From Halobacteriaceae archaeon (GTDB lineage Archaea; Halobacteriota; Halobacteria; Halobacteriales; Halobacteriaceae), in NCBI GenBank assembly GCA_042216675.1, contig JBDGTS010000010.1, positions 1 through 28,675 of the forward strand: 28,675 nt of DNA. The letters run 5' to 3'. Under the pieces are notes generated by a model. The model was given only the letters and a program-made list of their open reading frames with translations. It had not been told where the DNA came from and searched no databases. Both the position numbers and the translations under genes were made by a program. Positions 1 to 28,675 of this stretch are shown here, piece by piece. Position 1 is the stretch's first letter. Each line of letters opens with the position of its first letter.

Positions 1-316
1 CGACTTCTTCGAGCGCTTCGTCGTCTCTATCTGCCGCCAGCAGGTGTCGATGGCCTCCGCGGCGGCCATCGAGGAGCGGCTGTTCGACGCCGTCGCGGTG
101 ACGCCCCGGGGAATCCTCGACGCCGACCCCGAGACGCTCCGGGACGCCGGCCTCTCGCGACAGAAAACCGACTACGTGCGAAACGTCGCGCGGGCGTTCG
201 AGGAGCGCGGGTACTCCCGCGACTACTTCGCCGGGATGGACGACGCGGCCGTCGTGGCCGAACTCACGTCCATCACCGGTGTGGGAACGTGGACCGCGAA
301 GATGCAGTTGGTGTAA
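1..316 (+). pseudogene. alkA: 5' part of AlkA-family DNA-3-methyladenine glycosylase (HhH-GPD); starts before the window and is truncated by the element insertion
   Basis: Frame open from base 2: DFFERFVVSICRQQVSMASAAAI...LRDAGLSRQKTDY...LTSITGVGTWTAKMQL, with HhH motif ITGVGxWTA. Stops at TAA 314-316, just inside the element. Confidence 0.9.
304..310 (+). repeat. attL core (GCAGTTG)
   Basis: Identical to 6548-6554; the match extends to GCAGTTG(G/C)TGT. AlkA similarity ends here. Confidence 0.88.
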
Positions 317-439
317 CAAAGTTCGTCAATCAAATGTCTATACAGAAACCCGCCAGCCTCACGTCTCTACACGAAACGCCGATCCCGACCGAAACGGCCC
401 TCGTGTTCACCGTCACATCACCCCTCTCGACGGGCCATG

Positions 440-1175
440 TGACATGACTCTTTCACTCCTCCTTCTGTGGGTCCGTTGCAGGAAGGGGTCTATTGTCTCA
501 CTCCCCCTCCTCATGCTGTTGGGGCCAAAGCCAATTGGCGCTTGAAACTGGCCGAGGTATCACGTCCTCGCAGGGGGTTTACCCCCCAAGAGGACGTATA
601 CCGAGGCCTACCATCGTCATTTCTGTAATTACGTCCATATCAGACGAGGGGGCAATGGGAGGCCCATGTCCCATTCCGTTACCATAGTGACGTAGTAATA
701 GACGTACAGTTAACAGCCTAAGCGAAAAGCGCGTGTGCATGGCCCATCGGCGTCTTGCGATTGTAAACTTGGTTCTAACCGAGTCGGGGTCGAGTAAGAC
801 GGAATCCGAGTCCCTACTCCACCTTCTTTGTCAGCGTTCTCTGAGAAGCCTGAGAGACGGCACAGAGACGTTTCGAGTCGGACGAGAGGTAACCATCCTA
901 TCGGGACAGAAATCGCTTAGACGCCCCTCTCGCGGCTTGGGGATGAATCTATCCGAACGGGGGCATCCTCAGCAGTAACTAAGTGGCTCAAATGCCAAAA
1001 AGATGCTGGTCACTTCTATTCTGAGTCTCCTGAGCAAGACCACGTCGCTCTGACGGGACCGAACGGAGGGAAGGATGAATCCCTCTCGGTGGGTACGGGA
1101 GGTCCGCGAGAGCGCCGTCACGTCGTCTTAGGAGACTGTGAAGCGATTGACAGCAGAGGAGAGAGTCGGGTTCGG
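440..1175 (+). ncRNA. Candidate large structured non-coding RNA or structured cis element
   Basis: No acidic haloarchaeal-type ORF. Stems at 550-608, 718-725/913-920, 751-801, 923-964 and 1004-1155. Several pairs are G-U only when read on the + strand. Confidence 0.45.
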
Positions 1176-1176
1176 C

Positions 1177-1581
1177 CTACTCCCTGATAGGCCGAATTGC
1201 CTCGTCTGGAGTAAACTCGTCAAACCTCGTCACAGGCACCGTCAAGTTGGGGACGTCGTCGTCTTCTACCTCGATGACGGCGACGTCGTCGGTGACGATG
1301 CGGACGACTCCCCCGCCTAACGGCGTGTTGACTGCGTCGCCGACGTCCACCCGAGGGCCTTCTTTGGCGTGGATTCTTTCGTAGACTTGGAACGGTTCGA
1401 ACCAGACCGTTGGGACCGTCAGCGTGGCGGTGTTACCGACAATCTCGATGAAGGTCACGTCCTCGTTCATGTCACAGACGGTGCCCTCTCCAACGGGCGT
1501 CTGCACTCTCTCATCGGGGCTGACTGTCCACAGACGGGATCGGTCTTCGACGGACTCGATGTCTTCCCACCACTCACTCAT
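1177..1581 (-). CDS. Hypothetical protein with two tandem Tudor/SH3-like beta repeats
   Basis: Acidic 134-aa ORF. The pattern V.TP.G.G.V......V..IE...LTVP...F occurs twice. Start overlaps the stop of the upstream gene. Confidence 0.75.
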   Translation of the reverse strand: MSEWWEDIESVEDRSRLWTVSPDERVQTPVGEGTVCDMNEDVTFIEIVGNTATLTVPTVWFEPFQVYERIHAKEGPRVDVGDAVNTPLGGGVVRIVTDDVAVIEVEDDDVPNLTVPVTRFDEFTPDEAIRPIRE

Positions 1582-1738
1582 CGGCTTTCACCTCGGGATT
1601 GACGGTGTCGTGGCCTTGGCGGTAGCAAGACCAACATGGGATTTCCTGATCGGCACTCCAACAAGAGCAGTCGGCGGGACGTCGAGGTTGTTCAAATGAG
1701 GCGATACTCTCTTGGGTCGGCGTGTGTGACTTGCTCAT
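1574..1738 (-). CDS. Small Cys-rich (CxC...CxxC) putative Zn-binding protein, 54 aa
   Basis: MSKSHTPTQES...DCSCWSADQEIPCWSCYRQG from ATG 1738; 8-bp overlap with the next gene. Confidence 0.65.
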   Translation of the reverse strand: MSKSHTPTQESIASFEQPRRPADCSCWSADQEIPCWSCYRQGHDTVNPEVKADE

Positions 1739-1848
1739 GGGTCGTGGCACCTTCGGAAACGGCCCACCTGCCCTGCCCAAACAGGGCTTTTTCGCCGTGA
1801 CGGGTGTCACGGGTGAGTCGCTTCCTGAGTCAAACGTGACAGGCCACG

Positions 1849-1860
1849 ATTATAAATCTA
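1849..1860 (-). promoter_or_regulatory. Putative TATA box for the leftward operon (1738 to 1177)
   Basis: The minus strand reads TAGATTTATAAT in an AT-rich patch upstream of the operon. Confidence 0.4.
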
Positions 1861-2292
1861 TTGTATGAAATCTGGTAAGAGTACGGTAGCGAATCCGATA
1901 TGGGTACCCCACGAAAATTGGGTGGGGCACCCCTGTTATCCTCACTATGGGGCGGGAGCAGTTCCCTACCCCGAGATACGAGACTCGCTCATGTAGAAAC
2001 AGAGTGTTATCTCAGCGCTACACTACCGCCGTAATCCAAATGATACGTTGCCCAATTGACGACGGGCGGAAGTCGGTTTCGGCGTCGGAACCGTGGGGGT
2101 TGCGCCGTCGAAGTTGGGTTCGACGGGGATGGAAACTGTTGCATCGGCGCAACACTCACCGTGTCCGTCACGGGAGATGCAAAACATATTCCAACCGTGA
2201 CATTTTTACGCATGGGGCATCATAGACAACGTAGGCACACCTGCTTCTCACTCCCCGATTGTACCGCCCGAAAGCAACCTCCATCTACTGAG

Positions 2293-2700
2293 ATGTCTGT
2301 CTTCAACACACCCTCGATTGTCGTCTGCATCGACGCGCCGCTCCCCGACCAATCCCTCGAAATCGTTGCTGACTCCGATTCCGCCGCCATCGAAGAACTA
2401 CCTACTGACGACCGTAAGTACGTCGACCAGCACGACCACGCCGTGACCGTGACGCCTGATAACGGCTCTCGACTGACTCTCACAGGCCGAGTGAGTGAGG
2501 ACGACGCCCACATCCTCGCCGCCCTCAAAGTCCTCTCTCAAGCCGTTGACATCCGCTCACCGCCCTATGATGGCGTCGGCCAAGTGACCGCCCTCTCCAT
2601 CTGTGAAACCGACGTGTCGGGTCACACACCCCGTCTCGATGACGACGCCATCCTCGCCGTCGACGTCGAAATTGACCTGTTCAACGCCACAGGTGAGTGA
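2293..2700 (+). CDS. Putative GpU-like tail tube initiator / baseplate protein, 135 aa
   Basis: Acidic ORF from ATG 2293. The pattern RLTLTGRV...LAALKVL...YDGVGQVTALSICET...VEIDL resembles the P2 GpU fold. Lies directly before a GpD-like gene. Confidence 0.5.
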   Translation: MSVFNTPSIVVCIDAPLPDQSLEIVADSDSAAIEELPTDDRKYVDQHDHAVTVTPDNGSRLTLTGRVSEDDAHILAALKVLSQAVDIRSPPYDGVGQVTALSICETDVSGHTPRLDDDAILAVDVEIDLFNATGE

Positions 2701-2702
2701 GT

Positions 2703-4073
2703 ATGTCAGCAGGCCCTCCAACCGTCGACGGCCAGCACACTATCGAGGAGATCGTCTTTCGTGGGACCAAGCAGACACCACAGAAAGACGTGCGTGTTTT
2801 CGTCGGTGACGTAGAGATTCCGACCATCGACATCATCGGACGTGAGACACCCGCCGTCTCCGTGGATATGCGGACGGACGGTCCTGCGGCTATCGTCAAA
2901 TACTCTGACATCATCTTCCCCTCGACGTGGCGGGATGACAGCGTCTATGACGCAGTCGAGTACCAAATACGACACGTCGACGCCCCCGTCCGCATCGAGG
3001 CCCGCATTCCCTCAGCAGGCGAAGGTGACGACTATACGACGATCCACTATGGACCGATTCGGTCAGACGTCGGAAGTGCCGACGACGGACGGGCTATGCG
3101 GATGAAAGTCGGCGACGTGAGTGATGCGTTCCGTTCGATAGGGTACGGTGCATCGTACAACCAAGCCGACCCCCAGTCTGTCCTCGAAGACATCCGTGAC
3201 GAGGCGGTGGAGAATCTGCCGTACATCGAGGAGTTAGCCATCGAGAATCGGTTTCCGACGTTCGACAACTACAAAGCAAACCACGTCTCGATCACGTATC
3301 AGCGGAATCGTGACACCATCGTGAGTGCCCTGAACGAACTGACGGGGAGAGTCGGGTTCAGTTGGTATGTTACCTACGACGACGAAACACAGAGTCCGAA
3401 ACTCGTCGTGGACGACCCTTCCCCATCAGAGTCGTTCTACTGGCGAGGGTTGGGTGACGACGCCGCTCATGGCGACTCCCGAGGCGACGATGGGACATAC
3501 GTCTCCATCCGTGAGAACCGTGCCTTAGCGAACATTTCACCGACGTACAAACTCGGAGTGTGGGGCAAGTCGGATGAGTCGACGAAGGCCCCGTCAGCAG
3601 GCGACTACGTCGGTCACGCCATCAATCCGACTAACTCGTTTGTGCCGCCGAAGAAAAACCCGTCCGCCGAGGCACCCTACGTCGTCGTAGTTCATGAAGG
3701 GCTGAAGGAGCGGGCGCTACACAGCATCGAGACGCCACCTGAGACGAACGTCGACGCGACGACGTTGGAACAGGCGACAAAGAAAGCGAAACAGAAGTTC
3801 ATCGACAGACTCGGAAATGCAGGTGGCGGTCGTATCCGAACGGTAGGCCACCCCACCATCCGTCCCAACGACAGTCTCACTACGTCTATTGTCACCGACG
3901 ACGGGGGTCACGAATTAGTAGACCCGACCACCTACGGGGTGACACGGGCGACCCACACGTTCCCTGCGACTGGTGAGTATTTCGTGGACTGTGAGGTCAA
4001 CATCTCTGCGACGAAAGATGATCTCGCCGTCGAGACAGCGGAGATGCGTCCTGTCTTTGGCGACGGCGAGTGA
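2703..4073 (+). CDS. Phage late-control D / baseplate hub (GpD/Mu gp44-like) protein
   Basis: TYQRNRDTIVSALNELTGRVGFSWYV and the C-terminal TVGHPTIRPNDSL...YGVTRATHTF...GEYFVDCEV match GpD-type patterns. GGTGA SD at 2692-2696 precedes ATG 2703. Confidence 0.65.
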   Translation: MSAGPPTVDGQHTIEEIVFRGTKQTPQKDVRVFVGDVEIPTIDIIGRETPAVSVDMRTDGPAAIVKYSDIIFPSTWRDDSVYDAVEYQIRHVDAPVRIEARIPSAGEGDDYTTIHYGPIRSDVGSADDGRAMRMKVGDVSDAFRSIGYGASYNQADPQSVLEDIRDEAVENLPYIEELAIENRFPTFDNYKANHVSITYQRNRDTIVSALNELTGRVGFSWYVTYDDETQSPKLVVDDPSPSESFYWRGLGDDAAHGDSRGDDGTYVSIRENRALANISPTYKLGVWGKSDESTKAPSAGDYVGHAINPTNSFVPPKKNPSAEAPYVVVVHEGLKERALHSIETPPETNVDATTLEQATKKAKQKFIDRLGNAGGGRIRTVGHPTIRPNDSLTTSIVTDDGGHELVDPTTYGVTRATHTFPATGEYFVDCEVNISATKDDLAVETAEMRPVFGDGE

Positions 4074-4291
4074 GCCACCCATCCCCCCTCTCCATCCCTC
4101 GGCCATCGTGGCCTGAACGTGATGGCGTCCGTCCAGCCCCCTCGTGGGGCAAGGACGCCTGTCACTCCACCTTCCCCGCTGTTCCATCGGGAATTCGGAG
4201 GCCATACCCCTACCTTCACGCCTCGAAGATGGGGATGGACGCCCCCGTATTGTCTGCTAACTGCTGACGACTCTCTAACTGACGCCAACAT

Positions 4292-4663
4292 ATGGCTGAT
4301 TCTGATTGCGGACGTGAGATTGCGTACTCGACTCGGGAAGCAAACGAAGCAGGTGACTTCATCGTGGGACGGTGCCCTCGATGTGTAGATGGACTAGCGT
4401 GGCACACCCCCCGTGGGCACGTCTGTGATCGGTGTTTCACAGTTTTCGACGTCTACGACGAACCGACCGTTCCTCAGAAGCAAGCCGAACGGAGACGTGA
4501 CCGACACCACAAGAGGGCACGACGGAGACGTGACCGTGGCCGATACGATACCAGCAACGACGTGCGACTGTACGGTGGCTACGACCGTGCGTATCCCGAC
4601 GAGTGGACGGACGAGGACGCCACCGTCGAACCAACCCACCTTCGGACGTGGAAACGGGGGTAG
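4292..4663 (+). CDS. Zn-ribbon protein with Arg-rich basic segment
   Basis: CPRC...CDRC motif followed by ERRRDRHHKRARRRRDRGRY. Confidence 0.7.
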   Translation: MADSDCGREIAYSTREANEAGDFIVGRCPRCVDGLAWHTPRGHVCDRCFTVFDVYDEPTVPQKQAERRRDRHHKRARRRRDRGRYDTSNDVRLYGGYDRAYPDEWTDEDATVEPTHLRTWKRG

Positions 4664-4672
4664 CAGTCTTTG

Positions 4673-4780
4673 CTACGCAATAACCTTGGCGTAGATGATG
4701 AAATACACGATCAACAGCAGGAAAACGCCAATCGTTACCTGCAACTGAAACTCTGCAAGTGTCATGGCAAGCGGTAGCAT
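4673..4780 (-). CDS. 35-aa single-pass membrane peptide
   Basis: MLPLAMTLAEFQLQVTIGVFLLLIVYFIIYAKVIA. TTTAA box (4806-4810, minus strand) lies 26-30 nt upstream of ATG 4780, the leaderless promoter spacing. Confidence 0.55.
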   Translation of the reverse strand: MLPLAMTLAEFQLQVTIGVFLLLIVYFIIYAKVIA

Positions 4781-4999
4781 AGTTGGTTTTCTAACACGAC
4801 GGGAGTTAAATCTTGGTGCCCCTTCATTTCGGCCTACCACGGTGGCGTGGACGTCGAGTGAGGCCATCCGTGTACCCCCATCATACCCTCTCACGTATGG
4901 CTATCGAGGCGGGCGATAGGCCCGAGGAGGCTGTCTTGGTACCCTCATCGACTGTGGTTTGCGTCCGTTATAGGAGTTATAATCGTCTCTAAGGGAGTC

Positions 5000-5971
5000 T
5001 CATCCGCCCTCATCGAACCGTTGATGGAACGCTTCGGTGGCATCGTCGGACGTAACTTCAAGATAGACCTGAGTGGTGGAAATGTCCTCGTGACCGAGGT
5101 GTTCTTGCAACATCGGTAATTGGATACCGCTCTTGACCGCCTGTACCCCGTGGCTGTGGCGCAACGTATGCGCCGTTACACGCCACCGCGTCTTTCCTGC
5201 CGCGTCTTCACCGAGCGGTTCCTGAATCCCCGCCTCATGTGCCGCCTTCTTGATCATGTCAGAGGCGCTTCCCTCCGACATCTGCGGGGATTTTCGCGTC
5301 AGAAAGAGGTAGTCGGATTCCTCCGAGACGGTGTATGCGTTCCTATATTTGCCGACCCATTGATCGAGTAGAAGGTTCAGAGAGGGTTGATAAGCGACTG
5401 TTCGTTTATCATCTGTTTTCTCGTCGTTGATTTGGATAGTCCGCTCGTCACGGTCGACGTCGTCAAGTTCGATACTTCGGAGTTCGTGTTCACGAACCCC
5501 CGTCTCCCACATCAGACGGACGATTAACTCGTTCCGAACTTGCGGTGCAGGGACGTTTTCGCAGAGGGCTTCCTTCTCGTCGTCGGTGATATAGACAATC
5601 CCCTCGTCGCCTGCATCGGTGTATTGCTCCTTCATCGTGGAGTTGGAGATCACCGTATATTCCCCGTAATCCACTTTCTCGACGGGATTCTCGTCTTCAT
5701 CAATCACCTCGATTTTCGCCGTCAGGAAGTCGTACAGGGCACTCAGAGCGGTGTATCTCGATTGAATCGTGGCCCCTTGGTATCCCTCGTCGTTGAGATG
5801 AAGTAGGTAGTCTTCGACGTCTACCCAATCCACATTTCGCGGATCGCTCCCATCGTACCAGTTCGAAAACTGGCGAATATCCGACCGCCACGTATCGGCG
5901 GTTCCCTCACCCTTCGTTCCTTCGAGGCGCTGCAAGAACCGTTGGACGTGTTCGTTCTCGAAGAAGGTCAT
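5000..5971 (-). CDS. int: Tyrosine recombinase/integrase (XerC/D-like)
   Basis: Complete catalytic set: ETGVREHEL (R), DEKT (K), HTLRH, LGHE, TTQVY. N-terminal SAM-like core-binding domain. Confidence 0.95.
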   Translation of the reverse strand: MTFFENEHVQRFLQRLEGTKGEGTADTWRSDIRQFSNWYDGSDPRNVDWVDVEDYLLHLNDEGYQGATIQSRYTALSALYDFLTAKIEVIDEDENPVEKVDYGEYTVISNSTMKEQYTDAGDEGIVYITDDEKEALCENVPAPQVRNELIVRLMWETGVREHELRSIELDDVDRDERTIQINDEKTDDKRTVAYQPSLNLLLDQWVGKYRNAYTVSEESDYLFLTRKSPQMSEGSASDMIKKAAHEAGIQEPLGEDAAGKTRWRVTAHTLRHSHGVQAVKSGIQLPMLQEHLGHEDISTTQVYLEVTSDDATEAFHQRFDEGG

Positions 5972-6489
5972 ACGTCTGCCTCCTTCCAGTAGCGCGTTTC
6001 ACCGTCCTCACCGACAATCGTTCTCACCCTACTCGTTGCTGAGAGTTGATTCAGGACACCCTGCGTGTTGATATTGGGGATGTTCACCCAGTTCAGTTTC
6101 TCCGCCAGTTCATCGGCAGTCATGGCTTCATGAGACGATTCAGGGAGGGCACCGAACGCCTCGTTTTCGATACCTGATGGGTCGGGAGCGTTCACTTCCT
6201 TCTCGACGCCCTCGACGGCGTCGTGAATATCGCCTATCTCCTTCTCTATCCGTTTTAGGCGGCGTTGAACGTCGGCATACTCCTCGTCACGACTTTCCAA
6301 TACATCACGGAGGTCGTCTTTGCTCAATCCTCCATCACCGCTGGTCCCGTCATCCTCGATGTGCTGGTTCACGGCGAAGCGGATGAGGAAACTCAGATTC
6401 TCGATATTCGGGTCTTCCTCGACGTAGTCTTCCCATCTCTCCTTCGTCTCCGTATCGACACGGAGGTTGATTTGGCTTCTCTGAGGCAT
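5968..6489 (-). CDS. RHH/CopG-like regulator with coiled coil and C-terminal winged-helix-like segment (candidate repressor or directionality factor)
   Basis: N-terminal SQINLRVDTETKERW...LSFLIRFAV; central heptad-like region; C-terminal MTADELAEKL...VLNQL. ATGA overlap with the integrase. Confidence 0.75.
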   Translation of the reverse strand: MPQRSQINLRVDTETKERWEDYVEEDPNIENLSFLIRFAVNQHIEDDGTSGDGGLSKDDLRDVLESRDEEYADVQRRLKRIEKEIGDIHDAVEGVEKEVNAPDPSGIENEAFGALPESSHEAMTADELAEKLNWVNIPNINTQGVLNQLSATSRVRTIVGEDGETRYWKEADV

Positions 6490-6517
6490 CGTCCGTGTTC
6501 ACCATCACCCTCTACGT

Positions 6518-6542
6518 CTATAAAACTGATATAAGTTTTCCC
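6518..6542 (-). promoter_or_regulatory. Promoter/operator of the regulator-integrase operon
   Basis: The minus strand reads GGGAAAACTTATATC (BRE plus TATA) and TTTTATAG, overlapped by the palindrome AAAACTgATATaAGTTTT at 6522-6539. Confidence 0.55.
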
Positions 6543-6547
6543 AACAC

Positions 6548-6554
6548 GCAGTTG
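6548..6554 (+). repeat. attR core (GCAGTTG)
   Basis: Identical to 304-310; AlkA similarity resumes here. Confidence 0.88.
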
Positions 6555-6728
6555 CTGTTCAGCCTCGGCCGACCCGACGTGTTCCCCGTCGAGGACCTCG
6601 GCATCAGGAAGGCGATGGAGTCTGTGTGTGGCGTGTCCGACCGCGATGCGATGGTCGAACGGGCCCGCGACTGGCGCCCACACCGGTCGTACGCGTCGCT
6701 GTACCTCTGGCGCGCGGCGGACGAGTGA
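6549..6728 (+). pseudogene. alkA: 3' part of AlkA-family glycosylase
   Basis: QLLFSLGRPDVFPVEDLGIRKAM...WRPHRSYASLYLW contains the GPD region with the catalytic Asp and the typical AlkA C-terminus. Confidence 0.92.
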
Positions 6729-6729
6729 C

Positions 6730-7449
6730 TCAGTCCGCCTCGCCCACCGTGTTCCGAAGCGTTCCGACGCCCTCGTACGTGATCTCGATTTCGTCGCCGG
6801 GGTCGACGAGTCCGGGGTTCGCCGGACTGCCGAAGGCAATCACGTCGCCGGGCCGGAGCGTGAATCGCTCGGAGAGGTAGGCGACGATTTCCCGCACGTC
6901 GAACAGCATCAGTTCGGTGTTCGCGTCCTGCCGTCGCTCGCCGTTGATGTCCGTGTGCATGTCGATTGCCGTCGGGTCGACGTCCGTCTCTATCCACGGG
7001 CCCAGCGGTGCGGACCCGTCGAAGGCCTTGCGGGCCGTCCGCCCCTGCTGGTCGAGGGCGTCCACGTCGTCGAGAATCGTGTAGCCACGCACCACGTCGG
7101 CCACGTCCTCGGGCGCGACGTTCCGACAGCGTTCGTCGACGACCGCCGCCAGTTCGCCGGCGTAGGTGAGTTCCTCAGTGAAGTCGGGATAGGGAATCGA
7201 CTGTCCGTGGGCGAGCAGCGCCGTTGGCGGCTTGATGAAGAAGTCCGGCTCCTCGGGTCGCTCGTACGCCATCTGGTCGAGCGTCTCGGCGTAGTTCCGG
7301 CCGACGCAGTACAGCGCCGTCGGCTCACACGGGGAGAGCAGGCGGCCGTCCCGGCCCACCTCGTACGTGCCGTCGTCGGCGTGAATCGTGCCGTCTTCGT
7401 AGCGGCCCGACACCGGTCCGTCGGGAGTCAGCAGGCGTGCGAGTCGCAT
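6730..7449 (-). CDS. Fumarylacetoacetate hydrolase family protein
   Basis: CVGRNY, FFIKP, YAGELAAV, KAFDGSAPLGP and TLRPGDVIAFGSP motifs. Confidence 0.92.
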   Translation of the reverse strand: MRLARLLTPDGPVSGRYEDGTIHADDGTYEVGRDGRLLSPCEPTALYCVGRNYAETLDQMAYERPEEPDFFIKPPTALLAHGQSIPYPDFTEELTYAGELAAVVDERCRNVAPEDVADVVRGYTILDDVDALDQQGRTARKAFDGSAPLGPWIETDVDPTAIDMHTDINGERRQDANTELMLFDVREIVAYLSERFTLRPGDVIAFGSPANPGLVDPGDEIEITYEGVGTLRNTVGEAD

Positions 7450-7537
7450 ACCGCTCGTTCTTCAGCGGTACCGGAAAGGGCTACCGAACGGCTGCCGGGA
7501 GCCACAGGACTTTACCGAGGTGCGACGATGCGTTCCC

Positions 7538-8497
7538 ATGGAGTACACCACACTCGGCGACACCGGTCTGACGGTCTCTCGCCTCTGCTTCGGGACGTGG
7601 CGGTTCAACCGCGAGAGCGACGGCACCGTCGAGACGACGCGAGAGGAGGCCCACGACCTACTGGACGCCTGTGAAGACCACGGCGTGAACTTCATCGACA
7701 CCGCCAACAGCTACGGCGGGGGCAAAAGCGAGGAGTGGATCGGCGAATGGCTGGCCGACCGGGACCGCGAGGACTACGTCGTCGCCTCGAAGGTGTACAA
7801 TACTCAAGAGAGCCGATTCGCGGGCAACCTCTCGCGCAAGAACATCCGCGCGGAAATCGAGGGCACGCTAGAGCGTCTCGACACGGACTATCTGGACCTC
7901 TACTACATCCACCGCTGGGACCCCGAGACGCCCATCGAGGAGACGCTCCGCACGCTCACCGACCTCGTGCGCGAGGGGAAAGTCCACTACCTCGGCGCCT
8001 CGAACCTCGCCGGCTGGCAACTGACGAAGGCGCTCTGGACCAGCGACCGCGAGGGACTCGAACGCTTCGACGTCATCCAGCCGTGGTACAACGCCGCGTA
8101 CGGCGACCACCCGCCCGCCGAGATTCAGGTCGCGGCGGACCAAGACGTCGGCGTCTGCAACTTCCAACCCCTGTACGGCGGCTTCTTCACCGGGAAGTAC
8201 GAACGCGACGGCGGCGGGGAGGGCCGCCACACCGACCTCTCGTCGTTCCACGAGAGCGACTGGGCGGTCCTCGACGCGATCCGAGACGTCGCCGACGAGG
8301 TGGACGCGACGCCGACGCAGGTGGCGATTCAGTGGTGCGTTCAGCAGGACGACTTCACCTGCGTCCCCATCTTCGGGGCCCGCGACCGGGACCAGTTCGC
8401 GGAGAACGTCGGCGCCCTCGACGTGACGCTCTCGGCGGAACAGGTCGCCCGCATCGACGAGGCCGGCGCGGCCGGGGCCGTCGACCCGCCCGCCTGA
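7538..8497 (+). CDS. Aldo/keto reductase
   Basis: MEYTTLGDTGLTVSRLCFGTW, FIDTANSYG, SEEWIG, DLYYIHRWD. TATA-like CTTTAC about 28 nt upstream. Confidence 0.93.
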   Translation: MEYTTLGDTGLTVSRLCFGTWRFNRESDGTVETTREEAHDLLDACEDHGVNFIDTANSYGGGKSEEWIGEWLADRDREDYVVASKVYNTQESRFAGNLSRKNIRAEIEGTLERLDTDYLDLYYIHRWDPETPIEETLRTLTDLVREGKVHYLGASNLAGWQLTKALWTSDREGLERFDVIQPWYNAAYGDHPPAEIQVAADQDVGVCNFQPLYGGFFTGKYERDGGGEGRHTDLSSFHESDWAVLDAIRDVADEVDATPTQVAIQWCVQQDDFTCVPIFGARDRDQFAENVGALDVTLSAEQVARIDEAGAAGAVDPPA

Positions 8498-8503
8498 GGG
8501 GCG

Positions 8504-9679
8504 CTACGAGTCGGCGACGATGCTCGCCACGCGGTCCCGGTCGAACAGGCGTTCGTCCTCCGGAATCTCGGGATACGGCTCCCCGGCCGTGTAGCCCGGC
8601 CACGTCCCGAACTGCTCGGGATACAGTTGCTTGGCGGTCATCTCCAACTGGAAGAGGTTCATCAGCGGTCCCTGCACGGGGTTGCCCGAGGCGTACACCC
8701 GTCCCTCGTCGACGGCCGTGATGCGACTGCCCACGGCGTGTGACTCCATCGCGCTCCGCTTCGCCGCCACGTCGTAGTAGGAGGCGACGCTGAACTGGTG
8801 GAGGATGACGTCCGGGTCGCGTTCGAGGAGGGCCTCGTAGCCGACGGCCCCGCTCTCAGCCGGGTTCTCGGCGAAGACGTCCGTCGCGCCCAGCGGTCGG
8901 ACGTGGGCGTTGCCGAACCCGGGCGTGTTGATGGTCGAGGGGTAGAACGTGCCGTCCATGAGGATGACCGACGCGACGGACGGCCGCTCGCTCTCGGGCG
9001 GCAGGTTCGATTCGATGGTCGACAGGACGTCGTCGTGGACGGCCTTCAGGTCGGCGTAGCGGCCACCTTCCCGAAAGACGGCCGCAACGCGTTCCGCAAT
9101 CTCCCACAGCGTGTAGTACTCGTAGTCGTCCTGCCACGACGTCGGCGGCGTGCCGTGGGCCCGGCTGTAGATGTTGCCGAACCACGGCCCGACGTTCTCG
9201 CGCACGTCTTCGACGTCCGAGCGCTTCCAGCCGTCGAAGGAGGTGACCAGCGCGGGGTCGGCGAGGTGGAGGTCCGACTGCAGGTCGAAGAACACCTCCT
9301 TGTCCACCTTGATGCTCCCGGATCCGCTGTTGAGTTGGGTCAGCCCCTCCCGGTCGAAGGAGACGCCGTCCAGACGCTCGTAGTAGGCGTCGAGGGTTCG
9401 CCCGCCGGCGTCGGCGTCGAAGCCCAGCGAGTTCACGCCGTCGCCGTGGCCGTACGCCACCGCCATGTCGGCGTAGTTGAGGCTGTACACCATCAGGTCC
9501 GAGGGCACTTCCTCGAACGTGACCTCGCCGACCGGCGCCATCGACGCCGAGTGCGTCCCCCCTGTCGTCGTCTCGTCCGTCGCCCCCGAGTCGCCGCTTC
9601 CACTACTACAGCCGGCGGCAACTCCGGCGAGAGCGACTGCGCCGCCCCGCGCCAGCCACTCGCGTCTCGTCAGGTCCAT
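8504..9679 (-). CDS. Tat lipoprotein, ABC-type iron-siderophore/cobalamin substrate-binding protein
   Basis: TRREWL Tat motif, AAGC lipobox, GYEALLERDPDVI, AVDEGRVY. DtxR-like boxes upstream. Confidence 0.85.
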   Translation of the reverse strand: MDLTRREWLARGGAVALAGVAAGCSSGSGDSGATDETTTGGTHSASMAPVGEVTFEEVPSDLMVYSLNYADMAVAYGHGDGVNSLGFDADAGGRTLDAYYERLDGVSFDREGLTQLNSGSGSIKVDKEVFFDLQSDLHLADPALVTSFDGWKRSDVEDVRENVGPWFGNIYSRAHGTPPTSWQDDYEYYTLWEIAERVAAVFREGGRYADLKAVHDDVLSTIESNLPPESERPSVASVILMDGTFYPSTINTPGFGNAHVRPLGATDVFAENPAESGAVGYEALLERDPDVILHQFSVASYYDVAAKRSAMESHAVGSRITAVDEGRVYASGNPVQGPLMNLFQLEMTAKQLYPEQFGTWPGYTAGEPYPEIPEDERLFDRDRVASIVADS

Positions 9680-9683
9680 GGAT

Positions 9684-9733
9684 TTAGGCTCGCCTAATCG
9701 AATAAAGCGCTTTCGAAGTTTCGGCGGGCCTAA
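9684..9733. promoter_or_regulatory. Two DtxR/Idr-type iron boxes flanking a TATA box
   Basis: TTAGGCTCGCCTAA (9684-9697) and TTCGGCGGGCCTAA (9720-9733) resemble the DtxR core TTAGGTTAGCCTAA. Minus-strand TTTATT lies between them. Confidence 0.7.
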
Positions 9734-9737
9734 AACC

Positions 9738-10418
9738 TCAGTACAGCAGGTCGGCGTCGTTCTCGACCATGTAGAGCGTGCGGGCGGCGATGTTCACCGC
9801 GTGGTCGCCGACCCGTTCGAGGTCACGAATCGTCAGGAGGACGCGCGACACGTCCTGCATCAGGCGCTCGACTTCCTCGTCGGAGGTGGGGCCTTCGAGT
9901 TCGCGTTCGATGAGGTCCCGGACGACGAGTGCGGAGGCGTCCCGACAGCGTTCGTCGATGTCGTCGTCGCGGTCGGCGATTTCGTAGCAGGCCTCCGGGT
10001 CGCGGTCCGCGTACGCCATCATCGCGTCCTCGACCATCTCGATGGTCTGTTCGCCGATGGCCTGTACGTCGACTTCGGGGAACACCTCCTGTTCGGCGTC
10101 GAGGGTGTAGCCGCCGAGGTTGGTCGCGAGGTCGCCGATGCGTTCGAGGTCGGTGAGAATCTTGAACGTGGCCGCGATGAACCGCAGGTCGCCCGCGACG
10201 GGTTGCTGGAGGGCCAAGAGGTCGATGCAGTCCTGTTCGAGGTCGAGATACAGTTCGTTGATTTCCTCGTCGCGTTCGATGATGTCGCGGGCTTGCTCCT
10301 CGTCCTTGCGTTCGAGGGCGTCGAGGCCCATGCGCAGCCGTTCGAGGACGATTTCGCTCATGTAGAGAACGTCGTCCCGGAGAGAGTCGAGTTGCTCCTG
10401 ATAGCCTTCGCGTGGCAT
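9738..10418 (-). CDS. phoU: Phosphate signalling protein PhoU
   Basis: LQQPVAGDLR, DLERIGD and LERVGDHAVNIA repeats; follows pstB. Confidence 0.95.
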   Translation of the reverse strand: MPREGYQEQLDSLRDDVLYMSEIVLERLRMGLDALERKDEEQARDIIERDEEINELYLDLEQDCIDLLALQQPVAGDLRFIAATFKILTDLERIGDLATNLGGYTLDAEQEVFPEVDVQAIGEQTIEMVEDAMMAYADRDPEACYEIADRDDDIDERCRDASALVVRDLIERELEGPTSDEEVERLMQDVSRVLLTIRDLERVGDHAVNIAARTLYMVENDADLLY

Positions 10419-10466
10419 GTGTCGTGTTCAGACGCTCACTGCAATGTAGTTTGGGGGCGGCCGCCG

Positions 10467-11336
10467 TCAGCCGAACTTCCCGGTGATGTAGTCCTCGACG
10501 CGCTCGTTGTCCGGGTTCTCGAAGATCTTCTCGGTGTCGTCGTACTCGACGAGTTCGCCGCCGGTGAGGAAGACGGCCGTCTGGTCGGAGATGCGGGCCG
10601 CCTGCTGCATGTTGTGGGTGACGATGATGACCGTGTAGTCGTCGGCCAAGTCCTCGATGAGGTCTTCGATTTGGCTCGTCGCGACGGGGTCCAGCGCGCT
10701 CGCGGGTTCGTCCATCAACACGACTTCCGGATCGGGCGCGATGGCGCGCGCGATGCAGAGTCGCTGTTGCTGGCCGCCCGAGAGGTCGGTTCCGGACTCG
10801 TCGAGGCGGTCGTTCACCTCGTCCCAGAGCGCCGCCCGCTCGAGTGACTCCTCGACGACTTCGTCGTAGTCGGCGTCGACGTCCTGAATCTCCAGGCCGT
10901 AGGTGACGTTCTCGCGGATGGATTTCGGGAACGGGTTGGGTTGCTGGAACACCATCCCCACCCGGCGACGGAGCGCCACCGGATCCACGTCGTCGTCGTA
11001 CACGTTCTTGCCGCGGAGGTAGAGGTCGCCCTCGACGCGCGCCGCGTCGATGAGGTCGTTCATCCGGTTGATACACCGGAGGAACGTCGACTTCCCACAG
11101 CCGGAGGGACCGATCATCGCGGTGACGCTGTTCTCGGGAACCGTGAGGGAAACGTCGTTGAGCGCTTGGTCGTCCTCGTACCAGACGCTGACGCCGTCGG
11201 CCTCGACGACCGTCGCGCCCGAGTCGATGCCTGCGGGGTCGTCGCCGTCGAGTCCCGCGGACACGTCCGTCTCTATCAGCGTGTCGCCGTCGGTCGGGTC
11301 CTTAGTGGGTCCGGACCCGGATGTGTCGTTGGACAT
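10467..11336 (-). CDS. pstB: Phosphate ABC transporter ATPase
   Basis: [40 protein letters not shown]. Confidence 0.96.
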
Positions 11337-11348
11337 TTGTCGTAGCAC

Positions 11349-12962
11349 TCAGTCTGAGCCCTGAAACCTGTTTCGTAGGATGATCGCGATGCCGTTCATC
11401 GTCAGCAGGATTATCAGCATCGTCACCACGCCCGCCGGGACGATGCCGGTGCGGAACGCGCTCTCGGGGAGGAACGCGAGGTTGTAAATCTGGAGCGGAA
11501 CCGCGGCCGCGGGCGCGAAGAAGCCGTCGGGGACGCCGAGATACAGCGAGGGCGCTGCGATCATCAGGAGGGGCGCCGTCTCGCCGATGGCGCGACCCAG
11601 CGCGAGGATGGTCCCCGTGAGGATGCCCGGCATCGCCTGTGGAAGCACGACGTTCCTGACGGTTTGCCACCGCGTGGCCCCCATGCCGTAACTGGCCTGC
11701 CGCGCCGACTCGGGGACGGACCGAATCGCCTCCTGTGCCGAGATGATGACGATGGGGAGAATCAACAGGCCGAGTGCGAGCCCCCCGACCGCGATGGACC
11801 CCGCCTCCATCCCGAAGGTGTTGATGAAGATGGCGAGTCCCAGCAGGCCGTACACGACCGAGGGGACGCCCGCGAGGTTCGAGATGTTCACCTTGATGAA
11901 CCGGGTGAGGCGGTTGGCGGGCGCGTACTCCTCGAGGTACACCGCGGCGCCGACGCCGACGGGGAACGCGAAGACGACGACGACGATCATCAACAGGAGC
12001 GACCCGACGACGGCGGGGAACACCCCCACGGTGTCGGGGAACGAGGTGTTCGGGAGGTTCGTCAGGAACCGCCAGTTGAGCCACGGGCGCGGGCCAGTGA
12101 CGGAGAGTGCGTCCGCGACGGCCGCGCCAGCGAGGGAGCCGACGACGACAGTCGCCGGGAGCGCGACGCCGGCCGCCGAGCGCTCGTCGCTCTCGACCGC
12201 ACGCCACGCGTGTACCGCGGCCGGCACCAGCCCGAAGAGCGGAATCAGCACCGCGTCGCCGGGACTGAAGCCGGTCTGCAGGCCGATACCGTAGCCCGCG
12301 GCGGTCACGCCGGCGAACGTCAGGCCGCCGCCGAGGTAGCCGTCGCGTCGATCGTCGCGGATCAGCGCGACGTAGCTTCCGACCACGGCGGCGCCGGGCA
12401 GGACGAGCGTGAGGACGACGATGATGAAGTCACTCGGGAGCATCGCCAGCGAGCCGATGAGGGCGGCCACGCTCGGGACGACGCCGGGTAGGCCGAACAG
12501 CGCCAGTCCGAGCAGGACGGCCGTCAGGAGCAGTCGCGCCGTCTCGGGCACGCCCGTGTATCGGCCGAGGACGGCGGTCAGGCCCGCGACGAGCGCCACC
12601 GGAACGACGGTGGCGAACCACGTCACCGGCTGGACCGCGACGAAGAAGATGCCCGTCCCCGCGGCGACCATGATGCCACCCCACAGCGCTACGGCGTTCT
12701 CGGTGCCCATCCGGATGCCGCCGCGCCGCCGGAGCGCCGCGCCCACGGCGGCTGTCGGGACGACGAGCGTGAGGAAGTAGACTAGGAACCACGCGGGGGA
12801 CGCCGACTCGAGGTCGAACGCCTGATAGGTGACGTAGGCCAGTAGTGCCGCGAGCGCCACGATGCCGATGAGCGAACTCGCCAGCAGGACGATTCGGAGC
12901 GCGATGACCTTTCGTCGGCTGACCCGTCCGAACCCCCCGTCGGACGATGACTCGTGGGCCAT
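11349..12962 (-). CDS. pstA: Phosphate ABC transporter permease PstA
   Basis: YLEEYA, LAGVPSVVYGLLG, ALGRAIGETAPL; extended N-terminal membrane region. Confidence 0.95.
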   Translation of the reverse strand: MAHESSSDGGFGRVSRRKVIALRIVLLASSLIGIVALAALLAYVTYQAFDLESASPAWFLVYFLTLVVPTAAVGAALRRRGGIRMGTENAVALWGGIMVAAGTGIFFVAVQPVTWFATVVPVALVAGLTAVLGRYTGVPETARLLLTAVLLGLALFGLPGVVPSVAALIGSLAMLPSDFIIVVLTLVLPGAAVVGSYVALIRDDRRDGYLGGGLTFAGVTAAGYGIGLQTGFSPGDAVLIPLFGLVPAAVHAWRAVESDERSAAGVALPATVVVGSLAGAAVADALSVTGPRPWLNWRFLTNLPNTSFPDTVGVFPAVVGSLLLMIVVVVFAFPVGVGAAVYLEEYAPANRLTRFIKVNISNLAGVPSVVYGLLGLAIFINTFGMEAGSIAVGGLALGLLILPIVIISAQEAIRSVPESARQASYGMGATRWQTVRNVVLPQAMPGILTGTILALGRAIGETAPLLMIAAPSLYLGVPDGFFAPAAAVPLQIYNLAFLPESAFRTGIVPAGVVTMLIILLTMNGIAIILRNRFQGSD

Positions 12963-13949
12963 TCAGTACACCTCCCGGTAACGGCTCGCGATGTAGTCGC
13001 TGATGACGTTCATGATGAGGGTGATGGCGAAGAGCGTGATGCCGATGCCGAACAGCGAGTGATACGCGCGGCCGAGCGCCGAGATGTCGCCGGTCGCGAG
13101 GTGAATCATCGCCGCGGTCATCGTCTCGATCGACTCCGTGTAGTTCCCGGGATTGAGTGGGTTCAGCAGTTTCGGCGTCTGCCCCGCGGCGAGGGTCACA
13201 GCCATCGTCTCGCCGATGGCGCGCGAGAGCGCGAGGATGAACGAGGAGGCGATGCCGGAGATAGAGGCCGGGATGACGATGCCGGTCACCACGTCGAACT
13301 TCGTGGCGCCCATCCCGTAGCCGGCCTGCCGCAGGTCGTCTGGCACCGCGCTCATCGCGTCTTCGCTGACCGACGCCACCATCGGAATGATCATGATACC
13401 GACGACGACACACGCGGAGGCGGCGTTGAACAGGCCGAGGTTGATGCCAAACGTCGTCTCCAGTGCGGGCGTGATGTACGCGATGGCGAAGAAGCCGTAG
13501 ATGACGGTCGGGATGCCGGCGAGCACCTCCAGCGCCGGCTTGAGGTACTGCCGTCGCCGCTCGCTCGCGAACTCGCTGAGATAGATGGCGGTGCCGACTC
13601 CAAGCGGAAGCGCGATGACCGCCGACCCGAGGGTAATCATCAGGGTCCCCGAGACGAGTGGCAACACGCCGAAGGAGGGGTCCGCGGACGTCGGCGAGAA
13701 CTCCGTTCCGGTCAGGAACGTCACGAGGTTCACCGTCTCGCCGCTGTAATTGAAGAGCCCCACCGCGTTTCCGAACTCCGCACTGAACGTGAAGAACTTC
13801 ATCGCGCCCGAACCCAGCGCCACGACGATGCCGAGGGTCGTCAGCACGGACACCGTCGCGCAGGCGAAGAAGAACGCCCGCGCCAGTCGCTCCCGGGGCG
13901 ACTGCTCCGTCTGGCGCGTCAGGTCGAGCGGTGGTGACTCGTTGCTCAT
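12963..13949 (-). CDS. pstC: Phosphate ABC transporter permease PstC
   Basis: YLSEFA, LAGIPTVIYGFF, SRAIGETMAV. Confidence 0.95.
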   Translation of the reverse strand: MSNESPPLDLTRQTEQSPRERLARAFFFACATVSVLTTLGIVVALGSGAMKFFTFSAEFGNAVGLFNYSGETVNLVTFLTGTEFSPTSADPSFGVLPLVSGTLMITLGSAVIALPLGVGTAIYLSEFASERRRQYLKPALEVLAGIPTVIYGFFAIAYITPALETTFGINLGLFNAASACVVVGIMIIPMVASVSEDAMSAVPDDLRQAGYGMGATKFDVVTGIVIPASISGIASSFILALSRAIGETMAVTLAAGQTPKLLNPLNPGNYTESIETMTAAMIHLATGDISALGRAYHSLFGIGITLFAITLIMNVISDYIASRYREVY

Positions 13950-14011
13950 TTCACGTCGTCCCCTCCTCGCTCCGGTGTGAAAACCGTAGGGTTTTCAGAT
14001 CGCTCGTCGGC

Positions 14012-15022
14012 TCACTCGGCGTTCGCGTCCTCGATGGCGCTGTTCAGCCGGTCCATCATATTCTGCTGGGTCTCGGGGGAGTTGGGCACGTAGCCGACGG
14101 TGTCCGCCACGATTTTGTCGCTGGTGCTCTTCTGGAGCCAGAAGCGGCAGAACTCCGCCACGCGGTCCTTCGACAGCGCGCTCTTGGCGGGGTACGTGAA
14201 CAGCGGCCGCGCGAGCGGATAGTTCCCGGTTCGCGCGGTCTCGATAGACGGCTTGACACAGGACCCGTCGCCTTTCTTGAGGCCGAGCGCCTTCACGGAG
14301 TTCTTGTTGTCCCGGTAGTAAGCGTAGCCGAGGTAGCCGAGCGCGTACTTGTCCTGCTTGACGCCCGCGACGATCTGGTTGTCGTGCTCCGTCCCGTTGT
14401 AGTCCGACCGGGACGCGCCCTCCTCGCCGACGACGGCCTCGGTGAAGAAGTCGTAGGTGCCGGAGGTGTCGGCCGCCCCCCAGAGCGTGATCTCCTTGTC
14501 TGGCCACTCGGAGTTCACGTCGGACCACTTCTGCGCGGGGTTGTCGGGCCGCCAGATCTGGGCGAGTTCCTCGAAACTCATGCAGTCCACCCAGTCGGCC
14601 TCGGGGTTGACGATGACCGTAATCGCGTCGCGCGCGACTTCGAGTTGAACCGGTTCGACGCCGTTGTTGGCGCACTGCTGTTGTTCCGCTTCCGTGATGG
14701 GGCGAGAGGCGTTGTTGATCATGCTCTTCCCCTTGCAGAAGTAGTTCGAGAACCCCCCGCCGGTCCCGGTCGGCGACGTGGAGAACGTCACGTCCGGATG
14801 CTTGTCCTTGAACAGGTTGGTCATCCGGTTCGCCAGCGGATACACCGTGCTGGACCCGGTGATGCTGATCTTGCCGGAGAGCGTCTCTCCGTCGGTAGTC
14901 CCGCCGCTTCCGCCACCACTGCTCTGGGTACAGCCTGCGAGTGCCGCTGCGCCGAGCGCCCCTGCGCCCGCGAGGAGCGACCGGCGTGTGCGAGATGCCG
15001 TGCTGGACTGGTCTCGTGCCAT
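14012..15022 (-). CDS. pstS: Phosphate-binding Tat lipoprotein PstS
   Basis: TRRSLL, LAGC, ITGSSTVYP, GTGGG, SGTYDFF, YPLARPLF. Confidence 0.95.
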   Translation of the reverse strand: MARDQSSTASRTRRSLLAGAGALGAAALAGCTQSSGGGSGGTTDGETLSGKISITGSSTVYPLANRMTNLFKDKHPDVTFSTSPTGTGGGFSNYFCKGKSMINNASRPITEAEQQQCANNGVEPVQLEVARDAITVIVNPEADWVDCMSFEELAQIWRPDNPAQKWSDVNSEWPDKEITLWGAADTSGTYDFFTEAVVGEEGASRSDYNGTEHDNQIVAGVKQDKYALGYLGYAYYRDNKNSVKALGLKKGDGSCVKPSIETARTGNYPLARPLFTYPAKSALSKDRVAEFCRFWLQKSTSDKIVADTVGYVPNSPETQQNMMDRLNSAIEDANAE

Positions 15023-15068
15023 CGCCAGCATCTCCGGCAGTCTCGAATAAATACCCTACTATTACGCC

Positions 15069-15213
15069 TATATAGATATAGGTATGTCAGGGTTTCACTC
15101 TCCAAAACGCGGCCCGAGTCGTCGACGGGCCGATTGCGGTATTCGCGGGGTATGGCCACTATACTGCAGCATTCCCGGGGGAATTAGTCTGTGAGTGGAG
15201 AATATATAGATAT
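15069..15213. promoter_or_regulatory. Repeated TATATAGATAT elements in the divergent pstS/regulator promoter region (candidate phosphate boxes)
   Basis: Exact 11-bp direct repeat at 15069-15079 and 15203-15213, each next to a TATA-like box. Confidence 0.5.
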
Positions 15214-15249
15214 GAGTAAATTTATATCCCCGCACCCGAACCGTCGCAC

Positions 15250-16251
15250 ATGGAGCGCCGAAAGGTTCAGGTCACCGGTGGCTCGACGTTCACGATTTCG
15301 ATTCCGAAGGAGTGGGCGAGGGAGAACGACGTCTCGGCGGGCGACGAAATCGAGTTCTACCCCGACGAGGACAGTTTGCTGATGATGCCCGTACAGGAGG
15401 AGGGCACTCAGCGCGGGAACCTCGACGTGTCGGACCTCGGCGGCGAGAACCTCCGTCGCGCGGTGATGACGATGTACGTCAGCGGCTTCGACGTGCTGGA
15501 ACTCGGCGCCGACCGCATCACGTCCGACCAGCGCCGGGTCATCCGCGAGGCGACCCAAGGCCTCGTCGGCCTCGAAGTCCTCGAAGAGACGAGCACGCGC
15601 GTCGTCATTCGAGACTTGCTCGACTCCTCGGAACTGTCGATTCACAACGCGGTCCAGCGGATGCGCCTCATCTCCCTGTCGATGTTGGAGGACGCCCTGA
15701 CAGCCCTCGACGAGAACGACCCCGACCTCGCCCGCGACGTCATCGAACGCGACGACGACGTGGACCGCCTCTGGTTCGTCGTCTCCCGCATCTTCCGGGG
15801 GACCCTTCGCTCCCCACAGGCGGCCCAAGAGGTCGGTCTCCCCCGGTCGACCTGTTTCGACTACCACTCCAGCGCCCGGCAACTGGAGCGCATCGCAGAC
15901 CACGCCGCCAAAATCGCCGGCCTGTCCACGGACCTCGACGACGTGCCCGACCCCATCACCGAGGCGCTCTCCGAGCTAGAGGCCGACGCCGAGGACATCA
16001 TCGACACCGCGATGGAGGCACTGTTTGCCGACGACAGTGGCGAGGCGACGGACCTCGCCAACGGCGCCCGCGAGTCTATCCCGCGCATCGACGAACACAC
16101 GCGCGAGATAGACGACTTGCTCCGCGAACAGGATCCACGCGCCGCGCAGAACCTCGGACTCGTCGTGGACTCGCTCTCCCGAAGCGCCGACTACGGCGGC
16201 AACATCGCGGAGACGGCCCTCCAGAACGCCGCGCCGTCCCCCGCTCCGTAG
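15250..16251 (+). CDS. AbrB-PhoU phosphate uptake regulator
   Basis: RKVQVTGGSTFTISIPKEW (AbrB/SpoVT domain) plus PhoU repeats (ERDDDVDRL, LERIADHA). Confidence 0.92.
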   Translation: MERRKVQVTGGSTFTISIPKEWARENDVSAGDEIEFYPDEDSLLMMPVQEEGTQRGNLDVSDLGGENLRRAVMTMYVSGFDVLELGADRITSDQRRVIREATQGLVGLEVLEETSTRVVIRDLLDSSELSIHNAVQRMRLISLSMLEDALTALDENDPDLARDVIERDDDVDRLWFVVSRIFRGTLRSPQAAQEVGLPRSTCFDYHSSARQLERIADHAAKIAGLSTDLDDVPDPITEALSELEADAEDIIDTAMEALFADDSGEATDLANGARESIPRIDEHTREIDDLLREQDPRAAQNLGLVVDSLSRSADYGGNIAETALQNAAPSPAP

Positions 16252-16353
16252 CGGAAACGGCCGGAATCGCCGACCTGACGGCGTCGTAGGTGCCCGCGGA
16301 ATCTGCCCGCGAGACAAGGGATTTATATACGACCCGCGAACCACTTCCCACCG

Positions 16354-17322
16354 ATGAGCGACTTCCCGGAGTATCTGGACGTGGATTACGACGCTGGGGC
16401 CGGCGAGGACCCAGAGGACTATCCGACACTCCAGAGCAAAGTCGAGAAGGCAATCGAGGTCACGAAGACCGGCCTCGAACAGTACGAGAACCCCGCCGTG
16501 ATGTGGACCGGGGGTAAGGACTCGACGCTCACCCTCTACTTCGTGAAGGAGGTGGCCGAGCAGTTCGACTACGAACTGCCGCCGGTCATCTTCATCGACC
16601 ACTTCCAGCACTTCGACGGTCTCCACGACTTCGTCGAGCGATGGACCGACCGCTGGGACCTCGACCTCATCTACGCTCGCAACGAGGACGTGGGCGACTA
16701 CGTCGATGAACACGACCTGACCCCGGGCGACGACATCCCCATCGAGGACCTCAGCGAACACAACCAGCACCACGTCCGCGACATCCTCGAATACGAGGAG
16801 GACACGTTCCCCTTCCTGCTGGACACCTACGTCGGCAACCACCTCCTGAAGACGGTGGCGCTCAACGACGCCCTCGAAGAGTACGACGTGGACGGCATCT
16901 TCTCGGGCATCCGCTGGGACGAACAGGAGGCCCGCGCCGACGAGACGTTCTTCAGTCCGCGCCACGACCCCGACATCTACCCCCCGCACGACCGCATCCA
17001 GCCGATTCTCCAGTTCGCGGAGCCCGACGTGTGGGACGCCTTCTGGCACTACGTCGTCCCGGACACCGTCGCGGAGTTCCCGGACGAGGGCTACGTCCCA
17101 CAGGACTACGACGACTTGCCCAACGGCCTCGGCGTCGAGGACATCCCGGTCAGCCCCAAGTACTTCGAGGGCTTCCGCTCGCTTGGCTCGGAAGTCTCGA
17201 CGGACAAGGCCGACGACGAACCCGCGTGGCTCCAGAACCTCGAGGAGACCACCGAACGCGCCGGCCGCGCACAGGACAAAGAGGACCTGATGGAGCGACT
17301 TCGGGACCTCGGCTACATGTAA
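16354..17322 (+). CDS. cysH: Phosphoadenosine phosphosulfate reductase family protein
   Basis: WTGGKDS PP-loop, SGIRWDE, GFRSLG, ERAGRAQDKE, LRDLGYM. Confidence 0.85.
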   Translation: MSDFPEYLDVDYDAGAGEDPEDYPTLQSKVEKAIEVTKTGLEQYENPAVMWTGGKDSTLTLYFVKEVAEQFDYELPPVIFIDHFQHFDGLHDFVERWTDRWDLDLIYARNEDVGDYVDEHDLTPGDDIPIEDLSEHNQHHVRDILEYEEDTFPFLLDTYVGNHLLKTVALNDALEEYDVDGIFSGIRWDEQEARADETFFSPRHDPDIYPPHDRIQPILQFAEPDVWDAFWHYVVPDTVAEFPDEGYVPQDYDDLPNGLGVEDIPVSPKYFEGFRSLGSEVSTDKADDEPAWLQNLEETTERAGRAQDKEDLMERLRDLGYM

Positions 17323-17392
17323 GCCGGGCCGGGCACACCGCCCGCCGCGACGCGGAACATTTTTCACCCAGTGGACGTGTCACCGAACACGT

Positions 17393-18151
17393 ATGGCACC
17401 GTCCACAGTTCGGGGGACGGTCGGGGGGTTGGGTCGGCGCGCGAACCCGGCGTTTGCCGTCGGTGTCGTCGCCGTCTCCCTCGTTGCCCTCGGCTACGCC
17501 CTCACGGTCGCAACGATTCAACAACACACGTACGTCCACGTGATGGCCGGCGTCCTCTGGACCGGCGTGGACGTGTTCATGGGCACCGTGCTAGGTCCGG
17601 TCGTCGGGGGTCTCGACGACGAGGAGAGCGCGGCGTTCTTCCAGCGACTCACGCCGAAGACAGCCTTCTTCCTGCCCGCGATGGCCTTCGTCACCATCGG
17701 GTCGGGGCTTCCGCTCGCAATCGAGAAGGGCTTCTTCGAGGGCGCGGCGGCGCCGTGGCTGGCGCTGTTCACCGCCGCGAACGTGATTCCGATTCTCCTG
17801 CTCGTGGGGTACCGCCTCGACGTTTATCGCGACTGGCGTTGGCAGACGCTCTTCGCCGTCGCCGCCGTCGGGTCGCTGGCGTGGGTCGCGACGACCGTCG
17901 GCCAGTTCGAGATGATAAGCCACGTGATGGTCGCCGCCCTCGCCATCGTCACCCTACTCTCGGTGCAGGGCTTTGGCTTCCTGATGCCCGGCGAGATTCG
18001 GATGTACCGCGAGATGACCTCCTCGTCGCCCGACGCCTCGATCATCGCGTCGATCGGCAAGCAGAACGCGATGCTCGGCGGCGTGCAGGGGCTGTTTCAG
18101 TTGATTCTCGTCGCGCTGATGGTGTCGCTGCGCTACGGGCTGACCTTCTAG
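17393..18151 (+). CDS. Multi-pass membrane protein of unknown function
   Basis: About 6-7 hydrophobic segments; HTYVHVMAGVLWTG motif. Confidence 0.8.
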   Translation: MAPSTVRGTVGGLGRRANPAFAVGVVAVSLVALGYALTVATIQQHTYVHVMAGVLWTGVDVFMGTVLGPVVGGLDDEESAAFFQRLTPKTAFFLPAMAFVTIGSGLPLAIEKGFFEGAAAPWLALFTAANVIPILLLVGYRLDVYRDWRWQTLFAVAAVGSLAWVATTVGQFEMISHVMVAALAIVTLLSVQGFGFLMPGEIRMYREMTSSSPDASIIASIGKQNAMLGGVQGLFQLILVALMVSLRYGLTF

Positions 18152-18963
18152 AGGCCGCGGTTCCACGGCGCGTCGTCGGGGTCGACACACCGATGTCGCT
18201 CCTCGATGCCGTCGATTCGCTCCACGTCGTCGACGTCGAGTTCGACGTCCAGACTCGTCCAGTTCTCCGCGACGTGGTCCCCGGTGCCTTTCGGGATGGC
18301 CGTGACGCCCTTCTCGCGAAGCCACGCGAGGCTGACCTGCGCCGCGGTGGCGTCGTGTTTCTCCGCGACGCGCTGGATTTCGGGCACCTCCGTCACCTTC
18401 CCGCGGGCGAGAGGCGCGTACGCGACGACTTCGATGCCGTGGTCCTCACACACCTCTCGGAGTTCCGTCTGGGGGAGGAGTGGATGCATTTCGACCTGAT
18501 TGGCGAAGATGCCGTTGGCCGTCTCGCCTTCTGCCTCCGTCAGCAGGTCCGGGGTGAAATTCGAGACGCCGATGCGCCACGCCACGCCGTCGTCAACGAG
18601 TTGGTCGAGGGCCATCATCGTCTCGTCGGCGTCGTAGTCCCCCAGCGGCCAGTGGACGTACAGCAGGTCGATGCGGTCCACGCCGAGGCGGGCGTGGCTT
18701 TCGTTAGCGGCCTGCACGGCGTCGGAGTAGCTCAGTTCGTCCCGCGGGAGTTTCGTCGCGACGAACAGGTCCCGGTCGTCCACGTCCGACTCCGCGATGG
18801 CCTCACCCACCACCCCCTCGTTGCCGTAGGCGATGGCGGTGTCGAGGTGGCGGTAGCCACGTTCGAGTGCGCGTTCGATTTCGGCGGGGTCCTCGATGCC
18901 GCCGGTTCCGAGGCCGAGCATCGGCATCCCGTCTGCGTCGGGGACCGTCCGATCAGGTGCCAT
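18148..18963 (-). CDS. Aldo/keto reductase (2,5-DKG reductase-like)
   Basis: GYRHLDTAIAYGNE, DLLYVHWP, IGVSNF, NQVEMHP, AIPK. Confidence 0.93.
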   Translation of the reverse strand: MAPDRTVPDADGMPMLGLGTGGIEDPAEIERALERGYRHLDTAIAYGNEGVVGEAIAESDVDDRDLFVATKLPRDELSYSDAVQAANESHARLGVDRIDLLYVHWPLGDYDADETMMALDQLVDDGVAWRIGVSNFTPDLLTEAEGETANGIFANQVEMHPLLPQTELREVCEDHGIEVVAYAPLARGKVTEVPEIQRVAEKHDATAAQVSLAWLREKGVTAIPKGTGDHVAENWTSLDVELDVDDVERIDGIEERHRCVDPDDAPWNRGL

Positions 18964-19002
18964 GGGTGAGCGTTCGGCCGCCCCCCGAAAAGAGGTTGCG
19001 GG

Positions 19003-20376
19003 CTAGTACTTCGGGTCGGCGCCCGTCACCGCGTACACGTCGTCGAGAATCGAGTCGCGCCGGGACTGCCACGCGTCGAACCCCTCCGGTGAGGCCGGAT
19101 ACTCCTCGTAGACGGACTTCAGGTCCTTCGCGAGGCCGTTCACCTTGTACAGTTCGTACAGCGTACTCCAGTGGCCGAACGTCTGGACGAGCGTCTTCAG
19201 CTTCAGGCCCAGCCCCATCGAGGAGGTGCCGGAGCGACCGAGGGCGTCGACGAGTTGCTGGCCGGGGATGGACGACACAACGTCCGTGAGTTCCTCGACG
19301 TCGTGGGCGGTGCCGAAGATGTTGTACAGGTCCATCGCGGCGAAGCGCTTGCCGAAGTCGGTCATCACCTGTCGGTTGTACTCCCAGAGGGCGTCCTCGG
19401 TGGGTGCGGCGTCCTCGATGGCCTCGACGGCGCGCCGGGTGGCCCACGTCGCCGCCTTCGCCGCGCCGGGAATGCCGCCGCCGGTAGTGGGGTTGACGTG
19501 GCCCGCCGCGTCGCCGACGGCGACGAACCCCGGCGCCACGGCGGAGTCGTAGGGCCGCCGGGTGGGAAGCGCCGCGCCGAGTTTGTCCTTGACTTCCGCG
19601 CCCTCGAACTCGGGGCGGTTCTGCAGGTCCCGCTTCAGCACGTCGACCAACTCCATGTCGGGTTGGTCCATCTGGAAGCCCAGACCGACGTTGATTTCGG
19701 TCTCGGAGCGCGGGAAATACCAGAGGTAGCCCAGTTCCTCGGTGGGCTTGAACACGATGGCGTCGTCGTAGTCCACCGGCTCTTCGACTTCGACGATTTC
19801 GCGGTACGCCGAGCAGAACTGCGAGTAGTCGACGTTCGTGTCGAAGGTGGCGTTCGAGAGGTCGGCCTTGTCCTGCAACAGCGACAGGGAGCCAGCGGCG
19901 TCCACGACGACGTCCGCCTCGTAAGTCACCGAATCGCCCTCCCGAACGGCCTCGACGCCCGTCACGCGGTCCCCGTCCTGAAGCACGTCTTTCACCACGG
20001 TGTCGAAGTGGAGTTCCGTGCCGGCCTTGTCCGCCTCGTCGAGAAGCACTTCGCCGTAGCGCTTCCGGTCGACGATGGCCCCCTTCGTGTCGCCGGGGAA
20101 CGGGATGTCGATGTGGTCCCCGGCCTGCGGGTTCTCGAAGCGGGCTTTCGTGATGTTCTCGTTGGTGAACGCTTCGCGGCGGAGACGGTCACGGTCGATG
20201 ACGTCCGGGAACGTCGACGTTCCCTTGATGGCGTCGCCGCAGGCGATGTGGCCGCCCTCCTCCTCGGACTTGCGTTCGAGGAGTGCGACCGACATCCCCT
20301 CTCCCGCCGCCGTCGCGGCGGCGAAACACCCAGCCGTGCCGCCGCCGACGACGACGATGTCGTACGTCTCGCTCAT
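19003..20376 (-). CDS. Geranylgeranyl reductase family FAD oxidoreductase
   Basis: VVGGGTAG, ACGDAI, GYLWYFP, VGDAAGHVNPTTGGGI. Confidence 0.9.
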   Translation of the reverse strand: MSETYDIVVVGGGTAGCFAAATAAGEGMSVALLERKSEEEGGHIACGDAIKGTSTFPDVIDRDRLRREAFTNENITKARFENPQAGDHIDIPFPGDTKGAIVDRKRYGEVLLDEADKAGTELHFDTVVKDVLQDGDRVTGVEAVREGDSVTYEADVVVDAAGSLSLLQDKADLSNATFDTNVDYSQFCSAYREIVEVEEPVDYDDAIVFKPTEELGYLWYFPRSETEINVGLGFQMDQPDMELVDVLKRDLQNRPEFEGAEVKDKLGAALPTRRPYDSAVAPGFVAVGDAAGHVNPTTGGGIPGAAKAATWATRRAVEAIEDAAPTEDALWEYNRQVMTDFGKRFAAMDLYNIFGTAHDVEELTDVVSSIPGQQLVDALGRSGTSSMGLGLKLKTLVQTFGHWSTLYELYKVNGLAKDLKSVYEEYPASPEGFDAWQSRRDSILDDVYAVTGADPKY

Positions 20377-20422
20377 TATTGTCGCGTCTATTGCCCCTCA
20401 CCTACAAAAAATGCGTGGACGG

Positions 20423-21280
20423 CTATCGGCGCGCTGTCGTAATCGTGTCAGTTCGGTCCCAGTGTCGGTGATTCACGACCACCGTCTCCGGCGGGGCATC
20501 GGCGAACGAGACGGTGGCTTCGTAGTCGATTTCTCCGATGCAGTCCACGCAGGCGTCGTCATCGGGGTCCGTCGTCGCCACCGTCAACGTCAGTTTCCCT
20601 CCCTCCCCGTCCCACGAGGCGCCGGCGAGTTCGGCGCCGTGACAGGGAGTCGGCGCCCGCAGGCCGCCCGTGACGGTCACCGACGACGATCCGAACGCGA
20701 CGGCGGCTTGCTGGCCGGTGCCACAGGCGCTCCCGGTCACTTCGAAGGCGTGGTCGAGGACGATCGGACTCCGACAGGCGATTTGCGTCGAAACCGTCTG
20801 CGGGTCGAGGGTCCCGTCCGGGCGCACGTCGATGGTCGTCCGGGTGTCGTTACAGTCGAACAGCCCCGTCTCGACTGCCACCTCGCCGGCCGTCCCGCCG
20901 TGGACGGTGACGCTCACGGTGTAGGCCGCCGGGTCGACGAGGGTGAAGCGCACGAACGCGCCCGCCGACAGCGCCCACGCGTTCTCGTAGCGCGTCGTTC
21001 CGTGGCTCGTGATTCGGACACCGATTTCCCGCGTCTCGTCGGCGGCGTTGCGCACGACGACTTCGTGGGGTTTGTTCTCCTCGGGAAGCAGCACCGCCGT
21101 CGGGTCGCCGACAGTCGCCGTGTCCGTCGGCTCGGTGGGGGTCGGAGTTGCCGTCCCCGTCGACGTGGGGGAGCGGTCCCGGTCCGTCTTCGCCGGACCA
21201 CCGCCCCCGCGAGAGAGACAGCCAGCGCCCCCGACGGCGGCCAGCGACCCGGCGGCCGCGAGCAGTTCACGTCGTCTCAT
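20423..21280 (-). CDS. Tat lipoprotein of unknown function
   Basis: MRRRELL...GAGC, Thr/Pro linker, beta-rich domains with several Cys. Confidence 0.8.
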   Translation of the reverse strand: MRRRELLAAAGSLAAVGGAGCLSRGGGGPAKTDRDRSPTSTGTATPTPTEPTDTATVGDPTAVLLPEENKPHEVVVRNAADETREIGVRITSHGTTRYENAWALSAGAFVRFTLVDPAAYTVSVTVHGGTAGEVAVETGLFDCNDTRTTIDVRPDGTLDPQTVSTQIACRSPIVLDHAFEVTGSACGTGQQAAVAFGSSSVTVTGGLRAPTPCHGAELAGASWDGEGGKLTLTVATTDPDDDACVDCIGEIDYEATVSFADAPPETVVVNHRHWDRTDTITTARR

Positions 21281-21335
21281 GGGTCACCGTTGGACCCGGA
21301 CGTATCTAACCCTACTTCAGGGTGAAAGGCCGCTT

Positions 21336-22190
21336 TCACCCACCGAGGGGCGCCGTCCACGTCGTCGCGAGCAGCACCGCGAGAAACAGGTAGGAGCCAC
21401 GGACGAGAAGCATCGTCGCCCGTTCGGGGTCGGCGCCGCGGGCCGCCACCGCCACGGCCCCCAGCACCACCGACGCCGCGGCCGTCGAGGGCGGGAACAC
21501 GCGGACGGCGCCCAGTGCGACGACGCCGAGCAACCCGGCGCCGAGCAGCGCGTGGGCCACGCGGCGCGCCCGCCCGACGCCGAGTGCGACGGCGACGGTG
21601 CGCTTGCCGATAGAGCGGTCGTAGGCGACGTCCTGTGCGTCGTCGATGACCTTGATGCCGGAGACGACGACCAACAGCACCGCCGCGAACGCGCCGACGC
21701 GGGCCGAGAGCGCGCCCGTCTGCGCCGCGAAGCCACCGAGCAGGGCCAACGCGATGCCCGCCGGGTAGCCCGCCGTCGCGGTCACCGGATTCGTGTCGAG
21801 TTGGGGCGCGTGGAGGTAGCCGATGGCCCATCCCGGCGCCGTCAGCGCCGCCGCGAGGGGGCCTGCCGTCGCCCAGACGCCCCCGAGACAAATCGCGAAC
21901 GCGGCCGTCGCGAGGCCGACGGCGACCCAGCAGCCACGAGCGGTGAGCGGATGGTCGTCGTCCTCGTCCCGAACGTAGAAATCGACGTAGCCGTCCTTGA
22001 CGTGAGCGGTGTAGAGGCCCGCGAACACCGCGCAGGCGTGGAGAAGCCCCGGGCCGAGCGCGTAGCCACCGGAGAGCAGGCCGCCGAACCCGGAGGCCGC
22101 GACGGGCGGCAACATGAAGACGGGATGCACTTGGGACGCCAACGCGGCGACGGCGGCGCGGGGGCCGCGGCCGTGGCGGACGAGTGCCAT
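21336..22190 (-). CDS. UbiA prenyltransferase family protein
   Basis: Asp-rich motifs KDGYVDFYVRDEDD and IDDAQDVAYDRSIGKRT; multiple transmembrane helices. Confidence 0.85.
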   Translation of the reverse strand: MALVRHGRGPRAAVAALASQVHPVFMLPPVAASGFGGLLSGGYALGPGLLHACAVFAGLYTAHVKDGYVDFYVRDEDDDHPLTARGCWVAVGLATAAFAICLGGVWATAGPLAAALTAPGWAIGYLHAPQLDTNPVTATAGYPAGIALALLGGFAAQTGALSARVGAFAAVLLVVVSGIKVIDDAQDVAYDRSIGKRTVAVALGVGRARRVAHALLGAGLLGVVALGAVRVFPPSTAAASVVLGAVAVAARGADPERATMLLVRGSYLFLAVLLATTWTAPLGG

Positions 22191-22229
22191 GCCATCTCAA
22201 CGCACGCGACGCCCATAGAACCCGGTGTC

Positions 22230-23351
22230 CTACCGGAGCGCTCGCGTGGCCTCGGCCATCGCGTCCAGCGCGGTTTCGACGTCGTCGAGGCTCGCGGCGT
22301 AGGAGATGCGAGCGTAGCCCGCGCCGTGGTCACCGAACGCGTCGCCGGGGACGACGACGACGCCGCGGTCGATGACCTCGTCCACCCAGCCGTCGGGCAC
22401 CTTCGGCATCGCGTAGAAGGCGCCTTTCGGCGTCGGCACCTCCAACCCCATGCCTTCGAGGCCGTCGAGAAGCACGTCCCGGCGCTCCTCGAAGGCGGCG
22501 GTCATCTCCTCGACGGGGTCCTGCGGGCCGCGGAGGGCGGCCTCGGCGGCGTACTGGGAGGGGGCGCTGGCGCAGGCTTGGGCGTACTGGTGGACCCGGA
22601 CCATCCGGTCGGCGCGACGTTCGCTCGCGGCGACCCAGCCGAGTCGCCACCCGGTCATCGAGTACGACTTCGAACAGCCGTTGACGACGACGACGTTGTC
22701 GGTCTCCGCGAACTCGGCGGGAGAGCGGTGCTCGCCCTCGAAGACGATGTGCTCGTACATCTCGTCGGAGATGCAGAGCACGTCGTGTTCGTCGGCGATG
22801 CGGGCGAACTCGCGCATGTCCGCGGGCGACTGGACGGCCCCCGTCGGGTTCGCGGGGGAGTTGACGACGAACGCCGCGGTGTCGTCGGTGATGCGGTCCT
22901 CGACGGTGGCCGGGTCGAGCGTGAGGTCATCGCGCAGGGGCAGACCCACCGGGTCGCCGCCGGCGATGTGGGTCAGCGCCTCGTAGGAGACGAAGCCGGG
23001 GTCGGGGTGGAGGACCTCCTCGCCGGCGTCGACGTGGGCCTCGATGGCGACGTGAAGCGCCTCGCTTCCGCCCGCGGTGGCGATGACGCCGGCGGGGTCG
23101 TAGTCGAGGCCGTTGTCGCGGGCGTGCTTCTCGCAGATGGCCTCGCGGAGGCTCTCGATGCCCTTGTTGCCGGTGTAGCCGTCCGCCTTGCCCGCCTCGA
23201 TGGCGTCGACGGCGGCCTGTCTGGCGTGTGTCGGCGTCGGGAAGTCCGGTTGGCCGAGGCCGAGGTTGATTGCGTCCTCGCTGGCGGCCTCGAACACCTC
23301 GCGGATGCCGCTGATGGAGACTCGCTCGACGCGGTCGGAGAAGTCGGCCAT
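22230..23351 (-). CDS. PLP-dependent class I/II aminotransferase
   Basis: NLGLGQPDF, NSPANPTG, SDEMY, SKSYSMTGWRLG. Confidence 0.94.
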   Translation of the reverse strand: MADFSDRVERVSISGIREVFEAASEDAINLGLGQPDFPTPTHARQAAVDAIEAGKADGYTGNKGIESLREAICEKHARDNGLDYDPAGVIATAGGSEALHVAIEAHVDAGEEVLHPDPGFVSYEALTHIAGGDPVGLPLRDDLTLDPATVEDRITDDTAAFVVNSPANPTGAVQSPADMREFARIADEHDVLCISDEMYEHIVFEGEHRSPAEFAETDNVVVVNGCSKSYSMTGWRLGWVAASERRADRMVRVHQYAQACASAPSQYAAEAALRGPQDPVEEMTAAFEERRDVLLDGLEGMGLEVPTPKGAFYAMPKVPDGWVDEVIDRGVVVVPGDAFGDHGAGYARISYAASLDDVETALDAMAEATRALR

Positions 23352-23382
23352 GTGGCGTGGCGGACCCGCCCGCGCTTAAGCG

Positions 23383-24126
23383 TTACCGATACATCCCCTG
23401 CATCGGCTGGGCCTGTGAGCTCTCCTCCTCGGCGGCCTCGCGCATCCGCCGGGCGAGTTCCTCGCGTTGCTCCTGAATCTCCTCGGCGCGGTCGACCAGT
23501 TCCTCCGTGGGCACCTCCACGTCGGCCAGCGGATTGATGCCCTCCAGAATCAGTTGCCGCGCCGCCGCCGGGTCGGGGAACTGGGGATTGCTCTCCACGA
23601 CGAGGCCCACCGCGTCGGTGTCGGTGGCGTTCGCACGGTTCAGCAGAGCGCCGGTCGGACCGCTCACGACGCCCCGCTGTTCGGGTTCAGGCACGTCGTG
23701 GTCGTCTAGAACGCCGCCCACGTCGCCGACGCTGACGCCGTACGTCTCGGGAATCTCGTCGGGTTCCTGTTCGACCGGGAAGCCGCTGAGATACAGGGGG
23801 AGGATGCCCTCGTCGGCGACCCACTCGTTCACGCAGTCCGCGAAGTCCGGCGCGGCGGGGTGCGAGACGGGCACGTCGCTCTGGAGGGCATAGAGGTCAC
23901 GCTCCTCGTCTGCGTAGATGCGGACGGGCGCCCGCACGGTCCGGTCGGTGTCGTAGACCGCGACGCGCGGGAGTCCCTCGCAGTCGATGTGCGCGTGGTA
24001 CGTCATGTCGAACGTCTCGACGAGGTGGTCAGTCGCGATCTTTCCGACGAGGCCGACGCCCGGAAGCCCCTCGACCAGAACGGGGTCGTCGAGGTCCACG
24101 GGGTTGTTGACGATTATCGACGCCAT
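23383..24126 (-). CDS. Proteasome assembly chaperone (PAC2) family protein
   Basis: LVEGLPGVGLVGKIATDHL, GPTGALL, FPDPAAA. Confidence 0.9.
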   Translation of the reverse strand: MASIIVNNPVDLDDPVLVEGLPGVGLVGKIATDHLVETFDMTYHAHIDCEGLPRVAVYDTDRTVRAPVRIYADEERDLYALQSDVPVSHPAAPDFADCVNEWVADEGILPLYLSGFPVEQEPDEIPETYGVSVGDVGGVLDDHDVPEPEQRGVVSGPTGALLNRANATDTDAVGLVVESNPQFPDPAAARQLILEGINPLADVEVPTEELVDRAEEIQEQREELARRMREAAEEESSQAQPMQGMYR

Positions 24127-24198
24127 GGCGGTGGTTCGTCGGGGTACGGCATAAAGGTGAGTCGAAACCCATTAGCCCGCCGTCGCCCCACAGCGGCT

Positions 24199-25110
24199 AT
24201 GGACGACGTTCTCGCGCGCTACGCCGACCTCGTGCCCGACTACGAGGCGTTCCGCGCGGCCTGCGACACCCCGCTTCCCACCGTCGTTCGGGTGAACCCC
24301 ATCAAGGCCGACCCAGAGGAGGCCGTCGCCGCCCTTCGCGAGGCGGGCGTCGGCGTCACCCGCCGCGACTGGCACCCGGGCGTCCTCGAACTCGACACCG
24401 ACAGCCCCGGCACCACGTGGCCCTACGTCCACGGCTGGATTCACGGGCAGGAGGAGGTGTCGGCCATCCCGCCGACGGTCCTCGACCCCGACCCCGGCGA
24501 CGCCGTTTTGGACGCCTGCGCCGCGCCCGGCGGCAAGGCGGCCCAACTCGCCGGGGGGATGGACGACCGGGGAACGCTGGTCGCCAACGACGACAACCTC
24601 GGGCGCCTCGCGGCCCTGCGGAGCAACGCCGACCGACTCGGCGTCACCTGCGCGGCGGTGACGAACCGCGACGCCCGCGACTTGGACCTCGACGACTTCG
24701 GCTTCGACGCCTTCGACGCCGCACTCGTGGACGCGCCCTGCTCCTGTGAGGGGACGATTCGGAAGAACCCGAGCGCCCTCGACAACTGGCACGAGGGGTA
24801 TCTGGAGACGGTCAGCGGCACCCAGAAGGGCATCCTCCGGAAGACGGTGCAGAACACGCGTCCCGGCGGCCGCGTGGCCTACGCCACCTGCACGTTCGCA
24901 CCCGAGGAGAACGAGGCCGTTCTGGACCACGTCCTCGCCCGCGAGAACTGCGCCCTCGTGGACTTCGACGTGCCCCTCGACTCGCGGCCCGGCGTCACGG
25001 AGTGGCAAGGCGAGACGTACGACGAGTCCGTGCGCAACGCGAAGCGCTTCTACCCGCATCTCAACGACACCGGTGGCTTCTTCGTCGCGCTTCTGGAGGT
25101 GGGCCGATGA
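24199..25110 (+). CDS. RsmB/NOP2/NSUN family RNA m5C methyltransferase
   Basis: LDACAAPGGK, LVDAPCSCEG, YATCTFAPEENE, GGFFVA; ATG at 24199. Confidence 0.93.
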   Translation: MDDVLARYADLVPDYEAFRAACDTPLPTVVRVNPIKADPEEAVAALREAGVGVTRRDWHPGVLELDTDSPGTTWPYVHGWIHGQEEVSAIPPTVLDPDPGDAVLDACAAPGGKAAQLAGGMDDRGTLVANDDNLGRLAALRSNADRLGVTCAAVTNRDARDLDLDDFGFDAFDAALVDAPCSCEGTIRKNPSALDNWHEGYLETVSGTQKGILRKTVQNTRPGGRVAYATCTFAPEENEAVLDHVLARENCALVDFDVPLDSRPGVTEWQGETYDESVRNAKRFYPHLNDTGGFFVALLEVGR

Positions 25111-25610
25111 GCGCGAACGACCCACACCGCTTCGAGCGACTGCCCGCCACCGAGGCCGAGCGAGAGGTGCCCGAACGCCCGACCCGGGCCGCCGTCGTCG
25201 ACTGGTGGGAGGAGCGCTTCGGCGTCCCGCCGGCGACGTGGGACGGCGTCACGTTCTGGGAGAAGGGCGCCGGCAAGGTGTGGGCGTTCAGCGACGACGC
25301 CCCCTCACCGCTCCGCGTCGAGGCACTCGGGATGGCGATTCTGCGCACCCGACAGGAGCACTGGAAGCCGACGACGGACGCCGCCCAGCGCTACGGCCGA
25401 CTGGCGACCCGCAACGTCTGTCGCCTCCCCGAACCGGCGGCGAAGCGTTTCCTCGCCGGCGAGGACCAAGCACTCGATTGGGACGGCGACTGGGGCTACC
25501 TCGTCGTCACTCACGACATCGTGGACCGCGAGGAGCCGATCGGCGTCGGCCTGTATCTCCACGGGGAACTGCGCTCCGTCGTGCCGAAGGCCCACCGCCG
25601 CACTCTATAG
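25107..25610 (+). CDS. Methyltransferase-associated protein (RsmF C-terminal/NIP7-like)
   Basis: ATGA overlap with the methyltransferase; WKPTT...FLAGED...GYLVV...IGVG pattern. Confidence 0.7.
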   Translation: MSANDPHRFERLPATEAEREVPERPTRAAVVDWWEERFGVPPATWDGVTFWEKGAGKVWAFSDDAPSPLRVEALGMAILRTRQEHWKPTTDAAQRYGRLATRNVCRLPEPAAKRFLAGEDQALDWDGDWGYLVVTHDIVDREEPIGVGLYLHGELRSVVPKAHRRTL

Positions 25611-26411
25611 CCACGGCGCGCCGTCGATTTCGACCAGCCGCTCCTCGCGCTGGATGGCGTCGAGGCGGCGCACGTCTTGCTCGTCGAGTTCGAGGTTCAG
25701 CGCCGCGTAGTTGTCGCGGATGTGCTCCTCGCTCGTCGCCTTCGGGATGGCGGCGACGGTCTCCTTTTCGAGGAGCCACGCGAGGCTGACCTGCGCGGCG
25801 CTGACGCCGTGCTTGTCGGCCACCTGTTGCACCTCGGGCACGTCGAACACCTCCCCGCGCGCCAGCGGCGAGTACGCGACGAGCCAGTGGTCGTCCTCGC
25901 GAGCGTACTCGTGGAGTTCGTCCTGCTGGAACAGCGGGTGCATCTCGACCTGATGGGCGAAGACGGGCGCGTCGAGGTGGTCCTTCGCCTCGTCCAGCAG
26001 GTCCGGCGTGAAGTTCGAGAGGCCCACGTGGTCGATGAGGCCGCGTTCCACGAGTTCGTCGTAGGCCGACAGCGTCTCCTCGGGGTCGTAGTCGCCGGTC
26101 GGCCAGTGGACGTACAGCAGGTCGATGTGGTCGAGGCCGAGTCTGTCGAGGCTCGTCTCCGCGCCCTCGATGACGTCGTCGTGGCCGAGCCCCGTCGTGC
26201 GCGGATGGAGTTTCGTCGCCACGAAGATGTCCTCGCGGTCCACGTCGGCCCGGGCTAGCCCCTCGCCGACGTACTCCTCGTTGTGGTAGGCCTGCGCGGT
26301 GTCGACGTGGCGGTAGCCCATCTCGAGGGCCGTCGCGACGGCGTTCGCGCACGCGTCGGGGTCCGTGTTCTGCCACGTGCCGATGCCGAGTCGCGGGATG
26401 GATTCGGGCAT
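25605..26411 (-). CDS. Aldo/keto reductase
   Basis: GYRHVDTAQAYHNE, DLLYVHWP, GLSNF, QVEMHP, AIPKA. Confidence 0.93.
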   Translation of the reverse strand: MPESIPRLGIGTWQNTDPDACANAVATALEMGYRHVDTAQAYHNEEYVGEGLARADVDREDIFVATKLHPRTTGLGHDDVIEGAETSLDRLGLDHIDLLYVHWPTGDYDPEETLSAYDELVERGLIDHVGLSNFTPDLLDEAKDHLDAPVFAHQVEMHPLFQQDELHEYAREDDHWLVAYSPLARGEVFDVPEVQQVADKHGVSAAQVSLAWLLEKETVAAIPKATSEEHIRDNYAALNLELDEQDVRRLDAIQREERLVEIDGAPWL

Positions 26412-26459
26412 GGTGTGGACTGCCCCGCGCCACCGACATTAGGCTACCGCTCGGCCGGC

Positions 26460-27968
26460 CTACTCGCCGGTACGTCTGAGCGTCCCGCCGGCGAGGCCAT
26501 CCCAGTCCACGCGGTAGCCCAGCCGCGAGAGAACGGCGCTGGCGTCCGAGAGGCCGTAGTCGGCCAGCGCGGCCTCGGCGTCCGCGAAGTCCATCCCCGC
26601 GTCGACGTCCTCGGCTACCGCGTCGAGGACGGCCGGTCGCACGAGCGTCCGGCCCACGCGCTCGTGGTCCGGGAACGTCTTGTCCTCGACTGCGGCCTCG
26701 CTGACGCCGTGACGCTCTGCCACCGCCGACAGCGTCACCACGTCGTCCTCGGGTCTGAGTTCGGCCGGAAGGCCCGCCGCGCCGGCGGCGACGAGGTCCG
26801 ACTCGTAGCGCCGGAGGGCGTCGCGCACGTCCTTCACGCGAACCGTCCCGCTGTACGGGATGGCGCGGGCGTCGCGGGCCGCGAGTTCCTCGCCGACGCC
26901 GAGCGACTCGTCGACGGCGACGAGCATCTCCACGCCGTCGAGCGCATCGAGTTGGGCCAGTTTCTTCTCGACGTACTCGGGCGTCCAGAAGCCCATGATT
27001 TCGAAGAACACGCGGAAGTCGGCGTGCCGGTAGTCGAAGGCGAAGTCGGGAATCATCACCCGGTCACCGGCCGCCAGCGGTTCCGGCTCGCGGGTGAGGT
27101 CCCAGTCCAAGCCGAGCGCCGTGAACCGGGCGGCGAAGTCGCGTTCGACGCCCGAGTCGTACGACACCTCCGTCACCGGGTCGGCGTCCGGAACCCGAAC
27201 CGGGTCCGCGTCGGTGAGGACCATCTCGCGTTCGGTTCCCCTGTCGTCGACGGTGGCCTCGACGCGCCACTCCTCGGCCGCCGCCACCGACCGGAGCAGG
27301 CGCGCGAAGCGGGTGCCGTAGCGTCGCGTCCGTCGGAACAGCGCGTCCGGCCCGGTGAGATGAACCACTCGTCCCTCCTCGGTCTGGTGAATCTCGTGCA
27401 GGAGGCCGAGGCGCTTTACCGCCGCCACCAGCCCCCGGGGGTCGCTGGACTGCACCCGGAGTGCCGTCGCGTCGAACAGCGCCGTCTGCGCCAGCGAGAG
27501 ATTGTACTGGGCGACGAGGCCGGCCGGCGTCCAGCGGTCGGCAACCTCGGTGACGACCTGTCGCGTCTCGCGGTCGGCGTACAGCGCAGTCGCCACGGCG
27601 TCAGGCGTCGCGTCCAGTCGCTCGGCCGCCCGCTCCAGCGCGTCTGCCCGCTCCGCGTCGTCGCAGACGCCGACGGCCTCGGCGGCGCGGAACGCCGTCT
27701 CGCGGGCCCGCCGGGGATCCACGGCCGCCCGCGTCTCAGTCGTCGTCACGCGGTCGAGCAGTTTCGCGAACCCCCGGACGAGTTTGTGGTCGTCGGCGTC
27801 ACGTTCGACGCTCGTGAGCGCCTCGTCGAGGGTGCCCCGCGTCTCGCCGACGTGGCCCCGGTAGGTGCGCAGGACGCGCGCGGCGAGTTCGCGGTCCCCC
27901 TCGCCGGCGAAGCGGGGCTGATACCCCCCACCGGCGCGGGAGACGCGGAGCAGGTCCTTCGTCAGCAC
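26460..27968 (-). CDS. bax1: DUF790 / Bax1-like endonuclease (XPB partner)
   Basis: YNLSLAQTALF, YDSGVERDFA, MIPDFAF, FFEIMGFWTPEYVEKK (PD-(D/E)xK-like); near xpb. Confidence 0.85.
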   Translation of the reverse strand: MLTKDLLRVSRAGGGYQPRFAGEGDRELAARVLRTYRGHVGETRGTLDEALTSVERDADDHKLVRGFAKLLDRVTTTETRAAVDPRRARETAFRAAEAVGVCDDAERADALERAAERLDATPDAVATALYADRETRQVVTEVADRWTPAGLVAQYNLSLAQTALFDATALRVQSSDPRGLVAAVKRLGLLHEIHQTEEGRVVHLTGPDALFRRTRRYGTRFARLLRSVAAAEEWRVEATVDDRGTEREMVLTDADPVRVPDADPVTEVSYDSGVERDFAARFTALGLDWDLTREPEPLAAGDRVMIPDFAFDYRHADFRVFFEIMGFWTPEYVEKKLAQLDALDGVEMLVAVDESLGVGEELAARDARAIPYSGTVRVKDVRDALRRYESDLVAAGAAGLPAELRPEDDVVTLSAVAERHGVSEAAVEDKTFPDHERVGRTLVRPAVLDAVAEDVDAGMDFADAEAALADYGLSDASAVLSRLGYRVDWDGLAGGTLRRTGE

Positions 27969-28039
27969 GGCCGGACGTAGGGGAAGCGTGCGTATAAGTT
28001 CACAGAAGATTCATCCCCGTGGACCGAAACGACCCGTCT

Positions 28040-28447
28040 ATGCACCGACGGCAGTTCCTCGCGGCCGGCGTCGGCGGGGCGACGCTCCTCGCCGGCTGTT
28101 ACCGCGGGGGGAGCGGCGAGGAGGACGGCCCGGACGAGGCCCCGACGGAGACGGAGACACCGACGCCATCGCCCACCGAGAAGGCGCTGGCGCTCGCCAT
28201 CGCCGGGCTGAGCGAGGGGGAGAACGGCGTCCTAATCGCCACCGTCGAAGTCGTGAATCAGACCGACACCGAGCGGACGGGGACGGTGACGCTGACGGCG
28301 CGCGCCGGCGACGAGCGCCAGACCGTCACGCGGGAGGTGACGGTCCCCGCCGGGGAATCGCGGACGGTGGACCTCACGTTCTCGAATCTCACTCGCGACG
28401 CGTTCGCCGACGACGGCGGCTTCCCGAAGGCCACGGTCACGGCTTAG
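28040..28447 (+). CDS. Small Tat lipoprotein with Ig/CARDB-like domain
   Basis: MHRRQFL...LAGC, PT-rich linker, VEVVN...VPAGESRTVDLTF. Confidence 0.8.
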   Translation: MHRRQFLAAGVGGATLLAGCYRGGSGEEDGPDEAPTETETPTPSPTEKALALAIAGLSEGENGVLIATVEVVNQTDTERTGTVTLTARAGDERQTVTREVTVPAGESRTVDLTFSNLTRDAFADDGGFPKATVTA

Positions 28448-28675
28448 CGACGCCGGTCCGCCACCCGCTCTTCTGCGGTGTCGGCGCTCACGAGTTCGTA
28501 GAGGAGCGCCCTGCTCCCGTCCTCGTTCGGCCGAAGAATCCGACCGAGTCGCTGGGTGAACTCCCGTGGGCTTCCGCTCCCGGCGAGGACGACGGCCACG
28601 TTCGCGTCCGGCACGTCGACGCCCTCGTCGAGGACGTTCGCGGTGACGACGCGGGAGTACGTGCCGGCGCGGAAC
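28444..28675 (-). CDS. xpb: C-terminus of XPB/Rad25 SF2 helicase (partial)
   Basis: Manual translation: FRAGTYSRVVTANVLDEGVDVPDANVAVVLAGSGSPREFTQRLGRILRP...LYELVS, containing helicase motifs V and VI. Stop TAA at 28446-28444. Confidence 0.9.
   Translation of the reverse strand, partial: FRAGTYSRVVTANVLDEGVDVPDANVAVVLAGSGSPREFTQRLGRILRPNEDGSRALLYELVSADTAEERVADRRR

What the first reader, a model, noticed from the sequence alone, without database searches (positions are those of the whole stretch)
1..6728. DNA-repair gene alkA is split in its catalytic motif by an excisable element: a candidate archaeal gene switch
Seen: joining 304-310 to 6548-6554 gives ATG CAG TTG CTG TTC AGC, i.e. TGVGTWTAKMQLLFSLGRPDVFPVEDLG, an intact in-frame HhH-GPD motif. 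Neither visible half has stops or frameshifts. The element does not duplicate the 3' half, and a TAA follows two codons into it, so the integrated state is null. Known: haloarchaeal integrative elements mostly target tRNA genes; bacterial precedents for regulated interruption include skin in sigK and SpyCI in mutL. Inference: excision, perhaps damage-induced, could switch alkylation repair on, and integration could give a sensitive or mutator state.
Basis: partly seen in the sequence, partly recalled or inferred. Interest (0 to 1): 0.85.

Follow-up and report, generated by a model that had tools for sequence, protein, structure and literature searches.

The report
Mobile elements that split alkA
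A small integrase-carrying mobile element sits inside a DNA-repair gene of a salt-lake archaeon at exactly the codons where other such elements sit in five other haloarchaeal sequences, so this is a recurrent landing site, not yet a proven genetic switch.

Summary
A 6,244-bp element (window 311-6547 plus one 7-bp core, GCAGTTG) splits a short AlkA/Mag-type glycosylase gene. The cut lies between its helix-hairpin-helix and its catalytic Asp loop. The exact empty site exists on another contig of the same assembly (C19) and in contigs of two public runs.

The empty-site alleles are different haplotypes (93% identical, or mosaic), and no circular form was seen. This shows an insertion polymorphism, not excision.

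New here: alkA is split at the same codons (Lys/Glu/Asn-Met-x-Leu) in five other haloarchaeal genomes or contigs, by elements of 3.5-11.5 kb. They share only a tyrosine integrase and a small upstream DNA-binding-like protein. Their cores match each host's own alkA sequence. The integrases fall in at least two clades, and one element is inverted. One element carries its own intact alkA.

Best reading (0.8): a set of site-specific integrative elements uses this conserved coding stretch as attB and truncates alkA. Damage-regulated switching remains untested (about 0.1). The named isolates behind L050 and L046 make it testable.

The parts
2..316 (+). alkA 5' part (HhH-bearing), cut by the window start; ends Met-Gln-Leu-Val-stop (TAA 314-316)
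   Evidence: Pfam PF00730 E 1.7e-13; 87% aa identity to the C19 allele
304..310 (+). core copy at attL (GCAGTTG)
   Evidence: joint 303->6548 with 7 letters fitting both sides
311..6547 (.). integrative element body (6,237 bp; 6,244 bp with one core); GC 0.563 against 0.663 for window 6548-12000
1177..1581 (-). ORF of 134 aa, no family found
   Evidence: only a weak PHROG hit, E 0.0021
2056..2700 (+). ORF of 214 aa, no family found; its end overlaps the start of the hub-like gene
2697..4073 (+). 458-aa protein with the fold of a tail baseplate hub (Mu gp44 / T4 gp27 / gpD type)
   Evidence: AF2 model pLDDT 82, pTM 0.81; Foldseek PDB E 1.3e-15 to 1e-9, including 1wru, 1k28_D and 9h4p_BD; tblastn to the annotated 'baseplate hub' of Haloarcula tailed virus 2, 21% identity, E 2e-9; Atlas leads; no Pfam hit in 31 of 31 family members
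4292..4663 (+). ORF of 123 aa with two Cys-x-x-Cys pairs; no family found
   Evidence: the Cys pairs are read from the translation
5000..5971 (-). tyrosine integrase, 323 aa, with SAM-like N-terminal domain
   Evidence: PF00589 107 bits, PF02899, PF13495; phrog_1; R160, K185, H268, R271, H294 and Y303 are invariant in the alignment (their catalytic roles are recalled)
5968..6489 (-). 173-aa partner protein, overlapping the integrase start by 4 nt: helix-helix N-terminus (ribbon-helix-helix-like, inferred), long helix, C-terminal winged helix
   Evidence: homologues stand upstream of the integrase in all six elements; model pLDDT 75 with C-terminal blocks of 81-91; Foldseek gives only weak winged-helix hits, E 4e-3 to 6e-2; no Pfam, PHROG or NCBIfam hit
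6548..6554 (+). core copy at attR (GCAGTTG)
6548..6728 (+). alkA 3' part with the Gly/Pro-Asp loop (GRPDVFPVEDLG); stop TGA 6726-6728
   Evidence: 0 differences from the empty-site contig of run X2 over 6548-6929
6730..7449 (-). host neighbour, fumarylacetoacetate hydrolase family
   Evidence: PF01557 E 1.9e-53

Best explanation
Window 311-6547 is one of a set of small haloarchaeal integrative elements. Their tyrosine integrase, which always has a small DNA-binding-like partner gene just upstream, uses a conserved stretch of the alkA coding sequence as its chromosomal attachment site. That stretch is the Met-x-Leu codons between the helix-hairpin-helix and the catalytic Asp loop.

Shown:
- Exact boundaries with a 7-bp core.
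- An exact empty site in the same population.
- The same codons occupied by five other elements, whose cores match their own host's alkA.
- The only genes shared by all six are the integrase and its partner.
- The interrupted reading frame stops 0 to 19 codons into the element.

Inferred:
- Integration is by site-specific recombination across the core.
- The integrated allele gives no active glycosylase, because the catalytic Asp is on the detached part.
- The site is used because it is conserved, as tRNA genes are.
- The element is a selfish insertion segregating at minority depth. It is probably still able to excise, since the integrase, both cores and both gene halves are intact.

No regulation of excision is shown.
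For: - Anatomy.
- Empty site: C19 and the joint 303->6548 in runs X1 (contig depth 22.5) and X2 (9.73). The listed element pieces have depth 3.9-5.1 (X1) and 3.1-4.8 (X2).
- Five further cases at the same codons: L035/L050 (core-to-core 3,454 bp), L036 (4,015 bp), L053 (11,481 bp), L083 (6,440 bp), L065 (9,180 bp).
- The cores are all different and all lie on Met-x-Leu.
- All six elements have lower GC (0.44-0.56) than the host flanks measured for four of them (0.60-0.70).
- All-against-all BLASTP finds only the integrase and the partner protein shared by all six.
- Integrase identities to the window's are 33-39%.
- Tree: L036/L083/L035 form a 100/100 clade. The other three are scattered, and the starred branches force at least 2 changes of the label.
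- The L036 element carries an intact 192-aa alkA. It has element-like GC (0.52) and a different sequence at the core position.
- No Tag, AAG or AlkD family gene was found in this 80%-complete assembly.
Against: - Excision, integration and loss of glycosylase activity were not observed directly.
- The attR junction is barely covered in the public contigs (bin 6319-6552: depth 1.15 and 0.21). The filled junctions therefore rest on contig C28 and on analogy with the other cases.
- The three integrases outside the 100/100 clade have relatives with no alkA piece within 9 kb. Site and integrase lineage are thus not tightly coupled.
- No replication or packaging gene was recognised in the window's element, so how it spreads is unknown.
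- The more abundant uninterrupted C19 allele carries odd substitutions, for example an Asp where 19 of 19 orthologues have Tyr. alkA may be under weak constraint here, which would make 'costly insertion' less sure.
Confidence: 0.8

Rival explanations
1. Regulated gene switch. The element excises on alkylation or other DNA damage and restores alkA. It re-integrates afterwards, giving the host a reversible repair-off or mutator state, as described for SpyCI in mutL.
For: - Precise excision would restore the frame.
- Both halves are open in 6 of 6 cases.
- The integrase has all six conserved residues.
- The elements are small and lack recognisable virion or replication sets, like cryptic switch elements.
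- No other 3-methyladenine glycosylase family was found in the assembly.
Against: - No excision product of the element-linked haplotype was seen. The empty sites are on other haplotypes.
- In X1, window-type letters at 157-224 stand at about 2.4-10.6 of the summed contig depth, 6.5 at most places (all_depth minus other_depth). That is roughly the depth of the element pieces, so it leaves little room for an excised subpopulation. This is a weak inference from contig depths.
- No circular joint was seen.
- The elements are rare and patchy, not fixed in any lineage.
- Cargo differs between cases.
- One element carries its own alkA. That makes sense if the loss is a cost to be offset, not a service.
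- No replication gene was recognised to keep an excised circle.
Confidence: 0.1
2. Dead-end knockout. The element is an immobile remnant, for example of a tailed provirus, that can no longer excise. alkA is on its way to decay.
For: - A lone baseplate-hub-like gene with no other recognised virion genes.
- Three element ORFs have no family hit (1177-1581, 2056-2700, 4292-4663).
- Long stretches without long ORFs at 311-1176 and 1600-2055.
Against: - The integrase and partner gene are intact, and both cores are intact.
- Next to the junction the flanks are identical to an empty-site allele: 143-303 and 6548-6929, 0 differences. The insertion is therefore recent.
- The whole 6,244-bp unit is what is present or absent in the population.
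- L065 carries a related hub gene in a different, 9.2-kb element, so the hub is cargo of mobile units.
Confidence: 0.08
3. Two-piece enzyme. Both alkA fragments are expressed, the 3' one from a promoter at the element's end, and they assemble. The integrated state would then not be null.
For: - In 5 of 6 cases the core keeps the Met codon at the head of the 3' part.
- An AT-rich motif lies about 10-30 nt upstream of the core in L035, L036 and L083.
- That most haloarchaeal mRNAs are leaderless is recalled, not tested here.
Against: - In the window itself the Met codon is lost (ACG at 6546-6548).
- The AT-rich motif is as well explained as the promoter of the divergent partner-integrase operon.
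- No expression data.
- The L036 element carrying a whole alkA argues that the split gene does not suffice.
Confidence: 0.03
4. Assembly artefact. C28 is a chimera of a free plasmid and chromosomal alkA.
For: - The window is a MAG contig that begins and branches at 55-mers shared with C19.
- The attR junction is poorly covered in public contigs.
Against: - A 55-mer spanning the allele-specific base at 258 and the first element bases is needed to build C28.
- A window-type allele stretch (143-303) is chromosomal in run X2.
- The same architecture stands inside contigs of 288 kb, 771 kb, 2.70 Mb and 2.73 Mb elsewhere.
Confidence: 0.01

Closest known systems
dusA-specific integrases and their genomic islands in bacteria (PMC4482086; I saw only the abstract in the search listing)
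   Same: An integrase-bearing element is found at one site inside a conserved protein-coding gene, in many genomes and with varied cargo.
   Different: This case is archaeal and the target is alkA. The integrases fall in at least two clades. The gene is truncated rather than repaired by element sequence. That dusA islands restore the gene end is recalled, not read.
SpyCI in mutL of Streptococcus pyogenes (PMC4129442; abstract in the search listing). The skin element in sigK and the phage in Listeria comK are recalled only.
   Same: A mobile element interrupts a DNA-repair or conditionally needed gene, and precise excision would restore it.
   Different: Growth-phase or developmentally regulated excision defines those systems. 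Here no excision at all has been observed.
SNJ2-type recombination module of haloarchaeal elements (PMC5861418; abstract and passages read)
   Same: - A haloarchaeal tyrosine integrase is encoded together with small accessory proteins (coiled-coil and DNA-binding).
- The module is shared among unrelated elements.
- att cores are short (14 bp there, 7-13 bp here).
   Different: - SNJ2-type elements sit in tRNA genes in almost all cases, with three intergenic exceptions (passages). Here the target is inside a protein-coding frame, and no tRNA gene was found in 13 related loci.
- Here a single partner protein combines the helix-helix, long-helix and winged-helix parts.
- Sequence kinship to IntSNJ2 was not tested.
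Archaeal proviruses with att sites in protein-coding genes (review PMC8371274, section 19 read in full)
   Same: Archaeal attB sites inside coding genes are on record, for example the HMG-CoA reductase gene for Halorubrum virus BJ1.
   Different: alkA is not among them. According to the review those cases are single and untested. Here six independent elements share one site.

Membership tests
HhH-GPD 3-methyladenine DNA glycosylase (short AlkA2/Mag type) | HhH-GPD domain: helix-hairpin-helix, Gly/Pro-rich loop and conserved Asp | tested here: met
   PF00730 on the 5' part, E 1.7e-13. The HhH (LTSITGVGTWTA) is on the 5' part and GRPDVFPVEDLG on the 3' part. The uninterrupted C19 allele has both in one frame.
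HhH-GPD 3-methyladenine DNA glycosylase (short AlkA2/Mag type) | Sequence kinship to solved 3-methyladenine glycosylases | tested here: met
   The 197-aa orthologue (L006) hits 2yg8 at E 1.5e-28, 2h56 at 4.7e-27, and S. pombe Mag1/Mag2 at about 1e-18 to 1e-19.
E. coli-type AlkA (NCBIfam NF007641 equivalog) | Score above the curated cut-off, full three-domain protein of about 285 aa | tested here: not met
   44.5 bits against a cut-off of 229. The protein is about 197 aa and matches only model positions 93-275. 'alkA' is therefore a loose name.
Tyrosine recombinase / phage integrase | PF00589 catalytic domain above the gathering score, with the conserved Arg, Lys, His-x-x-Arg, His and Tyr | tested here: met
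   107.4 bits against a cut-off of 27.1. R160, K185, H268, R271, H294 and Y303 are invariant in 8 sequences (their roles are recalled).
Archaeal XerA (chromosome dimer resolvase) | NCBIfam NF040815 above its cut-off | tested here: not met
   159.2 bits against a cut-off of 220. The gene lies inside a low-GC insert that is absent from other alleles.
SNJ2-type recombination system | attB overlaps a tRNA gene | tested here: not met
   The attB is inside alkA. No tRNA gene was found in the window or in 13 related loci.
SNJ2-type recombination system | Integrase encoded together with small accessory proteins | tested here: inconclusive
   A partner gene overlaps the integrase start by 4 nt in the window and stands upstream in 6 of 6 elements. 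Co-transcription and function were not tested. Kinship to Orf2/Orf3 was not tested.
Regulatory-switch elements (active lysogeny: SpyCI/mutL, skin/sigK, comK phage) | Element lies inside the reading frame, and a precise join restores it | tested here: met
Regulatory-switch elements (active lysogeny: SpyCI/mutL, skin/sigK, comK phage) | Excision occurs and is conditional on a signal | not testable with these tools
   Only assembled contigs of DNA runs were on hand. They show no circular joint and no empty site on the element's own haplotype. That is no proof of absence.
Gene-specific integrative elements (dusA-island type) | Independent elements at one site of one conserved gene across taxa | tested here: met
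   Six cases with different cores, sizes (3.5-11.5 kb) and cargo. By the tool's family labels, G000 and G218 (L036) are in one family and G349 (L035) in another.
Gene-specific integrative elements (dusA-island type) | One integrase lineage coupled to the site | tested here: not met
   The tree needs 3 changes of the label (at least 2 forced by the starred branches), and 0% of bootstrap trees give a single origin.

The most novel reading that the evidence does not exclude
Haloarchaea may carry a class of small integrase elements that toggle alkylation repair. On this reading, excision from alkA is triggered by DNA damage through the partner DNA-binding protein, and integration produces a repair-off, mutator-like subpopulation. 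It would be the first 'active lysogeny' type gene switch in Archaea, and it would have been reached at least twice by different integrase lineages at the same three codons.
Probability: 0.1. Interest if true: 0.85.

Novelty: new variant of a known kind. Interest (0 to 1): 0.6.

Why it matters
Site-specific integration into protein-coding genes is poorly documented in Archaea. The review I read calls the few known cases untested. My four literature searches and word look-ups in five papers found no report of alkA as an attachment site.

Six independent elements at the same three codons show that a coding stretch can serve haloarchaeal elements as tRNA genes do. They come from at least two integrase lineages and occur in both orientations.

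The element that brings its own alkA suggests that the host pays for the insertion. This is a clean natural example of a mobile element offsetting the damage it does.

Two of the cases lie in records titled as named strains (L050, L046). Excision, alkylation sensitivity and mutation rate can therefore be measured directly, which would settle the switch question.

Tried and rejected
- **DNA similarity.** The element gave no match in the phage or plasmid collections.
- **Single-protein locus searches.** The integrase against genome contigs and the 458-aa protein against viral contigs found no relative. The integrase alignment found none in viral contigs.
- **Word-based homology search of the 458-aa protein.** It found only itself. 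The exhaustive search then found 118 relatives.
- **Family scans.** Pfam, PHROGs and NCBIfam gave nothing for the partner protein or the 458-aa protein. Pfam and PHROGs gave nothing for the 214-aa and 123-aa ORFs, and PHROGs nothing for the 73-aa ORF.
- **Integrase against phage records.** Only bacterial phages appear among the 15 of 273 rows listed, all under 26% identity. Kinship to known haloarchaeal virus integrases is therefore open.
- **Related integrases in 40 relatives.** For the five relatives I compared by coordinates (G011, G023, G024, G030, G036), none lies at that genome's alkA.
- **Order survey with an alkA orthologue.**
  - 374 of 401 genomes matched, but only 150 of 443 match rows were listed.
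  - I followed up 10 genomes chosen for three or more matches, a weak best E-value, or two matches in a fragmentary assembly.
  - Two are split by an element (G218, G349).
  - One has contig breaks flanking the site (G085).
  - One has an internally deleted copy (G156) and one an N-terminally truncated copy (G387).
  - Two have contig-end partials (G290, G194).
  - Three have intact genes plus paralogues (G243, G101, G122).
  - Most genomes with one or two matches were not examined one by one. 3 of 401 (counting the window's own genome) is therefore a lower bound.
- **Public runs.** Only assembled contigs were available. Parts without cover, including most of the attR junction, say nothing. 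No circular joint is listed, which is no proof of absence.
- **G156 and G387.** No integrase, partner or other element gene lies near their damaged alkA copies.
- **Complex prediction** was not used. Halves of a split gene pass by likeness to solved structures, so the result would not discriminate.
- **Supplementary files were closed.** Supplementary Table S5 of PMC5861418, which lists att sites of SNJ2-type elements, could bear on whether any coding-gene target was already recorded.

Full report
**1. The observation**

The window is a whole contig (C28) of a 58-contig, 2.15-Mb assembly rated 80% complete. It begins inside a gene for an HhH-GPD glycosylase.

- The 5' part runs from base 2 to ...AAG ATG CAG TTG GTG TAA, with the stop at 314-316.
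- The 3' part resumes at 6548 (GCAGTTG CTG TTC AGC...) and ends at 6728.
- Pfam HhH-GPD hits the 5' part at E 1.7e-13.
- The helix-hairpin-helix (LTSITGVGTWTA) lies on the 5' part. The Gly/Pro-Asp loop (GRPDVFPVEDLG) lies on the 3' part.
- The interval has GC 0.52-0.61 against 0.64-0.73 beyond position 6600.
- It encodes a 323-aa tyrosine integrase at 5000-5971, minus strand (PF00589, 107 bits).

The gene is a short AlkA2/Mag-type enzyme of about 197 aa. An orthologue hits the solved 3-methyladenine glycosylases 2yg8 (E 1.5e-28) and 2h56 (4.7e-27). It scores far below NCBI's E. coli-type AlkA cut-off, 44.5 bits against 229.

**2. The empty site exists**

Contig C19 of the same assembly carries the gene uninterrupted across the junction...ITGVGTWTAKMQLLFSLGRPDVFPVEDLG. 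C19's end overlaps window 6548-6602 by exactly 55 nt at 100% identity. Window 1-55 is identical to C19 (read off). These are what graph branch points look like at k = 55.

Contigs of two public salt-lake runs from one study show the joint 303->6548 ('skips 6244', 7 letters fitting both sides). The insert is therefore a discrete unit of 6,244 bp bounded by a 7-bp direct repeat.

**3. The empty sites are other haplotypes**

C19's 5' half differs from the window's at 22 of 309 nt (12 non-synonymous and 9 synonymous codon differences).

- In run X1, the empty-site contig (depth 22.5) shows C19-type letters at both allele-specific places it reaches (256, 258). A separate contig of depth 21 carries the other 20.
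- In run X2, the empty-site contig (1,630 nt, depth 9.73) is a mosaic. It is C19-like at eight positions in 56-129. It is then identical to the window over 143-303 and over 6548-6929.
- The listed element pieces have contig depths of 3.9-5.1 (X1) and 3.1-4.8 (X2).
- In X1, window-type letters at 157-224 stand at about 2.4-10.6 of the summed depth, 6.5 at most places. That is roughly the element's own depth.

These are contig depths, not shares of cells, so they are only a rough guide. No joint that would mark a circular form is listed, and contigs drop rare variants.

What this shows:
- The element-linked flank is a chromosomal allele.
- The insertion is young relative to an empty allele, because the flanks next to the junction are identical.
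- The population is polymorphic for the insertion.

It does not show excision.

**4. The same codons are hit elsewhere**

A 197-aa orthologue matched in 374 of 401 sampled genomes of the order. I followed up ten genomes with several or weak matches. Two of them have alkA split at the same point by an integrase element.

- **L035.** This is the same place as L050, whose record title names a Halovenus strain.
  - Core AGATGTTCCTGAT.
  - 3,454 bp core to core.
- **L036.**
  - Core GTTCCTCATGT.
  - 4,015 bp core to core.

Searches with integrase alignments added three more.

- **L046/L053.**
  - It lies in a 2.7-Mb contig.
  - Core ATGATGCTC.
  - 11,481 bp core to core.
- **L083.**
  - It lies in a 771-kb metagenome contig.
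  - Core ACATGCAACTC.
  - 6,440 bp core to core.
- **L065.**
  - It is a 9,364-bp contig.
  - Core ATGCAACTCCTGT.
  - 9,180 bp core to core.

Every core lies on the Met-x-Leu codons that follow the helix-hairpin-helix, and every core equals the local host sequence.

- All visible halves are open, 6 of 6.
- The interrupted frame ends 0 to 19 codons into the element.
- The six elements have GC of 0.44-0.56. Host flanks, measured for four of them, have 0.60-0.70.
- L083 and L065 sit in alkA alleles that are about 90-92% identical (85 of 94 nt and 91 of 99 nt). Yet they are different elements.

A seventh, ambiguous case is G085. Two of its contigs end at ...GVGEWTA and begin at GREDVFPV..., so exactly the att stretch is missing.

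**5. What the elements share**

All-against-all BLASTP of ORFs of 60 aa or more finds only two genes common to all six: the integrase, and a 170-194-aa protein encoded directly upstream of it.

In the window the two genes overlap by 4 nt (5968-5971). The partner's start lies about 60 nt from the core.

A model of the partner was built from 8 sequences (mean pLDDT 75). It has two N-terminal helices, a long helix at 57-99, and a C-terminal three-helix plus hairpin unit whose pLDDT blocks are 81-91. Foldseek gives only weak rows (E 4e-3 to 6e-2), nearly all of them winged-helix DNA-binding domains. The 'ribbon-helix-helix-like' reading of the N-terminus is my inference from the conserved pattern.

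This recalls the SNJ2 module, in which a coiled-coil protein and a MarR-like protein assist integration (passages of PMC5861418 and PMC8371274). Those elements sit in tRNA genes. Here no tRNA gene was found in the window or in 13 related loci.

**6. Integrase history**

- The window's integrase is 33-39% identical to the other five.
- Its closest relative in the large protein collection is 58% identical, on a 2.7-kb contig.
- In a tree of 31 rows, L036, L083 and L035 form a clade with 100/100 support.
- The window's, L065's and L046's integrases are scattered among relatives that have no alkA piece within 9 kb or whose contigs are too short to tell.
- The alkA label needs 3 changes, and the starred branches force at least 2. 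Seven rows were dropped before the tree: five duplicates and two wrongly extracted.
- In L053 the partner-integrase operon abuts the 5' half of alkA and runs with it. In the other five it abuts the 3' half and runs against it. That element is therefore inverted relative to the gene.

The site seems to have been adopted more than once, or the module has been exchanged.

**7. Cargo**

The window's 458-aa ORF has a baseplate-hub fold.
- The model has pLDDT 82 and pTM 0.81.
- Foldseek against the PDB gives E 1.3e-15 down to 1e-9, always with hub proteins. These are contractile injection systems, Mu gp44 (1wru), T4 gp27 (1k28_D) and the tail of Haloferax tailed virus 1 (9h4p_BD).
- It matches the annotated baseplate hub of Haloarcula tailed virus 2 (21% identity, E 2e-9).
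- It has 118 relatives without any Pfam family.
- L065 carries a homologue (22% identity, E 6e-8).

No replication or packaging gene was recognised in the window's element.

The L036 element carries a complete 192-aa alkA.
- It has both the helix-hairpin-helix and the Asp loop.
- Its GC is 0.52, in a host of 0.68-0.70.
- It is 52% and 72% identical to the host's two halves.
- It has a different sequence where the host core lies.

So it is an old passenger that would replace the lost function and would not itself be a target. That last step is inferred.

**8. How it most likely works**

Shown: the anatomy, the empty site, the recurrence, and the shared two-gene module.

Inferred:
- The integrase, helped or steered by its partner, recombines a short core on the circular element with the identical core in alkA.
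- The site is useful because it is one of the best conserved stretches of a gene found in most haloarchaea.
- The integrated allele makes no active enzyme.
- No Tag, AAG or AlkD-type gene was found in this 80%-complete assembly. Cells with the element may therefore repair alkylated purines poorly.
- The alkA-carrying element and the minority depth fit a cost to the host.

An oddity cuts the other way. At the 12 residues where the two local alleles differ, the element-linked allele carries the orthologues' residue far more often (123 against 35 matches over 19 orthologues). The uninterrupted C19 allele has residues seen in 0 of 19 orthologues at six positions, including Asp for an invariant Tyr. 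Constraint on alkA in this lineage may therefore be weak. I cannot explain this.

**9. Switch or not**

The features that allow a switch are present: an in-frame precise join, intact halves, an intact integrase, and small cryptic elements. The feature that defines one, conditional excision, could not be tested.

The distribution argues for selfish elements rather than a host device.
- 3 of 401 sampled genomes carry one, a lower bound.
- The cases lie in different genera.
- Cargo differs from case to case.
- One element carries its own alkA.

I put the regulated switch at about 0.1.

**10. Novelty**

I ran four literature searches. I read passages of PMC5861418, section 19 of the review PMC8371274, and passages of a 2025 preprint on haloarchaeal viruses. 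I did whole-word look-ups for alkA or glycosylase in two further papers. None of these turned up alkA as an archaeal attachment site. Supplements were closed.

I rate the finding a new variant of a known kind: gene-specific integrative elements.

Noticed in passing
window 2697-4073 (+); L065 2397-3869 (-): A lone tail baseplate-hub-like gene sits in a 6.2-kb integrative element with no other recognised virion gene. A homologue sits in the 9.2-kb element of L065. The element could be a remnant of a tailed virus, or a satellite that uses a helper's tail. I did not test either idea.
   Followed up: partly
L002 (C19) 45-358 against window 1-314: The uninterrupted and more abundant alkA allele has 12 non-synonymous against 9 synonymous codon differences from the element-linked allele. 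At six positions it carries residues found in none of 19 orthologues, including Asp for an invariant Tyr.
   Followed up: partly
L036 5197-5775 (-): The element that splits this genome's alkA carries its own complete alkA (192 aa, GC 0.52). Its sequence differs from the host core at the att position.
   Followed up: yes
L053 698-12187: This 11.5-kb element is inserted at the same alkA codons but in the opposite orientation. The partner-integrase operon lies next to the 5' half, on the gene's strand. The motif GTATAGAC stands in both arms. Its reverse complement, GTCTATAC, stands in the window's left arm, and a 7-of-8 copy in the right arm.
   Followed up: partly
L040 1926-2427 (G156 contig C84): This alkA copy has an internal deletion and frameshift that remove the HhH and att stretch (orthologue residues about 102-140). 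A second, intact copy lies on another contig. No element genes are near either. It could be a scar of imprecise loss; I did not test this.
   Followed up: partly
L039 7048-7284 (G387): This alkA lacks its first 110 or so residues and reads Gly-Asn-Leu-Gly where relatives have the catalytic Asp. No integrase lies within the 10-kb locus.
   Followed up: partly
L037 base 1 and L038 base 2493 (G085): Two contigs of a fragmentary assembly stop on either side of the att stretch of alkA (...GVGEWTA | GREDVFPV...). This is what a polymorphic insertion does to an assembly graph.
   Followed up: partly
L041-L049, L060, L066, L069, L072, L081: No tRNA gene lies within up to 9 kb of 13 related integrases. 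In L041 and L042 the partner-integrase pair stands next to ordinary-looking host genes. This integrase group may use coding or intergenic sites generally. I did not determine those targets.
   Followed up: no
L035, L036 and L083, element arm next to the alkA 3' half: A shared AT-rich motif (AAAATAGTTTT) lies about 10-30 nt from the core in the three elements of the 100/100 integrase clade. TTTCAA repeats stand in the opposite arm. These are candidates for a promoter or for arm-type binding sites.
   Followed up: no
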